Of a stretch of 64,000 bases of DNA, positions 1 through 64,000 are shown one piece after another (position 1 is the first letter of the stretch; each line of letters begins with the position of its first letter). The notes beneath the pieces are model-generated. The model saw nothing but the letters and a program-made list of their open reading frames with translations. It ran no database searches and was not told the origin of the DNA. The position numbers and the translations under genes were made by a program. Origin of the DNA: Octopus vulgaris (Eukaryota); the NCBI GenBank assembly GCA_951406725.2, contig OX597819.1, positions 129,332,001-129,396,000 on the forward strand, written 5' to 3'.

Positions 1-1276
<1,276 letters not shown>

Positions 1277-2011
1277 ACTGAGCTAATTGCAGAAATGTTT
1301 TGAAAGTCCACTGTATTTTTTTAATACTTTTTTATTATTGTTAAATTCTTATTTCCCTACATCTTGTTCACCATAGTTTTCTCCTCAAGAAATGAAGATA
1401 TCTGTTATTTATATTTACTATTATTATAACTATTATACAACATCTATTATCATTATTGTTGTTTAGACACACTGTTGTTGTCGATTGAGCAGGTTTAGTA
1501 AATGTAATTACAAGAATAATATTGAGTGTTTAGTAACAAAGGAAAAAAATTGACATGAAAACCAAAAATGTATTTTATTTTTTTCTTTCTTTTTAATGAG
1601 TGAACGGGCGAACGAACTTTTTTCTGCGAGTGTCAAAATAAAAAAAAAAAATAAGCACCAAATCTTTATCCGGAATAATTCTATGAGACATTCAAGTTAT
1701 TAAACGATATCTTTCCAACATTTTTATGGGCACCATTACAGAATTATACTTAACCACTGAGATAGTCTCTTTTTTTTTTACCTCTGAGTTTCATCTTTAA
1801 AACCGGAAACAATATAACGATTGGCTCGGGTTTTAACTTGAGCTGTCTCAATTTAAAACTTGTTGACTGACAAGTAGTTCTTTTACAAATGTCTTGTATT
1901 ATTTTCTCTTCTTTCTCTCTTTCTCTCTTTCTCTATTTCATTATTTCATTCATAATCTCATTCTTTTTATATTGAAATAAATCGTATGGCATGTATTAAT
2001 TAGTACTAGAT

Positions 2012-2250
2012 AGGCGGTAGTTTGATAGAAATAGCAGCGAGCAATCTCGTTTCTCTATGTTCTGAGTTCAAATCCCGCCGAAGATAGTTTTTGCCTTTCA
2101 TCCCTCCAGGTTCGATACAAAAAAAAAAAAAGCAAATATAATAAATAAAAGTGATGTACCTGAGTCGAGTCAATCTACCTAAATATACCTTTCCATTCCC
2201 ACCTACCATCCACTTGCTACATAATTGTGGCGCTGTGCCAATGTAAGAAA
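2012..2250 (+). mobile_element. tRNA-derived SINE family A, degenerate copy (another at ~4365-4560)
   Basis: Contains gagttcaaatcccgccg (B-box-like) and tttgcctttcatcc, matching the intact copy at 18055-18283. Confidence 0.7.
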
Positions 2251-2270
2251 TTATGAATTAGTTCTGAGAG

Positions 2271-2311
<41 letters not shown>

Positions 2312-3264
2312 TGCGCGTATGCGTGCGCGTAAGAAGCCTCTTGTCGAAATTAACATTATCTCGATAGAAAATAGAACTTCTGTTCTCCTCGATTCATATT
2401 TCATGTTTTGTGTTGTCTAAACTATAAAGTTGTTTATTTTGAAGCTACTTTCGTTTGTGTTGTTTCTAGAGATAGCAAAAGCCCAATCAACGGGCCTACA
2501 TCAACCAATATTGGCTACAGGGCATTACCATAATGTAATATTTGTCATAGGCTTGTTAATTTGCAGCTTAAACAGCGTAACATAACACCATAGACGTGCG
2601 CAATAGAAAATGGTGAACTTCAACTCTTAACGAATCGATTCTGCGACACACTTACTGTGTACGCCTTGTTAAAATCATTTTATTTACCTTACATTGCCAA
2701 TGTCACACTGAACTTCTACGTGGTTACTTGACCAGCTAGAAATAGAAAACCAAATATCTGTCAAAGCATACCTTACCAAGTTGAACAATGAAAGGACATT
2801 TTAAGCGAAGTGCAAGTCCTAAATATAAAAAGGTCGGGAACGATTGTGACTGGAGTCCCTTTGATTATAGACCTGCTCTGTCAAGACTGATTTGGGGAGA
2901 AACAACACCAACGCCACTGGAAGCACCTTTCACCTCACCCTCGTGCTCGCTGCCTCCTCCTCACTTCCACGCTTTCCTCGCAAACAATGCGATCACATAC
3001 ACGCATCAACAACACACACTCTCATCATCCCGTGCCACTACACTTCCATACTTCCACACCCTCCCCAAAAAAAACGCACTCACTTCCTCTTTATACCTAT
3101 ATCGACACACGGATACATTCCTATTCGCACACACTTACCCACCCCTACTCCTTTCTTAACCCTTCCCAACAACCTTAACAACCGCATTCCCATCTAGCCT
3201 CTAACACCTTCGTCTGGTTTTTCTCTAGTCATTTTTTTCTTTTTCACTTTCCTTCTATATTTTT

Positions 3265-3298
3265 CTTCTGACGAAGAGCTTTCGTTCGAAACATCAAG
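3265..3298 (+). ncRNA. Minimal type I hammerhead ribozyme fold (C3-G8 core) in a probable Penelope-related repeat end
   Basis: ctt-CTGACGA-a-gagc(tttc)gttc-GAAA-ca-T-C-aag gives stem I ctt/aag, stem II gagc/gttc and an AUC cleavage triplet. Same motif family as 27251-27285. Confidence 0.6.
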
Positions 3299-3662
3299 CC
3301 TCTTTCCCTTCTTTTTAAGCTGTAAGCTTAGGAAAGTTGTGATTCAAAAGGCTCTCAAACATACATACATACATACATACATACATACATACATACATAC
3401 ATACATACATACATACATACATACACACACAATGAGGAGTATGATAGCGTGTCCTATAACTCATTGAATCTTTCGTGAAGCGTGAAAGACTTCTTCAAGT
3501 ATTGTATGAAGTACTCGAATCGGAGATCCACCAGCAAAGAGCAATGCAGGATGTCCTGCATTGAAGTTGTTTCCCATTGTCTTCTCGATAGAACTCGAAC
3601 TTATCACTCCATGTTAACGAAGTTCTCCTTATTATAGTTCTGCTATTATTTATGCCTATTAA

Positions 3663-3845
3663 AGCGGCGAATTGGCAGAATCGTTACTGGACCGGACAAA
3701 ATGCTTAGAGGCATTTCTGTGTTCAAATGCCGCCGAGGTCGACTTTGCATTTCATCCTCTCGGGGTCGATAAAATAAGTATCATATGAGCACTGGAGCCG
3801 ATGTAATCGATTTATCTCCCCGTGTGCCAAAATGTGAAACCATTA
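3663..3845 (+). mobile_element. SINE family A
   Basis: gcggcgaattggcagaatcgtta...gccgaggtcgactttgcatttcatcctctcggggtcgataaaataagta. Confidence 0.8.
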
Positions 3846-6597
3846 TTTACGCCTATAGACGACAACATCCTGTGGTACCTATATACAGTTGAGTAACTCT
3901 TGTCATTCAATTAAGTGTTTGATGGCATATATGTGAAGCAGGGAAATAAAATTCGAATCAATTACTGAAACGTTTGGGGTTGGGGATTTCGAAAATATTA
4001 TCAAGAACCATATGAATCTAAGAGATGACTGTACTATAGCATAAATATAAATGGTTTGGTGGTTCAGGCATTGGACTGCTAAATCATAGTTCATGAGTTC
4101 AAACTCATCATGTCCATAAACGGAACTTTTTGTTGTATGCGTTTTGATCTATCTACCTGTTAAGATAATGTGCGCGACCTCTGGTTAATTTACCTATGAT
4201 AAATTATTCTTTCTTGTCCGCCTAATACCTCTGAAGCTGGCATTACCAAATCGTTTTACCAGCTCCTGAGATTCGAGAACGACGAACGTTTTACTCAACA
4301 TACATAAACACATATCAAACAAGAAAGCAACATTGAACTTACATTTTTTTTCTTTTCATAAAGTTGCAGAGACGGTAGGGAATCGAACTTTCATATTTAA
4401 TAGTTCCATTACCTTATAAGTTCACCTCCCGACGAGACCGACTTTACTCTTCATTCTTCCGAGGTCGATAAAATAAGTATCAGTATTAAATTGGCTCGAT
4501 TCTATCGACTATACACCTCCCCTTCACACCTGAGATTTTGTGCCAATGTAAAAAAAATATTATTATCATTATCTATGTGAGTTATACACTAAAGAGTGAT
4601 CTAAATGTACCTTGCAAAAATTAGCCTTGCATTTATCTAAAAACAAAAATATTACTATTTTCGTAATACAGAGAATTGAAAAATATTTATCTTTATGAAG
4701 AAAGAAGTTACTGTTTAGCTTAAATATTTCGATTTATAAAAATGAGATGTTATTGGTCGAATAGATAAAACTTTTCCTAACTATTAATTTCATCTTTCTT
4801 GTTTGTTTTCCCGTTAAACGTATTGATTCGTCCATTCATTCTCGCCATTATCTTCAGATATCCTAGTCGTGTGTTTATATATATATATATATATATATCC
4901 TTAGGCTGGGTTCGAACTCGGATATTTTTTCTATCAGTATTTTTTAAAGTTTTGGTCTTTATTTCTCAGTTCCATAATTAGTTTTATCACTTTATATTGT
5001 AACCGATTGTCGGGGATGTATTTTGAGAACTATGTTTAAATGCTAAGGTTGTGTCTAAGATTTATATTTGAGAAGTCTAAGAGAGTATTATCACAGAAAA
5101 AAGGGGGTGGTCTGTCCCAGACGGTAGAGTGAGTCAGTGTATATTCAGTTGGTACAAATTTGGCAGAGGATGACTAACAAACGTCTTCGTTAGTACACAA
5201 ATCAAAGAATAAAATAAATCCGAAAAGAAAAGTTTGGTCATCGATAACTAGATATAAGCTGTATGATCCAATTACCTCAACACATATCCATGATTGGTTG
5301 TAATGATTGTAAACACACTTGGAAATTAACTGCCAAAAAAAAGGAGCCGATTTTCAAAATTATCTTATGTCTAAAACTAGGTTTGCAAAAGAGGAAAGAA
5401 AGAAAATAATCTTTATTTCGACTTGTTCATTGCCCTATTAATCTGTGTATAATGCGAAATCTTCATACTGGAGTTGAAGATCAAAGATGGGGAAGTCACA
5501 TTAATATAGGAGGTTAAATATTTACAAAAATTTATTTGGCCAGCAACACCAATCTTTTTTCATATTATCAAGATCAGGCTGTTGCCGTTGCTCCTTCGAT
5601 TCCCTCTATAGTTTAAAAATAATTCAATACCTATTATATATCAATTTATTTTAATAAAGATTTACTTAACAATTAATTTAAAAATATATTTGTTGCTATT
5701 GGTTACTATTTTTATTTTATTTTTTCAACTATACGTTTTGTATTTGTGAGTATAATTAATACACAAGTGTGCTGCGTCCCCGACTCGGGTTTCTCAATAT
5801 TCAGAAAAATGGATTTTTTTTTTTTAATGAAATTTTCTACAAATATCTTTCAAATGGTGAAGATTACGAATATATCAAAATTTATATGAAAAAACAAATT
5901 GTTGGATGCGTACACGTAGATACTGACAAACATGACATATTTCAGCAAAATGAAACTTGAATCTTTGAAAACAAACATGATGTATGCGGCCACCATTTTT
6001 TTTTTTTTTCTTTTTCTCTCACGATTAAATTCCGATATAATTGTAATCTACGCCAACTTCATTAAAAAATATCCATTTTTCAGAAAGTTATCAAGAAATA
6101 AATTCTATTCGTGTGAACTTATCCGAAACTCCTCTCATCCCACCTCCGAAAGAGTCTTCCCAACAAACTCCGATATAATCATCGTAATCAATCTGAAAGA
6201 TATTGATTGAAAACCTCATTAAAAAATATCCATTTTTCAGGAAGTTAAGATGAAACAAAGTGGGGGCACACTTGTGTAGGTATGCATATTGGTGTGGGCA
6301 AAAAAAAAAGAAAAAAGCTTGTCTGGAACTTTGTGTGTGCGTGTGTGTGTGCGTGCCTAAAAAAAAGGAACCAGTGTTTTCTTTCGCCACGTTACAAAGT
6401 AGTTGTATATAAAAAATGTTGACAAAGTGGTTTGTATACAAGAGACAGATTGGTCAATGTTTTGGTAAGTATGCAGTTGTATTTCATTTGAAAGCAACAT
6501 CTGCGCACACAAATCGCCATTCTTTTTCAGCATTTCAGCGTTTGAATTGGACTTAGCATTATTCGCGTGATCGTATTGTACACATATACACAGTATA

Positions 6598-6985
6598 TGG
6601 AGGCGCAATGGCCCAGTGGTTAGGGCAGCGGACTCGCGGTCATAGGATCGCGGTTTCGATTCCCAGACCGGGCGTTGTGAGTGTTTATTGAGCGAAAACA
6701 CCTAAAGCTCCACGAGTCTCCAGCAGGGGGTGGTGGTGATCCCTGCTGTACTCTTTCACCACAACTTTCTCTCACTCTTACTTCCTGTTTCCGTTGTACC
6801 TGTATTTCAAGGGGCCGGCCTTGTCACTCTCTGTGTCACGCTGAATATCCCCGAGAACTACGTTAAGGGTGCACGTGTCTGTGGAGTGCTCAGCCACTTA
6901 CACGTTAATTTCACGAGCAGGCTGTTCCGTTGATTCAGATCAACCGGAACCCTCATCGTCGTAACCGACGGAGTGCTTCCACCTC
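6598..6985 (+). mobile_element. tRNA-derived SINE family C, full length
   Basis: Head tggaggcgcaatggcccagtggttagg...ggtttcgattccc has A/B boxes. An acacagta direct repeat flanks it, and a near-identical inverted copy lies at 43333-43719. Confidence 0.85.
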
Positions 6986-7354
6986 CACACAGTACTTGGA
7001 TATCTCTTTGAACTAATTGCATTCAGAGCCTGGGCAATTAGTTGCTCACGAAATTCACGGGTCCAGAGCCCCGATTCAAATCTATGTATGATGCGACTTG
7101 TTGTCAGTAAATAATTACTATAGGGACCAGTGTATTGAATTGCCGGCTGGGGTGAGCGATAATGCTACTAAGACGGCCCCTGATTACATTGTTATCATGT
7201 CTTTCACTTGATATGGAATGAAAGAGACAGCCTGTCAAAACGGGGTCATCTGTTGAATATTAATACCAAGTTTGTTTGGGTTTTATTTGGTGGGAGAGGG
7301 GTTGTTTTTTTAGCTTGTTTCAGCCATTAGACCGGGGCCAAACTGGGACACTGC

Positions 7355-7630
7355 CTTGAGGGCGCTTGCCTTGGGAAAGTTTTTTGTACTATAGCCACGG
7401 GCCGACCAATGCCATGTGATTGGATTTTATAGGCAATAATTGATAGAAGCCCATCGTATATATATTTGTGTGTGTGTGACCATCGCTTGACAACCGGTGT
7501 TGGAGTGTTTACGTCCCCGTAACTTAGTGGTTCGGTAAAAGAGCCCGATAGAATCAGTACCAGGTTTAAATACTGAGGTCGATTTGTTCGACTAAAATTC
7601 GGCAGTATAATGACTGAAACAAATAAAAGA
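7355..7630 (+). mobile_element. SINE family B, degenerate
   Basis: ccttgggaaag...cgcttgacaaccggtgttgg...tgactgaaacaaataaaaga matches the family B body and tail. Confidence 0.7.
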
Positions 7631-8708
7631 ATGAAAGAAGGAATTGTACTGAAATAACAATATATTACAATCTATCAGGCTTCTTCAAAAAGTAGCTTTC
7701 AGTTTTAGTGTAGGAAATCAGATAAAGGAGACGGCACTGGTGGAAAAGGGGCTGACTGTGGGCATTAGTTTCTTAATGTGTAGAAATACATCCTTCCCAC
7801 TCGGCACCTTCAGTTCATATTTCTTTATTATCCATAAGGATTAACACAGATGGGGACAATACAATGATTTCGGGTCAAAAACGGAGCTTTTTACAATGAA
7901 ATCGGATGGGTTATTTACGATGGAGTTATAATGAAAATGAAATGGAATAAGAACAAACAAACAAAAAGAGACAAATGAAGTTAAAAGAACAGGGTAGCCG
8001 ACCCCACGAGCCCTGCTATTTCAGCTGAAACCTTTTGGTAGGTGATCATGGTGTGTTCACGCAGAGCCTTTCACACCTAGCATCCGTGCTACACGCATCC
8101 ATCTTTTTTTTTAATACAGTCTCTGACAGACACCTTTTCTCTAGCCCCAACTTCCTTTTCAGATTTAATCTGAAGAAGTTCGTTAGGGCGGTGCCAGAGA
8201 TCATGGTGTCTGAATCACGCTTGGATCCACTTTGCTTATCATAACAAGTTGTTTTGGATTGTTATTGTTATTGTTGGGTTTTTTGGTACTTTTTCTTAAG
8301 AAAACAGTACCAATGAAATACCCTGGTTGGTTTAATCAACTGCAGCTCGTAACAAAAGTTGGTCTTATGCCAGACTAAGAATTCATTGTTTAAACTCTTT
8401 TAATAACTTTTCACATGAATATGCCACAGCCTATTTTCAACATATACAGATTAAATCCATACAAGCAGAAAATTAATAAGCAAAATACACAAAATAATGG
8501 TGCTTTGATTTGTTATGTTTTCTTTGCTCTTATCTGGGGAGGAGGTTCGGTTTTTTTTTTCTTTTTTTTCAATTTCTAAATGATATTGTTCTTATTGCAT
8601 ATATTTTTCCTGCCTCTCAACGTTTCAATCGATTATCTATTCTGGACTTGGATGGAATTAGGAAAGTATACTTCAAATATCTCTTTGTTCTCTGTAAACC
8701 ATGTATAA

Positions 8709-8709
<1 letters not shown>

Positions 8710-8756
<47 letters not shown>

Positions 8757-9815
8757 GTATGCATTTGTATGTGTGTGTGTATATATATATATACATAGAT
8801 AGATATAAATACAGATATGTATATATGTATGTATGTATGCATGTCTGTTTGTATGCACGTATGTATGGATACACGTGTGTTCTTGCATACAAAGTGTATG
8901 TCTTTGTATGTATGTATATATATATATACACACACATATATACACATATATATATATACACACACATATATACACACACATATATACACACACATATATA
9001 CACACATATATATATACACACATATATACACACATACACATATATATACACACATATATATATACACACATATATATACATACACACATATATACACATA
9101 TATACACATATACATACACATATAATATACACATATATATATATACATATACATACACACACATATATATATACACACACATATATATATGTACACACAT
9201 ATATATATACACACATATATATATATACACACATATATATATACACATATATATATATATATACACATATATATATATACACGCATATATATATATATAC
9301 ACACATATATATACACATATATACACACATATATATACACACATATATATACACACATATATATACACATATATACACATATATACACACACATATATAC
9401 ACACATATATACACACATATATATACACACATATATATACACACATATATACACACACATATATACACACACATATATACACACACATATATACACACAC
9501 ATATATACACACATATATATACACACATATATACACACACATATATACACACACATATACACACACATATATACACACATATATACACACATATATACAC
9601 ATATATACACACACATATATACACACACATATACACACACATATATACACACATATATACACACATATATATACACATTTATACACACACATATATACAC
9701 ACACATATACACACACACACACATATATATATATATACACATATATATATGTGTGTGTGTGTGTGTGTGTATATGTATGTATGCATGCATGCACGTATGT
9801 ATGTATGCACATATA
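8710..9815. repeat. ~1.1 kb compound (TA)/(CA) microsatellite
   Basis: Repeated atatacacac-type units. This explains the 350-450 aa HTYI/VCIY pseudo-ORFs. Confidence 0.95.
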
Positions 9816-10354
9816 TCGAAGAAAATGCGACTTCGTATTATTTTCCCTCTTTTTTCTTCATTTAAATATTCAAACAGTAAAAAAAGGTCCTTTTCAAAAC
9901 TGATGTGCGGAAGAATTGCAAATGTCTTCGTCGGGGCTCCAAGGCTAACCGAAATATTCAGCATTCTTCGCCAACTTCCCATTACCTGTATTGATGAATA
10001 GTTTTGTATTTAAATCATATATTTTCAGATATGGAAAAATGGTCAATTGAATAAAACCAATATATTGCCGCAAAACATGTGGTTTCATGAAGCTTCAGCG
10101 TATCTAATGTGGAGTGCAAGGTTATTTGAAAGTATTGTATCAATAAAATTCTAGCAGATTAGAAAGTCGAAATTGGGATTCTTAATAACCTCGAAACCCA
10201 AGTTTTTTAAATACACATGTGCGCGTATGCGAGTGTTTGTATACATACATACATACACACATACATACATACATACATACATACATACATACATACATAC
10301 ATACATACATACATACATACATACATACATACATACATACATACATACATACAT

Positions 10355-10806
10355 TATTATGGCTGCACCCTCGTTATCGAGTATGGCCATTGCACGAAGC
10401 TTAACTGTTATTGGTGCTGTGATCGACTGTGACTTTTTCGCCCAGCTAAAGATCTACAATGTCTTGTACAGAATTGGCAACTAATACCTTTACTGGTAAA
10501 AGCCGGCTGTAGTTGTAACTGGGCTTCATGTACCTTTGCATGTCGTTTAAGTCCTCCCGCCGAATTACACTCTCTTCCATATGCCCGACAGATATGATTA
10601 GTATGGTGTGTAACACCACCACCAGTGGCCAGGTCGTCACTCATCTGTCTCGCTTTATAACTTCGAAGATGACTCTTGAGTCCAGCTTTACTGAAGCAGG
10701 GTCTTGCACAGCCACTTCATGTCCGCATCAAAGGAAGACCCTTCCCTTCTGGAAGTGTAACAGCGATGCCCTTCCTGACATCCCTCCTTACTTTCTCATG
10801 CGCAAT
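10355..10806 (-). mobile_element. LINE 3' fragment (RTE-like) with C-terminal Cys/His zinc-finger remnants
   Basis: Minus-strand translation HICRAYGRECNSAGGLKRHAKVH...CQFCTRHCRSLAG..SH, followed by a short 3' UTR ending in (taa)n beside a (taca)n tract. Confidence 0.55.
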
Positions 10807-10988
10807 TCGAGATACATACATACATATATATATGTGTGTGTATACATATATATGTATGTGTGTGTATCTGTGCGTGTAGTGAGAGGGAGCGTTTGGTTTT
10901 CTTCGTAGAAAATCTAATTAGGCTTAGCTGATGCTTAGATATTGGTGTCTAGTTTGGTTCATGCCATATGAGAGGGGAGAGAACTATA

Positions 10989-11240
10989 TCTTCTATATAT
11001 ATAAAACTGAGAATGTGTGTCTGTCTGTCTGTGTATTTCCCTAAAACTTGAGAACTACACGACCAATTTCATTCAAATTCTACACATGCCTTACTTAGGG
11101 TCCGGAGCTCTGGGCGCCTGTACACAGCTACCGGCCCACAGTCGACGCTATGTCGCGTCGCGTCGCGTCGCGTCGCGTCGCGTCGTGTCGTGTGAATTTG
11201 CATTATATATTGAGAGCTATAGCGCGAAGGCAGCATAAAA
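10989..11240 (+). mobile_element. 5' part of a Helitron-like non-autonomous element with an internal (GCGTC)n tract
   Basis: a|tcttctatatatataaaactgagaatgtgtgtctgtctgtctg resembles the 5' end of the element at 59963-60383. No 3' CTAG end was identified. Confidence 0.5.
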
Positions 11241-11844
11241 ACAACCCTTCCCCAATTTTTGGCAGACTTACCTACTCCGCATTGCAACAAGATGCGTCTT
11301 CGTCAAAGCAATTGCTCCACCAAAGCAAATTAAATAAAATTTGAGATACGTGGAACATCAAACCTGCTAACAAAAACAGGACAGTGAAAACATTCGATAA
11401 GGGCTGTTTAACCCTAACGAGTTGAAGTGGTGAACGCTGGAGAAAAAAGCCTTTTCAAGAGCAGACAAGAATGCGTGTTGTAGTTATAAATTGAACGAGA
11501 AGAAAAAGAATTACATTTAAAAATAGAGATCTATAATTATTGAGGACAGAATTTATGTTAGAAATAGAGAACTATAAATATTGTATTATGCATAAAGTGG
11601 TGGCTTACATTCGGAGCTTCCAATTTCTCTGTAAAATCATCGCACATGTCACCATCGATTACAAACACTGGTGGAAGATAAAAGTTCCAGAGGACATTCT
11701 TGTTCTTTCGTTTGTACAAGGATCGTATTGTTTCGGCTTAAAATAAATTATAGATACAAATATAATGTATAGAAATATATAAAAACCAGAATAGAAAATA
11801 AACGTCTTAGGCATATAAAATGAAATAACTTGAAACCTACTAGA

Positions 11845-14070
11845 ATATCAAGTCATCCAATCAGTTCTGTCCAATTTTACCTTTTTTTTTAGATTTGAAT
11901 GAAATTTTATAGTATTTTCAAATGTCTAATTCAATTAAAAATTATTTTTATGCATTTGTGTACGTTTAAACTAATTCAATATTGTTTTACAAAATAATAG
12001 AGGGTGTCCACAAAGTCTGCGTACATGGGGATTAACACATACTTTTAAAACAAACCAATTTTATTTAATTATAATGTTAATAAATAATATTTTCAAAGTG
12101 ATTTCCATCATTTTTCAATGCATAACTTGATGCGCCTTGCAAAATTCAGGTGAACTTGATTAAATAAGTCTACATTGCCATCAATTTCAGCACACTGACT
12201 GGTAATGCGTTCTCTAATGTGTTTTAAATCTGTAATCTTTCTCTTTCAACATACCTCAGAAAAAGAAATTAAGGGGAGAAAGGTCTGGTGAACGAGGGGA
12301 CCTTTCCATATGAGCCCTTCTTCCAATCCAGTGAGGAAAAGTGTCATTAAGCCAATCTCTAACAGTTGTGGCAAAATGGGAAGTGCCCCATCCTGCTGAA
12401 ACCAATTCGGAAGGCTCTCGCCTAGGTGCTCAATTTGAGATATTAATTTGTCTCTCAATACGTTTACATAAGTCTCATCCGTTACATGTTCAATGAAGAA
12501 GGGTCCTAGAACATGAGCTTTCCACAAACCACACCATCACCTTTTTGCTGCCATGCTGTTTGGATGGATCTATCCAATGTGGATTACCTCGAGACCAGTA
12601 TAGAAGATTCTGTCTGTTGACCTCACCATTTACATAAAACGTAGTTTTGTCACTGAACAACAAAAATTTTCGTAAAATTGATATTTTCATCCAATTTATT
12701 TGAAAACCATTCGCACGTCTACATTCGTCTATTAGGGTCGTCTTCATTTAAGTGATGCAATATCTGTAGGTTGTGTAGATGAAACTTTTCCTCAACCAGC
12801 ATTTTGTGGATGGTTGGTTTTGGAACACCTAACACTGTGGATGTCCGATGAAGTGATTTCTTTGGGCTAGCAGAAACTTTAGCCATGACAGCCTCTTTCG
12901 TTTCATTTGAAGTCTTTGGTCGCCCGGAACGGCGTTTATCCAAAACACTGCCTATTTCTTTAAATTTCTTGATCAATTTTCCGACGGCAGTAAAAAAAGT
13001 AGGTTACCTATAAGGGTGTTGAAGATTAAATTCTTCCGCACTTTTGCGATAAGACCATCCCTTTCGTCCACTTAATAATACTAACTCGATTATTTCTTTA
13101 GACAGAGCCATCATTCGATCATCTGTAGAAAAAATAACAAATAAATTTAGAAAAGTAAAGTATTTTTTTTAATTTAATTTAAACAAAAGTAAAAAAGGAA
13201 ATTTATTATTTCTTATATTTGTTTATGTTATGATTTTATTCCATGTACCCAGACGTCGTGGACACCCTAAAATTGCTTTGATTAAAACCTTTTCAACATG
13301 GAAGTATCCAAGGAGCATTTAAGGCACATATAATTCTTTATGAGTACAATAAAGGTAACTTTGCAGCCGAAGTGACTCGAAACATACACTCAGTTTATTG
13401 GAAAGTGCTTGAATGAAAGAACTTGCAGGAGATCGTTTGCAAAATTGAAGATGAAGATCGAATAGGATGTCCAGTTGAGTTTGATGATAAGCTCCTTGAG
13501 GCATTACTTGAAGAAAATCCGTCATTATCAGTTGAAGAATTGGCAATAAAGCTTACTTCAAACCATACAACAGTTCATCGTCATCTTCAACAACGTGGAG
13601 AGATTCCTAAACCTGGAAAATAGGTGCCTCATGTATTGTCCGAAAGCAACCGCAAATCCCGAGTTGACATCTGCTCTTCTCTCCATTCTCGCAGACTCAT
13701 TTCACCCCTTTTTCGATAGACTTGTGACGAAAGATGGATTTTCTATCGAAATGTTAAACGTCGTAAACAGTGGCTTGGTAAAAGGGAAAATGCTCAACCA
13801 CAACCGAGAAGGGAACTTCATGGGGAAAAGGTTCTACTCTATCTGGTGCGATTGCAAAGGCGTAATTCACTTTATATTGTTACCACCTAATGCAACAATC
13901 AATGCTCAAGTCTACTGTCAGCTATTAGAGCGTTTGAACCAAGCTTTGAAGGAAAAAAGAAGCCGCTTTAGTGAATCGCAACCCCACACTGCAAAGATCA
14001 CATCACAGAAGATCGAAGACTTCGGTTTAGAAAAGTTTCTTCATCCAACTGATTCTCTTGCTCGAGATGG
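11845..14070 (+). mobile_element. Decayed mariner (DD34D-type) element, interrupted in its 5' region by a second transposon; transposase remnant ~13298-14070
   Basis: Frameshifted peptides (W*)VPHVLSESNRK, LVT.DxxWI.Y.NVKRRKQW, WCDCKGVIHF.LLP.NATINA and PHTAK. A TIR-like tcatccaatcagttctgtcc lies near 11850. The 3' end is truncated. Confidence 0.75.
12000..13268 (-). mobile_element. Tc1/mariner-superfamily element (maT/DD37D-like), decayed transposase
   Basis: TIRs agggtgtccacaaagtctgcgtacatgg / ccatgtacccagacgtcgtggacaccct. Peptides GSVLDKRRSGRPKT, FSDKTTFYVNGEVNRQN, GPFFIE and WFQQDGA. Confidence 0.85.
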
Positions 14071-14289
14071 GCATACATGGAAGAAGGCGTGTGCCAAGAG
14101 CTCAAAGGCTTATGGACCTTTTGAATTTCTATAGCAAAGTCAAGAGGGAAACCCACAAATCACACCATCAAGTATTAATTAGATATCTATGACAAATACT
14201 TCTCTTCCAGAACTCTTTTTTCCTGTAATCTTTTTAAAACTTTTAGGTATATTAAGATCTTTTACGTTTTAATTATAAATTTATATATG

Positions 14290-14800
14290 TTTATTCTACA
14301 ACAGCTTGGTCATCGGCAGAGGAAAGTGGCAGACAATTTATCATAGATATCGTAAGATCTTTACTAAGGTAAGTTGCATTTGTACCAAAATCTTTCTCAA
14401 GGATTGTCTATCACAAACACAGAACTCTTCTCTTCTATTTGATTGCAACAAGCCTTATATCTACCCTCACTATACCAAGAATCTTTCTAAAGCAACAGTC
14501 TATCGAGCAAATAATAATAAAACAAAAAACTACATAAGCCTTACTGATAGTCTCTTACATAAAAGAATAAAAGATTCTCGCCTTACCGCATCACTCTTCA
14601 AATATATCTGAATTTTAAAGAATGATAGTATTAATAATTATAAAACTGATTGGCCCACTATAGAACACGCATTTCCTTACATTTATAGCTCTAGAAGACA
14701 TGATCCTTTCTCTTGGGAAATTGCGACATCCTATTACAGTATTTTGCAATTATGAACATAGAAGCAAAAGTAGTGATTTCTTTCACACGTTTCCATCAAT
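14290..14800 (+). mobile_element. Highly decayed GIY-YIG (Penelope-like) fragment
   Basis: Peptide VYRA...KNYISLT...KRI resembles the GIY-YIG endonuclease region. The match is weak. Confidence 0.3.
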
Positions 14801-15027
14801 ATCAATTGAGAGAATCCCAAATATTAACTGGTTAAAATCGTTCATTTTCCACGAACTGGATTTGTCATACTCTAACAATGGTAAAAAAAAATTCAATTTT
14901 TCAACAGCACTAAGGCTACATAAATAATAGCCACATATTTTTGCTTATGTATTGTCACGCTGCTTCCATTTCTCTATTAATCAGCAATGTGAAATTCTGA
15001 GTAATGATTCATAAATCTCCACTTGCT

Positions 15028-15086
<59 letters not shown>

Positions 15087-16442
15087 ATTTATGTAATAAT
15101 TGAGATTCAGTTGAGTTAGGCACTTAAGTTGTAGCATCAAGTCGGTACGGTAATATCCATACCCCTCAAAGTAAGGTGACTAAAATCAAAATAAGCAACA
15201 GGATATCAAGTAGTGATGTAGTACGACTGTTTCAAGCAGCTCCATTTAATTGAACAATGCAATCATTACGTCAATTTAAATGCAGTGCCATCTTCAGCTG
15301 CACAAATAAATAAATAGAATCTTAACAAGTAGGACACATTAATATAATTTTTCTCGGATATTTTAACAGAACAAGATGATGGAAGACATTCATGTCGCTA
15401 TTGTCGCCAAGAGTAAACTACACTTCCAAGAATCGCATGAAGCCTATTGGGGTCATAGTGTTGTAAGGGATTGTAATTCATTTAATTCATTTATCTTTTC
15501 ATCAACTACTAAGTCTAAGACTAGAAAACTGTGTCTATTTTGAATAAAAGACAAGAGTAAGTTGACAACTCATGGCTAGGTATGGTCATAAGTATTATCG
15601 TATGTCTCCCTTTTACTCAGGGAGGAAATAAGACATTAGGAGAAGTCAATTGGATACAAGTAGCTGTCTATAAAAAGAGGCAGGGTAGGGTTAGGCTTTA
15701 AATCATGATGTTAATTAACAGTTACTTAGCGTTTCGATAAAAACAAACCGATAGAATAAGTACTAGGCATAAAAATAGGCTCTGGGTTCGAATTGTTCGA
15801 CTAAAACCCTTCAAAGCGGTGCTCCAGCATGGCCGCCATCAATCAAATGAGTGAAAAAAGTAAAAGAATGAAATCGTATATATATATATATATATATATA
15901 GATAGATAGATAAGAAAGTTGGTTTGTGAAAATGTAAATATAAAATAAAAGAGTAAAAACGACAGAGGCTTCTGTCGTTTTTTCACTCATTTTTTATAAA
16001 CTGGGACAAGAACGTATAAACATTTAGAATACGATATATAAAATATATATGTAAATGTAAAAAAATACACGGACAAGAACGTGGGACATTCGGACGACAT
16101 TCGAAGCCTTCAATCTTCAGTCAAGAACCGGATCATCTTCGCAATTTCGGCTGATTAATCTTGAGATTGCTCCAATCTGGCCAGCCCCAAAGGAAAATCT
16201 AAGCCAAGCGCATTAGATTCCTTGGAAGAAAGCCTCGAATGTATACAAAACAAGGACGGAAAACCGGACGATGTTACACGAATAAAAATACAAAAATACG
16301 TAAAAACAATAATGATAATAATAATAACAACAAAAACAGGAAGTCACAGACAGGCGTCTTTTCGACAGGACGAGTAAAATTTTGAGCTGGCGTTAGAAGA
16401 AATCCTGAGGGCTAAGAGAGAGAAAAAAAATGTGTCTTGCCG

Positions 16443-16487
<45 letters not shown>

Positions 16488-16593
16488 AGTCATTGCGTAG
16501 AATGAACTATGTGAACATATACAAGTTTGTGTGCATACATGCGCATATACACACATTCACGCCCACACACACACACGCACACATACAAACATT

Positions 16594-16594
<1 letters not shown>

Positions 16595-16659
<65 letters not shown>

Positions 16660-16678
16660 CACAGATAGACAGATAGAC

Positions 16679-16747
<69 letters not shown>

Positions 16748-16766
16748 CACAGATAGACAGACTGAC

Positions 16767-16859
<93 letters not shown>

Positions 16860-16882
16860 CACAGATAGACAGATAGACAGAC

Positions 16883-16962
<80 letters not shown>
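16595..16962. repeat. (AGAT)n tetranucleotide array with recurring acacagatagac interruptions
   Basis: Direct inspection. Confidence 0.95.
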
Positions 16963-18054
16963 CATTGTGAAGAATGGACAAGTGCGTGTGTGTGTGTGTG
17001 TGTGTGTATGTGTCTGTGTGTGTGATAGTATGGTAAAACCTATATCATCCCTTTATTTTAGAACTGATGGTTTGATTTTCGGAATGAAATTAATGGGGTT
17101 TTCTTTTATTTTTCATTTCTTTATTTTTCCTTTCAAGCAAGAATGCAAATGTTGGTTTTCGTTAAAAAAAGCTTCTTCCCCCACCACCATCACCACCACC
17201 ACCAACACCACCACCACCACCACCACAACCCCATTATTTCTCATTCGTTTAATTTTGAAAATCACAAATTGCTGAACGGTGCCTATTGTCTGCCGGAGAA
17301 TTGTGGATTCTGTGTCGGGAAATGGCTGCCTAAAGTAGAAACGAAGAGCAGAACTAATTTTGATTGATGAATTAATTGATTTCACGTGAGAACAATTTCA
17401 AAAAAATAATTAGAGCAAAGTTTAAAATAAAATGACTGCTGCTGTTGTTGTTGTTGTTGTTGTTGTTGTTGTAGTTGTTGTTGCTGCTGTTGTTTGTTGT
17501 TGTTGCCGTTGTTGTTGCTGTGGTTGTTTTAACCGCAGGACAAACCTGCGAAGAGCAACGATCAGACACATCCAACAATATAATCGTCCCATCTTCTTGT
17601 AGACATTTTTCGATGGAACGTGCATAATCAAATGAATCTTTCCTCTTTTTTCTTTTTTATTCTTTTTCTTTCATTTTCAAGATGTTTAGACGTGTTTTCA
17701 AGAAAGCTTTGTCTGCTATTTCTAGCAGATCGATCGACCATGTGGAGGTTTTCACAGTGGCTCGAGAATACAGGGATGCTTCGTTGGAAGAAAGTAAAGA
17801 TGTGGAGCAGAACTAAAGATGATGAATTAATTAAACTTATTGATTTCACATGAGAGCAAGTTTAAAATAGAAAGATTTTATGCATTTGGCGTTAAATGGT
17901 TCTTTCATTTATCTCCCTTGACGGGGACCACATGAAGCATAAATAAAAACTAAATTAACGAATAAACCTAATAATGTAAAGATTTTTACATTTCCATGGA
18001 TGTAAGGAGAGCCACCAGCGCCCAAGTGGATAGAACAACGGTAACTAACATTGG

Positions 18055-18283
18055 AGGCGAGCTGGCAGAAACGTTAGCACGCCGGACGAAATGTGTGGCC
18101 GTATTTCGCCTGCTGTTACGCTCTGAGTTCAAATTCCGCCGAGGTCGACTTTGCCTTTCATCCTTTCGGGGTCGATAAATTAAGTACCAGTTACGCACTG
18201 GGGTCGATGTAATCGACTTGATCCGTTTGTCTGTCCTTGTCTGTCCCCTCTATGTTTAGCCCCTTGTGGGTAGTAAAGAAATA
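18055..18283 (+). mobile_element. SINE family A, intact copy with a 17-bp TSD
   Basis: ggtaactaacattggag at 18040-18056 and 18284-18300. Head ggcgagctggcagaa...gagttcaaattcc. Confidence 0.9.
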
Positions 18284-18350
18284 GGTAACTAACATTGGAG
18301 ATACCTACTGACCTAAGGAACATAGAACAAAAATGCAAGACAACAATAAA

Positions 18351-19360
18351 AACAAGAACACTCAGAGAGCGCAAACCTCTGCCAAAGCAATACCAACGTC
18401 CTCTCAACGATTAACCGGACATGATTTTTAAAATGAGAATATCTCAGATAAATTCGACTGCTCTCACAAACGAGAATACTAAAGATGAACCCGATCGCTC
18501 TCAGAAATTAAGATTAAAACCCGGAAAAATAATCTAGAATCCTTGTCCGGTACCAGATCAGTCCCAATGGTGGTCACGGAATGTGAAGGTGGGTGAGCAG
18601 ACCATGTTTGTAATGCTTGTCTTCTGCAGTGAGAACAGGGACAGTTTTCTCTATGAAGGCTTTTTTTAGTTTATTCTCTGATATAGTGTCTTTACGACCA
18701 TTGACCATTGAGGGCTATAGTGGACATTTATCCGTACCTGAAAGAAAACGGAAAGGACCTGCATAAGGTGCTGTTAACGGAGGTTTAACAATATGGTTGC
18801 GCACAAAAAAGTGAGTCGAAGAAGTAAAGCTTCCTTCAAGGCAGAAGGAGCGATATACTCAAAATTGGTAAAACTAAAAATTGTCGAGGATAAATTAAGT
18901 CTATTATTGCTACTGAATATGTTAAGTGTTATATAATTTCTGAACGGTTTTGTTGCCGTTTGTTCATGTAGTTTGATTTCTTTATCAATCAGTTTCTACT
19001 AAGATAAAGACGCAAGAAAAATTAACAATAGAGAAACGAGAATAAAACTTTGGAAACAGCAACGCCACCATAACTTACGTGGAAACCATGAGCGTGCTTT
19101 CAAGGGAGATAATCAGAGAAAGACTTGAAAGTCAACGTAAGATCGTAATACTTCGTGTAAAGTAAATGTAAAAAATAATCCAGAATCCTTGTCCAGAACT
19201 GGATCGATTCCAAAATCTAATCAGTTCGTGCCAGTCACGAGGCCAAACATACCTGAAAGTTTCATCTGAATCCATCCAGCGGTTCTTGAGATATCTTGTC
19301 CACGAACAAACAAAGACGACTGAAAACAATATCTCTGCCTTCGCTAAGGCGGAGGTAAAA
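18351..19360 (-). mobile_element. Helentron-type non-autonomous element (HINE-like) with unrelated internal sequence
   Basis: Subterminal inverted motif acctctgcc (~18375) / ggcggaggt (~19348), terminal hairpins, and an internal repeat aat.cagaatccttgtcc at ~18531 and ~19177. Confidence 0.5.
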
Positions 19361-19524
19361 ATAGATAAGAAGTCTGCTTCCCAATCACATAGTTCCGGGT
19401 CAGTCCCATTACGTGGTACCTTGAGCAAGTATCTTCTAGTATAGCTTCGGGTCGATCAAAGTCTTTTGGGTGGACTTGGTAGACAGAAACTTTAAGAAGC
19501 CTGTCGCACATACATACATGTGTA

Positions 19525-19629
<105 letters not shown>

Positions 19630-19654
19630 GTGTGTGTGTGTGTGTATGTATGTA

Positions 19655-20922
19655 CGAGGGGCGTTCAATAAGTAATGCCCCTGACCCACTTCCCATAGCA
19701 GTAGAGCAACGAAACTTGGCACAGTTATTAGTCTTTTTCTACATAGGAACCACCCAGACTTATGTATTTCTCCCATTGTTTGATGCAGCTCTGGAGAACG
19801 TTTTTGTAGAAGACCCCAGCTTGGGCCTCCAGCCACGACATGACTTCAGAAATCAAGGCTGCATCATCTAGGAAACGCTTTCCTTTCAAAAACAACTTCA
19901 TGGCTGGGAAGAGGTGAAAATCAGAGGGTGCAAGGTCAGGAGATGGGGGAGGAGTTCATAGCCACACGCCTGTGCTTCTGATCTGGCGACATGCGAGTTG
20001 TGGACCGGAGCGTTGTCCTGCAGGAGGAGGATGCCTTTGCTGATCTTGCCCCGCCTCTTGATTTTGATAGCTTCTCTTAATTTCCTCAAAAGTGAAGCAT
20101 AATAGGCTCCTGTAATTCTGGTACCCTTTGCCAGGAAATCTGTCATCACTACTCCGTCCTGGTCCCATGACCTTGCCAGCGGAGGGCTACACCCTTGCCT
20201 TCTTTGGAGGAGGTGAGTCACGGTGCTTCCACTGCATTGACTGGGCTTTGGTCTCTGGATCATAGTGATGGACCCGGGTTTCATCCTGTGTAATCAGTCT
20301 TTTGAAAAATTTTGACTCATCTTCTTGGCACATCTCCAAATTCATCCTCGAGCACTCGACGCGTTCTTGCTTCTGGAAAGGTGTGAGCAACCTGGGAATC
20401 CATCTGGCAGACACCTTTTGCATATGCAAATGGTCATAAATGATAGTTTCCACAGACCCGGTACTAATCTTGACCTCATGGGCTATTTGGCGAATAGTTA
20501 TGCGTCGATCTTCCAAAATGGCAGCCTCAACTTGACGGACAGATGCCTCATCAATGATAGAAGGGTACGACCAGATCTGGGAGCTGTTTCCACAGAGTTC
20601 CGACCATGTTTGAATTCATGATGCCAGCGTTTTACAAGGTCATATGATGGGGCATCATCTTCATAAGTTACTTTCATTTCATCAAAAGTCTCCCGGGGTG
20701 TGCGTCCTTTCAAATACAAAAACCGGATCACTGCTCGACACTCAACAGGCTCCATTTCACACTTGACTCAGTTCAAACACCTGTAAATCAGAAACCACAA
20801 TTAGTTCAGAGCTGTAATTTGCCACTTAATCTATAGAGATATAAATAATTGCATAAGCAAAATTTCAGCTAGATCAAACAAATGCAAGTGGGTCAGAGGC
20901 ATTACTTATTGAACGTCCCTCG
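19655..20922 (-). mobile_element. Full-length mariner element (irritans-like), frameshifted transposase ~20755-19720
   Basis: TIRs cgaggggcgttcaataagtaatgcccctgacccactt / aagtgggtcagaggcattacttattgaacgtccctcg with TA TSD. Motifs WIPRLLT, TQDETRVHHYDPE and LLQDNAPVH. Inserted in the microsatellite of a SINE B head (19362-19650). Confidence 0.95.
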
Positions 20923-20932
20923 TATGTATGTG

Positions 20933-21032
<100 letters not shown>

Positions 21033-21049
21033 GTATGGATGCATGTATG

Positions 21050-21083
<34 letters not shown>

Positions 21084-21115
21084 TGTATGTATATATATGT
21101 ATGGATGCATGTATG

Positions 21116-21149
<34 letters not shown>

Positions 21150-21155
21150 TGTATG

Positions 21156-21191
<36 letters not shown>

Positions 21192-21419
21192 TGTATGTAT
21201 GTATGTGTGTATGTATGTATGTAATCGTTTGTCTTACCATCCCCGTTGTATTCCTCTGAAACATGGACGTGTTATGTAAGACATTTCAAATTGTTAGACC
21301 GATTCCACCAACAAAGCCGTCGCTGCATTTTAAACATTACATGGTTTTGTTTTTTTTTACTCCAGACACAGATGTCTGTGCGTCTGCAGGCATCACTTCA
21401 ATTAAATCAATGATTCTGT

Positions 21420-21680
21420 AAAAATCAAATGAGATGGTTCTGGCCATGTTGTTCGAATGGCAGATGAACGCACACCCAAACAGCTGTTTTGTGGTGAGCG
21501 TGAGGAGGGGAAATGCAATCGGTGCAAACCATAAAAGGGATTTAAAGGCAGCATAAGAACTACCATAAAATCACTTGAAATGGACTCAAAGACCATAGAA
21601 ACCCTTGCTTCGGGTTGAGCTGGATGGCAAACTATAATATTAGTTAAGGGATGCATGCCCAAGTCAGTAAGATAACAGGC
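21420..21680 (+). mobile_element. RTE-clade LINE fragment
   Basis: Translates as QMRWSGHVVRMADERTPKQLFCGE, a typical RTE post-RT motif. Confidence 0.65.
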
Positions 21681-22267
21681 GGAAGCAGTTTGCCGTCCTG
21701 CCCTGTAACTACATGACAAACACATTGTTCTGGGATCGATCCCACTGCACAGCACGTCGAACAAGTGTTTTTTTTTGCCATAGCCTGTGTCGGTTTCGAC
21801 AATGAGGATCAATCAGTTGTTTGATCGACTCATCTGCATACTTGTTAAATTGGCGTGTAAGTGGGTAAGTATTCTGCTGACCATTGTATTCTGAACGTAA
21901 GTCTCGGGCAGAATCAGTGTGACACAATATAAGGCTATACTTTTGAACCACAGACACGATCGAACCGACAGACTTCTCCACAGTTTCTGTAAACTCAGTT
22001 TCGTTCACAAGGCTTGGATCGACCCAAGGTTATGATTGAAAATAAAAACCTAGCTTATCTAAGATGACACGCAAGGGATCGAAACCAAAACTTTTGGGTG
22101 GTACAAATGGACCAAACACATTTTGGTGAATGACCAAATCAGTAGAGGAGTAGAAAAATGACTGAGAAGACGGCAGTTCGAAACCTTTCGTCGTCAAACC
22201 GTTGTGTCTCATGGTTAAATCAGTTATCTCTTAAATAGCCGAGTTCAATACATTATCTTTGTCAAAA

Positions 22268-22487
22268 GGCGGCGAGCTGGCAGAAACGTTAGTACGCCGA
22301 GCGAAATATTTAGCGATATTTCGTCTGTCTTTACGTTCTGAGTTCAAATTTCGCCGAGGTCGACTTTGCCTTTCATCCTTTCGGAGCCGATAAATTAAGT
22401 ACCAGTTGCATACTGGGGTTTATCTAATCGACTGGCTCCCTCCCCCCCCAAAATTTCGGGCCTTGTGCCTAAAGTAGAAAAGAATAT
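22268..22487 (+). mobile_element. SINE family A
   Basis: ggcggcgagctggcagaaacgttag...gccgaggtcgactttgcctttcatcc. Confidence 0.85.
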
Positions 22488-22525
22488 ATCTTATTGCATC
22501 TATCTCTCTTTCTCTCTCTGTCTCC

Positions 22526-22584
<59 letters not shown>

Positions 22585-23619
22585 TATCTATCTATCTCTT
22601 TATCTATCTACCTCTCTATTTCTATCTCAATCTCTATCTCTATCTCTCTCTCTCCGATTTTTCTGCTCACAGCACCAAAATTTCAATTTACTATCAACTC
22701 TATTCTGCCAAAGATGTACAGAAATCCACCGTGAGTATATTTTTCTTTTCTGCGTTTCGTCAATATCTCACCAGCCGTCATACACATAAAGTGAAGTAGT
22801 TAAGTTGGGCGAAGTGTAGTAGTAGCCGAGTAGTTTAATAGTTGTACAACAAGTTAGTTGCCATCAAGAATAAAAACGAAATTTTCACGGAGCAAAAACG
22901 TCCTGGGGACAAAAGCGTCAGATGTGAAATAAGCCAACAAATGCAAAGTCATAACGGTTGTGTCAAAACGGCTGTACCAAAATGCCTCTTACCCTTAAGG
23001 GACACCGCTGTGACTATATATATGTTATATGCACCTCGTTTTACGATATGTCTCCGGTTTTTAAAATTGCATTTTTAGAGTACCAAAACTTGCCTCCGTC
23101 TCCTTGATTTCGCATTATTATAGAAAAATCTCGGAAATTATGTTTTGTGCACCTGCTTCAATGATATGGCTTCGGTTTTTAAAATAGTATTTTGGGGGTT
23201 AAGTATCAGAAATTGCTTCCGACTCCTTAATACGCTATTTGACATTACTATAGAATAGAGTCGGAAATTATCTTCTACGTCAAAAGACCGTTATTTCTTT
23301 GGGTTTGTATGTTTTAAGGGTTAGAGATTACAAATCTGCAAAACAAAAATTGAATAAATAAAAATAAAAATGAGAGGGGGTGTTTTTTTCTTAACCCCTC
23401 AAGTCATTTGGGAAGGGAGGGGATTTTTCAGATTTATGTTATGAATGATTTTAAAGAATCAAGGTCTCAAATACTTAAAAACATAAATCAAAAATAATAA
23501 AAACTAAAAATAAAAAATAAAACATAATAAATGAAAAATATAAAAAAAACATGATAAATCTAAAATAAAAAAAAAAAAAAAAAAATGTTTTTATTTAAAA
23601 AATAATAATAAATTTTTTT

Positions 23620-23990
23620 AGGCGTTGCTATGTGGTTAACATGCTTGCTTCCCAACTATGTGATCATGGGTTCGTCCCCACTGCGCGGCACTTTGGGCAA
23701 ATGTCTTCTACAAGAGCCGCGGACCGACTATTACTTTAGAGTGGATTTCATATACGGAAACTGAAAGATGTGTGTGTATGTGTGTGTGCCCGCGTGTGCT
23801 CGTGTGTGTGTGTGTGTGTGCTCGTGTGTCTGTGTGCGTGTGCTCGTGTGTGTGTGTGTGTGCTCGTGTGTGTGTGTGTGTGTGCTCATGTGTGTGCGTG
23901 TGCTCGTGTGTGTGTGTGCTCTCGTGTGTGTGTGTGAGTGTGCTCTCGTGTGTGTGTGTGTGTGTGTGCTCGTGTTTGTGTGTGTGTGTG

Positions 23991-24071
<81 letters not shown>

Positions 24072-24210
24072 ACAACTCCTGGCAAAAGAAGCCGATAAAA
24101 TAACAGGCTCCAAAATAAGTAGTAGGGACACGATATGTTCGACTAAAAAACCCTTCAGGGCGATGCCCCAGCATGGCCGCAGTACAATGACTGAAGCAAG
24201 TAAAAGAAGA
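23620..24210 (+). mobile_element. SINE family B with an expanded internal (GT)n/(gtgctc) tract
   Basis: Head ...gggttcgtcccactgcgcggcactttgggcaaatg; tail ccagcatggccgcagtacaatgactgaagcaagtaaaag. Confidence 0.75.
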
Positions 24211-24499
24211 TGAAACAAGATAAATGAAAGTCAAAACTGAATGGAGGGGGTGGGAGGTAAAACCCATCCTCAACCCAGCGTTTTTCCCTCTTTTTTCCAA
24301 TTTTTTTTTCTTTAGACTTGTCTCCTACGAAACGTACACACCCGAAGAAATTAGGGTTTTTGGAGCCCTGGATAACTTTCGACTCTATTCTATAGGAATT
24401 CCCACAATGATTGGAATCGAGACGCGATGTCCGCTGCCGGAAACCTTTCGTCAAAGGTTTACTCAATCTGGTCGGACCTTGAACTAAACAGCAACAGCA

Positions 24500-24880
24500 G
24501 TGGAGGCGCAATGGCCCAATGGTTAGGGCAGCGGATTCGCGGTCGGAGGGTCGCGGTTTCGATTCCCAGGCCGGGCGTTGTGTGTGTTTATTGAGCGAAA
24601 ATACCTAAAGCTCCACGACGCTCCGGCAGGGGGTGGGGGTGGCGACCCCTGTTGTATTCTTTCTCTCACTCTTTCTTCCTGTTTCTTGTCCGCGACTTCC
24701 TACGCAACCGCTGAGCCTGAATGCGCATTCATCCATCCATCCGTCGATGCTCTCGGTGTCGGGGGTTGACCTGCTTTCTCTTCTGCGGGTCTTACGAATA
24801 GAAAAGGACCACGTTTCGGACTTCTCCCAATAATAGGACGAAGACCGCTACGCTCAACAGCAACAGCAACAACAACAATA
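24500..24880 (+). mobile_element. SINE sharing the family C head but with a different 3' body
   Basis: About the first 170 bp match 6598. The body then diverges and ends in (aac)n. Confidence 0.75.
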
Positions 24881-25075
24881 ACAGAGCTCTCCAGTCTAGC
24901 CACAATAGATCACCATTAAGCTCTAAACAATGCATATAAGATTAGATTTAGTCCGGTCCTGCAAAACGAAAATAGAAACTGTATTCAATTTTAATTTTCT
25001 CTGCTGAATTCAAGATGCATGTTAATTCTACGCAGTACGAAAAGAGGGGGAGAAAAATCGATAAAACACATAAAC

Positions 25076-25095
25076 CACGTGTCACGTGGCACGTG
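25076..25095. promoter_or_regulatory. Triple tandem CACGTG E-box cluster (candidate bHLH-ZIP element)
   Basis: cacgtg-t-cacgtg-g-cacgtg, in sequence not recognised as a repeat. Confidence 0.35.
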
Positions 25096-25292
25096 ATATC
25101 GACCGCCGTTCTCCGCTCTCGTGCACTGTTCCTGTGCTGAATAGATATATTGGAAGATCCGTCCAACAACAACATCAAAAACAAATTTAGAAACACTACA
25201 CTTTTTTACAAGAAGGATTTCCCCTTTTGTTCTTAGTTGCTGTTTTATTATTATTATTATATACCATTTTGAATAGATTTCTTCACGAAGTG

Positions 25293-25580
25293 ACAGAGAG
25301 AGAGAGAGAGAAGGAGAGAGAGAGAGAGAAAGAGGGAGTGAGAGAGAGAGAGCGAAGGGGAGGGAAAGAGAGGTGTGGGGTGGGGAGAAAGTAAGGAGAG
25401 AATAGAAACCAGAGATAGGGAGAAAGGAGAAGAAGGAGAGAGATAGAGAGAGCGAGAGAGAGAGAGAGAAGGGGAGGGAAAGAGAGGTGGGGGTGGGGAG
25501 AAAGTAAGGAGAGAATAGAAACCAGAGATAGGGAGAAAGGAGAAGAAGGAGAGAGATAGAGAGAGCGAGAGATAAAACGA
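25293..25580. repeat. GA-rich tract with a ~120-bp tandem duplication
   Basis: gaaggggagggaaagagaggt...gaaagtaaggagagaatagaaaccagagataggg occurs twice. Confidence 0.85.
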
Positions 25581-25724
25581 GAAGAGTTCTGACATTTGAA
25601 ACCAGCCGGGGTAGGGGAGATAACTCAATTTACACGGAAATGGGAAACTGTTCTTTCACTCTATTAATAGAAAAACCCGATTCAGAACTCAACTGCTATC
25701 ATCACACGAACCCCAAAGACTATG

Positions 25725-25815
25725 ACTGCTGCTGCTACTACTACTACTACTACTACTTTTACTACTACTAGTACTACTACTACTACTACTGCTGCTGTTG
25801 CTGCTGCTGCTGCTC

Positions 25816-25854
<39 letters not shown>

Positions 25855-25855
25855 T

Positions 25856-25907
<52 letters not shown>

Positions 25908-26177
25908 GCTACTACTACTACTAACACCACCACCACCACCACCACCACCACAACTACTACTACTACTACTACTACTACCCATTATTCATCAACGAATGTC
26001 ATCGCCCCCTACGCTACACCGTAACTATCACAATTGCTATTGACACCACCACCCCCAACTGCACCACCACCATCATCACTACCACCCTTACAACTATCGT
26101 TACTACAACACCTACAACAACCAAGACACCAATGGAATGAAGTAACCCCAACTACTACCTACACACCCAACAATCAC

Positions 26178-26232
<55 letters not shown>
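25725..26232. repeat. (CTA)n/(CTG)n/(CCA)n trinucleotide tract followed by (TAG)n
   Basis: Direct inspection. Confidence 0.9.
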
Positions 26233-26730
26233 CAGCCAGCAAGTGAGCCCCTATCTGGTCAGTGGATCTGCTAGAAATAGCAACAAAATCATACCATGCT
26301 AAATTTGAAAAGTATGCATGGAATAATATAGCCCGACATAACTACTAACAGACGGAGTGATCATGCCTGGAACGCTTTTGATTATACATTTACAAGATGC
26401 CGTGGTTGACCTGTGACTAAATGACTACATTACACTTTCTACCAGTCTCTAAAGAGAAGGCTTCTAAGGCATTGCTCGTCCTATTAAACATAGCAAGCAA
26501 TTCTCCCTGAAATTGTACAATAACGTCGTTTCTGAAGGGAAACACAGATTGAGCGATTCCCGCTTGAATGCGAAGTGTACAACGCATAATAATAGTCTTT
26601 CGTTTTTAGGAGAGACAGCAGCAAATAGGGCGCGTATATACTGTATGCACCTTGCTTCGATTACAGGGCTTTGATTTGTGAATTTGCGAATTCTGGCTAC
26701 AAAAAATCACACCTGATATGTGTGTGTGTG

Positions 26731-26845
<115 letters not shown>

Positions 26846-27062
26846 GTATGTATATATATATATATATATGTATGTATATTTATGTATGTATTTATGAATA
26901 TGTATATATATATATATATGTATGTGTATATATATATTTATGTATATATATATATATGTATGCATATGTATGTGGTGCTATTAAGTTAGACATGGCCTGG
27001 GCCAATAATGGCCGAAACCTATCAAAGTATCAAAGTATATATGTATGTATATCCATATATTG

Positions 27063-27094
<32 letters not shown>

Positions 27095-27250
27095 TATACA
27101 ATATACATACATACAGACACACACACACACACACACACACAGATATATATATATAGTTAATCCAAACATGAACAAAGAGAAAACACAACGTGAGGATATG
27201 GAGCAAGTATAGTGTTATTGGACGCTCAGGAAAGGAAAGAAAGAAGGAGG

Positions 27251-27285
27251 ATTTAACGTTTCGAGCGGAGCTCTTCGTCAGAAAC
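27251..27285 (-). ncRNA. Minimal hammerhead ribozyme fold (C3-G8) in a ~200-bp TA-flanked repeat (27155-27360)
   Basis: Minus strand gttt-CTGACGA-a-gagc(tcc)gctc-GAAA-cg-T-T-aaat, with a palindromic stem III (ACGT). Confidence 0.7.
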
Positions 27286-27522
27286 ATAGGAAAACGAAAG
27301 ATCCAAGGAAGGGAAGACGGAGAAAGAAAGTCGCCACCGATACACACGAGGTCACATGTTGATATATATATATATATATATATATAAGAAAATAGTAAAG
27401 TGTGAAAAAACGACAGAAGGCTTAAATGTTAAAAAATATATATATTTGTGTCAAAATGTCTGGAGAATATTGGAAAAATTTTTTTTCCCTTTCCTTAAAA
27501 TGACATAATTTAAAAATTTTTA

Positions 27523-27562
27523 AAGAAATTACCGGTTTCGCGTGTAGCTTTTCAAATTTCTT
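27523..27562 (-). ncRNA. Minimal hammerhead ribozyme fold, U3-A8 core variant
   Basis: Minus strand aagaaat-TTGAAAA-gc(tacac)gc-GAAA-ccgg-T-A-atttctt gives a 7-bp stem I and a palindromic CCGG stem III loop. Confidence 0.7.
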
Positions 27563-27698
27563 GTGACGTTATGTTTATATTGCATGGAATTATCGTTGTT
27601 TTTATTTCCAGGAGATTTCTAAATAAGGGGAGGTAGTGAGTGATTTTTTCCGGTGTAGGGGAGATAATCGCTTAAAATTTTTTTTTCCCTTTTCCTTG

Positions 27699-28949
27699 TT
27701 AATTTCTCTGTGTCAGTATGTTCGGATGGTTGAGTCTGGGTTTGTACTTTTCAATGAAGAATGTTTCCTTGTTCAGTCTCATTTGTGTTGATGATCCGAA
27801 AGCACATTGGTAAAATGGGAAGATTAAAAATTGTGGCAGTAGTTGCTTTGCGCATTTCTCAATGTGCTCACTAAAAGGTATCATTCTATATTCTGGGAAT
27901 GCAATCTGTTGTCGATGCAGTGTGCATCTGCGCCTGAGTGATAGTCCCGTGGAACCCACGTAGTCTTGGTGGCAGCCCGAGCATTTAATAACATAAATTA
28001 TGTTTTCAGAGGCACAAGTAAAGTTAGATTTGATCTTAAATTTCTGTCCCTCTTTAAAGAAGAATTCTGATCCTTCCAATAGGTTAGGACATGTTGCACA
28101 GTTCGATCTACCACATTTTTTTACTTTTGCATCCGTAATTTTAGAAGACAATTTTGCCTTTGTGAGAATCTTTTTAAGTGATTTAGGCTGTTTGTAGCTT
28201 TTAATGATTTGGTGTATGTTTAGAATTTCCTTTAATTTTGGGTTTTTATGAAGTATTGGTAAATTCTGGGTGATGATGGTGAAGGCTTCTTTGTTTCTGG
28301 GGTTGTATGTAGATATGTAAGGTAGTATTTTCGGGGAAGGTGTGTTGTTGTGTTGAACTTTTCTTAAAGTTTCTATGTTGATTTCTGTTGCACGTCTGAT
28401 CCCATCCTCTATGAGTTGAGCTGGGTAATGTCTGTCAATTAGGGTGTTTTTGAGTTCTTGCAGTCTAAAGTTCCCGGTATTTTGTTCTGACACTATTGTG
28501 CATATCCTTCTTGCAAGGTTGAAGGGGATGTTTGTTTTAGTGTGTCTTGGGTGGCATGAATTAAAAAGAAGGTATTGTTTGGCGTCTGTGGCTTTGTAAA
28601 AAATGTCTGTTTCTATTTTAAGGTTAATTTTTTTAATTAGTATATCCAAGAACGGGAGCTCCTTTTGGTTGTATTCCATTGTGAACTGTATATTTGGGTT
28701 TATGCTGTTCAATAGGTTTTTAAATTTTAGGAGTTTATCTATGTTTTCATTCCAGAGAATGAAACAATCGTCTAGGAATCGTTTCCAATTCTCTTTTATG
28801 TATTGAGAGAGGGAGTTTCCAAAGATTGATAGAGATTCCTGGTAAATGATTATTTCCATGTATCCCATTGTTAAGTTCGCAATGACTGGTGCTGCCCTTG
28901 TACCCATAGCAATTCCGGATTTTTGACGGTAAAATGTATTGTCAAACAT
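27699..28949 (-). CDS. Penelope-like reverse transcriptase / GIY-YIG endonuclease (C-terminal 416 aa, uninterrupted)
   Basis: [32 protein letters not shown], then C..C..C and NIIYVIKC..C...YVGSTG..LRRR..LH. Confidence 0.9.
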
Positions 28950-29165
28950 GAAGTGGTTATTGTGTAGGATGAATTCAACTGATTTAGTAATGAATTCCTT
29001 ACTGATCCCTTTTGGTATTTCTTCCGGAAATTGGTTAGCCAGTTGCTTAGCCAGATATAATACCTGTACATCATCTCCAAACCTTCTAATATATGTATAT
29101 ATAGGTAGGTATGTATGTATGTATATATATGTATATATATATGTATATATATATGTGTATGTATA

Positions 29166-29258
<93 letters not shown>

Positions 29259-29519
29259 GTATGTATATATATATATATATGTATGTATATTTATGTATGT
29301 ATTTATGAATATGTATATATATATATATATATGTATGTGTATATATATATTTATGTATATATATATATGTATGCATATGTATGTATATGTATGTACCTAT
29401 GTATATATATATTTATATGTATGTATATATGTATGTATATATATGTATATATATGTATGTATGTATATATGTATACATATATGTATATATGTGTGTGTGT
29501 GTATTGTGTGTGTGTGTGT

Positions 29520-32125
29520 AAAAGACAAAAAAGAGTAAAAAAACTACAGAATGCTTGTGTTATATGGTTAAAGAATATATTTAAATCGTTATGTTAGAAA
29601 AATGTTATGAAATTTTGCATATAGTAACATTGTTTTAGGAGAAATAACCGGTTTCGTATTTTCTTTTCAAATTTCTCAAATTTCTTTACCTATATTGTGT
29701 CATGTCTTCGCTATGTTGTGAAATATGGAGTTCCAGGCAGGAATAGGTAATCAATGATTTTTTCCGGTATAAGGGAGATAATCAAAAATGTTGGGAATGA
29801 CTAGGTTTTATTAATTTTACAGGATTTGGTTTAGAAGGAATAGAATGTTACAAGTGGTTAGGTTTTGCTTTATATTTTTGTCAACGAGGTAAATTTCCTT
29901 ATTCAAAAATTTTAGAAATGGTTAAGTTTTGGCTTATATTTTTCAATGAAGAAGGTTTCCTTATTTAATCTAACTCGTGTTGGTGTTCCAATGGCACATT
30001 GATAGAATGGAAAGATTACAAATTGTGGTAGCAGTTGCTTTGCGCATTTATCAATATGTTCACTAAAGGGTACCATTTTGTATTCTGGGAATGCAATCTG
30101 CTGTCGATGCAGAGTGCATCTGCGTCTGAGCGATAATCCAGTGGACCTATGTAGTTTTGGTGGCAACCCAAGCATCTTATAATATAAATCAGGTTTTCTG
30201 AAGCACAAGTAAAGTCAGATTTGATTTTAAATTTTTGATCCTCTTTGAAAAGGTATTCTGATCCTTCTAAAAGTTTTGGGCATGTTGTGCAATTTGGTTG
30301 ATCACATTTTTTCACCTTTGCATCTGTTATTTTAGAAAATAAGTTTGCTTTTGTGAGGATCTTTTTTAGTGATTTCGGTTGTTTGTAGCTTTTAATGATC
30401 TTGTGTGTGCGTAAAATCTCCTTTAATTTGGGGTCCTTATGTAGCATAGGTAAATTTTGGGTGAAGGCTTCTTTGTTTCTGGGGATGTGTGTGGATATGT
30501 ACGGCAGTATTTTTGGGGAAGGTGTGTTGCTGTGTTGAACTTTTCTTAATGTTTCTATGTCGATTTGTGTTGCATGTCTGATTCCATCCTCTGTTAGTTG
30601 AACTGGGTAGTGTCTGTCAATTATGGTGTTTTTGAGTTCTTGCAGTCTAAAGTCTCTGGTGTTTTTTTTCTAACACTATTGTGCATATATGTCAGTTTCT
30701 ATTTTTAGGTTTATTTTTTTAATTAGTATATCCAAGAATGGGAGCTCCTTTTGGTTGTACTCCATTGTGAACTCTATATTTGGGTTGACGCTGTTCAATA
30801 GTCTTTTGAATTTCAGGAGTTTATCTGTGTTTTCATTCCAGAGGATGAAACAGTCGTCTAGGAATCTTTTCCAATTTTCTTTTATGTATTGGGAAAGGGG
30901 GTTTCCAAAGGTAGATAAAGATTCCTGCTGGTATATTATTACCTCCAGGTAGCCCATTGTTAGGTTTGAAATGACTGGTGCTGCCCTAGTACCCATAACA
31001 ATTCCGGATTTTTGTCGGTAAAACGTTTTGTCGAACATGAAGCGGTTATTTCGTAGGATGAATTCAACCGATTTAGTTATGAATTCTTTACTGATCCGGA
31101 AATTGGTCCAGCCAGAACTGAAATGCCTCTAGTCCATAATTATGAGGTATACTGGTATATAAATTAACTACATCAAATGAGACCATGATTGTTTCTTCCG
31201 TAACTTTTTTTGGAAAGGGATTTAACATATCCAAGTCACCTCTGATGTGGCTATTGATGTGTTTAAGGAAGGGTTTCAGGAGGATGCCCATAAATAGACT
31301 GTTTCACAGGCTGGGCCAGCTACAATGGAATGTAGTTTTAGGTCCCCCGGGTTTGGTGTATGTATGTACGTCTTTGGTGATTTTTTAATGGATTCAGTTA
31401 CAATCTGGCTTTTGTGTATTTTTGGTAGACCATAGAAAGAGCTAGGTTTGCATTTAAAGTTTGTTAGAAAGTCAATTTCTTTGGTTGTCAGTTCTTTTCC
31501 ATGGTTTTAATTAGTGAGGACAGAGTTTTCATTATTTTATGTGGGGTGTAGTTTGTGATTTTTCGTAATGTTGACTGTCATTAAGCATGGATATTACTAG
31601 ATTTCTATAGTATAATATGTCCATTATTACCACCGCACTTCCTTTATATGCTTCCTTAATTGTTATATCTTCATCATTTTGAAGTTCTGTTAGTTCCTTC
31701 CATTGTGTAGTGCTAAAGTTTGAGTTAACTGTCTGTTTATGCATCGTGTGGTAGGGAAAGTTCTCAATGTGGTTGCAGAATTCATCAAGATTTTTATTTC
31801 TTCCTTTGTGGGGAATGTATTCACTTTTGTTTTTGACTAGTGAGTCATTTTCAGTATTGGAATTGGGTAATGCTTCTGTGAGTCTTAATTTTCTACAGAA
31901 TTCTATTATACTGTCCTTCACCTCATTTTGGTTGGCTCTGCATTGAGTTGGGATGAATTTATCCCTTTTGAGAGGATGCCTATTTTTATGTTTGAAAGGG
32001 GTTTAGTTGAAAGGTTAATTATCTATTATCTTCGGTTTTCCTGATCACCAGGTTCCAATCTGTGTCCTGGTGTCTCTGGTCTGGGGCTAAAAAATGTTGG
32101 TTGCAATTTTGTTTGCATGAGCTGT
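29520..32125 (-). mobile_element. Penelope-like retroelement copy 2 (longer, frameshifted)
   Basis: ORF pieces 31532-31921 (IKEAYKGSAVVIMD), 31088-31291 (SFDVVNLYTSIP), 30676-31038 (RFLDDCF) and 29912-30447 (GIY-YIG), homologous to copy 1. Confidence 0.92.
29639..29677 (-). ncRNA. Minimal hammerhead ribozyme fold, U3-A8 core variant (copy 2)
   Basis: Minus strand gagaaat-TTGAAAA-g(aaaata)c-GAAA-ccgg-T-T-atttctc. Stem II is reduced to 1 bp. Confidence 0.6.
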
Positions 32126-32157
32126 CTATACATATATATATATCATATATATACAAA

Positions 32158-32222
32158 TGGCGGTGCCCCAGCATGGTCACAGCTCGTGAGCTGAAACTAG
32201 ATAAAATAAAAATAAAATAAAA
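32158..32222 (+). mobile_element. Isolated LINE 3' tail (same family as 45310-45596)
   Basis: tggcggtgccccagcatggtcacagctcgtgagctgaaactaga(taaaa)n. Confidence 0.7.
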
Positions 32223-32418
32223 TATATATATTCATATATATACATATATATATTCATATATATACATATATATATATATTCATATATATACATATATACA
32301 TATATATATTCATATATATACATATCGATATGTATATAATATATATACATATATACATACATATACATATATATATATATGTATATATACATATACATAT
32401 ATGTATATATACAAATAC

Positions 32419-32449
<31 letters not shown>

Positions 32450-33104
32450 TGTATGTATGTGTGTATGTATGTATGTATGTATGTATGTGTGTGTGTATGT
32501 ATGGGAGAATGTATGTATGTATGTATGTATGTATGTATGTTTGTATGTATGTATGTATGTATGCATGCATGCATGCATGTGTGTATGTATGTATGTAAGT
32601 ATGTATGTAGGCTTGAAACTCATCATTTTTCATTTCTTCATCCTAAATAAATCTCTGCTCTTTTGACCAGTTGGGTCAGTTCAGCTTTAACGTCACTCAA
32701 CCAGTATTATAACACCCGACGTGACATGGTTATCTCCCTGTATGATTTTCAGCCATGGTCTAGCTTCGATTACCTCCCTTAATCTTGTTTATGCACGACT
32801 CGCACAGTTTTCATGCAGAAGGAGTCCCCAAACTTTTTAGACGAGTGGATCTCAACCTTTTCCTGGCCATCACCCCCTAAACCCTATTTTTGACGTAAGC
32901 TAATTGATAATCGCCCACCAAAAAATGATGACAAATATTAAATATGATATAATTACGACTAATCAACACAAAAAAATGTCGTACATGTAAATGCAAAACC
33001 AAAACGAATTGAAATAAAACTTTATTTTAGATTGTGGAAGGTGTTTGTAAGTCTTTTAAGAAACACACAAAAACCGTTAGATTCACTTCAACATTTAAAT
33101 TTAA

Positions 33105-33155
33105 TTTGTCAAAATATTTTCGTCGCTTTGAAACCGCGACCTGTTCGCTGACAAA
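33105..33155 (-). ncRNA. Minimal hammerhead-like fold with a G3-C8 core in a ~130-bp insertion (33031-33161)
   Basis: Minus strand tttgtca-GCGAACA-g-gtcgc(ggtttcaaa)gcgac-GAAA-atat-T-T-tgacaaa. Position 4 is C instead of U. Confidence 0.55.
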
Positions 33156-34251
33156 ACTTCGTGAGCGCTGAAATTGGTGATGTTCCGCTAAAAAGTTCTC
33201 GGTCAGGCTTAATGCTACTCAAACAAATACGAATATCTCCATGTGAAATAATGTCGAATCTGTTTCATTCCTTCTGCAAAAGGTGATGGCCAGTACGAAA
33301 TCCAGCTTCCACAAGATAAGATGTCGGGAACCTCAGACAATCTTAATTTGAAATTCATCATTACATTACATCTCGATGGTTTCCTCCTGGATATTTCCGT
33401 ATGCCCTGTGAAGATCACAATCGAATGGGTCAATCCATCCATGGCTGAATAGTGGAGTTAAACAAATCGGCAAATCTGGTTTCTGAATCATTTTCCAAGG
33501 CTGACAGATGGTCGCAATAAATACCTCTGTCATTTTCACATCAGTCGATTTCCGCTAGTTTGCGCATATCATGAAACTGTCTTAGTTTTAAGTTAACTTG
33601 AAAAAGACTGAGTTTTTTCTACAAAAGCTCTCATCACCCGTTGACAGTCTTTCAGCGTTATCATTTTCCCCTGCAGCAGAAGAGAGACCTCGTTCAGCTT
33701 TATGAAAATCCAACTAAGATAGCGTATGTTCTTCTTTTGAGCTTGAATTTCGGCGGCTAAGTCTGAGTATCCTTCTGTTCGTAAGAATGCAACTATTGCA
33801 CTAAGTAAGTTTACAAAACTTTCCAAGCCGTTGTCTTTGGATATCCAACGGACATGGGTTTGCTAAAGAAGACTTACATATTGTTCATCAGCATCGACAC
33901 AAAATTTTCGAAAGTGAGGGTCACATTTGCTGTTAGATTTAATTTTGTTTATTGTTTTTATAACAGTGTTCACTGATTGATTTAGAATAGGGCTTATATT
34001 TTTGGCCACGAGGTTATGCCTGTGTAGCACATAGTGTATAACTGGAATTTTTTAATGAGAGATAAATCGTTTGTGTCTCCCAAACATAGACACTGCACCA
34101 TCAGTAGCACATGATAAGTTTTCATAATGTGGAATTTCTTTTTCTTCAAAAAACGTTCTCACTGCAGAAAATATAGAAGGGTCCGTTGTGTCAGTCTCCA
34201 ACAGTTTTACAAATAATAAATCTTTTAATAATGCAGTTTCTATCAAAATAT

Positions 34252-34320
34252 CGTACATATCCCATTAAAAGGGCCTTATTGTCATATTAACAATAAGGCC
34301 CTTTTAATGGGATATGTACG
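34252..34320. repeat. Perfect 31-bp inverted repeat (7-nt loop) inside the hAT transposase
   Basis: cgtacatatcccattaaaagggccttattgt / acaataaggcccttttaatgggatatgtacg. Confidence 0.95.
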
Positions 34321-35459
34321 TGCTTTCGTCAGTTTGAATAGAAAAATTCGTTGTTTTCAATCTTTGAATTAGCACGTCTTCGATATGACCTGACATTTCA
34401 TCAATTCTCCTGCGGATAGAATCATTACTCAAAAGTAGAGCTTTAATGATAGGTGAAGGATCTTGATTCATAACTTCTGATATTACTGCTTCTAATGCGA
34501 ACAGAATGATCTTTTCAGCTACCGTATGGGCACTACCTGTTTTGGTAATAATTTCTGAAATTGTGTAGGAAGCAATCAGTCCACCGTCATTAATTTTTGC
34601 CTGTTTCTTAAATAATGATTTAACAGTATTCCGATTTTCAAAATCAGTTTTCAATCCCTCAAAATATTTGATAGGCTTACCGACTTTTTCAAATTGTCTT
34701 CTCATGTGATCATAAAATCGAGAGGGTTTCATAGTTTCATTGGACAAAGATTGATGACACATGAGACGAAAGGGCTGCTTTGAGTCTGTAGAGTTCTGGA
34801 TAAAACCATATTGTAAGTACTCATCGATATACTGTCGACACTTCTTTTTCGCCGAGCCTGTCATAAAAAGTGGGTGAGAACGAATGCAGATTCGTAAACA
34901 CTAAACTGACTATCATAGCTGAGCCCGACGGTTAAGAGAGAGAACGTCAAATTCAGGCGAAGCAACTCGTAGCAGTTGTCAACATTTTGTATGTAGTGAA
35001 GAATTAAGTGTACCTATAACAAATTAAGTCCAGTGAATAAATTATTTTTAATTATGGATCGGTTCACGTATTTGTTTACTTTAAAGACACACACATTCCA
35101 TTTGCATCTGTTTTCCATGATACACACCTAACCACTACATATTCAATAGGACACGCAGTCCGACAGCCAGTGTCATAGCAACAAGGGTAAGAAGTCCAGT
35201 GATGAATGAATGATTATAAATCGATGAACTAAATCCTGGAAGATAATGCACTTATTGAGGCGCATTGGTTCTGTATTTGAATGAAGGAAAAAAGTTGGTT
35301 TTAAGGCTTGACCGTAGTTATTGAGGAGAGCCCTTGTCATGCACTGGATGTGTGATTGCCTGTTGTGAATACAGTCGCCGATCGAAGACTGCATTCATCG
35401 CCCTCACTCCACCGCACCACTAAATTTGATTTTCGCCCCTGCTTGAGAACCAGTTTTTG

Positions 35460-35620
35460 ACCATCGACCCCAGTGCGTAACTGGTCCTTAATTTATCGAC
35501 CCCGAAAGGATGAAAGGCGAAGTCGACCTCGGCGGAATTTGAACTCAGAACGTAGCGGCAGACGAAATACGGCTAAGCATTTCATTCGGCACGGTAACAA
35601 TTCTACCGGCTCACCGCCTT
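35460..35620 (-). mobile_element. SINE family A (further copies ~36204-36420 +, 37120-37305 +, 38500-38712 -, 40585-40698 -, 40857-41052 -)
   Basis: Reverse complement of the 18055 copy core (tcgaccccgaaaggatgaaaggc.aagtcgacctcggcggaatttgaactcag). Confidence 0.85.
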
Positions 35621-36695
35621 TCTCCATTCCTTATAATGACGCAGCTGTATCGAGTCAACACCACCTACTCACCAAAAGGTTAAAGTCCGGGTAGGTGGGT
35701 GGGAGCTGTTTGTTGTTTTATTTCTTTCTTTCTTTTTTTTTTTGAAGGAGTGTCAGTGGAAAGGAATCCAAGCCCTCTTTAATTTTAAATACCTACTCAA
35801 AACAGAGAGCAGTTATAAGCCGTGCATAATTAATGATTGTTTCCTTCTCTGGAGAGGAAATCCAGTCATAATTTATTCAGAACCTGGAGCAGCTGAGTGT
35901 CTGATGAAAAGAAAAACGATTCAAACCGTGCACTTTTTACACGATATTCCTACGCCACAATCGCAGACGACCAACCGAGGCTTATAACAGAAAAGAAAAT
36001 CACATAGCCAAACAGAACTGGCATCTCGGTTTCGATTCCTGGCTAAAACCAATTCACTTAAAGTTTATCTATTTTTGCGGGGGTCATTAACGTGTCAAAA
36101 AATATGAGGAAAAGGAACAATATTAGCTGATAATTAATATTATTTTAATTACTTCGGTAACTAGGAAAAACAATTCGTTTCAGTATTGGGATCTCATCAA
36201 TGCAGCGAGCTGGAAGAATCGTTACCGTGCCGGACAAAATTCTAAGTGGCATTTCTTCCGACAGATACGTTCTGAGTTCAAATGCCACCGGGGGTCGACT
36301 TTGCCTTTCATCCTTTCGTTGTCGATAAAATAAATACCAATTTAGCACCGGGATCGACGTAATCGACTTACCCACTACTCTGAAATTGCTGGCCCTGTGC
36401 CAAAAATTGGAAGCCAATATTGGGACCCCGTCAGCGAACCCTTTACTTCACCGTACTTACGCAAGTTGTGGTACGAGAAGCATGAAGTAAATGATAGGGG
36501 ACTACGCATTCGTTTAAGCAGAAAAATAGAATTGTTCACAGAACACAAAGCAGAAATGTCATCTGCTGTGACCAGAATATTACCAAACATGCCCAGAATT
36601 TCCATAATTATTTTTCTTGTCTCTTAATACTCCATACATTAACTAATATTTGATTAATTCACATCTCGGTTATATATTCTTTAAACACAGATATA

Positions 36696-37065
36696 GGCGC
36701 AAGAGTGGCCGTGTGGTAAGTAGCTTGCTTACCAACCACATGGTTCCGGATTCAGTCCCACTGCATGAGACCTTGGGCAAGTGTCGACCAAAGCCTTGTG
36801 AGTGGATTTGGTAGACGAAAACTGAAAGAAGCCCGTCGTATATATGTATGTGTGTGTGTGTGTGTGTGTGAGTGTTTGTCCCCCAACATCGCTTAACAAT
36901 TGATGATGGCGTGTTTACGTCCCCGTAACTTAGTGGTTCGGCAAAAGGTGACCGATAGAATAAGTACTAGGCTTCCAAAGAATAAGTCCAGGGGTCGATT
37001 TGCCCGTCTAAAGGCGGTGCTCCAGCATAGCCGCAGTCAAATGACTGAAGCAAGTAAAAGAGGAA
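36696..37065 (+). mobile_element. SINE family B (tRNA head, CORE-like accttgggcaagt, internal microsatellite)
   Basis: aggcgcaagagtggccgtgtggtaag...accttgggcaagtgtc...ggcggtgctccagcat...gactgaagcaagtaaaagag. Confidence 0.85.
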
Positions 37066-37488
37066 AGAGTATATCGTGTGACTGTGGTAAAGATTACAAC
37101 TTATCATTTCTCTATCTTAAGCTGACAGAATTGCTAGCACGCCGGGCAAAATGATTAGCGACGTTTTTTCGTTCTGTGTCCAAATGCCGTTCATCCTTTT
37201 GGTGGGGTCAATAACATAAATACCAGTAGAGCACTGGAGTGAATGTATTCCACTTACCCTCCCTCGAAATTACTGGCCCTGGGCCGAAATTTGAAGACAT
37301 TATTTCTCTCTCTTAATGTAGTCAAAGGGTTTGTTTTTTTTCTTTTTTCAGTCTATTACTACGCACACGCACTATTTCACAGCAAGAATCTTGCAGAAAA
37401 AATGTTTTAAAACTCTATAATTCAGGTAATATTGTATCAAATGATGCAAAACAATAGGCATTTACAATTAGTGCTCATGTTGACTTAA

Positions 37489-37895
37489 TAATAATAATAA
37501 TAATTGTGTACAGTGCTCAGGTGCACTACAACTCATCTAAAGTCTATATATCTGTCCAGTAAAGAGTAAAAAGGATTATATTTGTATTTTTAAGGGAGAC
37601 TATTTGTGTAATTTTTAAGTGCGCTGTCACTTGTGATCCCGTTTGTGTTCTAGTTATACACACACACACGCGACGGTTATCAGGTCAGAATAGTGTATAT
37701 ATTTATGTATTGACAAAACTTGAGAGTAGAAAAGATGTAGTTTAGTCATCTTGCTCAGAACATTGACCTCCTGGAATCTTTCCAGAGACATGCAACCATC
37801 CTTTAAGGCCCTCATGCTTCCCGAAATCCGTCGAAACTACACCTGATTATATATACACTTTAGATGAGTTGTAGTGCACCTGAGCACTGTACACA

Positions 37896-37928
<33 letters not shown>

Positions 37929-38330
37929 ATCAGGTGTAGTTTCGGCGGATTTCGGAAAGCATGAGGGCCTTAAAGGATGCAGTGTCATGGCAGTCAACAA
38001 CTGACGCAGGCAGTTTATTCCATGCTTCAGCAACTCTGAGCGTGAAGAAATGTTTCCGAAAGTCATGGGAGCCGTGTTGTTTTCTGACTTTGTAGGCATG
38101 TCCACGTGTGTTAGACACATGGAGATCAAAAAGGTGTTCAGTGTTGTTGTTGGTGAGGTGGTTGATAACTTTGTGGGTGTTTACCAAGTCCGTCGCCAGA
38201 CGCCGGAGCTTCAGTGAATCCATGCCCAGGGAAACAAGGCGCTCAGAATATGGTAGGTGTCTGATGGAGGGTATGCGTTTGGTTGCACGTCTCTGGACAG
38301 ATTCCAGGAGGTCAATGTTCTGAGCAAGAT
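37489..38330 (-). mobile_element. CR1-group LINE 3' fragment split by an inverted local duplication
   Basis: ORF 37930-38223 LRRLATDL...TRGH...RKHFFTLRVAEAWNKLP. The (tta)n tail is displaced to 37489-37552. Confidence 0.85.
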
Positions 38331-39292
38331 GACTAAACTACATCTTTTCTACTCTCAAGTTTTGTCAATACATAAATATATACACTATTCTGACCTGATA
38401 ACCGTCGCGTGTGTGTGTGTATAACTAGAACACAAACGGGATCACAAGTGACAGCGCACTTAAAAATTACACAAAGAGTCTCCCTTAAAAATACAAATAT
38501 AATCCTTTCTACTCTAGGCACAAGGCCTGAGATTTTGGGGGAGGGAGCCTGTCGATTAGATCGACGCCAGTACGCAACTGGTACTTCACTTATCGACCCC
38601 GAAAGTATGAAAGGCAAAGTCGACCTCTGCGGAATTTGAACTCAGAACGGAGCGACGGGCGAAATACCGCGAAGCATTTCGTCCAGCGCGGTAACGATTC
38701 TGCCAGCTAGCTTATTAGTTATTTCTATATTGTTATACTTAAGGATGGTCGTATTTTACTAATTAAATACACGCACACTATACTTAATTGGCAAATTCTG
38801 ACCATCCCCAAGCATAACAATATCCACTTCAACACACGATTTCACATCTTGAGAAACAAATCCATAAACGTAACATCGGTTATCTCCCTTGTGCTTTAAG
38901 AAGCCAAAAAAAAACTGGCCTTTGAATTGTCGTTGATGTTCATCACTCAATTTATTCTGATTGGGAATATGAAGGTACCTGGGGAGTTTTTTTCGTCAAA
39001 ACTTTTTTAAGACAATTCATCTCAAACTATTTTTTCTCAATGTTTCCTCACCCTCCAACATATATTTCCTTCTTTTATTTAAAAAAAAAAAGAAAACAAA
39101 ACAAAAACACAGGCGTGTGATTGCAATGGAAAATACAGTATTTGTTCCAATCTTGGAAGTCATATTTTGAGGTTGATGAAATAAAGGACCAACCGATTAC
39201 TGAGGCCGATATAAAAGACAATATTTCACCCAAATTTCAATCTTTATGCCTATGCCAGAAACAATCATTTAACATTCACTTTTTGATTGCCT

Positions 39293-39714
39293 TGACTGGC
39301 ACCTGTGCCGGTGAAACATGAGCTGCCGTGCTTGAGGAGACCTATTGAGTCAAGTACATCCAACATCAAAATGAATATCAAATCGAATTGTTGTGATACC
39401 TGTGCCAGTGGCACGTAAAAAAGCACCAATCCGATTGTGGTCGTTGCTAGCCTCGCCTGGCACCTGTGTCGGAGGCACGTAAAAAACACCATCCGAACGT
39501 GGCCGATGCCAGCGCCGTCTTGACTGGCTTCTGTGCCGGTGGCACGTAAACAGCACCCGCTACACTCATGGAGTGGTTGGCGTTAGGAAGGGCATCCAGC
39601 TGTAGAAACACTGCCAGATCAGACTGGAGCCTGGTGTAGCCTCCTGGCTTCCCAGACCCTGGACGAACCGTCCGACCCATGCTAGCACGGAAAACGGACG
39701 TTAAACTATGATGA
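39293..39714 (+). mobile_element. RTE LINE 3' UTR copy (ggcacgtaaaaagcacc array family)
   Basis: Matches 49780-50234. Confidence 0.85.
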
Positions 39715-40000
39715 TTTTCCATGTTCATATCGGGTAAAACGGAATTCATAGAGGTAGTTTCAACGACAGGATGCCCTTCCTATTGCCAACCCTCGCATGC
39801 TTCCAAACAAGGCAATACTTCCGATAACCAAACATGCTTTCCACAGTAGACTGGAAACAAACAAAATCGCTTACATGGCAGTAATGCTTATTTGCAACAT
39901 CACACGTCAACGGTGCACACACACATACATCGCATTCGCTGTTCTTTCAGTTTCCATTAACAAAATCCACTCACAAAGCTTTGGTTGGCCCAACGATATA

Positions 40001-40380
40001 CACTACCGTCAGAAATTAATTAGCACCCTTGATTTGCTCTTCACTCAAGGTATGTGCTGTTACCTAGTGGCCATATCTCGAACTATTGCTTTGTTGCGAG
40101 TTCACTGTTGCGCAGAACGATGACGTAACTTTGTTTGCAGAGCAGTTTGAGAGTCTACAGCCTTATGATGTTGACATAGCAGTGCAACAACAACTTGGAG
40201 TGCGGATGCAGACAAATCTTCCTTTGTTTAATAGATATAGGTAGCGCCTCGCAAGGACCGAAATCACACCATACTAAGTTTTCTCATCGCGTAAGACGTT
40301 TTGAACAGCTCATAGGTTAATTGATTTAATCTATTTAATGTAGAAATTTGAGAAGTGCTAATTAATTTCTGACGCAAGTG
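40001..40380. mobile_element. 380-bp Tc1/mariner-type MITE nested in a minus-strand SINE B
   Basis: TIRs cactaccgtcagaaattaattagcac / gtgctaattaatttctgacgcaagtg, with TA on both sides. Confidence 0.85.
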
Positions 40381-41457
40381 TAGTAGGTACTACGCAGTGG
40401 GACTGAACCCTGAGACCACACCGTCAGGAAGCAAGCTTCTTAACTCCCACCCACAACAACACACCACTTACAGTTCTATCTACATGTTATCACACAACAC
40501 AAAGCCTTAACTGCTTCTCTTATGTATACATGCCTCAATGTTATCAGGAAATGCTGAAAAAAATTTTTAAATTTAAAAACAAGAAAAGGATGGAAGGCAA
40601 CGTGAACCTCGGCGGAATTTGAACTCAGAAAGTAAAGACAGACGATATGGTAAGCATTTCGCCCAATGTGCTAACGATTCTGCCTGATCGTTGCCGCTTT
40701 TTTCTTTTTTTTTGCTAATATTAACTTCGTCTTAGTCCAAAGACATGCTAGCTCCGTCCTCTCCTTTTGTCACAGTAACACTTTCTGCTCATGGGACCTA
40801 GCTACTCGTGTATCATTTTCACCTATGCCCATCTGCCTTTTCACATCTTGTCACTTATTCCTTTTCTACTCAAGGCACAAGGCCAGAAATATTGGGGAGG
40901 GGCCAGTCTTTTAGATCGACCTCAGTACGCAACTGGTACTTAATTTATCAACCCCGAAAGGATGAAAGGCAATGTCGACATCGGCAGAATTTGAACTCAG
41001 AAAGTAAAGACAGACGAAATACTGTTAAGCATTTCTGCCACCTCGCCGCCTTATCTTGTCGCTTGTTCTGTCTGTCTCTCCCATGCTTTGTACTAACGAC
41101 ATTAATGGATCAATTCCTACCCTGGGCGTCAAGCCTCAAAAATTTACTTCCCACCCAACGTTTTACCGCATTGGCACCGACTGGTAAGAGTACCAGCTGA
41201 AATTCCAATGCATCAATTTGATCTGTCTTTGAAGTGAAGGTGCTATAAAGTCCATGCACAGTTCCTTCTATCGACCAAAACCACTGCAGAAAGAAAAAAA
41301 AAAGAGAAAACATTTGATGAGTATGATGATGATGATGATCCGATCATCATCATGAGTTTGAATATCAGCAAAAGAGTGCGTGTGCATATATATATATATA
41401 TATATATATGCGTAAAAACAAGATGGAGAAAATAGTATTCAGTACCAATGGCAGAAC

Positions 41458-41858
41458 TCTTTTACTTGTTTCAGTCATGTGACTTTGGCCATGCTGGAGC
41501 ACCGCCTTTAGTCGAGCAAATCGACCCCAGAACTTATTCTTTGTAAACCTAGTACTTACTTCTATTGGTCTCTTTTGCCGAACGAGGACATAAACACACC
41601 AGCATCGGTTGTCAAGCGATGTTGGGGGGGAACAAAACAGACACAAACGTATACACACACATACATACATATATATATATATTTACAAAAATATGACGGG
41701 CTTTATTCAGTTTCCATCTACCCAATCCATTCACAAGGCTTTGGTTGGCCCGAGGCTATAGTAGAAGACACTTGCCCAAGGTTCCATGCAGTGGGACTGA
41801 ACCCAGAACCATGTGGTTCGTAAAAATGCTACTTACCACACAGCCACTCCTACGCCTA
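41458..41858 (-). mobile_element. SINE family B
   Basis: Reverse complement of 42890-43310. Confidence 0.9.
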
Positions 41859-42138
41859 TATATAAAATTCTATTGAAGCTGAAAAAATAAATTTTTCAGC
41901 TTTAATAAAATATCATATATCATCACCTCATCATCTTCATTTTTATGTCAGGCTTCTTCCATGCTCGAATTAGTTGGAAAAGACTTTATCAAGGCAATAC
42001 ACTCACACACGTGTTTTCTCAAGAGCATTTCCTTCAGTGAAATTTCTTAGATGTTCTCAATTCACAACTACGTAGGAAGACCAGTCAGTGAAGCCAGTAA
42101 AACATATCTGTGTAATAATCTGCTTGTTCGTTCGCCTC

Positions 42139-42520
42139 TCTTTTACTTGTTTCAGTCATTTGACTGCGGCCATGCTGGAGCACCGCCTTTAGTCGAGCAA
42201 ATCAACCCCGGGACTTATTCTTTGTAAGCCTAGTACTTATTCTACCGGTCTCTTTTGCCGAACCACTAAGTGACAGGGACGTAAACACACCAGCATCGGT
42301 TGTCAAGCGATGTTGCAGGTACAAACACAGACACACACACATATATATATATATATACGACAGGCTTCTTTTCAGTTTCCGTCTACCAAATCCACTCACA
42401 AGGCTTTGGTCGGCCCGAGGCTATAGCAGAAGACACTTGCCCAAGATGCCACGCAGTAGGACTGAACCTGGAACCATGTGGTTGGTTAGCAAGCTACTTA
42501 CCACACAGCCACTCCTGCAC
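42139..42520 (-). mobile_element. SINE family B
   Basis: Reverse complement of 42890-43310. Confidence 0.9.
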
Positions 42521-42889
42521 CTGTTATACTTTAGTTAGTTAGATAGATGGAAGTGGAGTGAGGGGAAGGAGTGTGAGTAGAGAAGAGAGAAGTGAGGAAG
42601 CAGTAGAGAAAAATGTATAAGGTCCAATGTGTCGCGTGATTAGCTGAAAGGAGAGGCAAAGAGCGAGAGAAAAAGACGGTGACAGAAAAGAGGGAGAGAG
42701 AAGTGTTAACGATGTGCTATAGGGTGAGGAGGCAAAGGTAAAGAAAAAGAGATATGTTTAGGATACAATATTTAGCAGAGGTGATGTTTAAGAGAGAAAG
42801 GCAGATAGGGTTTGTATTGTCAGAGTAGAAATATATTGACAGCAAGAAAAAGTAGATGTAAACAAACAGCTGAACTGAAGGGAAATGAT

Positions 42890-43061
42890 AGGCGCAGGAG
42901 TGGCTGTGTGGTAAGTAGCTTGCTAACTAACCACATGGTTCAGGGTTCAGTCCCACTGCGTGGCACCTTGGACAAGTGTCTTCTGCTATAGCCTCGGGCC
43001 GACCAAAGCCTTGTGAGTGGATTTGGTAGACGGAAACTGAAAGAAGCCCGTCGTATATATG

Positions 43062-43107
<46 letters not shown>

Positions 43108-43310
43108 TGTGTCTGTGTTTGTCCCCCTAGCATTGCTTGACAACCGATGCTGGTGTGTTTATGTCCCCGTCACTTAGCGGTTCGACAAAAGAGACCAATA
43201 GAATAAGTACTGGGCTTACAAAGAATAAGTCCTTGGGTCTAGTTGCTCGACTAAAGGCGGTGCTCCAGCATGGCCGCAGTCAAATGACTGAAACAAGTAA
43301 AAGAGAGTAA
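42890..43310 (+). mobile_element. SINE family B, near-intact (further copies ~44853-45245 +, 46012-46407 -, 46430-46590 -, 59635-59825 +, 63470-64000 +)
   Basis: aggcgcaggagtggctgtgtggtaag...ggttcagtcccac...gactgaaacaagtaaaagag. Confidence 0.9.
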
Positions 43311-43332
43311 ATGTATGGTTTTTTATTGAACT

Positions 43333-43719
43333 CTGGAAGCACTCCATCGGTTACGACGACGAGGGTTCTGGTTGATCCGAATCAACAGAACAGCCTGCTT
43401 GTGAAATTAACGTATAAGTGGCTGAGCACTCCACAGACACGTGTACCCTTAACGTAGTTCCCGGGGATATTCAGCGTGACACAGATAGTGACAAGGCCGG
43501 CCCTTTGAAATACAGGTACAACAGAAACAGGAAGTAAGAGTGAGAGAAAGTTGTGGTGAAAGAGTACAGCAGGGATCACCACCATCCCTGCCAGAGGCTC
43601 GTTGAGCTTTTTAGGTGTTTTCGCTCAATAAACACTCACAACGCCCGGTCTGGGAATCGAAACCGCGATCCTATGACCGCGAGCCTGCTGCCATAACCAC
43701 TGGGCCATTGCGCCTCCAC
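43333..43719 (-). mobile_element. SINE family C with a ttattgaact TSD
   Basis: Reverse complement of 6598-6985. ttattgaact occurs on both flanks. Confidence 0.9.
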
Positions 43720-44039
43720 TTATTGAACTAAATCTCTGATATTCTTCTTCTACCTGTTCATTGTCACTTTATGCTTTAGTTTGTTACAGAGGAGTAGGAG
43801 GTGGAGTGAGCAAGAGAGTAAGAGGGAATGTGAGAGTGAATGAGAGAGCAGAGTCAGCTGATGCATTATGCTGTCACTTGTGTGGTTAGTAGAAGTGAGA
43901 GGTGAAGAGAAAGAGAGAAATGCTAAAGGCATGAAGAGAGGAATTACAGGATTAAAAAAAAGTCTGTTGAAGAAGTAGAGAGAAAAAGAGAAACAGAAAT
44001 TGCTTAGCAGAGGGAAATCTTAAAACCAGATATTATCGT

Positions 44040-44540
44040 CACGGCACGTAAAAAGCACCATCCGTCCGTGGCCGTTGCCAGCCTCGCCTGGCCCCCATGC
44101 CGGTGGCACGTAAAAAGCACCATCCATTCGTGGCCGATGCCAGCCTCGCCTGGCCCCCATGCCGGTGGCACGTAAAAAGCACCATCCGTTCGTGGCCGTT
44201 GCCAGCCTCGCCTGGCCCCCATGCCGGTGGCACATAAAAAGCACCATCCATTTGTGGCCGTTGCCAGCCTCGCCTGGCCCCCGTGCTGATGGCACATAAA
44301 AAGCACCATCCAATCGTGGCCGTTTGCCAGACTCGTCTGGCACCTATGCCAGTGGCACGTAAAAAGCACCTACTACACTCACGGAGTGGTTGGCGTTAGG
44401 AAGGGCATCCAGCCGTAGATACATTGCCAGATCAAACTGGGCCTGGCACAGCCTTCGGTCTTCCCAGACCCCAGTTGAACCGTCCAACCCATGCTAGCAT
44501 GGAAAGCGGACGCTAAACGATGATGATGATGATGATGATG
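44040..44540 (+). mobile_element. RTE LINE 3' UTR copy with six tandem ggcacgtaaaaagcacc motifs (~62-bp period)
   Basis: Direct inspection. Ends in a (gat)n tail. Confidence 0.9.
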
Positions 44541-45309
44541 AAGTAAAACAACTTATCAAAATGAAAATAAAAATGCAAATCATCCTTTCTTTCTTAAATA
44601 GATTCTCTTAATCTTTTTTTCCGTTCTATGGAATTTCCATAGGTCCCACTAGTATGCTATATGCTAATACTTACATTTTGATTGGACATAGCCAGAAGGA
44701 CTTAATTCACCAAAACTGTGTAGAGGTTATGGACAAAGTGTGCTGGGATTACCCATTCCAAAAGTACAAAGACTACTAACTCCAAGTCTTCATTGACAAC
44801 TGTTAGGGTTGTGTTTTAGGTGATCCTTTTTTTAATTATTTCTACGAATTGGTGTAGGTGTTGCTGTGTGGTAAGAAGCTTGCTTCCCAACCACATGGTG
44901 CTGGGTTCAGTCCCACTATGTGGTACCTTGACCAGGTGTCTTCCGATACAGCCCCAGTTTGACCAAGGCCTTCTGAGTGGATTTGGCAGACAGAAACTGA
45001 AAGAAGCCCATCGTGTGTGTGTATGTGTGCATGTGTATGTGTGTGTGTGTGCACAAGCATGTGTATGTGTCTTTGTTTGTACCCCGTCTCCACTTGACAA
45101 CTGGTATTCGTGTCTCCGTAACTTAGCAGCTTGGCAAAAACAGACCCATAGAATAAGTTCTAGGCTTTAAAAAGACTAAGCCCTGGCATCGATTTGTTTG
45201 AGTAAAACCCTTTGGCTGCAGTCAAATGACTGAAACAAGTAAAAAAATAAACTTTCTTCATTGGTAAATTGACTTGCAAACCTTTTTTCAGACCCAAAAC
45301 TTTCAAAAT

Positions 45310-45596
45310 ATCAACTTAATGTTCAATATCCTCCCGAAGGACCTGAGAGACCTGCATGGGGTGGATGCAGATGTCTTCAAAATAAAGCTGGACCTCTTCC
45401 TGTCAGGTGTCCCAGATGAACCAACTTCACGGCAGGAGGTGCAGATGAGGGCAGCTGCATCGAACTCTCTCATGCACCAAATGGCAATTGCTAAAAAGCA
45501 TTCATGAAGTAAAATCGTGTAGCTACACCGAATGGCGGTGCCCCAGCATGGCCACAGCTTGTAAGCTGAAACTAGATGAGATGAAATGAAATGAAA
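45310..45596 (+). mobile_element. CR1/L2-group LINE 3' end
   Basis: MFNILPKDLRDL...FKIKLDLFLSGVPDEP...RAAASNSL, then ggcggtgccccagcatggccacagc..gctgaaactaga(tgaaa)n. Confidence 0.75.
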
Positions 45597-46208
45597 AACT
45601 GAAAATGAAAATGTTAAGCAAACTATAGATAAGCACTTATTCTAAGGATTTAAGATTTAGATAATAAATTTTTACATAATTTTGCTTTTCTTTTATTCAG
45701 TGTGGGTGCAGGGGTGGGCAGTACTGAATTAAAATTCTGCCCTTGTTGAGTCCTTCCTGTCCCCAAGACAAAAAGTAAAAAATGATAAAGTAAGTACAGA
45801 ATGTCCTAAGCTTCTTAACAGCCATTTAACTCTTTGAAAATCTGATTAAGACTGCTAGATTATGGCCACTACACCAGTATTTTTCTATTCTTTTGCCGAA
45901 CTGCTAAGTTACAGGGATGTAAACGCACCAAAACCACTTAAGCGGTGATGGGGCAGGGACAAATACAGACACAAAGACACACATATATATATATATATTC
46001 TTTTACTCTTTTATTCTTTTACTTGTTTCAGTCATTTGACTGCGGCCATCCTGGAGCACCGCCTCTAGTCGAACAAATCGACCCCGGGACTTATTCTTTT
46101 TGTAAGCCCAGTACTTATTCTAACGGTCTCTTTTGCCGAACCACTAAGTGATGGGGACGTAAACACACCAGCATCGGTTGTCAAGCAATGCTAGGGGGAC
46201 AAACACAG

Positions 46209-46241
<33 letters not shown>

Positions 46242-47580
46242 CATATATACGACAGGCTTCTTTCAGTTTCCGTCTACCAAATCCACTCACAAGGCATTGG
46301 TCGGCCCGGGGCTATAGCAGAAGACACTTGCCCAAGATGCCACGCATTGGGACTGAACCCACAACCATGTGGTTGGTTAGCAAGCTACTTACCACACAGC
46401 CACTCCTGTGTGTGTATATATATATATATACAATGGGCTTCTTTCAGTTTCCGTTGACCAAATCCACTCTTAAGGCTTTGGTCAGCCTGAGGCTTATTAG
46501 AAGACATTTGCCCAAGGTGCCACACAGTGGGACTGAACCTGGAACCATACGGTTGGAAAGCAAGCTTCTTACCACACAGCCACGCCTGTGCCTATGCTTA
46601 AGATAAGTGGGTTCCAACATATGGAATTCATATTAGAAAGCATAGAAATTAACATAATTACTACAAACCAATCAAAAGCTCAGTGGAACAGTGCTGTTGC
46701 TGCAATGACATATCACTATGGTACCTACTTACAGACAGATAGACTGGGCTGCTGATTGAACTGAATGAATATATAACATAGGAATGTGGTGAGTCATTAA
46801 TGCAGTGGATTGTAGAAGCACCAAAACTGTCAACGTGTGACATATCTTTAAAAAAAATCAGTCTAGCAGAGCATATCCTAAGCACAGGATGAGTTGAAAA
46901 TCAGCACTAAAATAACTGACTGATCAAATCTTTTATCAATTCCATAACACTGTTGCTAATTCAGAGCAGTGGTCTGTATTTACTCCATGGTGCCTACTCT
47001 CAGCTTAGTGGACTGGGCCATTTGAAAGTTGTGTCACAGCTCTGGACACAATGCAGTACTCGTTACAGGATACAAATCACTGACCTCTCGGTTGTCTTCT
47101 TGATATTCTACCCATCCAGTTTTTCCTAAAGCCCATCACTTGAATACAGTACAGCAACGATGAACAAGATCCATATGACTTCAGTTGGTTGTTCACTTTG
47201 CAGTGCTAATTGCCTGAGCCTGAATGTCAGCTGCTTCTCCTTTCAGGCTCAATGAAATAAAGTACAATCAAAGTACTGAGGTGAATCTTAATCAACTACA
47301 TCCTCCCTTAAAACTAAGACATTTTGGCTTTGATTATTGGCTTTTTTACATCAAACATGTGTGTGTGTGTGTCCATATACTATATACACATGCTTTAATA
47401 TAACATATATATATATACAGGCTATAATATATTATATATACATGTTACAGTATAAAAATATATATATTATACATATATGCTATAATTTATATATTATATA
47501 TAAATGCGGTATCAACATCATCATTTAACATCCATGTTCTATGCTTGCATACACACACATATATATATATATATATATTT

Positions 47581-47800
47581 ATTTACTACCCACAAGGGGC
47601 TAAACACAGAGGGGACAAACAAGGACAGACAAAGGAATTAAGTCAATTACATCGACCCCAGTGCGTAACTGGTACTTATTTAATCGACCCCGAAAGGATG
47701 AAAGGCAAAGTCGACCTCGGCGGAATTTGAACTCGGAACGTAACGACAGACGATATACGGCTACGCATTTCACCCGGCGTGCTAACGTTTCTGCCAGGTC
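47581..47800 (-). mobile_element. SINE family A
   Basis: Reverse complement of 18055-18283. Confidence 0.9.
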
Positions 47801-48296
47801 ACCAGTTGAACCGTCCAACCCATACTAGCATGGAAAGCAGACGTTAAACGATGATGATGATGATATTACATATATACACACACACACATATGTATGTGTA
47901 TCATCATCATCATCATTGTTTAATGTCCGCTTTCCATGCTAGCATGGGTTGGACGGTTCAACTGGGGTCTGGGAAGCCAGAAGGCTGCACCAGGCCCAGT
48001 CTGATCTGGCAGTGTTTCTACGGCTGAACGCCCTTCCTAACGCCAACCACTCAGTGAGTGTAGTGGGTGCTTTTTACATGCCACCTGCACAGGTGCCAGA
48101 CGAGGCTGGCAAACGGCCACGATTGGATGGTGCTTTTTACGTGCCACTGGCATGGGGGCCAGACGAGGCTGGCAACGGCCACAATCGGATGGTGCTTTTT
48201 ACGTGCCACCGGCACAGAGGCCAGTCAGGGCGGCACTGGCAACAGCCACGTTTGGATGGTGCTTCTTACGTGCCACCGGCACTGGTATCACAGCTA

Positions 48297-48298
<2 letters not shown>
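47800..48298. mobile_element. Tail-to-tail pair of RTE 3' UTR copies (47800-47864 +, 47900-48298 -)
   Basis: (gat)n and (cat)n tails face each other. Confidence 0.85.
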
Positions 48299-48350
<52 letters not shown>

Positions 48351-48384
48351 TATAATAAATATAATATATATTTATATATGCTGT

Positions 48385-50234
48385 TAGTAAGGTGAGAGTT
48401 GGCAATGATTACAGTGAAGAATTCCGGGTAGAGGTAGGAGTCCAAGGTTCAGTCCTCAGCTCCCTCCTATTTATCATAGTTCTCCAGGCAATAACAGAGG
48501 AATTCAAGACTGGATGCCCCTAAGAGCTCCTCTATGCTGACGACCTTGCTCTAATTGCTGAGTCACTATCAGAACTGGAGGAGAAGTTTCAGGTGTGGAA
48601 TCAAGGATTAGAATTGAAGGGCCTTAGAGTCAACCTAGCTAAAACAAAAGTACTAATAAGTAGGAAGGTAGACAAACCACAAACGCCTTCAGGTAGATGG
48701 CCCTGCTCGATCTGTAGAAAAGGCATAGGTAGAAACTCTATAGGATGTACCCAGTGTAAGCTATGGACACATAAGAGGTGCAGCAATGTCAAAGGAAGGC
48801 TAACTAGGAAAATAGTTTTTGTATGTGGCAGATGCTCAGGAGCAATAAACACTGAAAATCTGCAGAAAACAACTTCCATCACTTTCCAGGGAGAAAAACT
48901 AAAAGTAGTTGATAGTTTCCGTTACCTAGGTAACCAAGTCAGTAGCGGGGGTGGGTGTGCTGAAAGTGTAACTGCTAGAGTAAGAATAGCCTGGGCAAAG
49001 TTCAGGGAGCTCTTACCTCTGCTGGTGACAAAAGGCCTCTTGCTCAGAGTAAAAGGCAGACTGTATGATGCATGTGTACGAACTGCCATGCTACATGGCA
49101 GTGAAACATGGGTCGTGACTGCTGAGGATGTGCGTAAACTTGCAAGAAATGAAGCCAGTATGCTCCGATGGATGTGTAATGTCAGTGTTCATACTCGACA
49201 GAGTGTAAGTACCTTCAGAAAAAAGTTGGACCTAAGAAGCATCAGCTGTAGTGTGCAAGAGAGACGATTGCGCTGGTATGGTCATGTGGCGAGAATGGAT
49301 GAAGATAGGTGTGTGAAAAAGTGCCAATCCCAAGCAGTTGAGGGAACCCGTGGAAGAGGTAGACCCAGGAAAACCTGGGATGAGGTGGTGAAGCATGACC
49401 TTTGAACATTAGGCCTCACCGAGGCAATGACTAGAGACCGAGACCTTTGGAAGTATGCTGTGCATGAGAAGACCCGGCAGGACCAGTGAGTCCATCCCGT
49501 ATTCCTTGCCAGGGATGTAGCCAGCCCACTTATGCATGCCTTTCCTTCCTTGGACACGCGAAGACCTGTTGAGGCAAGCGAAGTTGAAATCGAACCTCAT
49601 CCGACAACAGGCACCAATGCCAACCTCCCTTCATTGGACACTAAACTGCTTGTGAAGACCTGTTGGGGCAAGTGAAATCGGAATCGAAATTGAACCAATC
49701 CTATGACTGGCACCCGGCAGTTGTCAGGGCCGCTGGACTGACTCCTGTGCAGGTGGCAAGTAAAGAAACACTGTTTTGACCCTGTGTTTGAGGAGACCTA
49801 TTGAGTCAAGTACATCAACATCAAAATCAATGGAAATTGTAGTTGTGATCCCTGTGCCAGTGGCACGTAAAAAGCACCAACCGATCGTGGCCATTGCCAG
49901 CCTCGCCTGACTCCTGTGCCAGTGGCATGTAAAAAGCACCATCTGAACGTGGCCAATGCCAGCACCGCCTTGACTATCTTCGGTGCCGGCGGCACGTAAA
50001 AAGCACCAATCCAATCGTGGCCGTTGCCAGCCTCGCCTGGCACCTGTGCCAGTGGCATGTAAAAAGTATCCACTACACTCACGGAGTGGTTGGCGTTAAG
50101 AAGGGCATCCAGCTGTAGAAACACTGCCAGATCAAACTTGGCCTGGTGCAGCCTTCTGGCTTCCCAGATCCCCGGTCAAACCATCCAACCCATGCTAGCA
50201 TGGAGAACGGACGTTAAACGATGATGATGATGAT
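48385..50234 (+). mobile_element. 5'-truncated RTE-clade LINE: RT C-terminal half, PHD-like insert, and long 3' UTR with (gat)n tail
   Basis: QGSVLS.LLF and LLYADDL (~48440-48550, preceded by a stop). ORF 48593-49405 contains FRYLG, LHGSETW, RLRWYGHVARM and RGRGRPRKTW. Confidence 0.92.
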
Positions 50235-50264
50235 ATTACATATATACACACATATGTATGTGTA

Positions 50265-50505
50265 TCATCATCATCATCGTTTAACATCCGCTTTCAATGC
50301 TAGCATGGGTTGGACAGTTCAACTGGGGTCTGGGAAGCCAGAAGGCTGCACCAGGCTCCAATCTTATCTGGCAGTGTTTCTACAGCTGGATGCCCTTCCT
50401 AATGCCAACCACTCCGTGAGTATAGTGGGTGCTTTTTACGTGCCACCGGCACAGGTGCCAGACGAGGCTGGAAAACGGCCACGATTGGATGGTGCTTTTT
50501 ACGTG
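50265..50505 (-). mobile_element. RTE 3' UTR copy, tail-to-tail with the preceding LINE
   Basis: catcatcatcgtttaac...ggtgctttttacgtgcc. Confidence 0.85.
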
Positions 50506-50557
<52 letters not shown>

Positions 50558-50612
50558 GTTTGTCTATTTAAGCATGGAACATGAATGTTAAATGATAATA
50601 ATGATGCAGCGG

Positions 50613-50656
<44 letters not shown>

Positions 50657-50867
50657 CAGCCTGTATATCCAAGTTTTAGAATACACTGTATCTTTGTATG
50701 TCAGAAGATGCCTCAGACGTCCTATCTAGCTTTGCAGATATGGAAAAGTGGACATATAACCAAGGATTTGTGTGTGTGTGTGTGGCAACTTTGTCAAGTA
50801 CGTGAAAACAATGACAAAAATAACAAGAAAATAAAACAGGCAAAATAATAATGACAATAATAATAAC

Positions 50868-50906
<39 letters not shown>

Positions 50907-51284
50907 ATCAGAGATGAGCAAAAATTATTTGCAAAAAATATATTTCCCAGACTTAGGAACAGTATCAAGGAGCAATTTTAATCTTTAAGCTGTTCTTCTT
51001 TATACCAAGACTGCATACTGACTTTTTTTTTTTTTTTTTCAAGCAAACTCAGAAATGATAAGAATAATTTTGTTTTCAGAAATATAATATACAAAATAAA
51101 ATCAGAAACAAAATTTTTGAAAAAGGAACAATTTTTAAGATTAATCAAAAAAAAAAAAAAAAAAAAAAAAATATAGTGGTTTGAGGAGAGGTAAGAGGAA
51201 ATTTTTTTTTTAAAAATCACAAAAATAAATCAGTAGCTCTTCCAGCATTTTCTTTTACTTTGTTCTTCCACTTTTCCTTGTTTT

Positions 51285-51289
<5 letters not shown>

Positions 51290-51315
<26 letters not shown>

Positions 51316-51380
51316 TACATACACATACACACTCACACATGCAGGTGTATATGTGTGTGTGTGTGCATGTATGTATGGAT

Positions 51381-51415
<35 letters not shown>

Positions 51416-51489
51416 ACACACACACACAAACACAAGCAGATGTGTCATATGCACACACACACACACACACACATATAGACACAGGTGTG

Positions 51490-51521
<32 letters not shown>

Positions 51522-51527
51522 TGGGTT

Positions 51528-51565
<38 letters not shown>

Positions 51566-51582
51566 CATACACACGCATGCAG

Positions 51583-51631
<49 letters not shown>

Positions 51632-51767
51632 CATGTGTATGTATGTCTGTGTATATGTGTGTGTGTGTGCATGTATGTATGTGTGGGTGTTTATATATAT
51701 ATATTTTCACACAAACACATGCAGACGTGTCATATGCACACACACACACACACACATATAGACACAG

Positions 51768-51809
<42 letters not shown>

Positions 51810-51935
51810 ACACACATGGGTTTGTCTATATATATATATATATATACATACACACACATGCAGGTGTATCTATATATATACATATATATATATATATGTG
51901 TGTGTGTGTGTATGTATGTCTGTGTATGTGTGTGC
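51290..51935. repeat. Two ~300-bp tandem copies of a compound microsatellite in the probable Fem-1 3' UTR
   Basis: Anchors gcaga.gtgtcatatgcacac, atagacacaggtgtg and catgggtttgtct each recur about 300 bp apart. Confidence 0.8.
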
Positions 51936-52025
51936 AAAATAGGTGTATTTATATATTTCCCTTTTCCCATATGTTTTCACCTGTTTTTAATTTCTCATAC
52001 CAAATTCATGTTATTTATTAAGTTA

Positions 52026-53350
52026 TTAATGCATCTCAATAAAAGATTCTTCTTTTAGGGGTACGTGTCCTTTATAATCTATATTGTATTTAATTATGAT
52101 ACGAGCCGCCATGCACTGCAATGTAATGAAGTCAAGTGGTGATACTATATCGTGGATGGCTACACCCCGCAAGAGTTGCACAGGAGTTCTACCTTCGTTG
52201 TTTCGCATGTCTAAGTGCGCATGGCGGTGCAGAAGAAACTTTATCACATCAGACTGACAGTGTTTATTGTTAGTTGCTAGGTGAAGCGGTGTGTTGCCAT
52301 CACTATCGGTAGCGTTGACATTAGCACCTACTTCTAGTAATAAGTTTACAACGTCGGGGGACGGAAAACTGCAAACTGGGTAACGACCAACATTAGTGGT
52401 TTCCCGTGCACAGGCAAGATGGAGAAGAGTGTAGCCTTTTGTACATTTTGGGTACATTTGAACTAGCTGATACACTGTCTGTTTGAAAACATAGTCCTCC
52501 TCTTCGGATAACCCTTTCTGCTTCTGTATCCGACATATTAAACACAGCAAGTGTAGGATTATCACTAAGAGGCGATTAAATGAGCTGACATCACAGTCCT
52601 GAGCAACACATTTGGTGATGAGTTCATGCCCAATACGAAGTTCTTTAATGGCACGAGTGAACACCTCCATGATATCTCGGAATGCAACATTGTGCACTGG
52701 GTGGTGTTCATTGGTCATATAAGAGAAAAGTTCTGCAAAAGACAGAAAACTACTCTGGGTGTAAGAACTTAATGCCTCCAACACTTTCTGTTGGATATCA
52801 AGTGCATACATCCACAAGTCTATACAGCGATCAAAATTGCCCATATCTGCATAAAGGGCTCCTCTATATCTGATGTAATAGGAGGTGTCTGGGTGTGCAG
52901 GACCAAGGATTCGTTCTCGAACAAGTAGTGCTTGCATTCTCATATCATCGGGGTCAGATATTAGATCGTCCAGCTGTTTTTGCGTTCGCACTTCAACCGT
53001 GTTCTCATAGGCGGCAATAAGAGAGTGGTTTATTGGTTTCGGAATTGCAACACAATGAGATCTGTATCTTTCATCCATACCAAGGCGCCAAAACTTTAAT
53101 GCACCTAACATGTCCCTTTTTTTATCAACATAAGTCGCTCCAAGAAGCTCCAGGGCATCGATCTTTTCCGACCGAGTACAATCCGGCTGATTTATGAGAT
53201 ACTCGACCATTTTGGTGTAACCAGCCACAGCAGCTGCCAACAAAGGGGTCATACCATAGGCATCTTTTTCCATTTGGGCACTGTTTTTCAGGAGCATTTT
53301 CATGATGTCTAAACTACCAGACTCAGCACAATCATGCAGAGCCGTATTAC
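52026..53350 (-). CDS. fem-1: Fem-1 homolog (FEM1A/C-like ankyrin/TPR CRL2 substrate receptor), terminal coding exon
   Basis: Polypyrimidine tract + CAG acceptor (AG at 53352-53351), then (G)NTALHDCAESGSLDIMKMLL, DALELLGATYVDKKRD, DPDDMRMQALLVRERILGPAHPDTSYYIRYRGA, GNTPLH, TLQCMAAR and FIEMH*. The frame has no disruptions. Confidence 0.95.
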
Positions 53351-53524
53351 CTGGAAAAAAAAAAGAAGAAAAAAAGTAGAAATTAAATTTTGAAGAAAAG
53401 GAAAAAGAAACAATAAGGAATTATATATAATTTCAGCAAAATTTAGATTCAGATGAATATGGTACTTAAGTTAAAGGCACCAGAATTGTGTATGGTATTA
53501 TCCATATAAATCAAATGGGGTGAT

Positions 53525-53689
53525 TATAATCAAAATAAGCAACAAGGATATCCAAGGTAGTGTAGTACAATCGTTTCAGGCTACTTCATTTTATTAAACA
53601 CTGTAAGTATTACTTACTGTGTTTAATAAAATGAAGTAGCATGAAACAATTGTACTACTCTACCTTGGATATCCTTGTTGCTTATTTTG

Positions 53690-53695
<6 letters not shown>
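53525..53695. repeat. 171-bp near-perfect palindrome (85-bp arms) in the Fem-1 intron
   Basis: tataatcaaaataagcaacaaggatatcc...gtaagta-t-tacttac...ggatatccttgttgcttattttgattata. A related single arm lies at ~15183-15260. Confidence 0.95.
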
Positions 53696-53735
<40 letters not shown>

Positions 53736-54189
53736 TATATAGAAAGCAAATACAAATAACAAAAAAATGTACAAGGGACATTCACAGTTAATATTAGGTT
53801 GGTATTCAGGGAAGGAATAGAAATTATAGAGTAATAGTCATGTTTCAGAATAGTTTTTCGTCAGACACTAAAGAAAAGTCTAAGAGAGACTGAGAAGAGA
53901 CGGGAAAAGAGATTTTTAAAAAAAAGCCGAGTCAGGTAAAAATGCACATAGGTTATGTTCACCTGATACACACAAATCTTTACAAAGAGAAAGAAAATGT
54001 CATCACATGTAGAAAAGAAAAATAGTGATTATCAATGGTCTAAATATTGGCAATCCATCATTTTGGATCTCGTTGTTCGGCAATTTCCATAAAAATTTTC
54101 ATTTATTTATTTTTATTCACTTTTCAAAGCAAAAGTCAGGTTCTGTAGGTGGTGAAAAACGAAAGATGGCCCTTGTTTGTATGTTTATA

Positions 54190-54693
54190 TGTATCAGACA
54201 TTTGCCATATCCTGAACGCCTTACTTCCCTGGGCATGGACACATTGAAACTCCGACGTCTGGCAGCTGACTTGGCAGACACCCATAAAATTATCAACCAT
54301 CTTACAAACAATAACTCTGAGCACCTCTTCAAACTCCACCCATCTAACACCCGTGGACATATTTACAAAGTAAGAAAACGGCACAGCTCCCATGACTTCA
54401 GGAAACATTTTTTCACGCTAAGAGTTGCTGAAGCATGGAACAAACTGCCGGCATCAGTTGTTAGTTGTCGGAGCACTGCATCCTTCAAGGCTTCCATGCT
54501 TCCTGAGATTCGCCAACACTACACCTGAGCTTTCTCCCCTCCATACACACGCAAGCATGTATCTGACTCATACATTGTTCACTTTCCAGACATTTTTACA
54601 TTACTGCATGTACTTTATATGCACTTTCTGACAAGTTGTGGTGCACCTGAGCACTGTATACAATAATTTCATTATTATTATTATATTATTATT
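54190..54693 (+). mobile_element. CR1-group LINE 3' fragment
   Basis: YPERLTSLGMDTLKLRRL...TRGH...FFTLRVAEAWNKLP with an (att)n tail. Same family as 37930-38330. Confidence 0.88.
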
Positions 54694-54819
54694 ATGTACG
54701 TTTTGGTACTACTTGAGAACAGTGGTCCCGATGCGCGCACTCGCGTAGTCACGCATCCGTGCCAGCTTGTCGTGACTAGTCGATCCTACAACGACTATCT
54801 AGCAAAGTAAATAAAACAC

Positions 54820-55204
54820 AGTGCCGGTAGCACATAAAAAGCACCATCCGAACGTGGCCGATGCCAGCGCCGCCCCGACTGTCTTCTGTGCCAGTGGCAC
54901 ATAAAAAGCACCATCCGAACGTGGCCGTTGCCAGCGCCGCCTTGGCTGGCTCCCGTGTCGGTGGCACGTTAAAAGCTCCAACCGATCATGGCCGATGCCG
55001 GACCCCCTGGCACCTGTGCAGGTGGCACGTAAAAAGCACCCACTACACTCGCGGAGTGGTTGGCGTTAGGAAGAGCATCCAGCTGTAGAAACTCTGCCAG
55101 ATCAGACTGTAGCCTGGTGCAGCCTTCTGGCTTCCCAGATCCCCGGTCGAACCGTCCAACCCATGCTAGCGCGGAAAACAGAAGTTAAACGATTATGATG
55201 ATGA
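54820..55204 (+). mobile_element. RTE 3' UTR copy (further copies ~58013-58420 -, 59090-59475 -, 60575-60728 -, 60752-61003 +, 61440-61730 + diverged, 61960-62088 +)
   Basis: Motif array followed by ggttggcgttaggaag.gcatccagctgtagaaac and a (gat)n tail. Confidence 0.88.
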
Positions 55205-56321
55205 AAGTAAATGACACACAAAAACACAAAGTAAGGATCCACTAGTCACGACTAGCTAGCACAGATGTGCGAGTACGTGAGTGCGCGCACCGGAACCACT
55301 GTTCACAAGTAGTACCCGTGTTTTTGTGTGTGTGAGTGAATCCGTGAAAATTGAAACACGCTGCCACGAGCGCATGTGTTCGCACGCATGCGTACCCCCA
55401 TTATCATACACACATACAAATAAACAAACAAAAAAGGGGCCATCTTTCGTTTTTCACCTGCCTCACCCACTTCAAAGCGGGTGTTGGCTTCAACAGGACG
55501 TGAAAATAAAAAGTAAAATAAATAAATAAAAACTTTACGGAAATTGCGAAACGATGGCAAAGTCTGAGACTCACAACGTGACATCACGTGCGCTGTTGCG
55601 TAGTTGATGAAAGTTGCTTCAATCAGGACCAGGCAATCTGTTACTATACTGAAGTTCCATATCCACTGTGTCATTCTTTATTTAAGTCGGTGAAGTGAGG
55701 GAGATTTAGTTGTTGTTTTTAGTAGGTAAAGCAACTAATGACAGAAGCTCTATCATTAGCTAGTCTGCATTTTCCATTTAAAGATATCATAATTGTAAGA
55801 GAATGATTTTTTCTAACGAGCACAAGCGGTGTGTGTGAAGTGGAATGATGGAATGACTTCAACAAAGAATCAGACCAAGATAAAAATTATATCAGAATAA
55901 CAGATTCGGAAAAAAAAAAAACCCTAAATAATAAGGAAAAGATAACGGTGAGAATTGTCATTGAGTTTACTGCCCTTCTTCAAGGCTTGTCAAGAAAGAG
56001 GTGATGAACTAAACCACTTTTAGCCACGTGTTTTATCATCAAACATGGAACCAGTTTAATGATCCAAGGGGAAAATAACTTATGCGTTCGCTAGACTTGC
56101 CAAAAACAACAGCTGAATCTTTCGTAAATCACACTCCCTGACCCTAAAACGAAGCAGGATACATTGGACAATGTAGCCATTATAGGACTGTGCAAGATTG
56201 TTACTTTTTGAAATGAATTGCATCAGATCAAGCCATGAAGCTAAATAGAAATAGGAAACAGACGCAACTAGGTATGTGAATTTAAATATAATCCTTTTAA
56301 GGTGATTAATATTAGATAAAT

Positions 56322-56557
56322 AGGCGAGCTGGCAGAAACGTTAGCACGCTGGGCGAAATGCTTCGTGGTATTTCATGTGTCGTTACGTTGTGAGTTCAAA
56401 TTCCGCTGTGAGTTCAAATTCCGCTGTGGTCGACTTTGGCTTTCATCCTTTCGAGGTTGATTAAATAAGTACCTGTTACGCACTGGGGTCGATGTAATCG
56501 ACTTAATCCCCTTGTTTGTCCTCTCTATGTTTAGCCCCTTGTGGGTAGTAAAGAAAT
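56322..56557 (+). mobile_element. SINE family A with a duplicated B-box segment
   Basis: tgtgagttcaaattccgc occurs twice in tandem. Confidence 0.85.
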
Positions 56558-57213
56558 ATATATTGTTAGGAGTTTGGCTAAGTGCAGTTTCTTGGCGACC
56601 CACTTTGGGTGTGGCGCCGGCATGTCTGGAGGAAAAGTGACAGTCCTTTGTTTACTGGGAGATTAATGGGACCTTGTGACCCTGTGCGGGTGAATTAGGG
56701 GTCGTTCTAGACACCCCTTGAATATGTGAGGAAGAATCTAGCAGTAGTAAGAAAAAGATAGAGTAAGGAATCTAAGAGCAGATGGAGAGGGTATTGGCAG
56801 TAAGAGAGGATGAGGGGCAGAGAGAAGAAAAGTAGTGAGAGAGATAGAGTATAAGGCTAAGGGACAGATTGAGGCGATAGAGATAGGCAGTAAGGGAGCA
56901 GGGCAGTTAGAGAGGAAGTGAGGTCTTGGCAGTTGGAGTCGGTCGTCGAAGAAGGACAGTCGGATTCTGGAAGTCGGCAAGGAGTTGGAATTTTAGGAGC
57001 AAGTTGGGATGCGAGAGCTTGGCGGCACAGAAGGAAATATGTACAGAGGAATTGGCGGTACGGAGAGATGAGGTGCAATATTGGAACACTGGCGATTCAA
57101 TTAGGAATTAAGGTATTTAATTGTATTGATATGCGTTACGATGTAAAAGAAAAGAAAGAGAAAAGAAGAGAGAAAAAGAAGGACTCTGATGTAGACGATA
57201 ATGAACTTTGAAC

Positions 57214-57641
57214 TGTAACGTGAATTGTTGTGATACGAACATTGTATAATGTATCGATTATAGTGTTCTGATTGGACTGTGACGTAACGTGTACCTTTGG
57301 AATACTGTATATGACTTGTTGTGTCTCCGGACTGATATATTGTTACATGCATGTTGTTAAATGCTTTGATCTGTGGTATACCCGTATGATGTATTGATTT
57401 GTTGTTTGCCTTAAATGCTTTGATGTTGTAACCATTGATTGTCATATAAACTAGTTGTTGAATGTAAGCCAGTGTTGCCGTCTTGCCTTGCCTCTGTGCC
57501 TCTGTATCTCTCTGTGCTGCTGCGGTTGTTGTTGTTGTGTCTCTCCTCTCCTCTCTCCGACGAGTTTCCGTGGCGAGAACATTCGCTGATCGAGTCGGGC
57601 CTGTCTGAGGGATTCCGTACAGTTTTCGGAGGTCCCCTCGT

Positions 57642-57645
<4 letters not shown>
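57214..57645. mobile_element. Possible solo LTR
   Basis: Ends tgtaacg...cgtaaca (TG...CA), ~430 bp. No TSD was found. Confidence 0.3.
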
Positions 57646-57697
<52 letters not shown>

Positions 57698-58739
57698 TCA
57701 CTCTCATGCACTCTGTGTGTGTGTGTGTGTGTGAGTGAAGAGAGGAAGAGAGCATATTAGATATCAAACGAGACCACCAATACTCATTCTTGGTTGCTTA
57801 GTCACACTAAAAATATCACACCCATTCATATGGAATTAATCAATATGTTACATTTATAGATGATTGATAGTTAAACAAAACTATTGTCAATCATGACTTA
57901 TATTTACTGCAATTATATGAGATGCTTTGGAAAGAAGCCTCCAACTATGAACCAGATCACGGAAGTAATGGAAAAGTAATGATCCTGGTTTCTAGGATCA
58001 CTTTCAACTGCCAATCATCATCATCATCATCATCATTGTTTAACGTCCGCTTTCCATGCTAGCATGGGTTGGACGATTTGACTGAGGTCTGGTGAACCAG
58101 ATGGCTGCACCAGACTCCAATCTGATCTGGCAGAGTTTCTACAGCTGGATGCCCTTCCTAACGCCAACCATTCCGAGACTGTAGTGGATGCTTTTTAACG
58201 TGCCACTGGCACGAGGGCCAGACAGGCGGTACTGACAATGGCCACGCTCAAATGGTGCTTTTTATGTGCCACCTGCACACGTGCCAGTCCAGCGGCACTG
58301 GCAACGACCTCGCTCAAATCCTTTTTTTCACGTGTCACCAGCAGAATTGCCAGTAAGGCGACGCAGGTAACGATAACGCTCAAATGGTGCCTTTTACGTG
58401 CCACCGGCACTGAGGCCTGACAGTGAATAAAGATTTTACGTGTAGCAGATCTACAGAAGTAGTTAATGGAAGTGCAGTAGCAAAATAAACTCCTCTCAAT
58501 GCCTAGAAAACTTTATAGAATTAGTCGACATTTTCTGTTAATTGGACGAGTTAATCAAGCAGTGGAACTCTCCCAAAACCCTGTAGCCAGAAAATCTACA
58601 AAATAGAAAAAAATCAAGGAGCTGTTACCTCAGATGGCAACAAGGGGATTCTCTCTCTCTCTCTTTCGTCAAAGACAGTGGGTAGGGAAAGGAGAAACAT
58701 TGGCACCCCAGGCTAAAGGAGGTCTTCAGCCACATAAGG

Positions 58740-58975
58740 GGTTGTTATGAAAGGTTGAGTCCACTTTGTTATCATTTGGTTTGGGTTCAAAAGCTCAAAG
58801 AAGATCTCCTGCGAGCAGTGTGAGTCAGTGCATGAAGAAAATTGACTGCCATTCATTTCAAGACGAAAGGTGTTCTTCCATCAGGATAATATTCAGCCAC
58901 ATACAGCAAGGATGACATTCCAAATGCTGGAGCAGTTTGAATGGGAAACTATGCCCCACCCACCATATTCGCCCG
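58740..58975 (+). mobile_element. Mariner transposase fragment
   Basis: VFFHQDNIQPHTA...WETMPHPPYSP. Confidence 0.75.
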
Positions 58976-59962
58976 GAGAAGAATGGTGGTTGTTTTTGAG
59001 GCTCCTAACCTCTGGCCATGAGTGTGGGAATATCCATTTACACATACACATCTGCATGTCTTTTGTCGAAGAAATGCGTAACTTTCACTGATCATCATCG
59101 TCATCATCATCGTTTAGCGTCCGCTTTCCATGCTAGCATGGGTTGGACGGTTCGACCGGGGATCTGGGAAGCCAGAAGGCTGCACCAGGCTCCGGTCTTA
59201 TCTGGCAATGTTTCTACAGCTGGATGCCCTTCCTAACGCCAACCACTCCGTGAGTGTAGTGGGTGCTTTTTACGTGCCACCTGTACTGGTGCCAGGCGAG
59301 GCTGGCATCAGCCACGGTTGGATTGGTGCATTTTACGTGCCACCGGCACGGAAGCCAGTCGAGGCAGCACTGGCTTCAGCCACGATTCGGATGGTGCTTT
59401 TTACGTGCCACCGACACGGAAGCCAGTCGAGGCGGCGCTGGCATCGACCACGATTCGGATAGTGCTTTTTACGTATCTCCAGTCCAGGGATATCTATAGC
59501 AATATAAGATGTAACCAAAGGTGCAAAAAAAAAAAAAGAAAATGTAAATGTGTGTGTTCAAACTAAAATACCTTATCAGAAATGCAGTCAACCAATGACT
59601 ACTATGAATTGTTCATGAAAACCTACACTGTATAGGTGCAGGCATGTCTGTGCACATAGGTTCAGGCATGGTTGCACAGTTGAGAAGATCACTTTGCACT
59701 CACTTGATTTTGGATTCAGTCCCAGTGGACATACCTTGGGAAAGAGTCCACTACTATAGCCCCAGGTTGACCAATGCCTAGTGAGTGAATTTAGTGGGAA
59801 AAAATACTGTCTAGAAGCTCATCATATATATCATCATCATCATCATTAAGAAAACAAAGCTATAACAATCGGATTTAGACAAAGTTGTATAATAGAGAAT
59901 TACAAGAGACATCCGAGATGGGAAAACGAGAAGAAAGTAGGCAAGCTATCTTTATATGACAA

Positions 59963-60383
59963 CTAGCAGTATCACCCGGCGTTGCTCGGGTTTGTAAGGG
60001 AAATAACTATATAAGCATTTTTAGAGAGTTACTTCCCTTATATAATAGCCAAAAAATGCATTAAAAATGGGAAAAAATGATGGTAAATTATTTTTTAATC
60101 GTGGACTCATTGTAGACGCGCGCTAATACCCAGAAGGGCTCAATATGAATCACGACTATAAGATACCCGGTTTTGGTTACACTGCACCGCAGTGGACGTT
60201 AAACGATGATGATGATGATTGGCAGTTGAAAGTGATCCTAGAAACCAGGATCATTACTTTTCCATTACTTCCGTGATCTGGTTCATAGTTGGAGGCTTCT
60301 TTCCAAGAAAGGCTTCTTTCCAAAGTAGTTAGGAATCTAAATCATAGGAGACAGACACACAACTTGACTTTTATATATAAAGA
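59963..60383 (-). mobile_element. Non-autonomous Helitron carrying an inverted copy of nearby DNA
   Basis: Minus strand a|TCtttatatataaaag ... cccgagcaacgccggg hairpin ... CTAG|t, inserted between A and T. Confidence 0.85.
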
Positions 60384-63300
60384 TGTATAAGGAAGATAAG
60401 AGTGGTTTGTCTTATAACCAGAGTAGATGTTGAGAAATAGGTAAGAAGGAAAATGGTCAAACTGGATGTAACAGATGGAAAGAAATAACATAGATGTTAC
60501 GGTTTTAAATGTTGTTGTTGTTGCCATTACTATCATTTAACCCCTGGGCAACCCTTACTCTGGTTTATCATCATATATATCTATCATCATCGTTTAACAT
60601 CCGCCTTCCATGCTAGCATGGATGGGACTATTTCACAAGAGCCGGCTAGGCCGAAACCTGCACCAGACTTCTGTGACTGTTTTGGCAGGATTTTTATAGC
60701 TGGATGCCCTTCCTAACACCAACCACTCAGCAATATATATATAAATATATATGCTGGTGGCACGTAAAAACCACCATCCGTCCGTGGCCGTTTGCCAGCT
60801 CCGTCTGGCACCTGTGCGGGTGGCACGTAAAAAGTACCCACTACACTCACGGAGTGGTTGGCGTTAGGAAGGGCATCCAGCTGTAGAAACACTGCCAGAT
60901 CAGACTGGGCCTGATGCAGCCTTCTGGCTTCACAGACCCCAGTTGAACTGTCCAACCCATGCTAGCATGGAAAGCGGACGCTAAATGATGATGATGATGA
61001 TGATATATCCCTATATCACAGTATTAAACAGACTGTCAGATGTTGTTATACACTGCTGGTCACACATTGAGCTTCTCATTCTTTTAGTTTTTGAATGATA
61101 CCACCCAACTTGTTAAGCAAGCAGACCAACATTCTCCATGACCAGAAGGCTATTCCATCACCAGGCTATTGCATCACTGAGTGGACTGGAGCAACATGAA
61201 ATCAAGTGTTTTGTCAAGAACTCAATGTACTACCTGATCCAGGAATTGAAACCACGATCTAGTGACCACAAGTGCAATACCCTCAACACTAGGTCATGTG
61301 CCTTCATACACACACACACTGTAGACAGGCAGTCTTTGACTTCTTCAGTCCAAAGGATTTTTAACCCACAGGCATGTCATTTAGGCCATGTCTCCCACCC
61401 CATATGCACTCCTCTTAGCTGAGAGGTATTTGTCTTGCAGGCTCACTGGTGCTATGTTAAAAGCACTCATGGTGTTACCACATTAAAAGTAATTGTGTCA
61501 GTGCTGCATTAAAAGCACTTATGCCAGTACCACATTAAAAGCACTCATGCTTGTGTCAAGTTAAAACCACTCATTACACTTTGTGAAGTAGTAGGGGTTG
61601 GGAAGGGCATCCAGCTGTAGAAACCAGGCCAAAACGCACAACCGAAACTTGGACAGCTTCCAGGCTGACCAGATTCTGTCAAACCATCCAATCCAGGTCA
61701 GCATGGATAACAGATGTTAAGTTATGATTATACACACACACACACACATATAATTGCATTTGTTTGTGTTTGTCCCCTGCCCCACCACTTGACAACCAGT
61801 GCTGGTTTGTTTATGACTCCGTAATTAAGCAGTTTGGCAACAGACACTAATAGAAGTAGTAACAATTTTAAGAGTACACACACACACACGCACACACACA
61901 AGTACACTATACATGTGTACTATAAGTACACACATAGATGCAAACATATTTTTATTTGAAGATACAGATCAAGATTGGGGCCTGGTGCAGCCATCTGGTT
62001 CGCCAGCCCTCAGTCGAAATCATCCAACCCATGCTAGCATGGTAAGCGGACGTTAAACGACGATGATGATGATGATGATGATGATGATACAACACAACTA
62101 CAAAATAAATATCCCGACAACCTTCTCTAAAAGACAAAAAGTGGTGCTGAAAATATGACTAAAGTGGAAATATCTACTTCCAAAGATTTCATAATTAAAC
62201 TAGCACTATGTGCGAGCCCTCTAACTGAAAAATTGTGGATTTGTATAAAGGATACACACACACACAGACAGACATTTTGCCGTTAATATAGAGAGAGATA
62301 CACATCATTAAAACTTTCTTTTTCAACTCCTCAAGATGTTTCGTTCCTGCACCAAGTTAAACCAATGTTTTTAGTTTAATTCTTATTTTTCAATTTCAAA
62401 ACTGGGTTATTGATAATGATGAAAGTGGTGATGGTGGTGGTGGTGGTAGTGGTGACAGGAAGTTCAAAGTAATGATAGAGTAGCAGGGAATCACAATGAA
62501 TGAAGAAGGAAGGAAAGAACAAAAACGAAAGAAAAAAAAAGAAAGAAAACCAGCAAGTAGGTTTTGTTTGTAGCACATAATTGGCATTGATGACAAATCT
62601 ATGGCTCATCCAAGTAGAATTTCAAATCCTGGAAACAATGCAAAATTCTACAGCTATGATTACACAGCTACAAGTCCACAAAAGGTGGTGGGAGTCACGT
62701 GACTGTTGGACCTGCTACATGTAGCGGCAGATTTCTTTCAACTCATTCATGTTGTTCAGTCTTAAACAAAAAAAAAAAGGATTCATTGGATCCCTACATT
62801 CAACAACATTATATCTTAGAAGACAAAATTAAAATGAAAAGCAGTGACAGACAGACAGGATGCCTTTGATTAAAATCAACAAAATAAAACAGCTCAGCGC
62901 CACCCCACCCCCGCCTCCCAAGAAAAAGAATTTATAAAACAGAGGTGCAAATTTCTTTTTTTTTTTTTTTTATGTATAGAGAAAAACAAAAGACGAACAG
63001 ACATGAGATGGCAGTTAATAACTTTGAAAAATAGAAGCTTTGAACCAAGAGGAAGTTTGTGAGAGATAATTGCTGAGATAGAAAAGAAGAAAAGCTTCAT
63101 CATAACAATTAATATTTCTAGTGATGATTCTGATGATGATGATGATGATGGCGGTGGTATTTAATGATGGTGCTTCTGCTGCTGAAGATGGTGATGATGA
63201 TGATGATTATGCTAGTGGTAGTGGTTGGTGATGATAATAACAATAAGTTAATGAGGGGGGGGGAGGGGGTTGATGATGAGAGTTGTTGGTGTTGGTAACC

Positions 63301-63841
63301 GTATTGCTATTTGATCACAGTAGGGGTGGATGCTGACAATTGCACTTAATGATGTGCCCCACTATAATATACACACACACACACACACGGCTTAAGTATT
63401 GGTGGAGAACAGAAACTAACTATGCAAGTTTCTTTATGTTTGTAGCAATGGAAAAAAAATTTTAAATATTGTGTCTGTGTTTGTCCCCCTAGCATTGCTT
63501 GACAACCGATGCTGGTGTGTTTACGTCCCCGTAACTTAGTAGTTCGGCGAAAGAGACCGATAGAATAAGTACTGGGCTTACAAAGAATAAGTCCCGGGGT
63601 CGATTTGCTCGACTAAAGGCGGTGCTCCAGCATGGCCGCAGTCAAAAGACTGAAACAAATAAAAGAGTAAAAGAGTATAAGCATAGGAGGAGCTGTATGG
63701 TAAGTAGATTGCTTACCAACCACATGGTTCTGGGTTCATTCCCACTGCATGGCACCTTGGGCAAGTGTCTTCTACTATAGCCTCGGGCCAACTAAAGCCT
63801 TGTGGGTGAATTTTGGTGGAAACTGAAAGAAGCCCGTCGTA

Positions 63842-63896
<55 letters not shown>

Positions 63897-64000
63897 ATAT
63901 GTTTGTGTGTCTGTGTTTTTCCTGCCAACATCGTTTGACAACCGATGCTGGTGTGTTTACGTCCCCGTAACCTAGCGGTTCGGCAAAACAGTCCGATATA

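What the first reader, a model, noticed from the sequence alone, without database searches (positions are those of the whole stretch)
27523..29677. Both Penelope copies carry a non-canonical U3-A8 hammerhead with stem covariation
Seen: downstream of each ORF, on the sense strand, stemI-UUGAAAA-stemII-GAAA-CCGG-U-H-stemI. The surrounding 3' regions are poorly conserved, yet the core and the CCGG palindrome are identical, and the outer stem I pair covaries (aagaaat/atttctt versus gagaaat/atttctc). Known: hammerhead C3 and G8 form a Watson-Crick pair, and compensatory swaps can retain activity. Standard CUGANGA searches would miss these. Inference: a Penelope lineage fixed on a variant ribozyme.
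Basis: partly seen in the sequence, partly recalled or inferred. Interest (0 to 1): 0.75.

Follow-up and report, generated by a model that had tools for sequence, protein, structure and literature searches.

The report
Penelope hammerheads with swapped core pair
Both jumping-gene copies carry a small RNA motif predicted to cut itself, with a swapped core base pair that is already in print; related jumping genes in the same genome carry all four versions of that pair, which suggests selection on the cutting shape, though cutting is untested.

Summary
Observation confirmed. Two minus-strand minimal type I hammerhead motifs with U3-A8 cores lie in the 3' pseudo-LTR region of two truncated Penelope-like elements. 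The variant is not new: natural U3-A8 was published in 2011, and in Penelope elements in 2014 (about 1,300 Schistosoma hits). The stem I swap is real but is one event between two subfamilies.

The wider result is better. In this genome one Penelope radiation has clades with U3-A8 (3,176 pattern hits), A3-U8 (893), G3-C8 (109) and C3-G8/U3•G8. I found no natural A3-U8 or G3-C8 in print, but the most relevant paper (Lünse 2017) was not held.

Against strict fixation: young sister subfamilies spread with U3•G8 and a one-base-short junction (832 hits). No cleavage evidence was obtained. None of the 16 earlier scan notes shown describes the 3-8 swap; some cover the related 359-nt retrozyme.

The parts
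27523..27562 (-). Minimal type I hammerhead motif 1: 7-bp stem I, U3-A8 core, 2-bp stem II, palindromic stem III, A17; predicted cut between 27530 and 27529
   Evidence: same 3-8 pair, outer pair and A17 in 30 of 30 family copies
29639..29677 (-). Minimal type I hammerhead motif 2: 7-bp stem I with outer G-C, U3-A8 core, 1-bp stem II, palindromic stem III, U17; predicted cut between 29646 and 29645
27380..29042 (-). Penelope-like element copy 1, 5'-truncated, young subfamily; 99.5% identical to the 3' 1.68 kb of the full-length copy in L238
27699..29057 (-). Open frame of copy 1 (452 aa, no start): end of RT with FLDD, thumb, CX4CxxC linker, GIY-YIG-like endonuclease with CxxC and two His
   Evidence: translation, motifs read by eye; Pfam RVT_1 above cut-off in longer sister copies
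27380..27677 (-). 3' region equal to the ~300-nt pseudo-LTR that is repeated upstream in full-length copies
   Evidence: 100% over 298 nt to the upstream repeat of L238
27634..27668 (-). Conserved non-coding block upstream of motif 1 (weak hairpin; role unknown)
   Evidence: 28 of 33 identical to 29750-29784; folds at -4.4 and -5.2 kcal/mol
29750..29784 (-). The same conserved block upstream of motif 2
29515..32127 (-). Penelope-like element copy 2, older subfamily, 5'-truncated, with internal deletions and broken frame; about 84% identical to copy 1's family
29097..29514 (.). (TA)n/(TG)n microsatellite between the two copies; (TA)n also flanks copy 1 at about 27360-27386

Best explanation
Both motifs are minimal type I hammerheads in the pseudo-LTR of a Penelope-like retrotransposon, predicted to cut slowly as a dimer and likely kept by selection on the active fold. 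Shown: full-length copies carry the motif twice, about 4 kb apart, once in each pseudo-LTR. Inferred: the two palindromic stem III segments of one transcript pair with each other, each core forms its U3-A8 pair in place of C3-G8, and cleavage after position 17 trims the element RNA out of a longer precursor, possibly helped by the element's own protein. The 3-8 pair has changed identity at least three times in this radiation while mostly staying complementary. That is what selection on the active-site geometry would give. The two window copies are themselves truncated relics.
For: Motifs exceed chance. L238 has two motifs 3,997 nt apart in 299-nt direct repeats plus an inverted truncated copy. 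Co-folding two copies of motif 1 gives the double-hammerhead arrangement at -15.5 kcal/mol against -4.0 for the monomer. Genome counts in one scaffold: with A8, U3 3,176 vs other 98; with C8, G3 109 vs 36; with U8, in a narrower scaffold, A3 893 vs 32; reversed-pattern controls 0-4. A3-U8 and G3-C8 motifs each lie 183-333 nt behind the endonuclease end of a related ORF in 11 of 30 loci. A tree of the C-terminal 176 aa gives separate G3-C8 (97/97), A3-U8 (98/96), C3-G8/U3•G8 (2 rows, 100/98) and U3 (100/98) clades. The first stem I pair also differs by class: U-A, C-G (25 of 30), A-U (28 of 30), G-C (29 of 30). The G3-C8 class has no C17 in 30 of 30 loci, fitting the reported inhibition by a 3-17 pair (PMC3884650 passages). 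The tandem retrozyme family also has a U3-A8 form.
Against: With G8, only 103 hits have C3 against 253 others. About 74 of the 100 listed others (counted by eye) are young U3•G8 subfamilies nested among the window's relatives; the copies measured are 96-99% identical to each other, and one full-length tandem and a 623-aa ORF were seen. 832 sister copies lack one base at the 17/1.1 junction. 24 of the 98 non-U3/A8 hits are one amplified C3·A8 retrozyme subfamily. Copy 1 can form U3-A17, which extends stem I and is favoured in the monomer (-4.0 vs -2.3 kcal/mol). Stem II is 1-2 bp. In one published pairwise scan only the G-C swap rescued activity (PMC9901934 passage). In another Penelope element, cleavage needed protein and was not needed for insertion in vitro (PMC11167929 passage). 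0 of 10 internal 5' borders in held loci fall at the cut site (small sample, biased towards copies with a whole motif).
Confidence: 0.58

Rival explanations
1. The hammerhead is real by descent but only weakly needed: mobility does not depend on cleavage, so impaired forms spread, and complementary 3-8 pairs are restored only under intermittent or weak selection.
For: Amplified U3•G8, slipped-junction and C3·A8 subfamilies. Cleavage dispensable in vitro and no RNA ends at the cut in Anolis PAc (PMC11167929). Craig et al. raise that hammerheads may merely parasitise these elements (PMC8557442 passage). No border at the cut site in held loci.
Against: Three large, internally diverse clades each hold a different Watson-Crick 3-8 pair, and G12-A14, the palindrome and stem I persist while the flanks fall to about 50% identity. 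Impaired copies could also be moved in trans or still cut in vivo.
Confidence: 0.29
2. The motif is kept as a non-catalytic RNA structure, such as a dimerisation or protein-binding signal near the reverse-transcription start, and 3-8 covariation reflects folding rather than cutting.
For: Short stem II; U3-A17 alternative pairing in the youngest family; a second conserved block and a 42-nt tail lie nearby; contigs from RNA-guessed runs run across the predicted cut.
Against: The 3-8 pair was seen in full-length but not minimal ground-state structures (PMC3884650 passage), so covariation there points to the catalytic conformation. Contigs cannot show RNA ends.
Confidence: 0.1
3. Chance matches or AT-biased decay of a canonical core, frozen by copy-number amplification.
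For: The genome is AT-rich, and near-copies inflate every count.
Against: Shuffle and reversed-pattern controls are near zero. G3-C8 and A3-U8 cannot arise from C3-G8 by C-to-T/G-to-A decay. Position behind the ORF is kept across clades.
Confidence: 0.03

Closest known systems
Minimal hammerheads of metazoan Penelope-like elements, including the U3-A8 variant of Schistosoma mansoni Cercyon (Cervera and De la Pena 2014, PMC4209133; read parts 1-2 of 4, supplement file 2 searched, file 1 not searchable)
   Same: Type I motif in the pseudo-LTR, palindromic helix III, G10.1-C11.1 pair, U3-A8 core (their S. mansoni families 3 and 4 begin with the same U3 core), mostly solitary copies and inverted pairs.
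   Different: Helix II is 1-2 bp here against 7-8 bp, there is no extra base between 9 and 10.1, and helix I is 7 bp. Sister clades have A3-U8 and G3-C8, which did not appear in the text or the searched supplement.
Natural U3-A8 hammerheads (Perreault et al. 2011, PMC3088659; passages read, 11 supplements searched by term with no hit)
   Same: States that C3-G8 covaries to U3-A8 in several natural examples; also reports 1-2-bp stems II and insertions before position 3.
   Different: Only U3-A8 is named in the passages seen; not tied to Penelope elements.
Small hammerhead variants of Penelope-like elements that cleave as dimers (Lünse, Weinberg, Breaker 2017, PMC5785218; not held, only its title seen in a reference list)
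   Same: By its title: small variants, Penelope-linked, dimeric cleavage.
   Different: Unknown. It may already list A3-U8 or G3-C8; this is the main gap in the novelty claim.
Anolis PAc Poseidon element hammerhead (PMC11167929; passages read)
   Same: Pseudo-LTR hammerhead; an engineered C3G/G8C double mutant partly restores cleavage; genomic tail signature.
   Different: Canonical C3-G8 in nature; different clade; assayed, protein-assisted and dispensable for insertion in vitro.
Neptune/Nematis-type endonuclease-positive Penelope-like elements (Craig et al. 2021, PMC8557442; passages read)
   Same: C-terminal GIY-YIG, CX2-5CxxC linker, partial tandems, inverted truncated copy, tail at one end, (TA)n targets.
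   Different: Two full-length copies here show a separate ~450-aa upstream ORF overlapping the RT ORF. The clade was not placed against reference sequences.

Membership tests
Minimal type I hammerhead of Penelope-like elements | Core N3-U4-G5-A6-N7-N8-A9 / G12-A13-A14 / A15.1-U16.1 / H17 with complementary 3-8 | tested here: met
   U3-A8 in both copies; an accepted variant in PMC4209133. Literal C3-G8 is absent.
Minimal type I hammerhead of Penelope-like elements | Short palindromic helix III that needs a second copy | tested here: met
   ACCGGU in both; co-fold gives intermolecular stem III.
Minimal type I hammerhead of Penelope-like elements | G10.1-C11.1 pair and helix I of 4 bp or more | tested here: met
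Minimal type I hammerhead of Penelope-like elements | Long helix II and an extra base between 9 and 10.1 (typical in Cervera 2014, not universal) | tested here: not met
   Helix II is 2 bp and 1 bp, no extra base; short stems II are reported in PMC3088659.
Minimal type I hammerhead of Penelope-like elements | Located in both pseudo-LTRs of full-length elements | tested here: met
   L238: two motifs 3,997 nt apart in 299-nt repeats.
Minimal type I hammerhead of Penelope-like elements | Self-cleavage after N17 | not testable with these tools
   Only contigs were available; the genomic-border proxy was negative but weak.
Endonuclease-positive Penelope-like element | Reverse transcriptase followed by C-terminal GIY-YIG with CCHH | tested here: met
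   RVT_1 above cut-off in L235, L243, L252; GIY-YIG only weak in Pfam (E 0.014-0.04 in 2 of 3); motifs read by eye.
Endonuclease-positive Penelope-like element | Pseudo-LTR partial tandems, inverted 5'-truncated copy, tail at one end | tested here: met
   two 3' ends, +149 and +191 from the cut.
Endonuclease-positive Penelope-like element | Single ORF | tested here: inconclusive
   L238 and L251 both show a separate upstream ORF overlapping the RT frame; only 2 full-length copies examined.
Neptune/Nematis clades | CX2-5CxxC linker before the endonuclease; (TA)n targets | tested here: met
   CX4CxxC in copy 1; flanks; definition from PMC8557442.
Neptune/Nematis clades | Placement in an RT phylogeny with reference elements | not tested
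   No reference elements were on hand; trees hold only G000 copies.

The most novel reading that the evidence does not exclude
One Penelope radiation in this animal genome has cycled the hammerhead's catalytic 3-8 pair through all four Watson-Crick identities, with A3-U8 and G3-C8 as the first natural high-copy families, a wobble intermediate caught while amplifying, and position 17 adjusted to avoid pairing with position 3. This would be direct evolutionary evidence that Penelope hammerheads are selected for the active conformation.
Probability: 0.45. Interest if true: 0.6.

Novelty: new member of a known kind. Interest (0 to 1): 0.4.

Why it matters
Whether Penelope hammerheads do anything for their elements is described as unclear (PMC8557442), and one was dispensable in vitro. 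Covariation at a pair tied to the active conformation argues for selection on catalysis, while the amplified impaired sisters show its limits. Together they form a ready natural allelic series to assay. In practice, core-fixed searches undercount: in one scaffold U3-A8 outnumbers C3-G8 3,176 to 103 in this genome. The window's own motif adds only a new host for a known variant.

Tried and rejected
Rfam scan of the window: no hammerhead family among the 150 rows shown of 314; the top rows were microsatellite-driven microRNA matches. Translation used a wrong frame; the right frame is. Pfam did not recognise copy 1's truncated frame. Idea that the outer-pair swap is an artefact of the 9-nt duplication in copy 2: rejected. 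RNA: no RNA holder listed on record; contigs of guessed-RNA runs cover the element and cross the predicted cut but cannot show ends or strand. Laying four runs on a G3-C8 locus gave nothing usable on positions 3 and 8. Clustered T>C differences in X2 were not taken as editing, because the same contig looks like a sister subfamily. A family with apparent C3/U8 (9 of 94 motif rows) has no stem I and was treated as not a hammerhead. A frequent U3-A8 family with 4-bp stem II and 2-3-bp stem I showed ORF matches in only 2 of 21 loci and was left out of the trees. Papers not held: Lünse 2017, Hammann 2012, Przybilski and Hammann 2007. Literature searches for prior art: U3-A8 gave 1 paper; C3-G8/A3-U8 gave 2 papers, neither with A3-U8; G3-C8 gave 1 paper, an engineered variant; C3U/G8A/G8C gave 1 unrelated paper; unhyphenated forms gave 0; hammerhead with octopus gave nothing relevant beyond Craig 2021 in 15 of 51 listed. 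bioRxiv supplements were not consulted.
Full report
Observation. A descriptor allowing any base at positions 3 and 8 returns four candidate rows in the window, of which only two have a Watson-Crick stem I. Both are on the minus strand, U3 at 27555 and 29670, with 7-bp stem I, core UUGAAAA, GAAA and the palindrome ACCGGU. Stem II is 2 bp and 1 bp. In 100 block-wise dinucleotide shuffles the mean count was 0.07 (stem I >=5) and none reached 2. Rfam listed no hammerhead among the 150 rows shown. Predicted cuts are 27530/27529 and 29646/29645.

Host elements. Both motifs lie behind the ORF of Penelope-like elements that are 84% identical where aligned. Copy 1 (27380-29042) keeps an open 452-aa frame with FLDD, a CX4CxxC linker and a GIY-YIG-like region (read by eye). 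It belongs to a young subfamily: the 40 best genome matches are 99-100% identical. Copy 2 (about 29515-32127) is broken and older, with relatives at 82-92%. Longer sister ORFs pass Pfam's RVT_1 cut-off, while GIY-YIG is weak. Locus L238 shows the full layout: two motifs 3,997 nt apart in 299-nt direct repeats and an inverted truncated copy. This matches the layout, linker and (TA)n preference described for Neptune/Nematis-type elements (PMC8557442 passages). The window copies are truncated, separated by microsatellite, and are not a pseudo-LTR pair. I take the host for an octopus-like animal from recall of its repeats and from genome size; that was not tested.

Family check. Among 30 loci of copy 1's family, 30 have U3-A8, an outer A-U and A17. 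Among 30 of copy 2's family, 27 have U3-A8, 23 an outer G-C, and only 12 keep the rest of the core and palindrome intact, as expected of decaying copies. The swap is therefore real but one event. Identity between the copies is 32/39 in the motif, 35/68 and 44/79 beside it, 28/33 in an upstream block and 485/588 in the ORF (segment borders chosen by me).

Prior art. Cervera and De la Pena found 'U3-A8 instead of C3-G8' in Schistosoma Cercyon elements and about 1,300 genomic hits (PMC4209133, parts 1-2 read). Perreault et al. reported natural U3-A8 in 2011 (PMC3088659 passages). The finding as written is thus a new instance of a known variant.

Following the 3-8 pair through the genome. A pattern free at 3, 7 and 8 gave 10,799 hits against 1,534 for the reversed control. 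I fetched 94 of the first 100 listed places: U-A 50, A-U 14, C-G 9, C/U 9 (one family with no stem I), U/G 5, others 7. Among the 48 with stem I >=3, 46 were Watson-Crick. Targeted counts in the scaffold G-N(3-12)-C: U3-A8 3,176 vs other/A8 98; G3-C8 109 vs other/C8 36; C3-G8 103 vs other/G8 253; and in a narrower scaffold A3-U8 893 vs other/U8 32. These count copies, not events. In the first 30 loci of each class, A3-U8 and G3-C8 motifs lay 183-333 nt behind the endonuclease end of a related ORF in 11 of 30 each. C3-G8 did so in 0 of 30, being 359-nt tandem retrozymes, but a small C3-G8/U3•G8 group is ORF-linked. A tree of the C-terminal 176 aa used 49 of 110 usable rows (at most two per motif type; 39 different, some identical rows being one locus fetched twice). 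It gave clades G3-C8 97/97, A3-U8 98/96, C3-G8/U3•G8 100/98 (two rows) and U3 100/98, with purine-3 and pyrimidine-3 clades split at 94/94 (one search agrees). The tree is unrooted, so the order of changes is open, but at least three changes of pair identity are needed. The retrozyme family has separately C3-G8 and U3-A8 tandem forms. G3-C8 loci have A17 in 29 and U17 in 1 of 30, never C17; A3-U8 loci have C17 in 29 of 30. This fits the proposed inhibitory 3-17 pair (PMC3884650 passages), but rests on one clade each.

Results against. U3•G8 subfamilies make up about 74 of 100 listed non-C3/G8 hits (counted by eye), nest among copy 1's relatives and are young: five copies with enough sequence are 96-99% alike and 91-94% to copy 1's family. 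They and several U3-A8 sisters lack one base at the 17/1.1 junction, 832 exact hits. One retrozyme subfamily has C3·A8 in 24 identical hits. Copy 1 itself can pair U3 with A17. A published pairwise scan of one hammerhead rescued only the G-C swap (PMC9901934 passages). The Anolis PAc hammerhead needed protein and was dispensable for insertion in vitro (PMC11167929 passages). Prompted by earlier scan notes on other families, I looked for copies starting at the cut site: 0 of 10 distinct internal 5' borders, in loci chosen for holding the whole motif (duplicates removed by eye, and two of the ten are probably subfamily divergence rather than truncation).

Mechanism. Shown: sequence, position, family states, paired motifs in full-length copies, predicted dimer fold. 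From established work: minimal Penelope hammerheads cut weakly and as dimers. Inferred: the two pseudo-LTR motifs of one transcript form a double hammerhead that trims the element RNA, under selection strong enough to restore complementarity over long times but loose enough to let wobble and slipped forms amplify. I put this at 0.58, a largely dispensable ribozyme at 0.29, a non-catalytic structure at 0.10.

Novelty. The window motif is a new member of a known kind. Natural A3-U8 and G3-C8 families did not turn up in my searches (supplement look-ups). However, Lünse 2017, Hammann 2012 and Przybilski 2007 were not held and one supplement file could not be searched, so absence from print is uncertain. 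Earlier scan notes on this genome concern rewired Naiad hammerheads and the 359-nt retrozyme; none of the 16 shown describes the 3-8 swap, and a word search found none.

Noticed in passing
L238 (minus, 5418-4066) and L251 (minus, 5026-3680): Both full-length copies have a ~450-aa upstream ORF with no Pfam match in L238 that overlaps the start of the RT frame by about 170 nt with the same frame offset. Endonuclease-positive Penelope elements are described as single-ORF.
   Followed up: partly
window 27251-27285, minus strand: A canonical C3-G8 minimal hammerhead-like motif (extra base after A9, 4-bp stem II, ACGU palindrome) in a different repeat just downstream of copy 1; read by eye and missed by my descriptor.
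   Followed up: no
window about 26990-27025, plus strand: A possible decayed hammerhead: GGCC stem II and GAAAC, with a shortened 5' core (by eye).
   Followed up: no
L249, L250, L256, L257, L201-L230: The 359-nt tandem retrozyme family occurs as C3-G8, U3-A8 and C3·A8 subfamilies, with stem I also changed between C3 and U3 forms: a second, independent 3-8 series.
   Followed up: partly
window 27634-27668 and 29750-29784, minus strand: Conserved 35-nt block about 75 nt upstream of each hammerhead, containing another ACCGG and a weak hairpin; role unknown.
   Followed up: partly
L061-L136 (21 loci): A frequent U3-A8 family with 4-bp stem II, 2-3-bp stem I and A17, rarely beside an ORF (2 of 21); possibly a non-autonomous derivative.
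   Followed up: partly
family A loci, e.g. L002, L231, L238: Copies end at either +149 or +191 from the predicted cut, a 42-nt tail present at one end of insertions, as described for Penelope elements.
   Followed up: yes
window 52026-53420 (minus) and 48524-49405 (plus): An ankyrin/TPR-repeat open frame and an RT fragment followed by a PHD-like finger.
   Followed up: no

What the first reader, a model, noticed from the sequence alone, without database searches (positions are those of the whole stretch)
33031..33161. Third hammerhead core variant (G3-C8) in a 130-bp insert at the hAT stop codon
Seen: a 7-bp stem I (tttgtca/tgacaaa), core GCGAACA, a 5-bp stem II (gtcgc/gcgac), GAAA, a palindromic ATAT loop and a UU site. 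The insert appears to split the transposase terminus (...QRSH) from its taa/aataaa. Together with the C-G and U-A forms, one window holds three different 3-8 pairs. This suggests a hidden diversity of variant minimal hammerheads in this genome. U4 is C here, so this copy may be inactive.
Basis: partly seen in the sequence, partly recalled or inferred. Interest (0 to 1): 0.7.

Follow-up and report, generated by a model that had tools for sequence, protein, structure and literature searches.

The report
Swapped-core hammerhead in Penelope retrotransposon end
This insert is a decayed end-piece of a Penelope-type jumping gene whose thousands of copies carry a hammerhead-shaped RNA motif with two paired core letters swapped (G3-C8 instead of C3-G8); it is likely a natural variant of a slow self-cutting RNA, but cutting is untested and this copy is predicted to be crippled.

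Summary
The motif is real (minus strand, 33155-33105). The insert is a 130-bp end fragment of a Penelope-like element (PLE): hammerhead, 5' UTR and first ORF codons. The family has 4,514 exact pattern matches; 97 of the first 100 read GUGAACA, so U4C here is decay. All 10 RT/GIY-YIG ORF loci fetched carry the identical G3-C8 motif about 1 kb downstream. Related families share stem II but pair C3-G8, and an older family also has G3-C8, so the pair flipped once and persisted. In the papers I could search G3-C8 appears only as an engineered, partly active mutant; Lünse 2017 could not be read. Against strong function: copies span the predicted cut site (1 of 100 starts there, ambiguously), G3·G8 mismatched copies are over-represented, and a large sister family has A9C. 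The hAT detail is partly wrong: the true stop is TAG, lost with about 25 bp at the insertion; the hAT was already broken. This scan noted the same family before at other places in this genome, and similar motifs in other genomes. Verdict: new variant of a known kind; cleavage untested.

The parts
33034..33163 (-). End fragment of a Penelope-like element (part of pLTR, 5' UTR, first ORF codons); 33161-33163 (CAC) is shared with the hAT target
   Evidence: 5 differences in 130 bases from the majority of the 29 other best hits; same region precedes and follows the ORF in L147
33105..33155 (-). Minimal type I hammerhead fold with G3-C8 core pair; this copy has U4C
33142..33148 (-). Core strand G3 C4 G5 A6 A7 C8 A9 (family: G3 U4 G5 A6 A7 C8 A9)
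33141..33141 (-). Extra nucleotide (G) between position 9 and stem II
   Evidence: present in all 18 aligned family representatives
33122..33140 (-). Stem II (5 bp) with 9-nt loop; the loop varies between subfamilies, the stem does not
33112..33121 (-). GAAA, self-complementary AAUAUU (helix III only as a dimer) and U17; predicted cut between 33112 and 33111
   Evidence: sequence; numbering by analogy to PMC4209133
33034..33055 (-). Remnant of the first seven ORF codons; start ATG decayed to AAG
   Evidence: L147 reads MAYKHLP... here and runs into the PLE ORF; differences
33161..35452 (-). Decayed transposase-bearing element (FAM200-like; hAT assignment recalled), upstream of the insert
32837..33033 (-). 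3' terminal part of the same hAT element, resuming about 25 bp after its lost TAG
27523..27562 (-). U3-A8 minimal hammerhead motif of another PLE family, behind the ORF remnant at 27699-29396
27251..27285 (-). C3-G8 minimal hammerhead motif of a third repeat
   Evidence: family not examined

Best explanation
The insert is a decayed end fragment of a Penelope-like retrotransposon family whose pseudo-LTR carries a hammerhead fold with a G3-C8 core pair, likely a slow ribozyme that would cut only as a dimer or with help from the element's protein. Shown: family, copy number, ORF linkage, stems, and the 3-8 pair as G-C in two families and C-G in three related groups. Inferred: transcription starts about 20 nt upstream of stem I; reverse transcription starts inside the first ORF codons (two fixed 3' ends), which gives thousands of short pLTR copies and head-to-head pairs; the C3-G8 to G3-C8 flip happened once and was kept by selection for the core pair; U17 avoids a trapping G3-C17 pair; most copied RNAs were uncut. 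This copy landed in an already broken hAT with about 25 bp of target lost and no duplication, and U4C is predicted to reduce its activity strongly.
For: 4,514 matches to a stem I/core/stem II pattern, 0 in the reversed control; 97 of the first 100 GUGAACA. Off-consensus counts: 173 non-G3, 123 non-U4, 342 non-C8. 530-aa ORF with YVDD and GIY-YIG above the Pfam cutoff about 1.1 kb upstream, same strand. ORF-first test: 10 of 10 loci carry the motif 971-1038 bp after the ORF end; all 17 motifs identical. L147 shows pLTR-ORF-pLTR. 12 of 16 loci taken in listing order are head-to-head pairs, 11 of them with one short and one long end. Sister family (54% protein identity) has the homologous motif with C3-G8 in 8 of 10 loci; 87 of the first 100 of 5,759 non-G3 matches are C3-G8. 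Older family: 17 of 26 G3-C8 with both positions free, and a different N7. With 3 and 8 masked, G3 and C3 families split at 100% UFBoot. Pair counts on 18 representatives: G-C 10, C-G 8, none unpaired; a stem II pair varies A-U/G-C/G-U. Engineered C3G/G8C partly restores a PLE hammerhead, which needs its protein (PMC11167929); the G:C swap is the only rescuing double mutant in this core region (PMC9901934).
Against: No cleavage data. Of the first 100 of 5,080 copies selected by sequence downstream of the cut site, 1 starts at the site and it is explained by stem I homology in a fold-back. 41 of the first 100 non-C8 copies are G3·G8, about 140 in all against about 19 G3C copies, so mismatched sources were probably copied. 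The young sister family has A9C in most listed copies. The extra nucleotide is G where the published consensus has A, C or U. The fold program extends stem I with a G3·U17 pair, and the designed double hammerhead (-27.0 and -28.8 kcal/mol) is less stable than two monomers (-27.8 and -30.8). The covariation at 3-8 is one evolutionary event, and the families were collected with patterns that fix stem II and GAAA.
Confidence: 0.65

Rival explanations
1. Same element, but the motif is a non-cutting descendant of a hammerhead, kept as a structural 5' leader (protein binding, folding or translation) or simply inherited; the paired flip at 3 and 8 is incidental or structural.
For: Copies span the cut site; G3·G8 excess; A9C sister family amplified; cleavage not needed for insertion in vitro and no RNA ends at the site in anole data (PMC11167929); 12 of 27 short copies have an extra G at a fixed 5' start upstream of the motif, which fits capped uncut templates.
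Against: U4, G5, A6, A9, GAAA and U16.1 are kept in both G3 families while N7 and loop II change; the double change is the one known to preserve catalysis.
Confidence: 0.28
2. The 130-210 bp unit is an independent retrozyme or SINE-like element rather than a PLE end.
For: Short copies far outnumber ORF-bearing ones; only 1 of the first 100 long ends continues into the ORF.
Against: The unit contains the PLE's own start codons and lies on both sides of the ORF; copies are head-to-head or single, not head-to-tail monomer arrays.
Confidence: 0.04
3. Chance resemblance, or a G3/C8 state private to this decayed copy.
For: Fold z-score of this copy is modest (-1.97).
Against: G3-C8 is the majority in thousands of copies and the motif sits where the sister family has a C3-G8 hammerhead.
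Confidence: 0.01

Closest known systems
Minimal type I hammerheads (min-HHR) of metazoan Penelope-like elements (Cervera and de la Peña 2014, PMC4209133; parts 1-2 of 4 of the text read, one of two supplements searched)
   Same: Type I topology, no stable helix III, palindromic loop 3, extra nucleotide between 9 and 10.1, G10.1-C11.1, position in the pLTR, many solitary or opposite-strand copies.
   Different: 3-8 pair is G-C; that paper reports C3-G8 and U3-A8 only. Extra nucleotide is G (their consensus H). Stem I is 7 bp rather than 4-5.
PAc (Poseidon, Anolis) element and its hammerhead (Frangieh et al. 2024, PMC11167929; parts 1-2 of 4 read)
   Same: RT plus C-terminal GIY-YIG; hammerhead at the pLTR-ORF junction; two fixed 3' ends inside the ORF start; AT-rich targets.
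   Different: PAc is naturally C3-G8 and G3-C8 was made in the lab; here the ATG lies about 55 nt after the cut site and the ends are about 55-60 nt apart; the ORF has a Cys-rich linker as described for Neptune/Nematis.
Natural U3-A8 hammerheads (Perreault et al. 2011, PMC3088659; passages read)
   Same: Natural covariation of the 3-8 core pair.
   Different: U3-A8 needs two transitions through a U·G wobble; G3-C8 needs two transversions through a mismatch and puts a pyrimidine at position 8.
Small PLE hammerhead variants that cleave as dimers (Lünse, Weinberg, Breaker 2017; title seen in reference lists only)
   Same: Diminished stem III, PLE association (from the title and recall).
   Different: Cannot tell whether it already lists G3-C8; the text was not held.

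Membership tests
Penelope-like element (C-terminal EN) | Single ORF with RT followed by GIY-YIG endonuclease | tested here: met
   YVDD motif and PF01541 above cutoff in L104 and L145 ORFs; homologues labelled RT-domain proteins. Pfam RVT_1 itself did not score.
Penelope-like element (C-terminal EN) | Pseudo-LTR repeated on both sides of the ORF | tested here: met
   L147: motif at 4742, ORF start, ORF, motif at 9003
Penelope-like element (C-terminal EN) | Inverted truncated copy at the 5' side and optional tail at one end | tested here: met
   12 of 16 loci head-to-head; 11 of 12 with one short and one long end; sharp long end
Neptune/Nematis clades | Cys-rich linker between RT and EN; placement in an RT tree | tested here: inconclusive
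   C-x3-C-x2-C-x7-C linker seen; no named references for a tree
PLE minimal hammerhead | Stems I and II closing the core, G10.1-C11.1 | tested here: met
PLE minimal hammerhead | Literal core CUGANGA | tested here: not met
   Family GUGAACA; this copy GCGAACA; hence filed as a variant
PLE minimal hammerhead | Watson-Crick pair between positions 3 and 8 | tested here: met
   G-C 10, C-G 8 of 18 representatives; genome counts
PLE minimal hammerhead | Extra nucleotide 9/10.1, GAAA, palindromic loop 3, UH | tested here: met
   Extra G, GAAA, AAUAUU, U17; G is outside the published H
PLE minimal hammerhead | Site-specific self-cleavage (dimer or protein-assisted) | not testable with these tools
   No assay; no run on record as RNA with raw reads
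Non-LTR retrozyme | Head-to-tail monomers without ORF | tested here: not met
   Copies are PLE ends, single or head-to-head

The most novel reading that the evidence does not exclude
A PLE lineage fixed a natural, catalytically active G3-C8 hammerhead by crossing a mismatch valley once, kept it through at least two amplification waves, and pairs it with U17 to avoid a G3-C17 trap; no natural G3-C8 hammerhead has been described, and standard C3-G8/U3-A8 descriptors miss thousands of copies per genome.
Probability: 0.4. Interest if true: 0.6.

Novelty: new variant of a known kind. Interest (0 to 1): 0.42.

Why it matters
It would add a third natural pairing at the hammerhead's 3-8 core position, so far seen by me only as a lab mutant, and show that search descriptors should free these positions. 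One genome offers a matched natural series on the same stem II scaffold (C3-G8, C3-G8 with A9C, G3-C8, G3·G8) together with long open ORFs. That makes the open question of whether PLE hammerheads must cut for retrotransposition directly testable. The window copy itself is an ordinary dead fragment.

Tried and rejected
Rfam scan of the window: no hammerhead among the 150 best of 290 matches shown; these are almost all microsatellite-driven miRNA hits. First scans needed stem II of 3 bp or more and missed the U3-A8 motif. Four copies sharing a downstream continuation (L066-L069) are not the ORF; three also share upstream flank, so they are a larger repeat carrying one insertion. Metagenome scan: 1 weak locus, not informative. 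Sequencing runs: no RNA holder listed and contigs only, so nothing on expression or cut ends. Intron reading of the acceptor-like sequence upstream of the motif (535 matches): no shared exon among 27 short copies, but an extra G in 12, so a transcription start is preferred; splicing not excluded. A C3-G8 subset within the young family: none among the first 100 of 173 non-G3 copies. A3-U8 in 4 of those 100 is near chance. Literature: nine full-text searches found no natural G3-C8 hammerhead; Lünse 2017, Przybilski and Hammann 2007 and Hammann 2012 were not held, and one supplement of PMC4209133 could not be searched, so absence from print is not established. Look-ups of earlier findings by sequence and by place returned nothing.

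Full report
Observation. On the minus strand, 33155-33105 reads as a type I hammerhead: 7-bp stem I, core GCGAACA, one extra G, 5-bp stem II, GAAA, the palindrome AAUAUU and U17. Both stems are in the predicted fold (-13.9 kcal/mol, z -1.97, 9 of 200 shuffles as good; intact copies z -3.05 and -2.43). A descriptor with these stem lengths and any Watson-Crick 3-8 pair gave 1 hit in the window and 0 in 40 shuffled windows. The other two motifs are at 27562-27523 (U3-A8) and 27285-27251 (C3-G8). U3-A8 is its family's norm: 90 of the first 100 of 1,896 matches, with 9 U3·G8 and 1 G3.

The hAT junction. The host element spans about 32837-35452, has FAM200-like homologues (hAT assignment recalled) and many stops. 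Fourteen related loci lack the insert. They continue from the last codons directly to TAG, then about 30 bases to AATAAAG; 9 of the 12 rows matched (two are the same locus) keep a stop at that codon. In the window about 25 of these bases, including the TAG, are gone, there is no target duplication, and CAC is shared at the left junction. The insert spans 33034-33163.

The family. The genome is 2.8 Gb; a sister element's ORF is 98.7% identical to a protein labelled Octopus vulgaris. A pattern fixing G3 but leaving positions 4 and 8 free has 4,514 matches (reversed control 0); the first 100 are 97 GUGAACA, 2 GUGAAUA and 1 GUGAAGA. Complementary patterns give 173 non-G3, 342 non-C8 and 123 non-U4 copies, the last including this one. 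The window copy differs at 5 of 130 bases from the majority of the 29 other best hits, including U4C and the start ATG. In 146 aligned arms (a sample enriched by me for ORF-linked and non-C8 copies), subfamily differences fall in loop II and the flanks, plus one A-to-G in stem I that keeps a wobble. Contigs of runs under other organism codes hold the element; no other letter was listed at the core (8 rows not shown) and loose-end consensus lines in three runs read GUGAACA.

Link to a Penelope ORF. Copies with long upstream arms lead to a 530-aa frame with YVDD and a GIY-YIG domain above the Pfam cutoff, about 1.1 kb upstream on the same strand. Starting from the ORF instead, I fetched 10 of the closest hits, chosen for long open frames: all 10 carry the motif 971-1038 bp after the ORF end, and all 17 motifs found are identical with U4 intact. 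L147 has pLTR with motif, ATG about 55 nt after the cut site, ORF (broken in this copy) and a second pLTR. So the insert is hammerhead, 5' UTR and seven codons. Of 16 loci taken in listing order, 12 are head-to-head pairs, 11 with one arm ending about 30-37 nt and the other about 90 nt into the ORF; the long end is sharp and followed by AT-rich DNA (2,821 matches). This matches the PLE tail, shown for PAc to mark internal reverse-transcription starts (PMC11167929). The window copy stops about 10 nt short of the short end and lacks the first few bases, so end-joining capture or later deletion is inferred.

Is the flipped pair selected? A sister family (54% identity over the RT-EN region) has at the homologous place CUGAUGC with the same extra G and a related stem II, in 8 of 10 loci. 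A stem II-anchored pattern excluding G3 has 5,759 matches, 87 of the first 100 C3-G8, including fully canonical CUGAAGA families. An older, much more diverged family is also G3-C8, with N7 = C or U: 17 of 26 when both positions are free, 4 with G3 only, 3 with C8 only, 2 with G8 and neither. In a tree of 37 copies with positions 3 and 8 masked, the 21 copies from the G3 families and 16 from the C3 families split at 100% UFBoot (short alignment, unrooted). On 18 representatives the 3-8 pair is G-C 10 and C-G 8 with none unpaired, and one stem II pair varies A-U/G-C/G-U; covariation score 0.341 against 0.170 shuffled, but sequences are related and stem I of the six old-family rows was misaligned. 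This is one flip, direction inferred from C3-G8 being the general state. Both G3 families have U17; a G3-C8 mutant is reported more active without C17 (PMC3884650, passage, data not shown there).

Evidence against strong function. Among the first 100 of 5,080 copies selected downstream of the cut site, 1 begins there and is explained by stem I homology. Of 27 short copies without the upstream arm, 12 have G in place of the templated C just before a fixed start about 20 nt upstream of stem I, with no shared sequence beyond, which fits capped, uncut templates (inference). G3·G8 copies number about 140 (41 of 100 of 342) against about 19 G3C (11 of 100 of 173), so mismatched sources were probably copied. 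The young sister family spread with A9C. The designed double hammerhead is 1-2 kcal/mol less stable than two monomers in ViennaRNA, which ignores tertiary contacts.

Literature. Cervera and de la Peña 2014 define the min-HHR, report U3-A8 and low activity even as dimers. Perreault 2011 report natural U3-A8 (passages). Frangieh 2024 show that engineered C3G/G8C partly restores a PLE hammerhead, that it needs protein, and that cutting is not needed for insertion in vitro. Roberts 2023 find the G:C swap the only rescuing double mutant in this core region (passages). Craig 2021 describe inverted copies, tails and the Cys linker (passages). I also read part 1 of 5 of a 2026 retrozyme preprint and passages of PMC6155905 and PMC10085705. 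Nine searches found no natural G3-C8; the most relevant paper, Lünse 2017, was not held. Earlier AI notes of this scan describe the same family at other places in this genome and similar motifs elsewhere; I had reached the main reading before the look-up and count them as no support.

Verdict. PLE end fragment: near certain. Family-level G3-C8 hammerhead fold: shown. Cutting by the family form: about 0.6. Cutting by this copy: unlikely, though U4C retains some activity in one viroid (PMC3088659). New variant of a known kind; interest 0.42.

Noticed in passing
L155-L164; G000 genome-wide: A young sister PLE family with open frames up to 1,312 aa carries a hammerhead with A9C (CUGAUGC) in most listed copies; one older-looking copy (L205) has A9.
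   Followed up: partly
G000 genome-wide: G3·G8 mismatched copies of the family are about seven times commoner than the mirror transversion, suggesting amplified sources with a broken 3-8 pair.
   Followed up: partly
G000 genome-wide: The U3-A8 family includes a U3·G8 sub-lineage (9 of the first 100), a possible wobble intermediate.
   Followed up: no
L048, L057, L059, L172; 21 of the first 100 copies share one identical fold-back junction and some share flanks, so one head-to-head pair was amplified as a unit.
   Followed up: no
L066-L068: An old repeat of more than 2 kb carries a head-to-head pair of the family and was itself multiplied.
   Followed up: partly
L147:4700-4730; 535 matches: Sequence just upstream of the motif looks like both a branch point with 3' splice site and an initiator; short copies often gain an extra G there.
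   Followed up: partly
window 34246-34326: Near-perfect palindrome inside the hAT coding region, apparently a fold-back duplication.
   Followed up: no
window 27699-32002 (minus strand): Two partial tandem copies of another Penelope-like ORF (RT and GIY-YIG with Cys linker), each followed by a U3-A8 motif (29685-29640 degenerate).
   Followed up: partly
window 47808-47959 and about 50189-50310: Long inverted repeats picked up by miRNA models; not examined.
   Followed up: no
G000:C2:171239159-171246116: Three same-strand copies 3.4 kb apart, all G3·A8, without the family's ORF; probably a local tandem duplication.
   Followed up: partly
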